A DNA stretch of 36,408 nucleotides from an uncultured Candidatus Poseidoniales archaeon. Its GTDB lineage: Archaea > Thermoplasmatota > Poseidoniia > Poseidoniales > Thalassarchaeaceae. Under the pieces are notes generated by a model. The model was not told where the DNA came from and searched no databases. It was given only the letters and a program-made list of their open reading frames with translations. The stretch spans positions 1 through 36,408 of the forward strand of contig CAYYKF010000005.1 in the NCBI GenBank assembly GCA_964441035.1. Direction: 5' to 3'. Numbering within the stretch: position 1 is the first letter of the stretch; each line of letters opens with the position of its first letter. Both the position numbers and the translations under genes were made by a program. Below, one piece after another: positions 1 to 36,408 of this stretch.

Positions 1-2
1 AC

Positions 3-713
3 ACCCTTACGTCTGCTGATGCGCCTAAGGATGTAGAGAAGTTTGACTATGGCAGCGGCCCCGATCTTTCGTTTGAGGAAGAGCAGTACAAAGCTCCAGT
101 TGTCAAATTGATAGAAATGACTGAGAGCGAGGATATCGAACCAGTACAATCGGCCTCAACCATTGATGATATTGACGAAACTTCCGAAGAACAATTAGAA
201 CCAACTATTGAAGAAAAGCCGGAAATACAACTACCACCAACACCAGCAATTCCAGCAATTCCAGCAATTCCAGTTCCTGTAAATTCAGTTTCTGAAACTC
301 CTCAAGCATCGAATCAATCAGTTACACTGCCGGCAATTCCAGTATTGGAAAAACCAAACAATACTACGGAACCAGCCGACACACCTACCCCTTTGTCCAC
401 TCCTACAGCACCCATAATGGGCATGTGGCCCTGGCCTCAGGCTGACCCTTGGGATGATTCGCAGCTTCGAAAGGCTCTCCGAGAATCTATGGAAGCAGCC
501 AAAGCTGGAAATATGGATGCTGCCAAACGTAGTTTGGTATCATTGGGCCCACATCTGGGCGATCGAATTGATTTGGTATTCCATATCGGTGTACTACTGA
601 AGCGATTTGGCCAAGATGAAGCCATGATACGAATGGTGAAACTTGCCCAAGAAAAATATCCAGAATCTCCAGAAGTTGGAAAGGCGGTCCAACATCTGTT
701 ACCGAAAGCGTGA
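3..713 (+). CDS. hypothetical protein, 5'-partial (runs off the window start); acidic/Pro-rich region plus helical TPR-like C-terminus
   Basis: The frame stays open from nt 3 to the TGA at 711-713. There is no stop upstream of the TTG at 108 used by the ORF track, so the gene probably starts outside the window. The product is Glu/Asp/Pro/Thr-rich and ends in a helical segment (LRKALRESMEAAKAGNMDAAKRSL...). No family recognised. Confidence 0.5.
   Translation, partial: TLTSADAPKDVEKFDYGSGPDLSFEEEQYKAPVVKLIEMTESEDIEPVQSASTIDDIDETSEEQLEPTIEEKPEIQLPPTPAIPAIPAIPVPVNSVSETPQASNQSVTLPAIPVLEKPNNTTEPADTPTPLSTPTAPIMGMWPWPQADPWDDSQLRKALRESMEAAKAGNMDAAKRSLVSLGPHLGDRIDLVFHIGVLLKRFGQDEAMIRMVKLAQEKYPESPEVGKAVQHLLPKA
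243..269 (+). repeat. perfect 3 x 9-bp tandem repeat CCAGCAATT inside the CDS, encoding (Pro-Ala-Ile)x3
   Basis: Read directly: ccagcaatt at 243-251, 252-260 and 261-269. Confidence 0.9.
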
Positions 714-744
714 ACCTCAAACCAAACAGCGCTGTCGTCACATC

Positions 745-1323
745 GTGCAGCCTACCCCCACGTTGGAATCTGTAGGAGACATCTGTCTCATACCTGCAAC
801 CCCTGAATGGCATGCATCAATCATGGCAGGTATTGCTGAAAGTCAACCAGATGTTCGACAGGCATTACCTTGGTTTGAATGGAATCAGCCAATGTCTTCT
901 CAAATCTTTGAATATCTGCAAGAAGTTCAACAAATGGGCAAAGGAGGACTTTCTCACCATTGGGTGGTCAAAGAGGGCGAAAATTTCGCAGGTCTCATCG
1001 CATTTGACCACACGCCTCATTTGGTAATTGGACATTGGAATTTGGGATATTGGATACGTTCAAGTTGCCAAGGTAGAGGTCTTGCGAGCCATTCTATTGA
1101 TGCGGTATTGGGCTGGATTGGTCGTTCTGGCGGAAGTCCTACCGCAGTTGAGATGCGCGTCGACCCCAGTAATGAAGCAGGGGTTGCAACAGCAATTTCT
1201 GCGTGTCGAAGATGGAAAGGATATCGCTTTGAGAAGGGGGATGTTACAGTCGAAGTTGATGGTGAATTTATCTTCCATCATTGCTGGTTGATTCCTCGTT
1301 TGCCATTGGAGGCTTCATCATGA
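745..1323 (+). CDS. GNAT-family N-acetyltransferase (RimJ/RimL-like)
   Basis: The acetyl-CoA binding motif A is CQGRGLASHSIDAVLGWI, preceded by HWVVKEGENFAGLIAFD...GYWI, typical of RimJ-like GNATs. The track start (TTG 643) would overlap the upstream gene by 71 nt. GTG 745 gives about 192 aa; TTG 763 and ATG 823 are alternatives. Confidence 0.75.
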   Translation: MQPTPTLESVGDICLIPATPEWHASIMAGIAESQPDVRQALPWFEWNQPMSSQIFEYLQEVQQMGKGGLSHHWVVKEGENFAGLIAFDHTPHLVIGHWNLGYWIRSSCQGRGLASHSIDAVLGWIGRSGGSPTAVEMRVDPSNEAGVATAISACRRWKGYRFEKGDVTVEVDGEFIFHHCWLIPRLPLEASS

Positions 1324-2090
1324 GTGCATGGCTTAGCGTAGATACCGATGATCTCGTACACTTACCATCGCAAAGAGGACACCCTCACCGCTCATCCAAA
1401 CCGATGCCACATTGGCGAACAGAAGGCTATCGAGCCTCACAGCGATTGCTTGATGCTACGGATCGTTTTGTCGAATGGGCGCGCGAAGGCCCGCCAGTAA
1501 CTGTATTTCTTATTGCAGAGCAATTGGATTGTCTTGAATTCACAAAGCGCATGGACACCCTGTTGACATTTCCAAACATTTCGATTGCGTGTCATGGATG
1601 GGGGCACCGATGTTGGTCAGCATGGCCAGAAGATATGTCCGGGTTCACAGAAATGTTGACCGCTTCTAGAGATAGAATTTCTTCATATGCTGGTCCATCT
1701 TGGCGGCCATGGTTTAGGGCACCAGGAGGATACATTGACTCTTGGATGGCCGGACCATTAGCGGCGACTGGATTTAGCCTAGATTCTTCCGTCAATCCTT
1801 CACGGTGGGTTAATCGAAAAATGGGTGGTAATTGGTTGAAGGTTCAGAATTCAATGATGCAATGTGGAATCATTGAGCGCCCTTGGTTGACCACAAGTTT
1901 TGGTCCAGCTTGTGGACCCGCATTGCATCTGCTCCCATTCTCACTCTTTGCAAAGAGAGCATGGAGGAGAAACTCAATATCAATTTCAGATAATCCTGAA
2001 AATGAAGAAGTCACAGCATTGTATTGGCATCTTTTAGACCACGGCCGAGCATCAGGAAGATGGGAACCACCACTGGCTAAATCAAAGTGA
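1320..2090 (+). CDS. polysaccharide deacetylase (NodB / carbohydrate esterase 4-like)
   Basis: NodB-like motifs are present: SVDTDD (TFDD-like), HGWGH (H-x-x-x-H) and FRAPGGY (RPPxG-like). ATG 1320-1322 overlaps the GNAT stop TGA 1321-1323 (ATGA coupling), so it is preferred over the track start at 1281. Confidence 0.6.
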   Translation: MSAWLSVDTDDLVHLPSQRGHPHRSSKPMPHWRTEGYRASQRLLDATDRFVEWAREGPPVTVFLIAEQLDCLEFTKRMDTLLTFPNISIACHGWGHRCWSAWPEDMSGFTEMLTASRDRISSYAGPSWRPWFRAPGGYIDSWMAGPLAATGFSLDSSVNPSRWVNRKMGGNWLKVQNSMMQCGIIERPWLTTSFGPACGPALHLLPFSLFAKRAWRRNSISISDNPENEEVTALYWHLLDHGRASGRWEPPLAKSK

Positions 2091-4746
2091 TGTCATCTCG
2101 TTGCAATGAAATCCCAAATTCTTTGACAGTTTCTTCAAAGACATTGGAATCGATTTCACCTCGACGTACCATCGAAGAAAGCACAGCTAATACAATGTGT
2201 TCAGCATCGATTTCGAAGAAACGTCGTAATGCCTCGCGCGTATCAGAACGACCGAATCCATCCGTTCCGAGTACCACATAATCGCCTGAAACCCACTGTC
2301 GAATAAGTTCAGGAACAGCCATCATATTGTCACTGACTGCAACGGTCGTACCTACACTGTCATCCAAGTGTTCAGAGACCCAACAAGAACGTGGGGATTC
2401 TGAAGGGTGAAGCCGATTCCATCTTTCTGCATCTGCAGCATCACGTCGAAGTTCTCCATAGGATGTAACCGACCAAATCTCGCAGAGGATATCACGCTCA
2501 GCAAGCATTTCCGCTGCCCGTTCCACCTGCAGCATAATCGGTCCAGAACCCAATAATCGAATATTTGCATTCGATTGTTCTTTGAATCGATACAATCCAC
2601 GTAAAATTCCCTCATCAACTCCTTCCGGTTTGGCCGGCATTGCGTGATTTTCGTTGTAGACTGTGATATAGTGAATAACGTCCTTGTTATCATTGCACAT
2701 TTCATCAATTCCGTGTCGGATAATCGTTGCCAATTCGTAAGCAAAAGCAGGGTCCCATGCACGCACAGCAGGATTGGTCATTGCCATCAAATGTGAGTGC
2801 CCATCTTGATGTTGTAATCCTTCACCATTGAGGGTGGTTCTTCCAGCAGTTGCTCCAATCAAGAAACCTCTTGCACGACTATCGGCTGCGGACCAAATTA
2901 AATCAGCAACACGTTGGAACCCGAACATCGAGTAGTAGATGTAGAACGGTATGGTTGGACAGTTCTGTGCAGTATATGATGTCCCACTGGCAATGAATGT
3001 CGACATTGCCCCTGCTTCATTGATTCCTTCTTCTAGGATTTGACCTTGCTTACTTTCTTTGTATTTCATCAATACTGCATGGTCTACGGGTTTGTACAAT
3101 TGTCCTTCAGGCGCATAGATTCCAAATTCACTGAAGAGTGGGTCCATACCAAATGTTCGGGCTTCATCGGGAACGATTGGAACAACACGTTTACCAAAAT
3201 CTCCAGATTTCATTAAACTCCGCATCAAGCGTACGAAAGCCATTGTAGTGCTAACTTTGAGATTGCCTTTGGTTCCATCATCAAATTCTGCATATGCGTC
3301 TTGTTCCGGTACAGACAAATCCATTTTTTGACTCCGTCTTTCAGGTAGAAATCCATCAAGTTGTTCTCGTTGTTTCAGTAGATAATTGACTTCATCTGGA
3401 AATTTCTCAGGTTGTAGGTAAGGCATTTTTTCCAATTCCTCATCACTGAATTCTAAATCCATCTGATCTCGCATGAATTGTAGCACCGTTTGGTCAGCCT
3501 TCTTTTTTCCATGCGTAGAATTTCTTCCTGCAAAAGAAGGCCCAAGCCCCCATCCTTTGATTGTCCTTGCAAGAATTACTGTGGGACGACCTTTGTGTGC
3601 TCTTGCCGCAGAATAAGCTGCGTAAATTTTGACAGGGTCGTGGCCCCCCACGTCATCGGTCAATGCTTCCAATTCCTCATCTGAAAGGTGGGCAATCATT
3701 GCAGCAAGTTCTGGAGTATTGAATAAATCAGTACGAATTACAGCCCCTTCACCGGTCATGATTCTTTGTTCATCACCATCGGCCATCGTTTCAAGTCGTG
3801 TAGCCAGAATACCTTCAGTATCCCTTGCAAATAATTCATCCCAAGATGAACCCCATAGGCACTTGATGACATTCCATCCTGCACCTGTGAATCTTGCTGC
3901 CAACTCCTGTACAATCTTGCTGTTTCCTCTCACAGGACCATCTAGTCGCTGCAGGTTGCAGTTGACCACCATCACCATATTGTCCAAATTTTCTCTTGAT
4001 GCCAAGGTCAATTCTGAGAGCGATTCAGGTTCATCGGATTCGCCATCACCCATGAAATACCAAGTTGTGCTTTCTGAGGTGTCCACCAAATCCCTGTTGT
4101 GGAGATACCGATTGAATCGCGCTTGGCGTATCGCAGTCATCGATCCTAATCCCATGCTGACGCAAGGATACTCCCAATAATCTGGCATCAAGCGTGGATG
4201 TGGGTAGGAAGACAACCCCTTCTTGAAGGCCTCTTGCCGGAAATTCTCCATTCTATCTTCATCCATACGCCCTTCCATCCAAGCACGGGCATACAGGCCC
4301 GGGCTTGCATGACCCTGCCAATAGACGTGGTCGCCATTGCCAGATCCTTCTTTGCCACGAAAGAAATGATTCAAACCCACTTCCCACAAGTGTGCGGTGC
4401 TTGCATAGGTTGAGATGTGTCCACCAATACCCTCGAAATGTTTGTTTGCACGCGTCACCATCATCATTGCATTCCATCGAATAACATCTAGAATACGTTC
4501 TTCGGTTTGCAAATTCCCAGGAAATGTTGGTTGGTCATCGGGATGAATCGTGTTGACGTATGCTGTGTTCGTTAATTCCCCAACAGGAACGCCTGCAGAA
4601 CTTGCTGCAGTTACAGTTTCTTGCAGCAGGTGACGGGCTCGTGCGGCGCCGAGATGTTCTTCAACAGACAAGATGGCCTCACGCCATTCTGCAGTTTCCT
4701 CTTCATCAGAGTCGGGAAGTGCACTTCGGTAGTCATCACTGCCCAT
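2077..4746 (-). CDS. aceE: pyruvate dehydrogenase E1 component, homodimeric (AceE) type
   Basis: 889 aa. GGHISTYASTAHLWEVGLNHFFRGK...GDHVYWQGHASPGLYARAWMEGRMDEDRMENFRQE is nearly collinear with the E. coli AceE ThDP-binding region. Length and N-terminus are typical of AceE. Confidence 0.9.
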   Translation of the reverse strand: MGSDDYRSALPDSDEEETAEWREAILSVEEHLGAARARHLLQETVTAASSAGVPVGELTNTAYVNTIHPDDQPTFPGNLQTEERILDVIRWNAMMMVTRANKHFEGIGGHISTYASTAHLWEVGLNHFFRGKEGSGNGDHVYWQGHASPGLYARAWMEGRMDEDRMENFRQEAFKKGLSSYPHPRLMPDYWEYPCVSMGLGSMTAIRQARFNRYLHNRDLVDTSESTTWYFMGDGESDEPESLSELTLASRENLDNMVMVVNCNLQRLDGPVRGNSKIVQELAARFTGAGWNVIKCLWGSSWDELFARDTEGILATRLETMADGDEQRIMTGEGAVIRTDLFNTPELAAMIAHLSDEELEALTDDVGGHDPVKIYAAYSAARAHKGRPTVILARTIKGWGLGPSFAGRNSTHGKKKADQTVLQFMRDQMDLEFSDEELEKMPYLQPEKFPDEVNYLLKQREQLDGFLPERRSQKMDLSVPEQDAYAEFDDGTKGNLKVSTTMAFVRLMRSLMKSGDFGKRVVPIVPDEARTFGMDPLFSEFGIYAPEGQLYKPVDHAVLMKYKESKQGQILEEGINEAGAMSTFIASGTSYTAQNCPTIPFYIYYSMFGFQRVADLIWSAADSRARGFLIGATAGRTTLNGEGLQHQDGHSHLMAMTNPAVRAWDPAFAYELATIIRHGIDEMCNDNKDVIHYITVYNENHAMPAKPEGVDEGILRGLYRFKEQSNANIRLLGSGPIMLQVERAAEMLAERDILCEIWSVTSYGELRRDAADAERWNRLHPSESPRSCWVSEHLDDSVGTTVAVSDNMMAVPELIRQWVSGDYVVLGTDGFGRSDTREALRRFFEIDAEHIVLAVLSSMVRRGEIDSNVFEETVKEFGISLQRDDITLI

Positions 4747-4891
4747 ACGATTGCCTCCTGATTTGTTCGGCTGAATGATTTGACTTGAATCAATCGCTAT
4801 TAGAAAACATTGCGAATAGTTCGAATACTTGCTATTAATTGACTATTTTCACATTTTTGGCGAATGACCTCAATTGGGTTGCTTTAATAGC

Positions 4892-4910
4892 GCCCTCCTT
4901 ACAGGAGGGC
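4892..4910 (+). promoter_or_regulatory. 7-bp perfect hairpin (GCCCTCC-ttaca-GGAGGGC) whose 3' arm is the Shine-Dalgarno-like GGAGGG, 3 nt upstream of the ATG at 4913
   Basis: Read directly from the sequence. The pairing 4892-4898 with 4904-4910 is all Watson-Crick. Confidence 0.3.
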
Positions 4911-4912
4911 AC

Positions 4913-7900
4913 ATGAGCACTCGCTATGTGAACACGGTTCTAATGGCTATTCTAATGATTTTGATGACCATGAACGGATATCTGGATTACAATCCCGAAG
5001 TAGAAGATGAAGACTCCAAAGAATTACGAGATGTTGTCGATGAATCGTTCGCACCAAGTCCAGGACACGTTGTTTTGGCTGAATATATAGGAGGACAGAA
5101 TTGTCCTCCGTGTTATGGATACTCTAGTCCTGACTTGAAGTCTCTCAGGAATAGCAATCCAGATGAATTTGTTTACATCTCATACATCGCCGCCGATTAT
5201 GGAAATATTCGTTCAGCGCAAGCAGGAGATGTGGCTCCAATCAATCGTATCAGTCATCTTGCAACAGATACAGGCAGTAACAGTGCTCCTCGCGCATACT
5301 TCGGTGATTGCGCACATGGCTCCACCTCCTGTTATATGGGTGGAGCACTGACTAATGGCAAGACATACGACGATTTCTTTTCAGGTGTCAACGGCAAATC
5401 GAATAACATGGCTGCTTCTGTGAATGATTATCAATTGTTCATCTCACAATCTCAGAACGGTCCTGACGCCGATATTACGGTTGAAGCAACGTACACTGGA
5501 GGCGGTACAGTAGACGTTCGAGTTCTTGCAGCAGTGACGGAGGACTCCTGCAATTCACACCCGTACAACGATGGCTCAAAAGCCGGTCATTGTTGGAAGA
5601 AGTGGTTGGTTGACTCAACAAATTCCGGTCCTATTTCGATGACGTTGTCTAGCACACCCTCAACCTACACATGGACCGTTCCAGTAACTACGGTGAATGG
5701 TGGAATGAGCAACATGCTTTCTATCGCATGGCTGCAAGATGATTGGACCAGTGGTGGTACAAGGCACAGTGTCCTCTCTGCGTCGGATTCGTCTATGGTT
5801 CCATTGATTGATGTGGGTGTATCTGATTTTGATGTCACCAATCAAGATGGTAAGCCCGGCTTCAAGACAGGTGACACACTTGACCTCGACCTCACAATCA
5901 CGAACAATGGTGTTGATCCTTACACTGATGGAGGTACCATTTCTGTTTACCATGTCGATGGAACCAATGTCCAATTGATTGATAGTACATCCATTAATTC
6001 CCTTTCAAACACTGGTACTGCTAAGTCTCAATCGTTCTCCACCACCTTTGATACTTCATCGGTGGCAACGACTGCTCACGGTCTTGAAAACTTCAAGGTA
6101 GAATTGACTGGATTGGTGGCGGATGGCCGTGGCCCTAATAATGCCGCCACAGAATATGTGCCTCACGACTTCACCCCATCAACAGACCTACCACAAGCAG
6201 ATGGTTCAACTGCCATTCCAAGAGGTGGTACGCTTGACTTTGACATCACAGGTCATCCTCGTGACAGTATCGATACCTTGGTGACAATGACGCCAGAGTT
6301 TGAAGTGAGCCCAACAGGCCAAAATTCTTGGTCGACTGAGTGGGTAACCGCGCCAAATAGCATTACAGCAGAAGGCACCATCTACGAGCGCTATGTGTTC
6401 ATCGTTGAACCTGTTGCAACTGCAGCAAGTGGTGATTATGACGTGCGTGCACGATTTACGGATGATCGTGGACAAGAAGGAGAATGGAAGATTTCCAGCG
6501 AAGCTTTTGAACTACTCAATGGTATACCGCTTGTGATTGATCCAACCCAGCCTGGGAATACACCTGCCAGTTGCCCAGCATTCCCTGGACCACCTACCGT
6601 TAAAGTCGATACCAACGAATGGGTATCACTCTCGGGTCGGGTTTGCGATGCAGAGACACCGTTGAGCAGTCTTGGAATAACGAGTAGTAGTCCAGCGTTT
6701 GTTGATTGGCACCCTTCCAATTCTACGATTCAAGTTCTCTTTACATCAATGCAGTATGACAGCATGGGCAACCCATTACCACAGGGTATTTCCCTGTCTC
6801 TAGATGACGGCGAAGACACTAACACAGGTACGTTATTGTTTGACGTGATAGAAAATGGCCAACCACGTTGGTCAAGTGTTCCAGCCCAATCTTTCGTTGA
6901 AGGGGGAGGGGTAAACCTCGCTCTTGCGCAGTATCTTTCAGACACTACAGCTGATGGGATGCACGATTCCAGTGTCATGGACCTCTCACTTTCAGTTGTA
7001 TCAACAACACCTTCAGGAATATTAAGCGCTGAAATTTGGGGTAATAACTTGGCTTTGAATGCAATTGATGACGATGTATTTGGTAATGTCATTGTAAGAG
7101 TTAAAGCCACAGATCTTGATGGACAATCGGGAGAGACAGACATACTTGTAGAGGTCTCAAACATTAATGATGCACCCCGATTTGATAACACCGGGTTGGA
7201 CAACCTCATGGTGCAAAAGAATGAGTATCTTGAATTGGATTTAGCCTCAAGAGTGACTGATATCGATGGTGATGATACACAAGTCTGGATTGAGACCACC
7301 TACGTGACCCCACCATACAATCCGCTTTCGGGTATTCTGAACATGTCATGGAATCTAGTTGACAATTACACAGTGACTATTACAGCAACTGATTCTGATG
7401 GAGCCGTTGGCACAGGTCCTGAATGGACCTTTGTTGTGAAAGTAGTTGAGCATTTGCCGTTGACTTGGAGTACTGATGGAGTGACAGGTGATTTTGATCG
7501 AGACGTGACCAATGTTGAGGTTGGAGAGAATGCCTCAGTTTACATAACTCAACTTAGCGCAACTGAACTTTCCAATATTGAAATCAGATGGCAAGCATGT
7601 AATTTGGATTCTCTCATTTGCCACACTTCCGGTGATGAATCAGTTGCTCAAAACGATTTGCTGCAAGGCTATAGTTTCACAACTGACATCGCACATGATG
7701 ATGGCTTTACTTATGGTCTACTCGATAATGATGAACTCAAAATCTATGTTCAAGGTGTAGGCACAAATGGCTTTGACTATAAATCCACAGCAATTTCATA
7801 CATTGTAGAATCTGCATCCCAAGTTAACAATGAAACCGGTGATGGAGATGGAGATAACAATGGAACTGGGAATGACGACGATTCAGAAAAGAAATCAGAA

Positions 7901-8239
7901 GGAATGGATAGTGTGGTACTAGGTGGAATTATCGGTTTGGTTATTCTGTTGATCGTGGCAGGAGTACTGGTTGCAATGTTCTTGCGAGGTGGCCGAAGTG
8001 AAGAGGCCCCAGTCAATTGGGGTGCAGCACATTCACTCGAGGCATCTACTGCAGCACCGATATCAGCAGCACCAGCAGCCCCGGCAGCCGTTGCAACATC
8101 AGAAATGGTCTCAGATTACACACACCTACTTCCTGGTGGGCAGTACATTACAGGACAAGCGGGAGAAACTGTATATTTGGCTCCAAATGGCACTGCTTGG
8201 ACCATGCAAGCAGATAATTCGTTTATTCGAACATCATGA
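4913..8239 (+). CDS. large cell-surface protein: N-terminal signal anchor, thioredoxin-like CPPC region, Ig/cadherin-like repeats, C-terminal TM anchor
   Basis: ATG 4913 (MSTRYVNTVLMAILMILMTMNG) is preferred over TTG 4874. Recognisable elements are VVLAEYIGGQNCPPCYG (Omp28-like thioredoxin-fold pattern), the cadherin signature VEVSNINDAPRFD, Ca-binding-like ATDLDGQSGE / VTDIDGDD / ATDSDGAVG, and the C-terminal TM VVLGGIIGLVILLIVAGVLVAMF followed by a short tail. Confidence 0.8.
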   Translation: MSTRYVNTVLMAILMILMTMNGYLDYNPEVEDEDSKELRDVVDESFAPSPGHVVLAEYIGGQNCPPCYGYSSPDLKSLRNSNPDEFVYISYIAADYGNIRSAQAGDVAPINRISHLATDTGSNSAPRAYFGDCAHGSTSCYMGGALTNGKTYDDFFSGVNGKSNNMAASVNDYQLFISQSQNGPDADITVEATYTGGGTVDVRVLAAVTEDSCNSHPYNDGSKAGHCWKKWLVDSTNSGPISMTLSSTPSTYTWTVPVTTVNGGMSNMLSIAWLQDDWTSGGTRHSVLSASDSSMVPLIDVGVSDFDVTNQDGKPGFKTGDTLDLDLTITNNGVDPYTDGGTISVYHVDGTNVQLIDSTSINSLSNTGTAKSQSFSTTFDTSSVATTAHGLENFKVELTGLVADGRGPNNAATEYVPHDFTPSTDLPQADGSTAIPRGGTLDFDITGHPRDSIDTLVTMTPEFEVSPTGQNSWSTEWVTAPNSITAEGTIYERYVFIVEPVATAASGDYDVRARFTDDRGQEGEWKISSEAFELLNGIPLVIDPTQPGNTPASCPAFPGPPTVKVDTNEWVSLSGRVCDAETPLSSLGITSSSPAFVDWHPSNSTIQVLFTSMQYDSMGNPLPQGISLSLDDGEDTNTGTLLFDVIENGQPRWSSVPAQSFVEGGGVNLALAQYLSDTTADGMHDSSVMDLSLSVVSTTPSGILSAEIWGNNLALNAIDDDVFGNVIVRVKATDLDGQSGETDILVEVSNINDAPRFDNTGLDNLMVQKNEYLELDLASRVTDIDGDDTQVWIETTYVTPPYNPLSGILNMSWNLVDNYTVTITATDSDGAVGTGPEWTFVVKVVEHLPLTWSTDGVTGDFDRDVTNVEVGENASVYITQLSATELSNIEIRWQACNLDSLICHTSGDESVAQNDLLQGYSFTTDIAHDDGFTYGLLDNDELKIYVQGVGTNGFDYKSTAISYIVESASQVNNETGDGDGDNNGTGNDDDSEKKSEGMDSVVLGGIIGLVILLIVAGVLVAMFLRGGRSEEAPVNWGAAHSLEASTAAPISAAPAAPAAVATSEMVSDYTHLLPGGQYITGQAGETVYLAPNGTAWTMQADNSFIRTS

Positions 8240-8339
8240 AAGTACAGACATCGACCGGGTTTGTTTACCTCTAGAGCCCAATCCTTAGCGGATTCCGCGT
8301 ACTGAATGATTAAGAGCGGTCGACAGAGGCCGCAGGGCC

Positions 8340-8519
8340 ATGTCTGTTGAGGCTATGGTACAAGGAATGATTGACACGCTGAATGACGCTATGGGAGATG
8401 CTGCAAAGCATGACCGTGGAAACTCTGCCGCGGGCACACGTGTCCGCAAGGCAATGCAGTCCATCAAGGGCAGCGCACAAGATGTGCGCAAGCAGGTTCA
8501 GGCCGACAAGAACGCGTGA
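8340..8519 (+). CDS. small basic protein with histone H1-like Hc1 N-terminal-domain pattern (59 aa)
   Basis: Absent from the ORF track because it has 59 codons. ATG 8340, TGA 8517-8519, in-frame TGA upstream at 8307-8309. The translation is MSVEAMVQGMIDTLNDAMGDAAKHDRGNSAAGTRVRKAMQSIKGSAQDVRKQVQADKNA. The segment GN-x-AAG-x-R-x-RK..IK..A...RK matches my recollection of the Hc1 (PF07432) conserved core. The three longer overlapping track ORFs translate to low-plausibility sequence. Confidence 0.6.
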   Translation: MSVEAMVQGMIDTLNDAMGDAAKHDRGNSAAGTRVRKAMQSIKGSAQDVRKQVQADKNA

Positions 8520-8544
8520 AACAATTTCGTTCTGGAACGTTTGT

Positions 8545-8575
8545 GCCCCCGTCTGGGTTTCCCTCAGGTGGGGGC
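8545..8575. terminator. 13-bp stem-loop (G:C clamp GCCCCC/GGGGGC plus inner pairs with G:U) between convergent genes; candidate bidirectional terminator
   Basis: Positions 8545-8557 pair with 8563-8575, with loop tttcc. It lies 26 nt after the Hc1-like stop and 4 nt after the stop of the minus-strand membrane protein gene. Archaeal termination is usually oligo-T driven, so the function is uncertain. Confidence 0.3.
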
Positions 8576-8578
8576 CTT

Positions 8579-10171
8579 TCACGTTTCAATTTGACAACGC
8601 TCATCGCTTCCATTCCAGTGGTAGACACGCCAGCGTTCGTCTATTTCTGAGCTAAATTCTATTGCAGTCCAATTTCCATTCAATTCGGAATCTACCCTGT
8701 AATCAAATAGAATCCATTCAACATCTTGTAATGTTTGACAGGCATCAATTTCTTCAGCCCAATTTGTATCGTCTGCTCGCCAATGCGCAAGGATGTTTGA
8801 ATCGCTTTCAGGGTCCAGTGTGAGGTGTAATGAATACAGCCTGTGCATCGCTAGCGGGCTTGGTGCGACAAAGAGGAGTTGATCATCGTCTTCCATCTCA
8901 TCGGACAATTCCTCACCGATGACCTCCATTCCGCGAGTACCAGTGGTGGCCAGATGATATGTATTCATGATCATCATGAGGATTATTGCTCCTACCAGCA
9001 GCGTTGCTCTCGATTTTTCTGGTTGGATTACGCTTTCTTCTGGCTTTCTTTCCATCCAAACCCACCACATTGGAACCAGTAACAAGGAAGCATATCTTGG
9101 ATTGTGGCGGAAGGATTCTGGCCACAATTCAAAGAATGACATTTCCAAAGCGATTGCTTCTACCATCCACATCGCGGCAATCCAACCGATGAGAACGCCA
9201 CAACAAACCAATGCAGACAATTGCAACAATGTGATTTCCGTCTTCTCTTGTCCGCTCCTAATGAAAAGCCCCATTCCAGCATAGATGAAAATGAAACCTC
9301 CGATAAGCCATGCAACTAGCCAAGATTCGATAATGGAAATGAAATATTCTTGAATTGAGAAATCAATTTGACTAAGACGGAATAACATTGTGAGAATAGA
9401 GAGTGCTAGCAGAATACAGGTTGTTTGTTTGAAGTCTAGTTCTAATTTTCTATCAGCGATTTTTTGAGTCCAAACCAATAGCACGAAAATAAATCCAATG
9501 ACATATACTTCAGGCATACCTTTCATCGCAAGGACCATCATACACATGACAGCAGAAAGGACCCACCAAATCGGCATTTTTCCATTCTTCCTTTGCCTTT
9601 CTCCAATGACCAATGCTGCAAATGCAATCGTTACTAGTAGTAGTATCGCTCCTTCTTGATAGACACGCCCCGCTGCTCTGAATAACGGCGAATATAATGA
9701 GGCAAGGGCAGTCAGGCGTAACGCATCTTCTTCGTTCCATAGACTACGTGTAGTGAGATAGACAGTTATCAGTGACAGAAATGATGTGACCAATCCCATC
9801 AAGTGTAATGTTGTCAATGAGATTCCGAATACTGTGAACCACAATTGCATCCACAGATGCCAAGGCCACCAGCGCCCATCAGCTGAAACCTCAGTTGGTG
9901 TTGATTGGTCAGTTTCAGCCGGTCGCGTTGGCCCCCATTCTAAATCAGGTTCACCATCATCCATACCATCAGTGACCATAGTGGCATGCAAATGTGCATC
10001 CAGTCCAGTTGGCATCATTGTTGCTGCAAGAATTTGAAATCCAATACCTATAATCAGAATACAATACCACGTCTTCCGTGAATTCAGGATATTCTTACCC
10101 CACTCTTCAATGGATTCCATTCTTCCTGCAGGTGGAAGGTCTTGCGAATCCATGCGTTGACCCAAGGCCAC
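8579..10171 (-). CDS. polytopic integral membrane protein with C-terminal soluble domain; possibly a GT-C-type glycosyltransferase
   Basis: About 12 hydrophobic spans, with an acidic first loop (TGLDAHLH...DDGEPD) and a ~130-aa C-terminal soluble region. The GT-C assignment rests only on overall architecture. Candidate starts are GTG 10171, ATG 10153 and ATG 10120. Confidence 0.55.
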   Translation of the reverse strand: MALGQRMDSQDLPPAGRMESIEEWGKNILNSRKTWYCILIIGIGFQILAATMMPTGLDAHLHATMVTDGMDDGEPDLEWGPTRPAETDQSTPTEVSADGRWWPWHLWMQLWFTVFGISLTTLHLMGLVTSFLSLITVYLTTRSLWNEEDALRLTALASLYSPLFRAAGRVYQEGAILLLVTIAFAALVIGERQRKNGKMPIWWVLSAVMCMMVLAMKGMPEVYVIGFIFVLLVWTQKIADRKLELDFKQTTCILLALSILTMLFRLSQIDFSIQEYFISIIESWLVAWLIGGFIFIYAGMGLFIRSGQEKTEITLLQLSALVCCGVLIGWIAAMWMVEAIALEMSFFELWPESFRHNPRYASLLLVPMWWVWMERKPEESVIQPEKSRATLLVGAIILMMIMNTYHLATTGTRGMEVIGEELSDEMEDDDQLLFVAPSPLAMHRLYSLHLTLDPESDSNILAHWRADDTNWAEEIDACQTLQDVEWILFDYRVDSELNGNWTAIEFSSEIDERWRVYHWNGSDERCQIET

Positions 10172-10192
10172 CTGTCCTTCATTGTGAGGGTC

Positions 10193-11215
10193 TTAGAAGT
10201 CGAAAAGAGATGATTGTCCAGTGTTTCGTAATTTCCCAACAGATTTGAGCCGATCCAATGCCCGAGTCATTCGCTTTTCACTAAATTCACGTTCTTCCTG
10301 CAGAAATTTTCTGAGATTCTTTTCATCAGTCATTCCTGCATTAGGCAGCGCATCTTGATGGATTGGATGTTCGTGAAAAATCGATCTGATTTTGTCCAAA
10401 TTTTCTGGCACTGCGATATCCTTCTCTAAGCAAACAGCTTCAACAGTTCCATATTTCTTAATGAGTTTGAGTCCAGTTTTTGGACCGATTCCCTTGATGC
10501 CAGGATGAAAATCAGTTCCAATCATGATGCCCAAATCGACCAGTTGTTCCTGTGTGATTTCATGTTCTTCAAGTAATTCGGAAAGTTGAATTTTCTCTGC
10601 AGTTACTTTTCGGCCGAATTTTTTTGTTCCATGTGCCATCAAATTTCGAATCATGATTGGTGAGCCATACAGTAACACATCCCAATCCTGACTGGCAACT
10701 GCTGCAACTTCACCATTCTTGCATCTAACTGAAGCAGCACCTTCTGCCTCCATCGGTGCTTCAATCCAAGCGACACCCAAATAATCGAACATTTGTTGTG
10801 TCTCTGCAACCATCTCGCGCGTGTAAGATACAATTTGTGATCCCAATTTTTGAGCGGTAACCCAATCTTCAGATTCGACTGCTGCTTCCCATTTCTCACG
10901 TGCTTCATCCTTGCGTGCTTTCCGTTCATCCAGTGTATCCAGTTTCAAATCATGGGGTTTTCCGTCGAAGACAAAGATGGGTTCAATCCCATTTTCAATC
11001 ATTACTGTTGCTCTATCAAGAAATCCCATGAGATGAGAGATTGGCCTACCTTGTGAGTCCTTCAGCGGCCCTCCATCTTGTCCTTCTCCACGCGCGCGTA
11101 TGGAGGTGATGAATTGGTAAGCGACAAGGAACGCATCTACCGCGATACGTTGTCCTGCAAGATCTTTCAGTTCGATGGGTTTAGCGTTTGCTAAATCTCG
11201 GAGGTTGCATCCCAT
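10193..11215 (-). CDS. fen: flap endonuclease 1 (archaeal FEN-1)
   Basis: 340 aa. The N-terminus MGCNLRDL...IAVDAFLVAYQF is XPG-N like, there is an H3TH region (GTDFHPGIKGIGPKTGLKLIKKYG), and a C-terminal PIP box (QSSLFDF). Confidence 0.95.
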   Translation of the reverse strand: MGCNLRDLANAKPIELKDLAGQRIAVDAFLVAYQFITSIRARGEGQDGGPLKDSQGRPISHLMGFLDRATVMIENGIEPIFVFDGKPHDLKLDTLDERKARKDEAREKWEAAVESEDWVTAQKLGSQIVSYTREMVAETQQMFDYLGVAWIEAPMEAEGAASVRCKNGEVAAVASQDWDVLLYGSPIMIRNLMAHGTKKFGRKVTAEKIQLSELLEEHEITQEQLVDLGIMIGTDFHPGIKGIGPKTGLKLIKKYGTVEAVCLEKDIAVPENLDKIRSIFHEHPIHQDALPNAGMTDEKNLRKFLQEEREFSEKRMTRALDRLKSVGKLRNTGQSSLFDF

Positions 11216-11224
11216 AGGAGCACC

Positions 11225-12841
11225 TCAGATGTCGTCTAAATCATCCAATTCGTCTAAATCATCATCTTCGTCATCGTCTTCAAATTCGTCCAATATGTCT
11301 TCGAGGTCCTCATCTTCTTCCCAATCGTCATCTTCTTCGTCTTCATCTTTGTCTGATTTGAAGACCTGCCAGAATCCAATACCACCGAGTAGCAAACCAA
11401 CTGCAGTGACAAGAATGGGATAATATTGCCAAGAGAAGTCTTGTCCAACGACAGTACAGTCCTTGTGTGGAATAGCATAGCGCATACTGTCGAATCCACT
11501 GACTGAAACTGTTACTGTCTTGATATCAGGGTCATTTGGATCTGCATGCTTTGGAACGATGATTTCTTGACCAGAATTTGGGTCAGTGGTATTGATAATT
11601 TGAATTTCAGCCATTACTGCTTGACCTGGGCGCAGGTCATCATGGAATAGTGAAAAATACAGTTGCACGTACTCTTTTCCACGTCGACTGGTATCGGGGT
11701 CTTCGAGAATCTTGGAATCACTTTCATATCCTAGTCCGGATATTGTTTCACCTCGATCAGTTGTCGTATACACTTCATCGTACTCTGCATACAATGTGAA
11801 GGAGTAGCCTGCAACCAATTCATCTCCAAGGAAAGTACCGTCACGCTCCTCAAGTTGAGCGATTTCTTCTATCGTCCAAACATTAGGGTCATCAGGATTG
11901 GCAGCCATACCTGTAAGGACAGGTCCAGAGATTAGAGGAGCAACAAACATTGAAACTAACAACCCCATACCTGTGAGTAGGATTGAAATCTCTTTGTATG
12001 GAATTGGAGGCAATAGCGCGAATCCACCAGCGAATATTCCAATCGAAAATAAGCACCAAAATACGAGACCGAACCAAGAACTGGTGTTGACCTCTTCAGT
12101 ATCGTATCCTGTCGCAACTGAATATGGTGATTCATAATCCTCTCCAGAGTTGAGTCCGGGTATACTTGTGACATAGGGTGGTAATACTGGAACATTCATC
12201 CATGAACCATCTCCACCATTTCCTAAGTACAGTGTGTAGCCATCAGTTGGTGATTGGGGCTTTTGAAAAGTAATCCGAAGTCCCAATGCTTCACCAGCAG
12301 GGACTTCTTCGATATTATGCGATAGGAATTCAAAACTGTACACATTATTTTCATCCGGTGTGTCGATGACCTGTTGTGCAATGTCGTTATTCCCTAATCG
12401 AAGAACAATTGTGACCTGTTTGGTACAACTGTCTTGTTCCAAATTGCAAATTATAGAAAGACGAATTTGTCCAGAAATGGGAGCGCTCTTGTCAATTGGA
12501 ACAGGTTCAGAAGGCGGATTTGAACCCTCCCAAGTGAATGTACGTGGTCCTCCGCCATTGTTTGGATCACCAAGCGCATTTATTTCACCAACACTATCAT
12601 CTGAATTTGAATCACTTGAAGCAGAGTGTGTCCACATTGGCCAAGATGATTGAGCCCCTCCCTCATCATCTGAACCATACATACGCATGATGTTTTGCTC
12701 ATATGTCAGATTCTTTGCTTCCTCTGATTGCATGACGCTGACTCCATTGTCTTGCCCAGCGGTTGGAGTTGAAATCGCCAATAGAGAGAAAACGAGTAGT
12801 CCAAGCACGACCAGTGCAGAACCAACCTTTTGGCGCGCCAT
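11225..12841 (-). CDS. hypothetical surface/membrane protein with poly-acidic C-terminal tail
   Basis: ATG 12841 gives a signal peptide (MARQKVGSALVVLGLLVFSLLAISTPTAGQ). The 95-codon upstream extension in the track is Cys/Arg-rich and would overlap the divergent gene. There are internal TM spans, a C-terminal TM, and a ~45-aa Asp/Glu tail (DEDEEDDDWEEDEDLEDILDEFEDDDEDDDLDELDDLDDI). Confidence 0.7.
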   Translation of the reverse strand: MARQKVGSALVVLGLLVFSLLAISTPTAGQDNGVSVMQSEEAKNLTYEQNIMRMYGSDDEGGAQSSWPMWTHSASSDSNSDDSVGEINALGDPNNGGGPRTFTWEGSNPPSEPVPIDKSAPISGQIRLSIICNLEQDSCTKQVTIVLRLGNNDIAQQVIDTPDENNVYSFEFLSHNIEEVPAGEALGLRITFQKPQSPTDGYTLYLGNGGDGSWMNVPVLPPYVTSIPGLNSGEDYESPYSVATGYDTEEVNTSSWFGLVFWCLFSIGIFAGGFALLPPIPYKEISILLTGMGLLVSMFVAPLISGPVLTGMAANPDDPNVWTIEEIAQLEERDGTFLGDELVAGYSFTLYAEYDEVYTTTDRGETISGLGYESDSKILEDPDTSRRGKEYVQLYFSLFHDDLRPGQAVMAEIQIINTTDPNSGQEIIVPKHADPNDPDIKTVTVSVSGFDSMRYAIPHKDCTVVGQDFSWQYYPILVTAVGLLLGGIGFWQVFKSDKDEDEEDDDWEEDEDLEDILDEFEDDDEDDDLDELDDLDDI

Positions 12842-12886
12842 GGGGTAGGGCAGAGGTGCGACCGTTATAGGATTAAGGCGAGGGGT

Positions 12887-12903
12887 GTGCTGCGGAGCAG
12901 CAC
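12887..12903. promoter_or_regulatory. perfect palindrome GTGCTGC-gga-GCAGCAC in the divergent promoter spacer
   Basis: Read directly. A 7-bp stem with a 3-nt loop, in the 94-nt spacer between the starts at 12841 (-) and 12936 (+). Confidence 0.3.
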
Positions 12904-12935
12904 AGGTGCACACACGAGAGGGAGGGTAAAAATCG

Positions 12936-14075
12936 ATGCACAGCAAAGCAATCGTAATTGGTGCAGGATGGCATCCTGCATTGTTCCGTGAGGAAGCACA
13001 GATTTTGACTGATGGCGAAATTGAAATCATCCATCCACACGCTCTCACGATGTCTGATGCAGATGCAGAAGTTCTAGCGTCACGTTCGAGTTTAGTATCT
13101 GAAATTCTGAGTCCTGGCGACATCACACAATTGGATGAGGCACATACTGTAGCGAACCAGATAGCGACTGGATTTCTCTCTCTGGGATTTTCCGTTCAGC
13201 GGATTGCAGTTAGGGCAGAAAGGACGGGTGAAAAACCTCCAGAATGGTCTAGTCGTGAAGTTGCAGGCTTGGTTGGAGGACATCTCGTCGATGCGGGATG
13301 GCCAATTGATTTGACAAATCCAGAGATGACACTGCGAATTCATCTTCTTGCGCCAAGTAAATCAAAATCATATCCTCCTGAAATTTCTGCAAATCCAGTC
13401 GTTGCATGGGGTCTCACAACGCATGAAGGTGACAATTGGAGTGAACGTACTGCACCGAATCGCCCATTTTTCAAACCCATCAGTTTGGACCCGAAATTAG
13501 CTCGGGCAATGGTCAACCTTGCTTGTCCTCAATCTGGAACTTTACTGGATCCATTCTGTGGAACTGGTGGATTGTTAGTTGAAAGCCTGATTTGTGGCAT
13601 TGATTCATACGGTAGTGATTTGGCTTGGCCAATGGTTACAGGTACACGTGAAAATGTGGAATGGATTCGCCAACAAATAGACAACCAAGCCCTCTCTGAG
13701 GTACGCAACGGTTCTGCAATAGAATTGGCTGAAGTCTGGAACGACACCGCCTTATTTTCCAGTTTTGTTTTCGACCCTCCGTACGGTAGAAATGCTTGGA
13801 AATCTCAAGATGGTTTTGATTTGTTGAAGGGAGCATTGCAATCTTGTGTAGATGTTGCAACATCCGATGCTCGACTTGTAACGCTGATTCCATGGTCTCC
13901 TGAAATGATTGGCAAGCCTCTTGACGAAGGCGTCTCGTTTGGTTTCGATTGGAATGATATTGAGAATGCCTTCACAACAGCAGGTTGGTCGATCAAAGCA
14001 ACGCACACGATTCGAGTCCATCGCAGCTTAGCTCGCTTGCTTGTCATTGCAGAGAATACGACGTTGGCATCTTGA
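12936..14075 (+). CDS. THUMP-domain tRNA guanine-N2 methyltransferase (Trm11/Trm-G10 or Trm14 family)
   Basis: SAM motif I is LLDPFCGTGGLLVES and catalytic motif IV is VFDPPYGR. The ~170-aa N-terminus is compatible with a THUMP domain. A GGAGGG lies ~10 nt upstream of the ATG. Confidence 0.8.
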   Translation: MHSKAIVIGAGWHPALFREEAQILTDGEIEIIHPHALTMSDADAEVLASRSSLVSEILSPGDITQLDEAHTVANQIATGFLSLGFSVQRIAVRAERTGEKPPEWSSREVAGLVGGHLVDAGWPIDLTNPEMTLRIHLLAPSKSKSYPPEISANPVVAWGLTTHEGDNWSERTAPNRPFFKPISLDPKLARAMVNLACPQSGTLLDPFCGTGGLLVESLICGIDSYGSDLAWPMVTGTRENVEWIRQQIDNQALSEVRNGSAIELAEVWNDTALFSSFVFDPPYGRNAWKSQDGFDLLKGALQSCVDVATSDARLVTLIPWSPEMIGKPLDEGVSFGFDWNDIENAFTTAGWSIKATHTIRVHRSLARLLVIAENTTLAS

Positions 14076-14118
14076 GCAAAGCGAAGTCATTATTGACGAG
14101 ATTGAACAGTCAGATTTC

Positions 14119-14670
14119 ATGCAGATGCCACCACCACTTGAGAATGAAGTACCGAACATGCTCCCGGCAAAGGAACCTTGGTCCCCTCAATTTCGACGTG
14201 GGTTAGTTGGAAGCGTTGCCTTGATGCTCCTTGCTCTCGGCGCATTTGTCGGCATCAGTTATTTCTCTGAAACTGCTGAAGATTCCCCGCTTGCAGGTGA
14301 TTGGATGCAAGGAAATGGAGAAGTTTACACAATCAAAGCAGATGGATCTGGCTCAAATCCGAGTTGTCATCCAAAATGGTCAGTTGAAGGAAACGAAACT
14401 ACCTACACTTCGGATTGTACGGCAATCTCACCAGATGGTGAGCCACTTTGGACAGAGAAAATCTACAGTTATGAGTTCGTAGGGGATGTTCTTTTCATGA
14501 AACAACTCTCTCAGGAAACTCAAGATGGGTACGATGACGCTCCATCCGATATCCTGTGCACCGCATGGGTGCTAGAGGATTTGGCTCCAGATGTTGAAAC
14601 TTGGGAAACCATCGTCAACGCCACCGCAATGCCTGAGATGTGCTCTGGTATTGCTGGTCTAACCGAATAA
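14119..14670 (+). CDS. hypothetical membrane-anchored secreted protein (4 Cys)
   Basis: The first ATG (14119) lies downstream of the previous stop; the track start is TTG 14041 inside the upstream gene. There is one N-terminal TM (LVGSVALMLLALGAFVGISYF). No family recognised. Confidence 0.5.
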   Translation: MQMPPPLENEVPNMLPAKEPWSPQFRRGLVGSVALMLLALGAFVGISYFSETAEDSPLAGDWMQGNGEVYTIKADGSGSNPSCHPKWSVEGNETTYTSDCTAISPDGEPLWTEKIYSYEFVGDVLFMKQLSQETQDGYDDAPSDILCTAWVLEDLAPDVETWETIVNATAMPEMCSGIAGLTE

Positions 14671-14723
14671 GAACCCTAAGTCAACCCCGGAAGGGTGTGA
14701 TTGTTAGTGTTGCTAGTGGGGAG

Positions 14724-14797
14724 TGAGCGGTGCAGGATTCGAACCCGCGTCGACGGGTCCGAAGCCCGTCAGGATATCCAGACTACCCTAACCGCCC
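14724..14797 (-). tRNA. tRNA-Arg (anticodon UCG), 74 nt, CCA not encoded
   Basis: Folded by hand. Acceptor GGGCGGT/ACCGCTC (G2:U71), D-arm with A14 G18 G19 A21, anticodon stem ACGGG/CCCGT with loop CUUCGGA, 4-nt variable loop, T-arm GCGGG-TTCGAAT-CCTGC, discriminator A. Confidence 0.85.
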
Positions 14798-14862
14798 ACT
14801 TCCCATCGGGACGCATCTCCTCCTTCAATTCGTCGGAGGAATAGAATTCATTCATTGTGGTA

Positions 14863-15954
14863 TTATGGCCACTTTTCAGCGGGCCATTCAAAATTGGGAC
14901 GTGACCAGAAAGTAACAGAATCCTCTCCCCACTGAGTAGTTCCAGTCACGGCTAATCCGGCATCATTCATTCGATTCCCTTCAAGTCCACTTTTTGGTCC
15001 ATTCTCTAGCTCGACATTTGCGCGGATGATGATTGCTCTGTCAATTAATTTCTCATCAAGAAATCGCCCCCACACATCAGCTCCACCTTCAACCAATAGC
15101 TCTTGGATTCCACGATCACCAAGGTGGTCTAGAAGAGCTCCGAGGTCAGCCCCATCTTTGCCTTCTGGAAGCGTCACTCCAACATTGTTCGCTGAAGAAT
15201 GAATTTGAATGGTTTCTCCTTCATCGTTGAGAACATTTGCACCTGCGGGTGTTCTCAGATTTCGGTCAAGTACGATGCGGAGTGGTTGTTGACTTTGGCC
15301 AAGAGGAATTCGTCGAATATCCAAACGCGGATTATCACGTACAATTGTATTGACACCGACAACAATCGCATCACAATGCCTTCGTAATCGATGTGCAGCA
15401 TCTAGGGACTCGTCTGAGGTGAATCGACCTGGAGTTTCCCCATCAATGCAGCCATTTGCATCTATTGCTGCCTTCATTGTAACCAAGGGTCGTCTCTGAT
15501 TACACCAATGCATGAATGGCTGCATCTGCCGTTTGGCTTCAGATTCAAGGAGTCCTTCACGAACTGATATTCCAGATTCAATTAGTACATCTATTCCCTC
15601 TCCACGAACCATGGGATTAGGATCTCTTGTGGCCACGATTACTTCGCTCACACCTGCCCAAAGAAGTGCTTGTGTGCATGGGGGTGTAAGTCCGAAATGA
15701 TTGCAGGGTTCCAAAGTGACGTAAGCTGTACAACCCTCTGTGCCAACACCTCTAGATTCAGCATCTGCAATTGCAGCCTGTTCAGCATGTAAATCGCCAT
15801 AATGGTCATGCCAACCTTCCGCGATAATATTTCCATTGTGAACAAGCACACACCCTACAGGCGGATTTGGAGAAACTTGTCCGCGACCCCGTTCGGCCAG
15901 TTCAATTGCGCGATTCATACACGCAATATCGAATTCCGACCACACCTCTGCCAT
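14863..15954 (-). CDS. ribD: bifunctional riboflavin biosynthesis protein RibD (pyrimidine deaminase + reductase)
   Basis: The CMP/dCMP-type Zn site is HAEQAAI...TLEPCNHFGLTPPC. The C-terminal RibD_C-like reductase half includes LRIVLDRNLRTP and ELLVEGGADVW. ATG 15954 leaves 12 aa before the conserved MNRAIELA helix, as in bacterial RibD; the alternative is GTG 16023. Confidence 0.9.
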   Translation of the reverse strand: MAEVWSEFDIACMNRAIELAERGRGQVSPNPPVGCVLVHNGNIIAEGWHDHYGDLHAEQAAIADAESRGVGTEGCTAYVTLEPCNHFGLTPPCTQALLWAGVSEVIVATRDPNPMVRGEGIDVLIESGISVREGLLESEAKRQMQPFMHWCNQRRPLVTMKAAIDANGCIDGETPGRFTSDESLDAAHRLRRHCDAIVVGVNTIVRDNPRLDIRRIPLGQSQQPLRIVLDRNLRTPAGANVLNDEGETIQIHSSANNVGVTLPEGKDGADLGALLDHLGDRGIQELLVEGGADVWGRFLDEKLIDRAIIIRANVELENGPKSGLEGNRMNDAGLAVTGTTQWGEDSVTFWSRPNFEWPAEKWP

Positions 15955-16027
15955 ATCCTCTGGGAAGGGTAATTGATACCCGTTCTTTTCGGTTTGAAAT
16001 TCAGGTTGATGATTCAATCCCACTTAC

Positions 16028-17095
16028 ATGAGAATGCTCATGGTGTCATCCCCCCTCTCCCTGTGCATGGTCCGGATAGCATGCATCGTCAATCCAGCGG
16101 GCCGCGACGGTTCAGTTCGCAAGCGTTGGCCAGCAATTCTAGAATTAATTGAAGCTGAAGGTCTTGACCATGAAATCCATTGGACAGAACGCACAGGACA
16201 TGCCGCTGAACTCGCTTTTGAATTGCGAAATCGAGAGGACCTTGACCTTGTCGTTGCCGTAGGTGGAGACGGCACAATGAACGAAGTTGCCAGTGGCTTG
16301 CGCGGTTCAAACATGACTTTGGGCATCATTCCAATGGGAAGTGGAAATGATTACGCTAGAGCACACGGCATACCGCTTCTCAAACCAGCATTATCCGTTC
16401 CTTTGTTGAAATCTGGAATAGATCGCAGGGTAGGTGCTATGCGAATTGATGGGACTCCTGCCCCTGCTTTAGATCACTATCCTTCACCTGAAACAACAGA
16501 ATGGGATGGTAAAGCAGTAGAATCTGAAATGGTGCGGCGTTGGGCTTTCCTTGAATCAGATGGTGGCACAACAAGCGATGTATCACGTCGCAAGACGCTT
16601 GGTCAAGGAAAACGAATTCGTGGAACGCTGAAATACACATATCTTGGGATCAAGAGCATTTTTGGTTGGAAAAAACAAGATGCATGGCTCAAGGTCGATG
16701 ATGAGGTCATCGGCCGCAAGGACATGAGCGGTCTTTTCACAGCCATCATGACTGAAACTTTTGGAGGTGGTTATCGCGTAGCCCCAGGAATGCGTGTGAC
16801 TCGCGATTCTTTCGATTTAATCCAAGCCAATGGGTTGTCAAAGTCACAGATGCTCAGACTTATGGGTCCGATGAAAAAAGGAACCCACATAGGAAAATGG
16901 AATATTTCTCAACGCTCGACGAAACGTTTTGAGATTCGTAATATCGATGAAAATAACAAACCGAGCGATGAGCCACATAATCCTCCGATGTGGGTACAAG
17001 TAGATGGTGAACCTTGTTTGATGACACCAGCAATCATTGATTTCTTTCCAGACCAACTCACCGTACGAGGTGGATTGAGCATTCCAAACGAATAA
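16028..17095 (+). CDS. diacylglycerol/lipid kinase family protein (DAGK_cat, YegS/BmrU-like)
   Basis: Family motifs are IVNPAGRDG, VVAVGGDGTMNEVASGL, IIPMGSGNDYAR and the C-terminal VQVDGEP. The start may instead be ATG 16067 (MVRIACIVNP). Confidence 0.85.
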   Translation: MRMLMVSSPLSLCMVRIACIVNPAGRDGSVRKRWPAILELIEAEGLDHEIHWTERTGHAAELAFELRNREDLDLVVAVGGDGTMNEVASGLRGSNMTLGIIPMGSGNDYARAHGIPLLKPALSVPLLKSGIDRRVGAMRIDGTPAPALDHYPSPETTEWDGKAVESEMVRRWAFLESDGGTTSDVSRRKTLGQGKRIRGTLKYTYLGIKSIFGWKKQDAWLKVDDEVIGRKDMSGLFTAIMTETFGGGYRVAPGMRVTRDSFDLIQANGLSKSQMLRLMGPMKKGTHIGKWNISQRSTKRFEIRNIDENNKPSDEPHNPPMWVQVDGEPCLMTPAIIDFFPDQLTVRGGLSIPNE

Positions 17096-18634
17096 TCAAA
17101 GTGAGAAATCACTGAAATCGTCTTCTTCCTCTTCGTATGCAGGAGCACTTTCAGCTTCAGGAACAGGTTCGGGTTCAGATTCTTCGACCTTAGGCGCGGT
17201 TTTCCGTGTCTTTCTGGTTTTACGAACAGTCTTCTTCAATTTCTCTCCAGGGTCTTCTTTGACGACGGGTTTTGGTTTTGATTCAACCTTCACTGGGGCA
17301 GATGAAGTAACTCCACCGGTGACTCTTCGTCCACGACCGCCACCACCAAATTCTTTGACAATTCCACGCAAACCCTTCTTCTTGAGTTCTTGTTCCATTG
17401 CTTGATCAGCCTGCATCTCTATGAGTTCATCCTCAAATTCCTGTGCTTTTGCGGTCGCAGTAACACCGGTTCCAGCGACATAATGATCCACGCCGCTTCC
17501 GGCACTATCATGCTCAAGGGCAGCAGATACATCGAAGCCTGTATCAACTCTTCCTTTTCCTCTTGTACTTCCTTTCTGAGCTGCAGCTTCAAGTTGGGCT
17601 TCGTGACGTTTCGCCTCGATAACAGCAGTCTTCCCAGCACGGATTTGACTTGCAGACAACATCGTTTGAGCTCGTTCATCAGCGGACATTAGAACAACGT
17701 TTCTTGAGAAGATGTAAATCGCACCGGCACCTACCAATGACAATAGGAGAATGATGGTGTAAATTGTTCTACCAAAGAGTGGCACGTCACCTTTGACGAA
17801 TGCAGTTTTTGAATCAATGACCCTGTCATTATCTCCGTGCTTGACAGATGTTACTACAAAGTTTCCAGCCCATCCATCTGAACGGGTAATGATCTGACAG
17901 TCATCATCTAATGAAGGAGAATTTTCTGCAGCGTAAGCAGATAAGTCTCCATCATAATTTTCTTCCAAGTTGGCGTTAGATGGCATCATTTCAATCATGC
18001 TATCTCCAGTCCCTTTCCAAAGATATCCCCTGATTTCAACGGCTTGATTTGTTTCTAAATTGAGAATGCCTTCCATCACGTTCTCATTCGCAGGAATTAG
18101 GCCTACAAGGGCCCATTTTCGTGGTATTTCACCATCATCATCAGATTTGTCAGCTAAAGCCTCAGACCATGTTGGTGATTCCCAATCTTTTTCCATGTTT
18201 GGAATCGTAACATACAGTTCACCAGGAGCGGTATCCTGAGCATCAGAGAAACTCATTGTTTTAATCATCCAAGAAGTCAATGCTGGATAAGTATCGCTGG
18301 GATTATCAAATGTCTTTGTTTGAACCAACCATCCTGACAATTCTACTTTATCCGCATCAGCCCAAGGTGGTGATGCGACACCTGTTGTTGACTGGTAACC
18401 TGCCGGGCCAACTCCAAATCCCATTTCACCACAAGCGACTAGGTCTAAGGTTTCATTTTCCTCACTAGGGAAATCAATACCTTGATTTGTGATTGTGCCA
18501 TTCAAATCATCGAAGTCGAAATCACTGCTATATTCACCTGAACCTGTTCCCCACTCTGTATCAGAACCGCCTAAGCAACCCGCTAAAGCGGGCATCAGAA
18601 GCAAGAGAACGAGCAGTGGGGCTATGCGTCGCAC
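17096..18634 (-). CDS. hypothetical lipobox-bearing membrane protein with basic/RGG-like then acidic cytoplasmic tail
   Basis: GTG start. The signal peptide has a lipobox (LLLLMPALAGCLGG). A ~270-aa outer domain is followed by one TM (TIYTIILLLSLVGAGAIYIF) and a ~215-aa tail with GGGGRGRR, KTVRKTRKTRKT and a terminal EEEDDFSDFSL. Confidence 0.7.
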   Translation of the reverse strand: MRRIAPLLVLLLLMPALAGCLGGSDTEWGTGSGEYSSDFDFDDLNGTITNQGIDFPSEENETLDLVACGEMGFGVGPAGYQSTTGVASPPWADADKVELSGWLVQTKTFDNPSDTYPALTSWMIKTMSFSDAQDTAPGELYVTIPNMEKDWESPTWSEALADKSDDDGEIPRKWALVGLIPANENVMEGILNLETNQAVEIRGYLWKGTGDSMIEMMPSNANLEENYDGDLSAYAAENSPSLDDDCQIITRSDGWAGNFVVTSVKHGDNDRVIDSKTAFVKGDVPLFGRTIYTIILLLSLVGAGAIYIFSRNVVLMSADERAQTMLSASQIRAGKTAVIEAKRHEAQLEAAAQKGSTRGKGRVDTGFDVSAALEHDSAGSGVDHYVAGTGVTATAKAQEFEDELIEMQADQAMEQELKKKGLRGIVKEFGGGGRGRRVTGGVTSSAPVKVESKPKPVVKEDPGEKLKKTVRKTRKTRKTAPKVEESEPEPVPEAESAPAYEEEEDDFSDFSL

Positions 18635-18709
18635 GTTGTGCTGAAGACCCCTTTGGTTGAAGACTGTTCGCCTTCCAAATCGTCCGATTCTTCACTATGA
18701 TTCGACCTT

Positions 18710-19474
18710 CTATCTCACGAAAAGCCATTCATTGTCGTCAGAGTTACTTGAATCATAGCGATAACCATCCAAATCAAATGATTTCAAATCCTCAGCATCT
18801 TGAATTTGATTCTTGATAATGAATCTGGCCATCGCTCCTCTTGCACGCTTTGCTGAGAAACTGATCAGTTTCAATTTCCCATCTCTCATTTCCTTGAATG
18901 AAGGTGTTATGACGTTCATATCGAAAGTTGGTCGGGCTACAGATTTGAAATATTCATTTGAGGCGAGATTGATGAGATTTTCATCCCCAGACGTTGCATT
19001 ACGGCCTTGTAAGAGATTTGAAATTTCATCACCCCAGAATGCGTAGAGGTTTGTGCCATAATCTGTTGTCAATCTTGTCCCCATCTCAAGTCGATGAGGT
19101 TGGATGAGGTCTAGAGGGCGTAATAGCCCGTATAGGCCAGACAAGATTCCGAGATGCTGTTGTGCAAAATTCCAATCCGATTCTCCAAAATCATTTGCTT
19201 GTAAGCCAGTAAAAGTGTCTCCATCAAACATCAATGCCGCTGGTTTGGCATCAGGACATTCTACATCCTCCGAAAATGATTGATATCTGTCATAGTTCAG
19301 TGTCGCCAATTTCTCAGAGATTTTCATTAATTGTCCAATATCAGTCGCGGATTTGTTCTTCATATTGCCAACGAGTTTCGTTGTTTGTGAAATCAGAGAG
19401 GGATGTGTGAAATCGAGATTTCGATCCCAACCTGAACAATTCAATTTCTTTGCTGGAGAAATTACTGCATACAC
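18710..19474 (-). CDS. yaaA: peroxide stress protein YaaA (UPF0246/DUF328)
   Basis: The N-terminus MYAVISPAKKL is the family signature, and 254 aa is a typical length. GTG start preceded by GAGGTGAT. Confidence 0.85.
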   Translation of the reverse strand: MYAVISPAKKLNCSGWDRNLDFTHPSLISQTTKLVGNMKNKSATDIGQLMKISEKLATLNYDRYQSFSEDVECPDAKPAALMFDGDTFTGLQANDFGESDWNFAQQHLGILSGLYGLLRPLDLIQPHRLEMGTRLTTDYGTNLYAFWGDEISNLLQGRNATSGDENLINLASNEYFKSVARPTFDMNVITPSFKEMRDGKLKLISFSAKRARGAMARFIIKNQIQDAEDLKSFDLDGYRYDSSNSDDNEWLFVR

Positions 19475-19498
19475 GAAATCACCTCGTCCATTGTGTTG

Positions 19499-20725
19499 TC
19501 AGTGTCCATGCCCATCGTTATGACTTTCCATTCCGAGTAGATACTCTAAATCCTCGATGAAATCAGTTGTGCTCCAGTCTGAACCGGTGTAAACAATGCG
19601 TTTATTTCCGTCTGTATCAATAATGAAGGTCACAGTATTGTGACCAACTTCGTAAACTTCGTCATCATCTGCAGTTCCTCCTCCGCCATTGTCATGTCCA
19701 TGCTCACCATTATGCCCCGGCGGAGCTTGATTTTCGACCCACATATATCCTGCAGATTCACAGTCAATTTGTTGAGTGTGGTTGGTTACAGAATGTGTGT
19801 TCATGTCATAGCAAACCATATCGCTACCTGGTGTAGGAAGGTAGGATAGATTTGCATTCGATGCAGCCCATGCAACATGGTCAGTATCTTGCATAACCAT
19901 GACCTCATCTATTCCCACATTTGAATAATCCCAAGATGAATTTGTTTCGTTCCAGATGTAGAGTGCCCAATACCAATTATCGGGACTATTTGCATCCCAC
20001 TCTGGTGCAACGACACCATTTATTTCTACAGGATAATGGCCAAGGGTGGGGTCATCCTCGGCGTCGAATGAAACATTGTTGCTCGTCATCGTAGTTTCAG
20101 TAAGGTTCCAGCCAGTGGCATTCTCTTCGGGCAACATATCATGGTCACCGTCGAGTAATGCGGTGGTGTTATCCGGATACAGAACAGCGACTTGGTGTGA
20201 CATATCCGATTGATTACTATCATCCCCATGGTCTGAATGGTCTGAATAGATGTGGTCATTGTCGACAAGAAGATGGTATGCATCCCACACCCCTGTTTTG
20301 TCATCATTGGTGAAATCTTCAGGGTTGTCACTGGTGAGATGGGTCCAAGTGTACCCTCTGTCTTCAGTCCATTCGAGAAGATGTTCGGATGTGTCTCGCG
20401 CAGGGTCAATTGTGACAGAGATGATGGTAAGGTTTTCGACATCGGAAAGTTCTGTCTGAACCGTGTTCAAATTCGCTTCAATCGCCAGACAAACATCCGG
20501 GCAATGGGTGTACGTGAAGGCCAAAACGACGACCTTTCCTTCATAATCTGAAAGAGAAATAGTTTGTCCATGTTGGTCGGTCAAGGTGAAATCTGGAGCA
20601 GTTGAAGCAGGATTATACTCCTTTCCATGAAAATCATGGTCATCATCATGTTCGTGTCCACCAAGACACCCTGCAAGTGATGAGGCTAGCAAAATCAGAC
20701 ATACACTGACTACGCGCGCGCGCAT
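19499..20725 (-). CDS. sco: SCO1/SenC-type copper chaperone (thioredoxin fold) with lipobox, large internal insertion and His-rich tracts
   Basis: ATG 20725 gives MRARVVSVCLILLASSLAGCLGG. The Sco motifs are KVVVLAFTYTHCPDVCL (CxxxC) and, ~280 aa later, VYEVGHNTVTFIIDTDGN (conserved His region). The track start at 20824 would run into the tRNA. Confidence 0.8.
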   Translation of the reverse strand: MRARVVSVCLILLASSLAGCLGGHEHDDDHDFHGKEYNPASTAPDFTLTDQHGQTISLSDYEGKVVVLAFTYTHCPDVCLAIEANLNTVQTELSDVENLTIISVTIDPARDTSEHLLEWTEDRGYTWTHLTSDNPEDFTNDDKTGVWDAYHLLVDNDHIYSDHSDHGDDSNQSDMSHQVAVLYPDNTTALLDGDHDMLPEENATGWNLTETTMTSNNVSFDAEDDPTLGHYPVEINGVVAPEWDANSPDNWYWALYIWNETNSSWDYSNVGIDEVMVMQDTDHVAWAASNANLSYLPTPGSDMVCYDMNTHSVTNHTQQIDCESAGYMWVENQAPPGHNGEHGHDNGGGGTADDDEVYEVGHNTVTFIIDTDGNKRIVYTGSDWSTTDFIEDLEYLLGMESHNDGHGH

Positions 20726-20782
20726 ATGAAAAATCCGGTAGACATCGGTATTTGAAATTCTCCATACAGCACTGAGAAAGTT

Positions 20783-20867
20783 TGGCGCGGACGGAGAGAT
20801 TTGAACTCCCGCGGTAAATACCACCGGATTTCAAATCCGGCGCGATACCAGGCTATGCGACGTCCGC
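20783..20867 (-). tRNA. tRNA-Ser (anticodon UGA), class II with long variable arm, CCA encoded
   Basis: Folded by hand. Acceptor GCGGACG/CGTCCGC, anticodon stem CCGGA/TCCGG with loop UUUGAAA, 13-nt variable arm (GGT-ATTT-ACC stem), T-arm GGGAG-TTCAAAT-CTCTC, discriminator G, then CCA. The D-stem looks weak (A12:C23). Confidence 0.85.
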
Positions 20868-20912
20868 TTGGATGGCTCTGGGAGCATCTCGGCAATATGC
20901 GTTTCAGAAGAA

Positions 20913-21287
20913 TCAGTAGTAGTTCCCCGGTCGGCACCATGCCGGAAGATCTCCGGCAGCATCTGGATGCGTCAATCCAATGAAGAGTACCATTACGATG
21001 ATGAAGAAGACAGGGAATAGTGCGGTTGCAGTCAAAATTTGGCTATCCGGGTCTCCTTTAAGGTGCATGAAAATTGCAGCAATTCCATATCCCTTTACCA
21101 CACCAACAATGATTAGAATCCAGACAACTGTGGTCATACTAACTGTGCCTTTCATTGAGAAAGTCAAGGCGACAGCCACAACCTCAATTGCAGTAAAAAT
21201 CATCAAAATTGCAAAATTCATGTTGTATGCATCAAAGCCAAATAACGTATGATGATGATCGTGCTCGTCATGATTTTCTTCACTCAT
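20913..21287 (-). CDS. cytochrome oxidase small subunit IV (prokaryotic COX4/CyoD-like)
   Basis: Three TM spans and the family signature VKGYGIAAIFMHLKGD. ATG 21287 is preceded by AGGGGG. The N-terminus is MSEENHDEHDHHHT. Confidence 0.7.
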   Translation of the reverse strand: MSEENHDEHDHHHTLFGFDAYNMNFAILMIFTAIEVVAVALTFSMKGTVSMTTVVWILIIVGVVKGYGIAAIFMHLKGDPDSQILTATALFPVFFIIVMVLFIGLTHPDAAGDLPAWCRPGNYY

Positions 21288-21298
21288 TTTCAAACCCC

Positions 21299-22432
21299 CT
21301 AATACAGATAGAATGCTGGGAATACCAATACCCAAACTAAGTCGACAAAGTGCCAGTATAGACCGAAATATTCGATGCTAACTGCATTTGCTGGAGTGTA
21401 ACCACCTTGGAAGGCCTTGATGACCATGTATACTAGTGCAACGACACCACCTAGAACGTGAACACCGTGTGTTCCCGTTGTAACATAGAATGTAGATGCT
21501 GACATTCTTACATCTACGATGTACGTCGTCATGGCTCCATCAGCGCAATGATGTCCATCCCATTCAGAACAGACTTGATACGTGTATTCACTGGCATGTA
21601 TCGTGAACCCATCATCCAATAAACTTGGAGAGTAGAAGATTGGGTCATCGTGTGGGCCGGCTTCAAAACCAACGAACCATTCAACCATTTTCAGTATGAT
21701 GAAGAGAGTTGCTAGTAGCAATGTGCACAATAGATACTTGCCAACCTTTCGGTTGCGTTCTGCATCACTGAGACTCTTGTCTTTTGCAGTCTTCAATGCC
21801 AAGACAATCGTGTATGAAGAAACAATCAGTGCAAACGTATTGATTGCACCAGGAATTAGAGTATCTGGCATGAAGCCAAGAGCAGCGTGTGCAGTCTCTT
21901 GGTGCCAACCACCTTCAGCGATGAAGTAGGAGGCTGGTAGCCAACAGGTTGCACCGTTAACCAACTCTCCAGAAGCAGCTAGAGTCTGGCAATTTGGTAT
22001 ACCAGTACGATATCGGATATATGTACTAAACAAACTGCTGAAGACCATCATTTCAGACATCAAGAACATCCAAACAGCAACCTTTCGAACATCGATATTG
22101 CGGAACGGTGCCCCTCTTGATTTCGCTTCGTAGTTTCCGTCATGACTCCAATCTTGTCTCCAGAACACGTAAATTCCGGTGAAGAAGATGGCCAATCCAG
22201 AAATGAGTAGCCAAATTTCACCGGTGTGAATTGCATATTCCCAAATTCCAGCATCTTCATCCCAAGACTGTGTGAAAACTTTTGAGAATCCTAGAAGGAA
22301 GAAACTCGCACCAAAAGCCATCAAAATTGGTGCCCAAGAGTTGTGAGGTGGTCCACCCTGCCCATGTTCCCAATCGTGAGGGCCCCAATGGCTGTGCTGG
22401 TGGTCGTGGTGATCATCATGTCCGTAACTCAA
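21299..22432 (-). CDS. coxC: heme-copper (aa3-type) oxidase subunit III, unusually long
   Basis: The canonical C-terminus is HGVHVLGGV...FGLYWHFVDLVWVLVFPAFYLY. At 377 aa it exceeds the ~200-270 aa that is typical. The N-terminus is His-rich (MSYGHDDHHDHQHSHWGPHDWEHG). The start overlaps the coxA stop by 4 nt. Confidence 0.85.
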   Translation of the reverse strand: MSYGHDDHHDHQHSHWGPHDWEHGQGGPPHNSWAPILMAFGASFFLLGFSKVFTQSWDEDAGIWEYAIHTGEIWLLISGLAIFFTGIYVFWRQDWSHDGNYEAKSRGAPFRNIDVRKVAVWMFLMSEMMVFSSLFSTYIRYRTGIPNCQTLAASGELVNGATCWLPASYFIAEGGWHQETAHAALGFMPDTLIPGAINTFALIVSSYTIVLALKTAKDKSLSDAERNRKVGKYLLCTLLLATLFIILKMVEWFVGFEAGPHDDPIFYSPSLLDDGFTIHASEYTYQVCSEWDGHHCADGAMTTYIVDVRMSASTFYVTTGTHGVHVLGGVVALVYMVIKAFQGGYTPANAVSIEYFGLYWHFVDLVWVLVFPAFYLY

Positions 22433-24783
22433 TACGACACCTCCTCATCTTCACTAATCATCATTCTCTCGAGCATCCTGCCGAAGAATCCAGGTTCATC
22501 ATCATGTTCATGCAGACTCATGTCGAGTATAGGAGGGTTGTCTGGGTCGTGCGATGGTGTTGGTGGAGGGCTTGATACCATCCATTCCATTGACCAACCA
22601 CCCCATGGATTATCAGGCGCTTTTGCACCACGTAGCGAACTGCTAATCATGTTGTAAACTAGGATTAGATTGCTTGCAAAGAAACAGAATGCAGCGACTG
22701 TAATCATCATATTCCAATCGGCAGCTTCTGGAGGCAAAGCATCGTACATGTCTGTGGTCAAGAAGTAGGTGTGCTGTCTTCGAGGCATACCCCATATTCC
22801 AAGGCGGTGCATTGGCCAGAAAATCATGTTGTAAGATATGAATCCAGTAACGAAGTGTAGGATTCCAAGTTTTTCATCCAACATACGTCCAGTGGCTTTA
22901 GGGAACCAATAGTAGATACCTGAATAGAGGGCGAATACAATACCTCCAACGAATACATAGTGGAAGTGAGCTACAACGAAGTATGTTTCATGTAGATGCA
23001 AATCCATAGCAATTGAAGGGAAATACATGCCCGAAATACCACCCAAGGTGAAGGTGACTAGGAATCCAAGCGCCCAGAGGGTGTGTGTCCGATAGACAAG
23101 GCTTCCACCATGCATGGTTTGCAACCAATTGAACACCTTGATACCGGTTGGAACTGCTACTAGCATCGTTGTCAGCATGGTTACGAATCGAAGCGTTGGA
23201 TCCATGCCGCTTGTGAACATGTGGTGCCCGTACACAATGAATCCAAGGATTCCAATTCCAGCGAGTGCAAACACCATCGATTTGTATCCAAAGACGGTAC
23301 GTCGTGCACTCGTGGCAATAACCTCAGAAATAATTCCGAAGGCAGGTACTACAACGACGTACACTTCAGGGTGTCCGAAATACCAGAAGAGGTGACTCCA
23401 CAGCAGCGGGTCTCCTCCAGCAGCTACTTCGTAGAATGTCGTTCCGATTGTTCTGTCAAGGAAAACTTGAATCAATCCAATTCCGAAGGCAGGAATAGAG
23501 ATGAACAGCATGAGTACGGAGATGAAGATGGACCAACTGAAGAGTGGCATTTGCATCCATCCCATTCCAGGTGCACGCATGGTTGCGAATGTGGTCATAA
23601 AGTTCACACCAGCAATCGTTGATGATGCGACCAATAATATCTGACCTGCAACCCACAAGGTTGCACCTGAATGTGCCGTGTTTGATACGATATAAGGGGC
23701 GTAACCAGTCCAGCCCACATCAGCAGCTTGCCCTGAAAATATGCCTGTGAAGATGAGCAGTGCAGCGGCTGGGTTGAGCCAGAAAGCAAGCGCATTTAGG
23801 CGTGGAAGTGCAAGGTCATGCGCACCGATTTGCAGTGGTACAATCCAGTTTCCTAATCCTGCAATCATAGGCATTGCAGCCAAGAAAATCATCACCGTTC
23901 CATGCATCGTGAAGAATTGATTGTATTCATCTGTAGTCAAGAAATCGTTACCAGGACTGGCCAATTGAATTCGGAAGATGAGTGCAAACATACCACCGAT
24001 TCCAAGGAAAAATAATCCGTTTAGGAAATATAAGGTCCCCACCTTCTTGTGATCTGTGCTGGTTAACCAATCAGAAATCCAAGGCCAGAAATTGTCCCAT
24101 GTGAATGCATCAGGGTCACGCCTGTAGAATACCCAAAGAAGGCATGATGCAGTGACCACAACCATCAACAAAATGGCACTACCGAGTACAACCAAACCAC
24201 GAGCCTGTTCAATCGGTTGCTCTCCAATCGTAATCTCAATCTTGTTCCATTGGTCTTCTCCGGAGGCTTTGTGATCTCCGTTCACTGAATTTGTATGAAG
24301 AACAAACTTGGCACCACCAGATTCTGGTGCAATCCATTGTACAGTCCAAGTATCTTGGTCATTACCCGAATCTGTATCTGGTGTTGTTGCACCTGTGTGC
24401 GTTGCGCTACCATCAGAATTGATCTTGACCAGAGTCTCATCTACCGCTGCTAATGTTCCAGCACTTGCCCACAGGTTGAATCCACCTAGCGCAGTTGCTT
24501 CGGGACTGGTTCCCGAGGGTCCTCCTGTGAATGAGACCTCAAGTGTGTAAGTTTCACTAGCGTTGAAGAAATAATTACCAGCATCATCAGTCGGCAATCC
24601 TACAAGGCTTGGAACGACATCTGCGCTTGTACCTGCACTATGACAATAGCACCCTTGGTCCTTTACTGTCTGATAAGGAATTCCACTTGGTGAAGAATAC
24701 GCACTTGGTACGATTAAAAGTGCTAGCAAAATGACACCAATTATTGCGATGGTTTGCGGTTTCCTTAGTGCTCTAAACATCAT
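22429..24783 (-). CDS. coxA: heme-copper oxidase subunit I with ~230-aa N-terminal extra domain
   Basis: The canonical CoxA core starts near residue 232 (WISDWLTSTDHKKVGTLYFLNGLFFLGIGG) and includes HPEVYVVVVPAFG and the HFHYVF region. Before it come a signal anchor, a ~165-aa soluble domain and an extra TM. Confidence 0.95.
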   Translation of the reverse strand: MMFRALRKPQTIAIIGVILLALLIVPSAYSSPSGIPYQTVKDQGCYCHSAGTSADVVPSLVGLPTDDAGNYFFNASETYTLEVSFTGGPSGTSPEATALGGFNLWASAGTLAAVDETLVKINSDGSATHTGATTPDTDSGNDQDTWTVQWIAPESGGAKFVLHTNSVNGDHKASGEDQWNKIEITIGEQPIEQARGLVVLGSAILLMVVVTASCLLWVFYRRDPDAFTWDNFWPWISDWLTSTDHKKVGTLYFLNGLFFLGIGGMFALIFRIQLASPGNDFLTTDEYNQFFTMHGTVMIFLAAMPMIAGLGNWIVPLQIGAHDLALPRLNALAFWLNPAAALLIFTGIFSGQAADVGWTGYAPYIVSNTAHSGATLWVAGQILLVASSTIAGVNFMTTFATMRAPGMGWMQMPLFSWSIFISVLMLFISIPAFGIGLIQVFLDRTIGTTFYEVAAGGDPLLWSHLFWYFGHPEVYVVVVPAFGIISEVIATSARRTVFGYKSMVFALAGIGILGFIVYGHHMFTSGMDPTLRFVTMLTTMLVAVPTGIKVFNWLQTMHGGSLVYRTHTLWALGFLVTFTLGGISGMYFPSIAMDLHLHETYFVVAHFHYVFVGGIVFALYSGIYYWFPKATGRMLDEKLGILHFVTGFISYNMIFWPMHRLGIWGMPRRQHTYFLTTDMYDALPPEAADWNMMITVAAFCFFASNLILVYNMISSSLRGAKAPDNPWGGWSMEWMVSSPPPTPSHDPDNPPILDMSLHEHDDEPGFFGRMLERMMISEDEEVSY

Positions 24784-24789
24784 CTCACC

Positions 24790-25428
24790 TCATGCGTGTA
24801 CTTCAACAATCGCGGTCATGTAGCCATGATCATCTCCACAGTATTCTGTGCAAAGCAGCAAATGCGTTCCGATTTCATCCTGACCGGGAGTATAATACAT
24901 TGCAGTTTCTAAACCCGGTTGAGAATCTTCCTTTATCCCCCAATCCACAAAGAATGGCGCATGCGTCACATCGAGAGATGTTAACAAAAACGTGTATGAT
25001 TCACCTGCTTTCAGACTGAGCACCGTATTGGTACGACCTTCAACATCCATGGTCGAACTACTATCACAAATATCTGCGGTAAGATTACCACAGTCGAAAT
25101 TCCAATTCCATTGCGAAGCGGTGATTCGTACCACATGTGCATCCTCATCCTCAGTCCAAACTTCATCGAGGGGACCCCAAGAGATGAATGTGAGATATAC
25201 AATCAATATGAATGGTACAATTGTCCATGTGAGTTCCATCGTCAGGTTGTCATTTTCTTTTGGAAATACACCTGGTGTGAGGTCGTCAATATTGTTGTCA
25301 GAACCATCTTTTGAACGGTATTTGAGCGAGTGATGGAACATCCAAGCGAAAGTGAAAACACCGACAATAATTGCCCACAATGTGAACTCATCAAAGAGGT
25401 CCCAGAAGATGTCTCCACCAGCCTTCAC
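24790..25428 (-). CDS. coxB: heme-copper oxidase subunit II (CuA cupredoxin, no cytochrome c domain)
   Basis: Two N-terminal TM spans. CuA ligands are DVTHAPF and CTEYCGDDHGYM. GTG start at 25428 preceded by GAGGAG. Confidence 0.9.
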   Translation of the reverse strand: MKAGGDIFWDLFDEFTLWAIIVGVFTFAWMFHHSLKYRSKDGSDNNIDDLTPGVFPKENDNLTMELTWTIVPFILIVYLTFISWGPLDEVWTEDEDAHVVRITASQWNWNFDCGNLTADICDSSSTMDVEGRTNTVLSLKAGESYTFLLTSLDVTHAPFFVDWGIKEDSQPGLETAMYYTPGQDEIGTHLLLCTEYCGDDHGYMTAIVEVHA

Positions 25429-25477
25429 AGTAACTCCTCAAGCCCCCCGGCGCGAGGACGCTATATGAGCGTTGTCT

Positions 25478-25496
25478 GCCCCCCCGTAGGGGGGGC
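25478..25496. promoter_or_regulatory. perfect 8-bp G:C hairpin GCCCCCCC-gta-GGGGGGGC in the cox / yggU divergent spacer
   Basis: Read directly. It is flanked by a direct repeat GGCGCGAG (25449-25456 and 25494-25501), a further C6 run (25443-25448), and a TATA-like CTATATGA at 25461-25468. Confidence 0.35.
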
Positions 25497-25591
25497 GCGA
25501 GTATTGAGTTCAACCGGATTTCTACATATCACTCTTGATAGAAACAATTCGTGTCGATGCCCTAAAGCACTCCCTCTTTATCCGAAAATTG

Positions 25592-25912
25592 ATGGAAGCT
25601 TGGGATGTTGATATAATTCAACAAGTAGGAGAAGATACAATTCTATCCATTGAGGTTAAACCAGGAGCTAAAAGAATTGGAATTGAAGGTATCAATCCTT
25701 GGCGTAATCGGTTACAGGTAGCAGTCAAGGAAATTCCTCAAAAAGGCGCTGCAAATGAAGCGATTTGCACCCTATTTTCAGAACTACTATCGGTTCCACT
25801 TATCTGTATCAAGGTTGAGGCTGGACATAAATCGAAACAGAAAAAACTCAGAATAAGTGAAATGAATCGGACAGTAATTGTCTCTAAATTGAAATCAATA
25901 TTGGGGGATTAA
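25592..25912 (+). CDS. YggU / DUF167 (UPF0235) family protein
   Basis: LSIEVKPGAKRIGIEG...LQVAVKEIPQKGAANEAICTLFSELL...IKVEAGHKSKQKKLRI fits the DUF167 pattern (PGAK...G, P..GKAN.A, G..S..K). ATG 25592 is preferred over TTG 25535. Confidence 0.75.
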   Translation: MEAWDVDIIQQVGEDTILSIEVKPGAKRIGIEGINPWRNRLQVAVKEIPQKGAANEAICTLFSELLSVPLICIKVEAGHKSKQKKLRISEMNRTVIVSKLKSILGD

Positions 25913-25914
25913 TC

Positions 25915-26448
25915 ATGTCAAAGCGTGAGGGCCTTCCAGAGTGGATTAATGAGAAGCCTCGCAGGAATGGTTCACCCAATAGAGATGCGCGCTATACGAT
26001 GGCAGGACGTGCTTTGGGCGAAGCACGGTTACGAAATCGCATTCCAGAAGAGGGAGGATGCGGTTGCCCGATATTGGTCGAAGGTCGCAGAGACAAATCC
26101 ACTCTGAGGAGTATGGGTTTTACTGGTCCGATTGAACTCGTAAATAGAGGCTGGGATCAATCTAAATTGGTAGCATATCTTTACGAGAAATATGGAGACA
26201 CTAATTCTATTGATGGAAATGCCTCGTTAATCATAATCATGGATTGGGATCGAACTGGTGGTCGCCTACAGCGAAGTTTGGGAGACCGATTGGAAGCCTT
26301 TGGAATGAAAATTGATCATTCATCTCGAATGGCATTATTGCGTTCGATGAAACCTGAGGGAAGAACCGTCGAATCATTGAAACCACATTCAGATGTATTG
26401 CGTGCATACATAGATGCAGTAGATCTAGAAGGAGTGAAAGATGAATGA
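25915..26448 (+). CDS. Toprim-domain protein (archaeal UPF0292 / COG1658, RNase M5-like)
   Basis: The Toprim Glu motif is ILVEGRRDKSTLRSMGF and the DxD motif is IIIMDWDRTGG, at the spacing seen in UPF0292 proteins. The start is 2 nt after the yggU-like stop. Confidence 0.7.
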   Translation: MSKREGLPEWINEKPRRNGSPNRDARYTMAGRALGEARLRNRIPEEGGCGCPILVEGRRDKSTLRSMGFTGPIELVNRGWDQSKLVAYLYEKYGDTNSIDGNASLIIIMDWDRTGGRLQRSLGDRLEAFGMKIDHSSRMALLRSMKPEGRTVESLKPHSDVLRAYIDAVDLEGVKDE

Positions 26449-29349
26449 TTATTCAATTCTTATCGCAATTTGTAGGTTTAGATTTGTTGTTAGGTTCTCA
26501 CGCATATTATCAAGATCATTCAATCGTGTTGCCAGACTATCTTGTAAGCGAGAAATAAGTATGTTTTTCATTCGCACCCATCGGGGATCTGGCTGCTTCC
26601 CTTCTTCGCGCGCGCGCCAATTCGCATCACTCAATTGACTCATCTCACGTGCGATTCGAGCATGCCACGCTTGTTCCGCATTTGCCCTCAATTCGTCAAT
26701 TAAAGGTCGAATTTTGCGTTTTTCAGCAACGAGTAAACTATCATGAATTGGTTTGATTAAATCACATAAATCTGGTGATTCAGAATCAATATTACCAGAT
26801 TCAAGTAATGCATATGGATTTGCATCATTATCATCTAGTGGATTTCCTTTTTCATCGAGATACAACCAGCGACGTATTGTGGTTTGAGTTAAACTATTCA
26901 CGGTCCAATCAATACAAATGCACCAAGCAGCAGATTGTGGCGTTGTATCTTTTCTTGCTGAAATGAGTCGTAGTAGATTGTCTTCAGCACTTTGTTCGCA
27001 AAGCCATCTTATCAACGGATGATACGTGGTCAAGAAAATCGTATTTGGTTCAGATCTGGCGACATCGCGGTCAAAGATGACATGGAACCAATGTGGCCCT
27101 GAACGATTTGCAGCTTTCTGAATTAAAGCACTCCATCCTACCGTATCACCATCAATTTCCATTGGGTCAATAGTTCGCTGTGCAAGAATTTGAACTGTAT
27201 TGTCATCAAGGCCCAACATCCAAATACCATCATCTTGAGTTTGGTGAATTTGAGCTATTTCACCAAGTTGATACATCATCCAACGACGTAATTCATCAGC
27301 ACCAATGCCGAGATAGTTATTCTCTACTTTTTTCCTTAAAGCAGAAATTCCAGGATCGGGTCCTACCCACTCGCGTTCATCTATGGCACGCTCATTGAGC
27401 CACATCTCTCTTTTGTCTAACAAAGTCAGTATTGTGGGGTCTTCATCTTCAACATCTTCAGCAGGAATCATTTTTCGCATGGTTTGTTTGCCAATTGGTC
27501 TGTCAAGTTCGGTTCTAGCAACCATCCTCATTGCTTGGCCCAGTAAAGGATCAAGCATACCCAATGCATCTTCAAAAATTCTTATTCTGTGGTAGAGGCG
27601 ATGAAGAATTGCAGCATCAATTGTTCCTTCAACAGCTAAATTCAGAATGTCAATTTGAGGCGCTTTTTGTCCGAACCGATCTAACCGTCCGATTCGTTGT
27701 TCAATACGCATTGGATTCCAAGGTAAATCATAATTGACCAATCGATGACAATGTTGCTGGTCTAATCCTTCACTTCCAACTTCACTGGATAACAGTATGT
27801 CTATTTCTCCATTTCGAAATTCATCTCGAATTCGATCGCGTTCATCCATATTGGTACGTCCGGTAATCATGGCGCTAAGATATCCATCATTCTCGAGTTT
27901 TTGTTGGAGATGTTCCAGTGTTGAATGAAAGTGGCTGAAGAGTAAAACACCCCCCTCTTTACTTTCATCAAGGCTCTTCGATAACCATGCTTGAAATGCA
28001 TCATATTTCGAATCTACATTTCCAAGAGTTTCGGCAGCATCAATGAGCTCTGATAGGTTCCCTAATCTTCGCAGCATCCTAACTTCAATGTCTTCCAAAT
28101 CGATGTCTTCCTCAAAATTACCTTCTCCCAAATCATCTAGCTTTTCACGAGCTTGTGTTCGAAGTTGTCTTAGAACATGTCGAGCGAAGGCAGGTAAACT
28201 CGATGAGGCCATACGTTCAGGAACGATGAGCGCCCAATCGAAAACTTGTCCATCTGGATGACGCATTTGTATCAGGGTCCGAGCCCATCGTCTAGCGGCC
28301 TCATACAACCTCCATTCTTCTGATGTGAGTTGAACATCTAGGGTAATTGCATTGCGTTTAGCTAGATGCCAATCTAGGTCCCGTTTTCGTGTTCGCACGA
28401 GTAAATCATTCAAAGGTCTTAGACTACGAACGATGTCAGCCAAAACTTGGCGAGATTTTTCTATATGGTTTGGGTGCCATGCACTTTCATTTAGTACGAG
28501 CAACATTGCTTTGGTTAATCGAGGATCTCCCGTAAATCCTGCAGTTTGCTCCAGCGCTTGAAAACGATCGATTGCTCGTGGTAAATTGGGAGTTTTCTGC
28601 GAGATTCCAGTTAACACATCATTGAGCATTCTCGTGGGTCTCATCGTGCGATGAAACTGCTCAATTGTGGGCCAACGATCAGGCGCTATTAGACTCAGTT
28701 GAACCCAGAGATCCTCTTCACGTAAGTTCACAGGTGTTGCAGTCATCAGTACGCAGTGTTGACTTCGCATTGAAAGAAATTGTATTGCATCATGTAAGCG
28801 ACTTCTAGGATTACGACAGTGATGAGCCTCATCAACAATTGTCAGCATTATTTCTGGCATAATATTCATTATTTTCTCAAGTGTACTTGCTCTTCTCAAT
28901 ATGCCATGACTGACAATAATAATTCTAGGTTCACCATTTGCAATTCGCTCCATTATCGCTAGCAACCTACGGCCGCTATCTGCAACTATTGCCTCGATAT
29001 CCCCACGATGATGTAATTCTTGTCTCCACTTTGATTTTAGAGACCCTGGACAAGTGATAATCACAGCACCTTTGGTGCCGATAGCATGCAACCTTCGCAA
29101 GATTCGAATTGCAGAAATTGTCTTCCCCAATCCAACTTCATCTGCAATCAATAATCCTCGCCAAGGTGATGCTGCTAATCGGGCTGCTGGAAGGTGTTGA
29201 TGTGGTTGATCTTCCCACCTTCCAAATGCGTGTAGAGGTGCAAAATCTGAGGTGGGGTGGCATAGATTCAGATTTGTCCAACGTAAATTCGAATCAAGGG
29301 TGACAATCGGTGTGAGGCCACCATCATCTCTGGAATTTGATGTGGCCAT
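26449..29349 (-). CDS. SNF2-family DEAD/H ATPase-helicase with ~360-aa uncharacterised C-terminal region
   Basis: Motif I is LIADEVGLGKT, II is IVDEAHHCRN, III is LMTATPVNL, and V-VI is LSSEVGSEGLDQQHCHRLVNYDLPWNPMRIEQRIGRLDRFGQ. Start is ATG 29349; the alternative GTG 29421 overlaps the lrp-like stop by 17 nt. Confidence 0.9.
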   Translation of the reverse strand: MATSNSRDDGGLTPIVTLDSNLRWTNLNLCHPTSDFAPLHAFGRWEDQPHQHLPAARLAASPWRGLLIADEVGLGKTISAIRILRRLHAIGTKGAVIITCPGSLKSKWRQELHHRGDIEAIVADSGRRLLAIMERIANGEPRIIIVSHGILRRASTLEKIMNIMPEIMLTIVDEAHHCRNPRSRLHDAIQFLSMRSQHCVLMTATPVNLREEDLWVQLSLIAPDRWPTIEQFHRTMRPTRMLNDVLTGISQKTPNLPRAIDRFQALEQTAGFTGDPRLTKAMLLVLNESAWHPNHIEKSRQVLADIVRSLRPLNDLLVRTRKRDLDWHLAKRNAITLDVQLTSEEWRLYEAARRWARTLIQMRHPDGQVFDWALIVPERMASSSLPAFARHVLRQLRTQAREKLDDLGEGNFEEDIDLEDIEVRMLRRLGNLSELIDAAETLGNVDSKYDAFQAWLSKSLDESKEGGVLLFSHFHSTLEHLQQKLENDGYLSAMITGRTNMDERDRIRDEFRNGEIDILLSSEVGSEGLDQQHCHRLVNYDLPWNPMRIEQRIGRLDRFGQKAPQIDILNLAVEGTIDAAILHRLYHRIRIFEDALGMLDPLLGQAMRMVARTELDRPIGKQTMRKMIPAEDVEDEDPTILTLLDKREMWLNERAIDEREWVGPDPGISALRKKVENNYLGIGADELRRWMMYQLGEIAQIHQTQDDGIWMLGLDDNTVQILAQRTIDPMEIDGDTVGWSALIQKAANRSGPHWFHVIFDRDVARSEPNTIFLTTYHPLIRWLCEQSAEDNLLRLISARKDTTPQSAAWCICIDWTVNSLTQTTIRRWLYLDEKGNPLDDNDANPYALLESGNIDSESPDLCDLIKPIHDSLLVAEKRKIRPLIDELRANAEQAWHARIAREMSQLSDANWRAREEGKQPDPRWVRMKNILISRLQDSLATRLNDLDNMRENLTTNLNLQIAIRIE

Positions 29350-29404
29350 GTTTGCGTACGGCGGCGACAACGTTCTTGAAGACTCGGCAGGGGACCCCCA
29401 TCCT

Positions 29405-29848
29405 TCACGGAAGACTGACACCTTCTTGTTTCACCGTATTGAGGACAACATGTGTTACAGTCCGAATGATACCTTCTGAGGAGAGAATCGTTTTTGAGAG
29501 GTCATCAAGATGTGCGCGGTCGCGTACGCGTGCTAGAACCATGGAATCAAATTCTCCAGTTACATCATAAATTCCGTAAACGCGCGAATCATTTGCAATC
29601 CGCCTTTGTACCTCCATCAATTGCCCTTTCTCAATTCGTAGACCACAGAGGACGGTCATGTTCCAACCAACCTTCTCCGCATCAATTTGCACCTGATATC
29701 CTTGTATTACACCTAATTCTTCCATTCTCTTAACTCGATTTGATACCGTTCCAAGAGCGACTCCAACCTGTTCGGCAATTGACCGAAGTGAAGTTCGAGC
29801 ATCCGCCAATAGGACGGAAAGGATTCGGCGATCAGTTTCATCAATCAT
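29405..29848 (-). CDS. Lrp/AsnC-family transcriptional regulator
   Basis: MIDETDRRILSVLLADARTSLRSIAEQVGVALGTVSNRVKRMEELGVIQGY is the wHTH, followed by a RAM/ACT-like C-terminal half, 147 aa in total. The alternative start ATG 29923 overlaps the upstream stop. Confidence 0.85.
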   Translation of the reverse strand: MIDETDRRILSVLLADARTSLRSIAEQVGVALGTVSNRVKRMEELGVIQGYQVQIDAEKVGWNMTVLCGLRIEKGQLMEVQRRIANDSRVYGIYDVTGEFDSMVLARVRDRAHLDDLSKTILSSEGIIRTVTHVVLNTVKQEGVSLP

Positions 29849-29915
29849 GCCATTGCCACTTGGCGATAGAATTTGAACATATGTCGATGATATCCAGGAA
29901 AAAGTGAACAAATGT

Positions 29916-31028
29916 TCACTCATCTTGCTTTGTGTGTAGGACGAGATCAAGGACCCAATTCCCCATCTCTTCTACTTCAATACTCCATTCTGTGTGGATT
30001 TCATTCCCACAGTCGATTTCAATTCCGCGTAGGGGTTTAACTCGAATTTCAAATGTCTTCTCGGTACCTGCAGGTATCTCGATTGATCGAATACCCTTCG
30101 AAAGTTTCCAAGGTGGCTCAATTCTCACTTCACGTAGAGTGACATCGCCCCCTCCAGCTCGTAATGTTGCAACGGGGTGTCCTTTTCGAACACTCTTACC
30201 ATTCAACTGAGGAAGCATGTATTCGCGTTTCCATTCTGCCCTAGCAATAGCGCTTAGACAAAGAAGTATTATTCCGAATCCGATTAGAGTTGAGATACGG
30301 TCTCCAGAATCCTTCGGCCCGGTTGGTGGGGGTGGGAAGTCGGAGGAGAGTAAGGCAAAATTTTCCTCAGTTTCATAATCCGATAACAATAATACAAACT
30401 TCATTTGATGAAAATCTCTGAGATTTTCAGACATTCCATGCTTTGTCAAATCACCCAGTGGAAATGCTTCTTGATGTATGGTATGTCCTCCAGCAGAATG
30501 ATTGATTGCAATTGACATTCGATAGAGGCGAACCACAGCATTCTGATTGGGTGCCCTTCCATCTAGTTCGACATCATTTTCAGTAATAATCATCCTTAGA
30601 ATGAGATTTTCAGTCCTTTCATCCAAGATATGAATACCAATTGTAGCATTTAGAACCGGTCCATCAGAATCTTCGTTCCAATCCAATGTTAAGTTCAACA
30701 TAGCACTTGCAGATTCAGTTTCGTGCTCAATGATTCCAGTGTCATTTATTCCAAGATCTTCAGCCCTATACATGGCTGCAGGAATCCCCAATCCTTCAGA
30801 GACATTTTCATTCCATTCATGCCAAGCAAGTCGAATGGTATCATCCTGAGGAATAGTTTCAGTTTCAGGATTGGTGAAGTGCTCAACAAAAACGGGGATA
30901 TTCTCTCCTGAATTGGTTGTAATTGTAGATGTGGATTCAGATTGCAATGGAATAAAATTCAATCCCCACCCCACAGCAATGACAAGGAGGAGTGTGATTG
31001 CAAATGGAACCCAACTACCACGCCGCAT
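29916..31028 (-). CDS. hypothetical bitopic membrane protein (outer ~250-aa domain, TM, ~95-aa cytoplasmic beta-rich domain)
   Basis: ATG 31028 gives MRRGSWVPFAITLLLVIAVGW. A second TM is ISTLIGFGIILLCLSAIA. No family recognised. Confidence 0.6.
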   Translation of the reverse strand: MRRGSWVPFAITLLLVIAVGWGLNFIPLQSESTSTITTNSGENIPVFVEHFTNPETETIPQDDTIRLAWHEWNENVSEGLGIPAAMYRAEDLGINDTGIIEHETESASAMLNLTLDWNEDSDGPVLNATIGIHILDERTENLILRMIITENDVELDGRAPNQNAVVRLYRMSIAINHSAGGHTIHQEAFPLGDLTKHGMSENLRDFHQMKFVLLLSDYETEENFALLSSDFPPPPTGPKDSGDRISTLIGFGIILLCLSAIARAEWKREYMLPQLNGKSVRKGHPVATLRAGGGDVTLREVRIEPPWKLSKGIRSIEIPAGTEKTFEIRVKPLRGIEIDCGNEIHTEWSIEVEEMGNWVLDLVLHTKQDE

Positions 31029-31059
31029 ACACACCCCATGGCTCGACAGCGCATGAACA

Positions 31060-32760
31060 TCATGACTCTTCAGATAGACGCCATGATAAGACAAACTTCT
31101 CGGCTTCTGGCATCATTAGGCTCAATTTTCCAGCAACCCAAGCAGGATATGACTCAATTGTTCCAGCAATTTCAACATCCAATAGAATGCCTCCATCCCG
31201 TTCATTGGCAAGTGTAGGGATTTCTTCCAATAATGTCGATTTACCCGGTTCTTCACCTGCCAACAGTCTCTGAATTAGTGGAATAGAAACACGATGTCGA
31301 TGCTTGGTCACACGCTGCACAAGTCCTTGCAAGCCTTTAGACAGTAGTCGATTTTTTTGCTTACGAAATTTCCAGGCAGGTTGTCCAGCTTGGGTAACTC
31401 GTACTGGATGCCAATGTTTCCCAGGATATTCTCGATGCTTTGCAGTAGTCCTTTTCGATGCCCACATCCATTCAAGAATCTCGCGAGAAGAAACATGCAC
31501 AAACTGGCCACGTTTCCACAGTGCAAGTCCTTCCAAGTCGACACCCCATTCATTGAGTAATACTTCTTGCTCTTGTAATTCTACAGCCCGCAATTCATTT
31601 TCACTCAATGGAGGTGGAGCGATGGATTTTGGTACATGCCCAATGTCTCTAAGTCCGGGACGAGTTGAACGAGCATTGGTTTCATTGTCTTCATTCTGTG
31701 AAAAAATTGCAAGGAAAAATCCACTACCATTATTTTCGTCATTCCAAACTCGAATACATCTAGACAATGAATGCCTAAGGTTTTCATCAGAAGGTGGCTT
31801 GAAATCTTCGTGAACTTGTTCTAGTGTGTCCGTGTTGTTCATGATTTCAGCATCATGGTTCAGTATTGGCCATTCAGTGAGCCCCCTTCTTGTTTTCAAG
31901 CTCGGAAAAACTTCTGCCGTATTGACTTCAACAAGATCTAGCCATGGACATTTTCGGAGTACATTTGCAACTACGGCTTCGTTTTCCAATGGGTCGATTG
32001 AACATGTTGAGTACACCATTATCCCACCTGGCCGAAGCAACATCCCTCCTCTTCTGAGAATGTCCGCTTGGAGTTTGTGCATTGATTGACCCGCATTTGG
32101 AGTCCATTTTGTCCACACATCAGTATTCTTTCGTGTCGTACCTGTTCCAGTGCAAGGAGCATCGACCAGCACCCGATCAAATCCAGGTTCTGCAACTCTA
32201 GGAAAATGTCGACCATCATGTTGTGCGACAACAACATTGACATGTCCAGTTCTATGTATATTGGAAACTAGATTATTCACGCGCCCTGAATTAGGGTCAC
32301 TTGCAATTAGCAAACCTTCACCCTGTAGCGATTCCGCAATTTGAGTTGATTTAGATCCAGGGGCAGCACATAAATCGAGAACTCGATGTCCTGGTTGAAC
32401 ATTCAATACCTGAACCGGAAGCATTGATGCAGCTTCTTGTAGAGTAATCCGTCCGGATGCATGTAACTTCTGAATACGGATTTTGTATTCTTCATCTTGA
32501 CATCTACCTTTTTCCCAAGGTAGGGAGAATGCCCCACCTTCTCCAGTATACCACTCAATAGGCTTAGCTCCCATTTTCAAGAGGCATTGTAGCGTCCAAT
32601 CTTTGTCGGCTCTACGAGGATTCAATCGGATTGTTTCGGGTAATCTAGGGGTGGCGGCATCAAGCCAATCATCTAATTCATTTGGCCTCAGAGCACTGAC
32701 CAGTTTGGCTAGTTTACTCTGTGCAGCATGAGCACGCCAATCCGAAATCATGCCTGCCAT
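31060..32760 (-). CDS. NOL1/NOP2/Sun-family RNA cytosine-C5 methyltransferase with RsmF-like C-terminal extension
   Basis: Motif I is VLDLCAAPGSKSTQIAE, motif IV is FDRVLVDAPCTGTGTTRKN and motif VI is GGIMVYSTCSIDPLENE, followed by ~240 further residues. Confidence 0.9.
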   Translation of the reverse strand: MAGMISDWRAHAAQSKLAKLVSALRPNELDDWLDAATPRLPETIRLNPRRADKDWTLQCLLKMGAKPIEWYTGEGGAFSLPWEKGRCQDEEYKIRIQKLHASGRITLQEAASMLPVQVLNVQPGHRVLDLCAAPGSKSTQIAESLQGEGLLIASDPNSGRVNNLVSNIHRTGHVNVVVAQHDGRHFPRVAEPGFDRVLVDAPCTGTGTTRKNTDVWTKWTPNAGQSMHKLQADILRRGGMLLRPGGIMVYSTCSIDPLENEAVVANVLRKCPWLDLVEVNTAEVFPSLKTRRGLTEWPILNHDAEIMNNTDTLEQVHEDFKPPSDENLRHSLSRCIRVWNDENNGSGFFLAIFSQNEDNETNARSTRPGLRDIGHVPKSIAPPPLSENELRAVELQEQEVLLNEWGVDLEGLALWKRGQFVHVSSREILEWMWASKRTTAKHREYPGKHWHPVRVTQAGQPAWKFRKQKNRLLSKGLQGLVQRVTKHRHRVSIPLIQRLLAGEEPGKSTLLEEIPTLANERDGGILLDVEIAGTIESYPAWVAGKLSLMMPEAEKFVLSWRLSEES

Positions 32761-32838
32761 GTTATTGCGAAGAGATGCTTGACTTCAGCGCATCGGCTCC
32801 GCCCAACCTTGAACGGCCTCCCTCTCTTTGCGTACTTC

Positions 32839-34089
32839 ATGGCAATAGGTGGCGGTGATGCTGTAAGCCCAACAGCGGCGCTACTAACAATTGCGCTACT
32901 GTCAATCCCTCCATTGCTTGCGTTTCATCCATGGTTGCCCTCTCGTTTTTCTCGATTTGTACATTTAATTCCAGTCATTCTGATTGGAGGTGCAGTACTT
33001 TTCAGGGTTCAAGCGATGTGGATTGCTGATGGCCACGATACCCAAGTTGTCGGTTGGCTACCTAAGGGCACCGACGGCTTTTCTGCATTAATTCACATCT
33101 TTGATGGACCAGCAGGTTTGATGTTGGGATTGTTGTTTGGATTTGCATTGGGAATTGCGATACGCCCCAAGGATTACTTGACTTTACGTCTTCACAGATG
33201 GGCTGCATTGTGTTGGCTTGTTTTACTTGGATGGGGCACACCATCCGATGGATTCGCCCGAAATTTGAGTGAAATACCACTATCTGACTTTGCATCAGAA
33301 ACAGATTGGAAGAATTTGCTTTTCCCGATACTAGGCCTTGGACTATCCTTGGTTGTTCTTCCAACCCTTTCTTTTGCCGAGATTTCAGGTCCGAATTTAA
33401 TCCCCACGATTCAATTGGTTGCAGCGATTAGTATCTCATTGCTTCTATTAGATTTGAGCACGGGAACAGCAATGTCTGCCGTGATGATATTGCTTCTTGG
33501 TGCTATGGCACACATCATCGTTGCATTATGGATTCAAGAAAAACGTGGTCAGGCTCAACGCGGGAAGTGGGGGGGTCTTCTCTTGGTATTCTTTTACAGT
33601 TCAATTTTTATCACTGCTGCGACGGGATTCGTCGCAAGCTCAGAGCCCCGACTTACAGGATTTGAAGATGCCATTTGGTCTTCCCGTTTGACAGTTGGTT
33701 GGATTCTAGTATGTGGATTAGCTGGAGCTCTTTTACCAACGATTGGATGGGATTCTCGCCCCCGTCCTGAAGTGTGGGGATTCTTATCAGGCCTTCTTAT
33801 TGCACCTGCCCTCCTTCCTAGAATGGAACTTGTGGAACATTCCTTGATTCCAATCTTATTGCTCAGTGTAACGATGCCTGTGATGGCGTCATTTGTTGAA
33901 TTTAGACCAGAGTTTTCCGTACTACGACGAATACTGGAATTAAGCCTGATTATTGGCGGACATATCATCGTGTTATTTCTGACTGTAACCGGTGTATTTC
34001 CATTGACTCTAATCGTGTTACTAATGCTCCTTCCTATCTGTTGGGTTCATCATCAATCATCCATTTCCAGTCCTGATGAAGAGGAATGA
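32839..34089 (+). CDS. hypothetical polytopic membrane protein (about 11-12 TM)
   Basis: Continuously hydrophobic, with short loops and an acidic terminus (SSPDEEE). ATG 32839 is preferred over the track start at 32728, which overlaps the divergent gene. Confidence 0.6.
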   Translation: MAIGGGDAVSPTAALLTIALLSIPPLLAFHPWLPSRFSRFVHLIPVILIGGAVLFRVQAMWIADGHDTQVVGWLPKGTDGFSALIHIFDGPAGLMLGLLFGFALGIAIRPKDYLTLRLHRWAALCWLVLLGWGTPSDGFARNLSEIPLSDFASETDWKNLLFPILGLGLSLVVLPTLSFAEISGPNLIPTIQLVAAISISLLLLDLSTGTAMSAVMILLLGAMAHIIVALWIQEKRGQAQRGKWGGLLLVFFYSSIFITAATGFVASSEPRLTGFEDAIWSSRLTVGWILVCGLAGALLPTIGWDSRPRPEVWGFLSGLLIAPALLPRMELVEHSLIPILLLSVTMPVMASFVEFRPEFSVLRRILELSLIIGGHIIVLFLTVTGVFPLTLIVLLMLLPICWVHHQSSISSPDEEE

Positions 34090-34576
34090 ATCGGCCAGCC
34101 AAGAAGGGTCGCAAAATGCTATTTTTCACCTTGATTTTATCCCTAAGGGTTATACCTGTACCGTATGCGATGAAGCCCTCGTAGCCCTCAAAGGGTTGCA
34201 GGATGGGATGAGAATGACAACCAAGCGGAAGCCGGCACGTAGGTATGCAAGAACAAGTGAAACGAATCGAACGAATGCCGTTCAAACAGCGGCAAAATTG
34301 TCTCAACTTACTGAACGCGCGCGTAGAACCGGTGCTGCCCAAGGCCCACTCGCACCAGTCGAAGCTCTCATGACCATTGAAAGTGACACTTGGATTTGGC
34401 AAACTGTTGATCGCGATGTACTCGATATGCTCAGTCATCGCCTTGTTCTGCAAACCGAAGACGGACGTAGAAGAGAATTGTTCATGACAAAAGATTTGGA
34501 TTCTGCAATGGACGCCGCAAGTCGTATTGTTGAATTCAATAATGGTGTGGTATTGATTGAGACACTTGACCCCTAA
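34076..34576 (+). CDS. hypothetical protein (basic N-terminal half)
   Basis: ORF only. It is more plausible than the Cys-rich antisense ORF 34034..34453. The start is uncertain: ATG 34076 overlaps the upstream gene by 14 nt, and ATG 34208/34214 are alternatives. Confidence 0.4.
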   Translation: MKRNESASQEGSQNAIFHLDFIPKGYTCTVCDEALVALKGLQDGMRMTTKRKPARRYARTSETNRTNAVQTAAKLSQLTERARRTGAAQGPLAPVEALMTIESDTWIWQTVDRDVLDMLSHRLVLQTEDGRRRELFMTKDLDSAMDAASRIVEFNNGVVLIETLDP

Positions 34577-34644
34577 TAGAGGTCTTTAGGTGAATATTGT
34601 CGCTTTCGGCGTCTTGAAATACGAAAGGTAGGTCGGCGACACGC

Positions 34645-34851
34645 ATGGCAGTCAAGAAGGACAAGAAATCGAAAGGTCCGAATATCCAGCAAGCCGCTGG
34701 ATTGATTCGCTATTTCGATGAAGAAAGTGAAGATGCCATTCAGATTTCCAAAGGTAGCATTTACTTCGCTTGCATTTTCGTCTCAACGGTCTTGTATTTG
34801 CTCAATCACAACGTCTTGCAGTGGGCATGGGCCCAATTGACTGGCTTCTGA
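34645..34851 (+). CDS. secG: preprotein translocase subunit Sec61beta (archaeal SecG)
   Basis: A basic N-terminus, then AAGLIRYFDEE...IQISKGSIYFACIFVSTVLYLL. This combines the Sec61beta signature (AGL.RY.DE) with a single C-terminal TM. Confidence 0.7.
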   Translation: MAVKKDKKSKGPNIQQAAGLIRYFDEESEDAIQISKGSIYFACIFVSTVLYLLNHNVLQWAWAQLTGF

Positions 34852-34852
34852 A

Positions 34853-35782
34853 TTATTCTTCTTCAGAAAGGTCCACGAAGGGTATATTGTCATCATCGAG
34901 TGCTTCGTGTGTTCGACGGATTTCAGTCGGCAACTCCTCATGAAGAAGGATTTTTTCGCTCAAATCGATATCATCTTCCTCTAATTCAGTCATAGACTCA
35001 AGTAAATCATCCCCACTTTCATGTTGTCCAGAAACTTCAGTTCTTGGATCTGCCTCGATAAGGAATTTCTCTGCGCGTGCAAGCGCACGTTCTACTCCGG
35101 CAGCAGTTTTGTCGTGTAATGCATCATTTGCCGCATCGCATTCATCACGAAGTTGTGTGATTTTTGATTGTGCTAATTCGATACTCCAACCTGGAGGTGC
35201 TTTTTCTGCCAACTGTGGTAACATTTCTTCAAGTGCAATTGCTTTTGATTGCATGTTTTGAATCGTGTTGCTTAGATCTTCTCTACCGCGTTCGATAAGA
35301 TTCTCCCAAGCAGCCTTATGGTCACTATTGCTGTTACCTGTAACCTTCGCAAAGCGCTTCTTACGTGTTGCTTCCCAAGGATTTCTACCGAGTCCGCTAA
35401 CCAAGTCAAAAATTAATCGAGCACGACGCTGAAGTGACCCTTCCATTCGAATTGTGTTTAGAAAACAAGAGGCAAAAAGTCCGAAACCCCAGTATGCCTT
35501 GCTTTCAATTGTGATTGATAGTTCAGCATCTGAGCATTCAATCTTCCAACGTTGTTGGTCAAATCCGGGTATTTCCACCACACGTGGAGGTTCATGGGCT
35601 CCAAATCCTCTCAACAGTGCATCAGCCACATCTCCGAGGAATAGCGAGCCCTGAGCACTAGGAAAATTCGCATGCCTGAGTCTTTCATCCGCATCGATTT
35701 TCATTTCAGGATCGCCAGATTTTACTTGAGCATACAAAATTGATTCTCGTGAATCAAGAATACCATCTGCGTCTCCAGTCAT
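34853..35782 (-). CDS. hypothetical protein, coiled-coil centre and acidic C-terminus
   Basis: A 309-aa ORF with plausible composition. No motif recognised. It ends in DDDNIPFVDLSEEE. Confidence 0.5.
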   Translation of the reverse strand: MTGDADGILDSRESILYAQVKSGDPEMKIDADERLRHANFPSAQGSLFLGDVADALLRGFGAHEPPRVVEIPGFDQQRWKIECSDAELSITIESKAYWGFGLFASCFLNTIRMEGSLQRRARLIFDLVSGLGRNPWEATRKKRFAKVTGNSNSDHKAAWENLIERGREDLSNTIQNMQSKAIALEEMLPQLAEKAPPGWSIELAQSKITQLRDECDAANDALHDKTAAGVERALARAEKFLIEADPRTEVSGQHESGDDLLESMTELEEDDIDLSEKILLHEELPTEIRRTHEALDDDNIPFVDLSEEE

Positions 35783-35868
35783 GATGCTTCACTACCTAGT
35801 CTGTTAACACATGCCATAAAGAACAACTTGATTAGTTTGGCCACCAGTTCCGGTATGGAGCGGAGAAC

Positions 35869-36375
35869 ATGGCAGCGAAGAAGCCCTCGGCAAATGAGAA
35901 AGCAGTAGACCGATTGACCAGCCTACCGGGAGTTGGAGCAAAGACAGCATTGAAGTTGGTCAAAGCCAACATCAAGACGTCTGCTGCGATTAATCGCGTT
36001 GGCATCAAAGGATTGGCTAAAGCGGGTATCACGGGTGCGATGGCAACACGAATTCTTGCGGGAGCCGCCAAATCTGCAGGTGCTAAAGCTGCGACCAAAG
36101 CCAAGAAGGCTGCCACCAAAGCGAAGACCGCTGCGAAGGCAGCACCTAAGAAAGCGGCAAAGGCGACAAAGACCATCAAAATGTCAGCCAAGACTGCTGC
36201 TGCGAAAGGAACCAGCAAAGTGAAGAAAACCGTGGCTGCAGCCAAGAAGAAAGCTCCCAAAAAGAGGAAGGCTGCTGTGACCAAGAAATCTGCCAAGACA
36301 GTCGAAGTCAGTAGCAAGACCCTGAAGACACCTTCACTGAAGGAGATGCTCAAGAAAATCAAGAAGAACGATTAA
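35869..36375 (+). CDS. DNA-binding protein: N-terminal tandem helix-hairpin-helix motifs plus Lys/Ala-rich histone H1-like tail
   Basis: LTSLPGVGAKTALKLV and GLAKAGITGAMATRIL are HhH-like (h-x-x-h-x-G-h-G). About 100 aa of AKKAATKAKTAAKAAPKKAAKATK-type repeats follow. The mirror ORF 35832..36362 (-) is an Ala/Phe/Leu artefact. Confidence 0.7.
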   Translation: MAAKKPSANEKAVDRLTSLPGVGAKTALKLVKANIKTSAAINRVGIKGLAKAGITGAMATRILAGAAKSAGAKAATKAKKAATKAKTAAKAAPKKAAKATKTIKMSAKTAAAKGTSKVKKTVAAAKKKAPKKRKAAVTKKSAKTVEVSSKTLKTPSLKEMLKKIKKND

Positions 36376-36408
36376 TCTTCAGCGTAATTCAGATTGAAGC
36401 ACATCATC

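What the first reader, a model, noticed from the sequence alone, without database searches (positions are those of the whole stretch)
8340..8519. Hidden 59-codon ORF encoding an Hc1-type (chlamydial histone H1-like) basic protein in an archaeal context
The only convincing gene in the 8240-8578 gap is one codon shorter than the ORF-track cut-off. The track instead lists three overlapping ORFs with implausible translations. The product contains GNSAAGTRVRKAMQSIKGSAQDVRKQVQ, which matches my memory of the conserved core of Hc1 / PF07432 (KGNKAA.QR.R....K.AK..RKE). By eye the locus is GC-richer than its flanks, and a strong hairpin follows it. PF07432 is a bacterial family as far as I know. A copy in a Thermoplasmatota-like genome would be a candidate horizontally acquired nucleoid protein.
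Basis: partly seen in the sequence, partly recalled or inferred. Interest (0 to 1): 0.6.

Follow-up and report, generated by a model that had tools for sequence, protein, structure and literature searches.

The report
Tail-less Hc1-domain gene of MGII archaea
The 59-codon ORF is a real, strongly conserved gene of the abundant marine group II archaea; it encodes only the two-helix pairing domain of the bacterial "histone H1-like" Hc1 family, was acquired once long ago, is shared with marine viruses, and is an untested candidate second chromatin protein beside MC1.

Summary
ORF 8340-8519 (+) encodes 59 aa and matches Pfam PF07432 (Hc1) at 59.8 bits against a cut-off of 23.5.

- **Real gene.** The ATG is conserved in about 80 relatives. 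dN/dS is about 0.1. A conserved 5' block and a covarying 3' hairpin flank it.
- **Host.** The genome is a Thalassarchaeaceae (MGIIb) MAG.
- **Distribution.** Among 401 Thermoplasmatota genomes the family occurs only in the two MGII families: 39/39 and 37/62. It was not found in about 300 genomes of the other families. It keeps one syntenic site, between PDH-E1 and FEN1.
- **Origin.** This points to one ancient acquisition that was then inherited vertically. It is not a recent island.
- **Tree.** MGII copies fall with copies from marine viral contigs, one of them a complete 129-kb virus with an archaeal-type PCNA. They are separate from the Bacteroidota-plus-phage side. The donor is unresolved.
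- **Protein.** It is only mildly basic (net +2). It lacks the Lys-rich tail that binds DNA in chlamydial Hc1. It is predicted to be a helical hairpin that forms a symmetric dimer.
- **Function.** A nucleoid role is plausible, because most MGIIb genomes carry only MC1 plus this gene among known NAP families. It is not shown.

Public databases already flag the domain, but I found no paper that discusses it.

The parts
8340..8519 (+). CDS for a 59-aa Hc1-domain protein (stop codon 8517-8519)
   Evidence: PF07432 at 59.8 bits. The ATG and the MSVEAMVQ start are conserved in about 80 MGII loci, while upstream alternative starts are not. dN/dS is about 0.1. AF2 predicts helix 3-25, a loop, then helix 29-58, with pLDDT 97.3.
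8302..8339 (+). Conserved upstream block (GAATGATTAAGAG ... AGAGG): probable 5' UTR or core promoter, with an SD-like GAGG at 8326-8329, 10 nt before the ATG
   Evidence: Genus alignment. The ATG inside this block (8306-8308) is the start of the public 70-aa gene calls. Here it is out of frame because of a 1-nt indel, so the block is non-coding. The MC1 gene of the same genome has GAGG 9 nt before its ATG. No transcription start site was determined.
8545..8575 (+). GC-rich 13-bp hairpin between the convergent stop codons
   Evidence: The 86 nt that hold it fold at -31.4 kcal/mol, z -2.7. Of 14 consensus pairs, 7 show compensatory changes across 14 genus members.
8576..8588 (+). Conserved tail CTTTCACGTTTCA after the hairpin (an interrupted T-run followed by GTTTCA): terminator-like module
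   Evidence: Conserved in the genus. The same architecture of hairpin, T-run and GTTTCA follows MC1 and occurs at four other loci of the genome. The simple terminator scan missed it because it has fewer than 5 T in 8.
2077..4746 (-). Synteny anchor: AceE-type pyruvate dehydrogenase E1, divergent from the Hc1 gene
   Evidence: Pfam PDH_E1_M at 297.9 bits. It lies about 200 bp upstream of Hc1 in MGIIa. In the own genus a surface-protein gene is inserted between the two.
4874..8239 (+). 1121-aa surface-protein gene inserted between PDH-E1 and Hc1 in this genus (context only)
   Evidence: No Pfam hit. Homologues of 42-60% identity lie upstream of Hc1 only in same-genus or near-genus loci.
8579..10171 (-). 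Convergent neighbour: PMT_2-like membrane glycosyltransferase (context only)
   Evidence: PF13231 at 26.9 bits. Weakly conserved homologues occupy the same position in many MGII loci.
10193..11215 (-). Synteny anchor: FEN1 (XPG_N/XPG_I), an archaeal/eukaryotic-type flap endonuclease
   Evidence: Pfam. It lies 1.1-2.6 kb downstream of Hc1 in both MGII families.

Best explanation
A monocistronic gene encodes a 59-aa helix-loop-helix protein that consists only of the conserved N-terminal domain of the Hc1 family. It most likely forms a symmetric antiparallel homodimer (a four-helix bundle). The family's invariant exposed K23/N28/R34/K37 patch, part of the GN-AAGTRVRK motif, would then sit at each end of the bundle. 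The gene entered the ancestor of Poseidoniales (MGII) once from outside the archaea. The family is otherwise bacterial and viral, and the donor is unresolved. It has since been inherited vertically at one site, between PDH-E1 and FEN1. It was lost from, or is missing in, four MGIIa genera, and it has been exchanged with viruses of these archaea. The proposed function is inferred, not shown: a small, abundant dimer that associates with nucleic acid and acts as an architectural protein beside MC1. Most MGIIb genomes have no histone, Alba or HU. Confidence by part: real gene and family membership about 0.97; single ancient acquisition with vertical descent about 0.85; homodimer about 0.7; DNA/nucleoid role about 0.45.
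For: Gene and family.
Distribution: in the phylum sample, f1 has the gene in 39/39 genomes and f3 in 37/62, and it was not found in about 300 genomes of the other families. In the own genus it is 20/23, and it is single-copy in this genome.
Synteny: the same site is kept in both families, including the divergent alleles. In a genus that lacks the gene, the site is clean and empty, with PDH-E1 and the glycosyltransferase about 77 bp apart.
Composition: GC3 tracks the host across 46 loci.
Tree (careful): a 96/91 split separates MGII + 7 viral + 9 unnamed rows from Bacteroidota + 15 viral + 6 unnamed rows.
Bacterial reservoir: 172/301 Bacteroidota genomes carry the family, mostly as tail-less forms of about 60 aa.
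Viral copies: at least 351 IMG/VR loci. L107 is a complete 128.8-kb virus with direct terminal repeats, tail-fibre genes, a PCNA_N hit and an Hc1 copy 69% identical to the window's.
Fold: pLDDT 97.3.
Dimer: ipSAE 0.86 against a best control of 0.00. That mark was reached by 20 of 30 proteins solved as pairs of one chain and by 1 of 23 solved as single chains. The runs agree in 100% of contacts and the partner pLDDT is at least 93. My own alignment was used, so these counts hold only roughly. Chlamydial Hc1 is reported to dimerise through this domain (PMC2848022).
NAP context: the own genome has MC1 but no histone, HU or Alba. Across the order, MC1 is in 39/39 and 60/62 genomes, one histone hit passes the cut-off in 101 genomes, and Alba is in 4/50 MGIIb genomes.
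Shared signals: Hc1 and MC1 share extreme GC3, an SD-like GAGG and the same terminator-like module.
Against: In Chlamydia, DNA binding maps to the Lys-rich C-terminal tail. This protein lacks that tail (the original papers are not held).
Net charge is only +2, and ranges from 0 to +3 across MGII.
No expression data were found. An MGII metatranscriptome paper lists MC1b among highly transcribed genes but mentions no Hc1 or histone, in the text or the supplements.
Four MGIIa genera do without the gene.
There is no solved structure and no significant structural match.
The tree has only 60 columns and no root. The direction of virus-host exchange and the bacterial donor are therefore not shown.
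Confidence: 0.6

Rival explanations
1. The protein is a dimeric helical module with a role that does not involve DNA. It could be an adaptor or regulator, or an RNA- or ribosome-associated factor. The 'histone-like' label would then be inherited from the chlamydial tail that this protein does not have.
For: Only the dimerisation domain is present. Net charge is low. Tail-less forms predominate in Bacteroidota and in viruses, and I found no functional study of them. The weak structural look-alikes are generic helical hairpins such as ribosomal uL29 and Med11/22.
Against: The most conserved residues of the family are exposed basic and polar ones (K23, N28, R34, K37), rather than only core residues. 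The C-terminal half has pI 11.1. The gene co-occurs with MC1 in genomes that lack other NAP families.
Confidence: 0.3
2. The gene is at heart a viral gene. It would act in virus-host conflict or in viral genome handling, and it was domesticated by MGII or is repeatedly re-seeded from their viruses.
For: Hundreds of viral contigs carry it. The nearest non-MGII relatives lie in virus-like gene neighbourhoods. Viral rows are basal to, and nested within, the MGII side of the tree. Divergent host alleles at the same site (the L083 type) group with viral or unnamed rows. Jumbo phages of Bacteroidota carry PF07432 (PMC12619734).
Against: The host copy is single. It keeps a fixed chromosomal site away from any integrase or viral genes in the window. 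It is under strong purifying selection across the order. L083 is a long branch, so its placement is unsure.
Confidence: 0.1
3. It is a recent horizontally transferred GC-rich islet in this genome, or a bacterial contig binned into an archaeal MAG by mistake.
For: The locus is GC-richer than its flanks. A few close homologues sit in MAGs titled Yoonia, Acidimicrobiales and Verrucomicrobiales.
Against: Those three contigs carry MGII synteny, including FEN1, so they are the misbinned ones. The gene is present in 20/23 genomes of the genus and in both MGII families at the same site. Its GC3 follows the host.
Confidence: 0.02
4. It is not a gene: the region is only a 3' UTR or terminator between convergent genes.
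For: The interval is short and lies between the stop of a large gene and a convergent gene. A strong hairpin is present.
Against: Pfam E 2.3e-16. Start, frame and length (58-60 aa) are conserved across the order. pN is 0.16 against pS 0.61.
Confidence: 0.01

Closest known systems
Chlamydia trachomatis Hc1 (HctA), the founding member of PF07432
   Same: It shares the N-terminal alpha-helical domain of about 57 aa with the GN-AAGTRVRK core. That domain is reported to mediate dimerisation. Here a symmetric dimer is predicted.
   Different: It has no Lys/Ala-rich C-terminal tail, which is the DNA/RNA-binding and condensing part of HctA. It is 59 aa long against about 125 aa. The NCBIfam HctA equivalog scores 18.5 against a cut-off of 100. 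The host is archaeal, and there is no sign of developmental or sRNA control.
Tail-less 'histone H1-like' Hc1-domain proteins of Bacteroidota (Cytophagales, Sphingobacteriales)
   Same: Same size (57-65 aa) and domain-only architecture. They are 46-54% identical overall, with a nearly identical core. They are common: 172/301 genomes.
   Different: The N-terminal helix differs: MGII has a KHD-type motif where Bacteroidota have KFYDK, and there is a 3-residue indel. They fall on the other side of a 96/91-supported split. They often occur in several copies per genome, and some (Hymenobacter) carry an AAPAKKK tail. Their function is also uncharacterised in the literature I could search.
PF07432 genes of large marine phages ('moraphages') and other IMG/VR viral contigs
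   Same: Domain-only proteins of about 60 aa carried by tailed viruses. Some are 61-76% identical to the window protein.
   Different: The window copy is chromosomal, syntenic across an archaeal order, and not next to viral genes. The moraphage hosts are predicted to be Bacteroidota.
MC1, the known horizontally acquired chromatin protein of MG-II (Hocher et al. 2022, PMC7613761)
   Same: Within Thermoplasmatota it is restricted to Poseidoniales. It is a small gene with extreme GC3, an SD-like GAGG and the same terminator-like module in this genome.
   Different: The fold and family are unrelated (PF05854). MC1 is a monomeric DNA bender with experimental support in methanogens. It is near-universal in MGII (99/101), whereas Hc1 is missing from four MGIIa genera.

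Membership tests
Pfam PF07432 (Hc1 domain family) | Match to the family HMM above the gathering score, over most of the model | tested here: met
   59.8 bits against 23.5; profile positions 4-56 of 57. Relatives in the order score 25-61 bits.
Pfam PF07432 (Hc1 domain family) | Conserved core motif GN-AAGTRVRK at the start of helix 2 | tested here: met
   G27, N28, A30, A31, G32, T33, R34, V35, R36 and K37 are invariant or at least 90% conserved in a 40-sequence MGII + Bacteroidota alignment.
Pfam PF07432 (Hc1 domain family) | All-alpha N-terminal domain that dimerises | tested here: met
   By prediction only. AF2 gives two helices at pLDDT 97.3. The homodimer scores ipSAE 0.86 against a best control of 0.00. 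That mark was reached by 20/30 solved homodimers and by 1/23 single chains; contacts agree 100% and pLDDT is at least 93. Experimental dimerisation is reported only for chlamydial Hc1.
Chlamydial histone H1-like protein HctA/Hc1 (NCBIfam NF051889 equivalog) | Full-length match, including the Lys/Ala-rich C-terminal nucleic-acid-binding tail | tested here: not met
   18.5 bits against a cut-off of 100; only model positions 1-41 of 121 are matched. The ORF ends at the domain boundary. There is no tail in any of about 80 MGII copies.
Chlamydial histone H1-like protein HctA/Hc1 (NCBIfam NF051889 equivalog) | Strongly basic protein that binds and condenses DNA | not testable with these tools
   Computed net charge is +2 and pI is 9.4. 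The N half has pI 4.35 and the C half pI 11.1.
Archaeal nucleoid-associated protein (functional class) | High cellular abundance and genome-wide DNA association | not testable with these tools
   Indirect hints only: codon and GC3 signature, SD and terminator module shared with MC1. No expression record was found.
Intrinsic-terminator-like 3' module | GC-rich stem kept by covariation, followed by a U-rich tract | tested here: inconclusive
   The stem is conserved, with 7/14 pairs changed on both sides. The T-run is interrupted (TTTCACGTTTCA), so the consensus scan fails. The same module with a full T-run follows MC1 and four other loci. Termination itself was not tested.

The most novel reading that the evidence does not exclude
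The tail-less Hc1 domain is itself a DNA-binding dimer. It is the missing second major chromatin protein of marine group II archaea, above all of MGIIb, which have MC1 but no histones, Alba or HU. The gene circulates between these archaea and their large tailed viruses, so a 'bacterial histone-like' module has become core archaeal chromatin and a viral tool.
Probability: 0.3. Interest if true: 0.7.

Novelty: new member of a known kind. Interest (0 to 1): 0.55.

Why it matters
MGII/Poseidoniales are the most abundant planktonic archaea of the surface ocean, and none has been cultured. The published survey of archaeal chromatin credits them with MC1 only (PMC7613761). An order-wide, strongly constrained, domain-only Hc1 gene adds a second candidate chromatin protein. 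It also marks a second interdomain or viral acquisition in a lineage that lost histones.

The result gives a simple test case for what the widespread tail-less Hc1 domain does. That domain occurs in more than half of the Bacteroidota sampled and on hundreds of viral contigs, and I found no functional study of it.

Practically, it also shows that many public gene calls of this ORF (70 or 75 aa) probably start too early. Length cut-offs near 60 aa hide it.

Tried and rejected
**Structure searches**
- phmmer against PDB sequences gave only a chance hit, E 0.25.
- Foldseek against PDB gave nothing at E <= 0.001, only generic helical hairpins.

**Phage and literature searches**
- GenBank phages gave one weak partial hit in an unannotated 635-kb metagenomic phage.
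- Literature searches linking Hc1 or histone H1 with MGII, Poseidoniales, archaea or Bacteroidetes found nothing relevant.
- The MGII metatranscriptome supplements hold MC1b but no Hc1.
- The primary papers on Hc1 domains (PMC177758, PMC1217221) are not held. The domain roles are therefore cited second-hand.

**GC3 as a sign of high expression**
- The idea that high GC3 marks highly expressed genes in general was rejected. The ribosomal-protein cluster has GC3 of 0.38-0.44.
- Ranking all ORFs by GC3 was uninformative, because spurious frames dominated.

**GC excess as a sign of recent transfer**
- Rejected.

**Promoter and terminator scans**
- The sigma-70 promoter scan does not apply to archaea. 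The terminator scan was negative only because of its T-run rule.
- A TATA assignment for the upstream block was considered, but it conflicts with the SD-like GAGG. It is left open.

**Naming the nearest relatives**
- Cluster look-ups returned no organism names.
- Three long contigs could be read only as gene lists.

**Trees**
- The 225-row 'careful' tree did not finish, and the quick trees left the backbone unresolved.
- A 71-row careful tree was used instead. No AU test or rooting was attempted.

**Viral contig overlap**
- The viral contigs that carry MGII-like copies share no other gene with the window's genome.

Full report
**1.

Positions 8340-8519 (+) carry an ATG-initiated ORF of 59 codons. 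Three longer ORFs overlap it: 8285-8491 (-), 8310-8582 (-) and 8383-8655 (+). Their translations have no support.

The 59-aa product matches Pfam PF07432 (Hc1) with E 2.3e-16 and 59.8 bits against a gathering score of 23.5. The match covers profile positions 4-56 of 57.

The locus is GC-richer than its surroundings: 0.55-0.56 against 0.38-0.49. The gene has GC 0.55 and GC3 0.583, against genome gene means of 0.462 and 0.394. That is the 98.5th and 99.1st percentile of in-frame 180-nt chunks.

A 13-bp GC-rich hairpin lies at 8545-8575. The 86-nt stretch that holds it folds at -31.4 kcal/mol, z -2.7.

**2. It is a real gene, and 59 aa is the right length**

- **Start.** In about 80 related loci the ATG and the MSVEAMVQ start are conserved. 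Upstream in-frame starts come and go.
- **Public 70-aa calls.** They start at an ATG inside a conserved upstream block (GAATGATTAAGAG). In the window that ATG is out of frame because of a 1-nt indel, so the block is non-coding.
- **Selection.** Against 41 relatives of equal length the median dN/dS is 0.105, with median pN 0.16 and pS 0.61.
- **Copy number.** The gene is single-copy in the window's genome, which is 1.9 Mb in 156 contigs and 83% complete.

**3. The host**

Close relatives (69-93% identity) come from MAGs titled Ca. Thalassarchaeaceae/Thalassarchaeum (MGIIb, including MGIIb-P bins) and Poseidoniaceae/Poseidonia (MGIIa). The window also carries an archaeal/eukaryotic-type FEN1.

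Three hits in MAGs titled Yoonia, Acidimicrobiales and Verrucomicrobiales have MGII synteny, including FEN1. They are misbinned MGII contigs.

**4. Distribution and synteny**

| Group (401 Thermoplasmatota genomes, at least 80% complete) | Genomes with the family |
|---|---|
| All | 77 of 401 |
| Own family (f1) | 39/39 |
| Sister family (f3) | 37/62 |
| f3 genera g4, g5, g19 | 20/21, 16/16, 1/1 |
| f3 genera g6, g7, g18, g20 | 0/9, 0/10, 0/4, 0/1 |
| About 300 genomes of the other families | not found |

- In the own genus, 20 of 23 genomes have it.
- In both families the gene sits divergently next to an AceE-type PDH-E1 and 1.1-2.6 kb from FEN1.
- In the own genus a 1121-aa surface-protein gene has been inserted between PDH-E1 and Hc1.
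- In a genus without the gene (G040), PDH-E1 and the glycosyltransferase are about 77 bp apart, and there is no remnant.

The simplest reading is one acquisition before the MGIIa/MGIIb split, then vertical descent and loss in part of MGIIa.

**5. The GC excess is not a mark of recent transfer**

Across 46 MGII loci the gene's GC3 follows that of its neighbours, from 0.25 to 0.76. It exceeds them in only 21 of 46 loci.

In this genome the MC1 gene is even more extreme, with GC3 0.667. Ribosomal-protein genes are ordinary, at 0.38-0.44. The shared bias of the two small genes remains unexplained.

**6. Relatives outside MGII**

- **Family size.** An exhaustive phmmer search over 1.84 billion representatives found 342 clusters at E <= 0.001.
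- **Named cellular relatives.** The nearest are Bacteroidota (Cytophagales and Sphingobacteriales), 46-54% identical overall with a nearly identical core.
- **Bacteroidota prevalence.** 172 of 301 sampled genomes carry the family, in 1-5 copies. Most are tail-less forms of about 60 aa. Hymenobacter copies carry an AAPAKKK tail.
- **Viral contigs.** At least 351 IMG/VR loci carry the family. Jumbo phages of Bacteroidota are reported to carry PF07432 (PMC12619734).
- **Careful tree (71 rows, 60 columns).** A 96/91-supported split separates two sides. One side holds the Bacteroidota (themselves a 98/88 clade) with 15 viral and 6 unnamed rows. The other holds all 22 MGII rows with 7 viral and 9 unnamed rows.
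- **Context of the unnamed rows.** Of the four looked up, three (P0140, P0168 and a member of P0149's cluster) lie in virus-like neighbourhoods. These show a tape-measure-like gene, ThyX, a DNA methylase and many small genes without a family.
- **MGII-like viral copies.** Viral contigs with copies 61-76% identical share no other gene with the MGII genome.
- **One complete virus.** IMGVR_UViG_3300017746_000001 is a 128,784-bp genome with direct terminal repeats. It has tail-fibre genes, a serine recombinase near the Hc1 copy and a PCNA_N hit. That family rang only in the archaeal control genomes.

So MGII and viruses that probably infect them share one subfamily. The tree is unrooted and short. 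Neither the bacterial donor nor the direction of virus-host exchange is shown.

A bacterial or viral origin is inferred from distribution: the family is present in more than half of the Bacteroidota sampled and (from general knowledge of the family) in Chlamydiota, but in only one order of this archaeal phylum, while other archaeal phyla were sampled only through four control genomes, which gave no match.

**7. What the protein is**

- **Fold.** AlphaFold2 with a 40-row alignment gives a helical hairpin: helix 3-25, a loop at 26-28, and helix 29-58, with pLDDT 97.3.
- **Dimer.** The homodimer test scored 0.86 against a best control of 0.00. That mark was reached by 20 of 30 proteins solved as pairs of one chain and by 1 of 23 solved as single chains. 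The runs agree in 100% of contacts, and the partner pLDDT is at least 93. My own alignment was used, so these counts hold only roughly.
- **Interface.** The contacts are symmetric and antiparallel (11:11, 14:14, 42:42, 7:21, 39:49). This is a four-helix bundle with the two loops at opposite ends.
- **Conserved surface.** Residues outside the predicted interface include the invariant or near-invariant K23, N28, A30, A31, R34 and K37. That gives one conserved basic patch per end of the bundle. Whether these patches contact DNA is my inference.
- **Match to Chlamydia.** The dimer prediction agrees with the report that the conserved N-terminus of chlamydial Hc1 mediates dimerisation, while its Lys-rich C-terminus binds DNA (PMC2848022).
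- **What is missing.** The MGII protein lacks that tail. Its net charge is +2 and its pI is 9.4, with an acidic N half (pI 4.35) and a basic C half (pI 11.1). The HctA equivalog model scores 18.5 against 100.

It is therefore a member of the Hc1 domain family. It is not an orthologue of the chlamydial histone-like protein.

**8. Context among chromatin proteins**

| Family | Own genome | Across Poseidoniales |
|---|---|---|
| MC1 | present | 39/39 (f1) and 60/62 (f3); 1 of about 300 elsewhere in the phylum |
| Histone (PF00808) | none | 1 of 101 over the cut-off, in a 279-aa frame |
| Alba | none | 4/50 MGIIb (genera g9 and g15 only); 39/49 MGIIa |
| HU | none | not searched |

The published survey credits MG-II with MC1, acquired by transfer, and does not mention Hc1 (PMC7613761). 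In most MGIIb genomes, MC1 and this gene are the only members of known NAP families.

**9. Expression signals (inferred)**

- **Upstream.** A block conserved in the genus lies at about 8302-8339. It contains an SD-like GAGG 10 nt before the ATG (9 nt in most relatives). MC1 has GAGG 9 nt before its ATG.
- **Hairpin.** The 3' hairpin is conserved in the genus, with compensatory changes in 7 of 14 pairs. It is followed by the conserved sequence CTTTCACGTTTCA.
- **Shared module.** The same module of strong hairpin, T-run and GTTTCA follows MC1 and four other loci. None of 400 random 50-mers folds as strongly.
- **Other genera.** Other MGII genera have different, shorter hairpins after the gene.

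I read the hairpin as a terminator-like or mRNA-stabilising element. It lies between convergent genes, and the neighbour's stop codon is at 8579-8581.

**10. What is known and what is new**

Public collections already hold the protein with a precomputed PF07432 hit. They mostly name it 'hypothetical protein'; one UniRef entry auto-names it 'Histone H1'.

I found no paper that links Hc1 or histone H1 with MGII, and none on the function of tail-less Hc1 proteins.

The finding is thus a new, lineage-wide archaeal member of a known family, with a viral connection. It is not a new kind of system.

**11. Verdict**

- The gene, the family membership and the ancient single acquisition are well supported.
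- The dimer is supported by prediction and by analogy with Chlamydia.
- The nucleoid role is plausible but open, at about 0.45.

Noticed in passing
outside the window: G000:C8:26007-26267 (-): The MC1 gene of the same genome has the most extreme GC3 seen (0.667). It has GAGG 9 nt before its ATG. A GC hairpin, then T8 and CGTTTCA, follow it. This is the same module as after Hc1.
   Followed up: partly
G000: C1:20338(+), C2:3639(+), C5:8576(+), C8:7215(-), C27:3434(-), C138:2964(+): A small class of bacterial-style terminator-like modules occurs in this archaeal genome: a strong GC hairpin, a T-run, then GTTTCA. None of 400 random 50-mers folds at -20 kcal/mol or below.
   Followed up: partly
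L107 (IMGVR_UViG_3300017746_000001; Hc1 copy at L107:10001-10177): A complete 128.8-kb tailed virus with direct terminal repeats. It has an archaeal-type PCNA hit, tail-fibre genes and a serine recombinase 1.5 kb from an Hc1 copy that is 69% identical to the window's. It is probably an MGII virus.
   Followed up: partly
L083:6001-6180 and L006:1480-1659: Divergent Hc1 alleles (47-62% identity) sit at the same PDH-E1/FEN1 site in some MGII genera (MGIIb g2, g9, g15, g16, and one MGIIa genome). L083 groups with viral or unnamed rows, which suggests in-place allele replacement, fast evolution or a long-branch artefact.
   Followed up: partly
L028, L059, L064: MGII contigs with FEN1 synteny are binned into MAGs titled Yoonia sp., Acidimicrobiales bacterium and Verrucomicrobiales bacterium. 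These are likely binning errors in public records.
   Followed up: yes
protein P0167 (representatives search): A 1124-aa protein has 11 separate Hc1-like stretches, so it is a highly repeated form of the domain. Its origin is unknown.
   Followed up: no
window 8306-8339 and public proteins P0004, P0013 and others: Many public gene calls of this ORF are 70 or 75 aa long because they start at non-conserved upstream codons. The conserved start gives 58-60 aa.
   Followed up: yes
order-level genome sample: Within MGIIb, Alba is found only in genera g9 and g15. These are among the genera (g2, g9, g15, g16) whose Hc1 copy is divergent and low-scoring (24-34 bits). Most MGIIb genera have a canonical Hc1 and no Alba.
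   Followed up: no
L185 (G040:C2:9000-24000), about 1672-1749: This is the empty site in an MGIIa genus that lacks Hc1. The PDH-E1 start and the glycosyltransferase stop are about 77 bp apart, with no remnant of the gene.
   Followed up: yes
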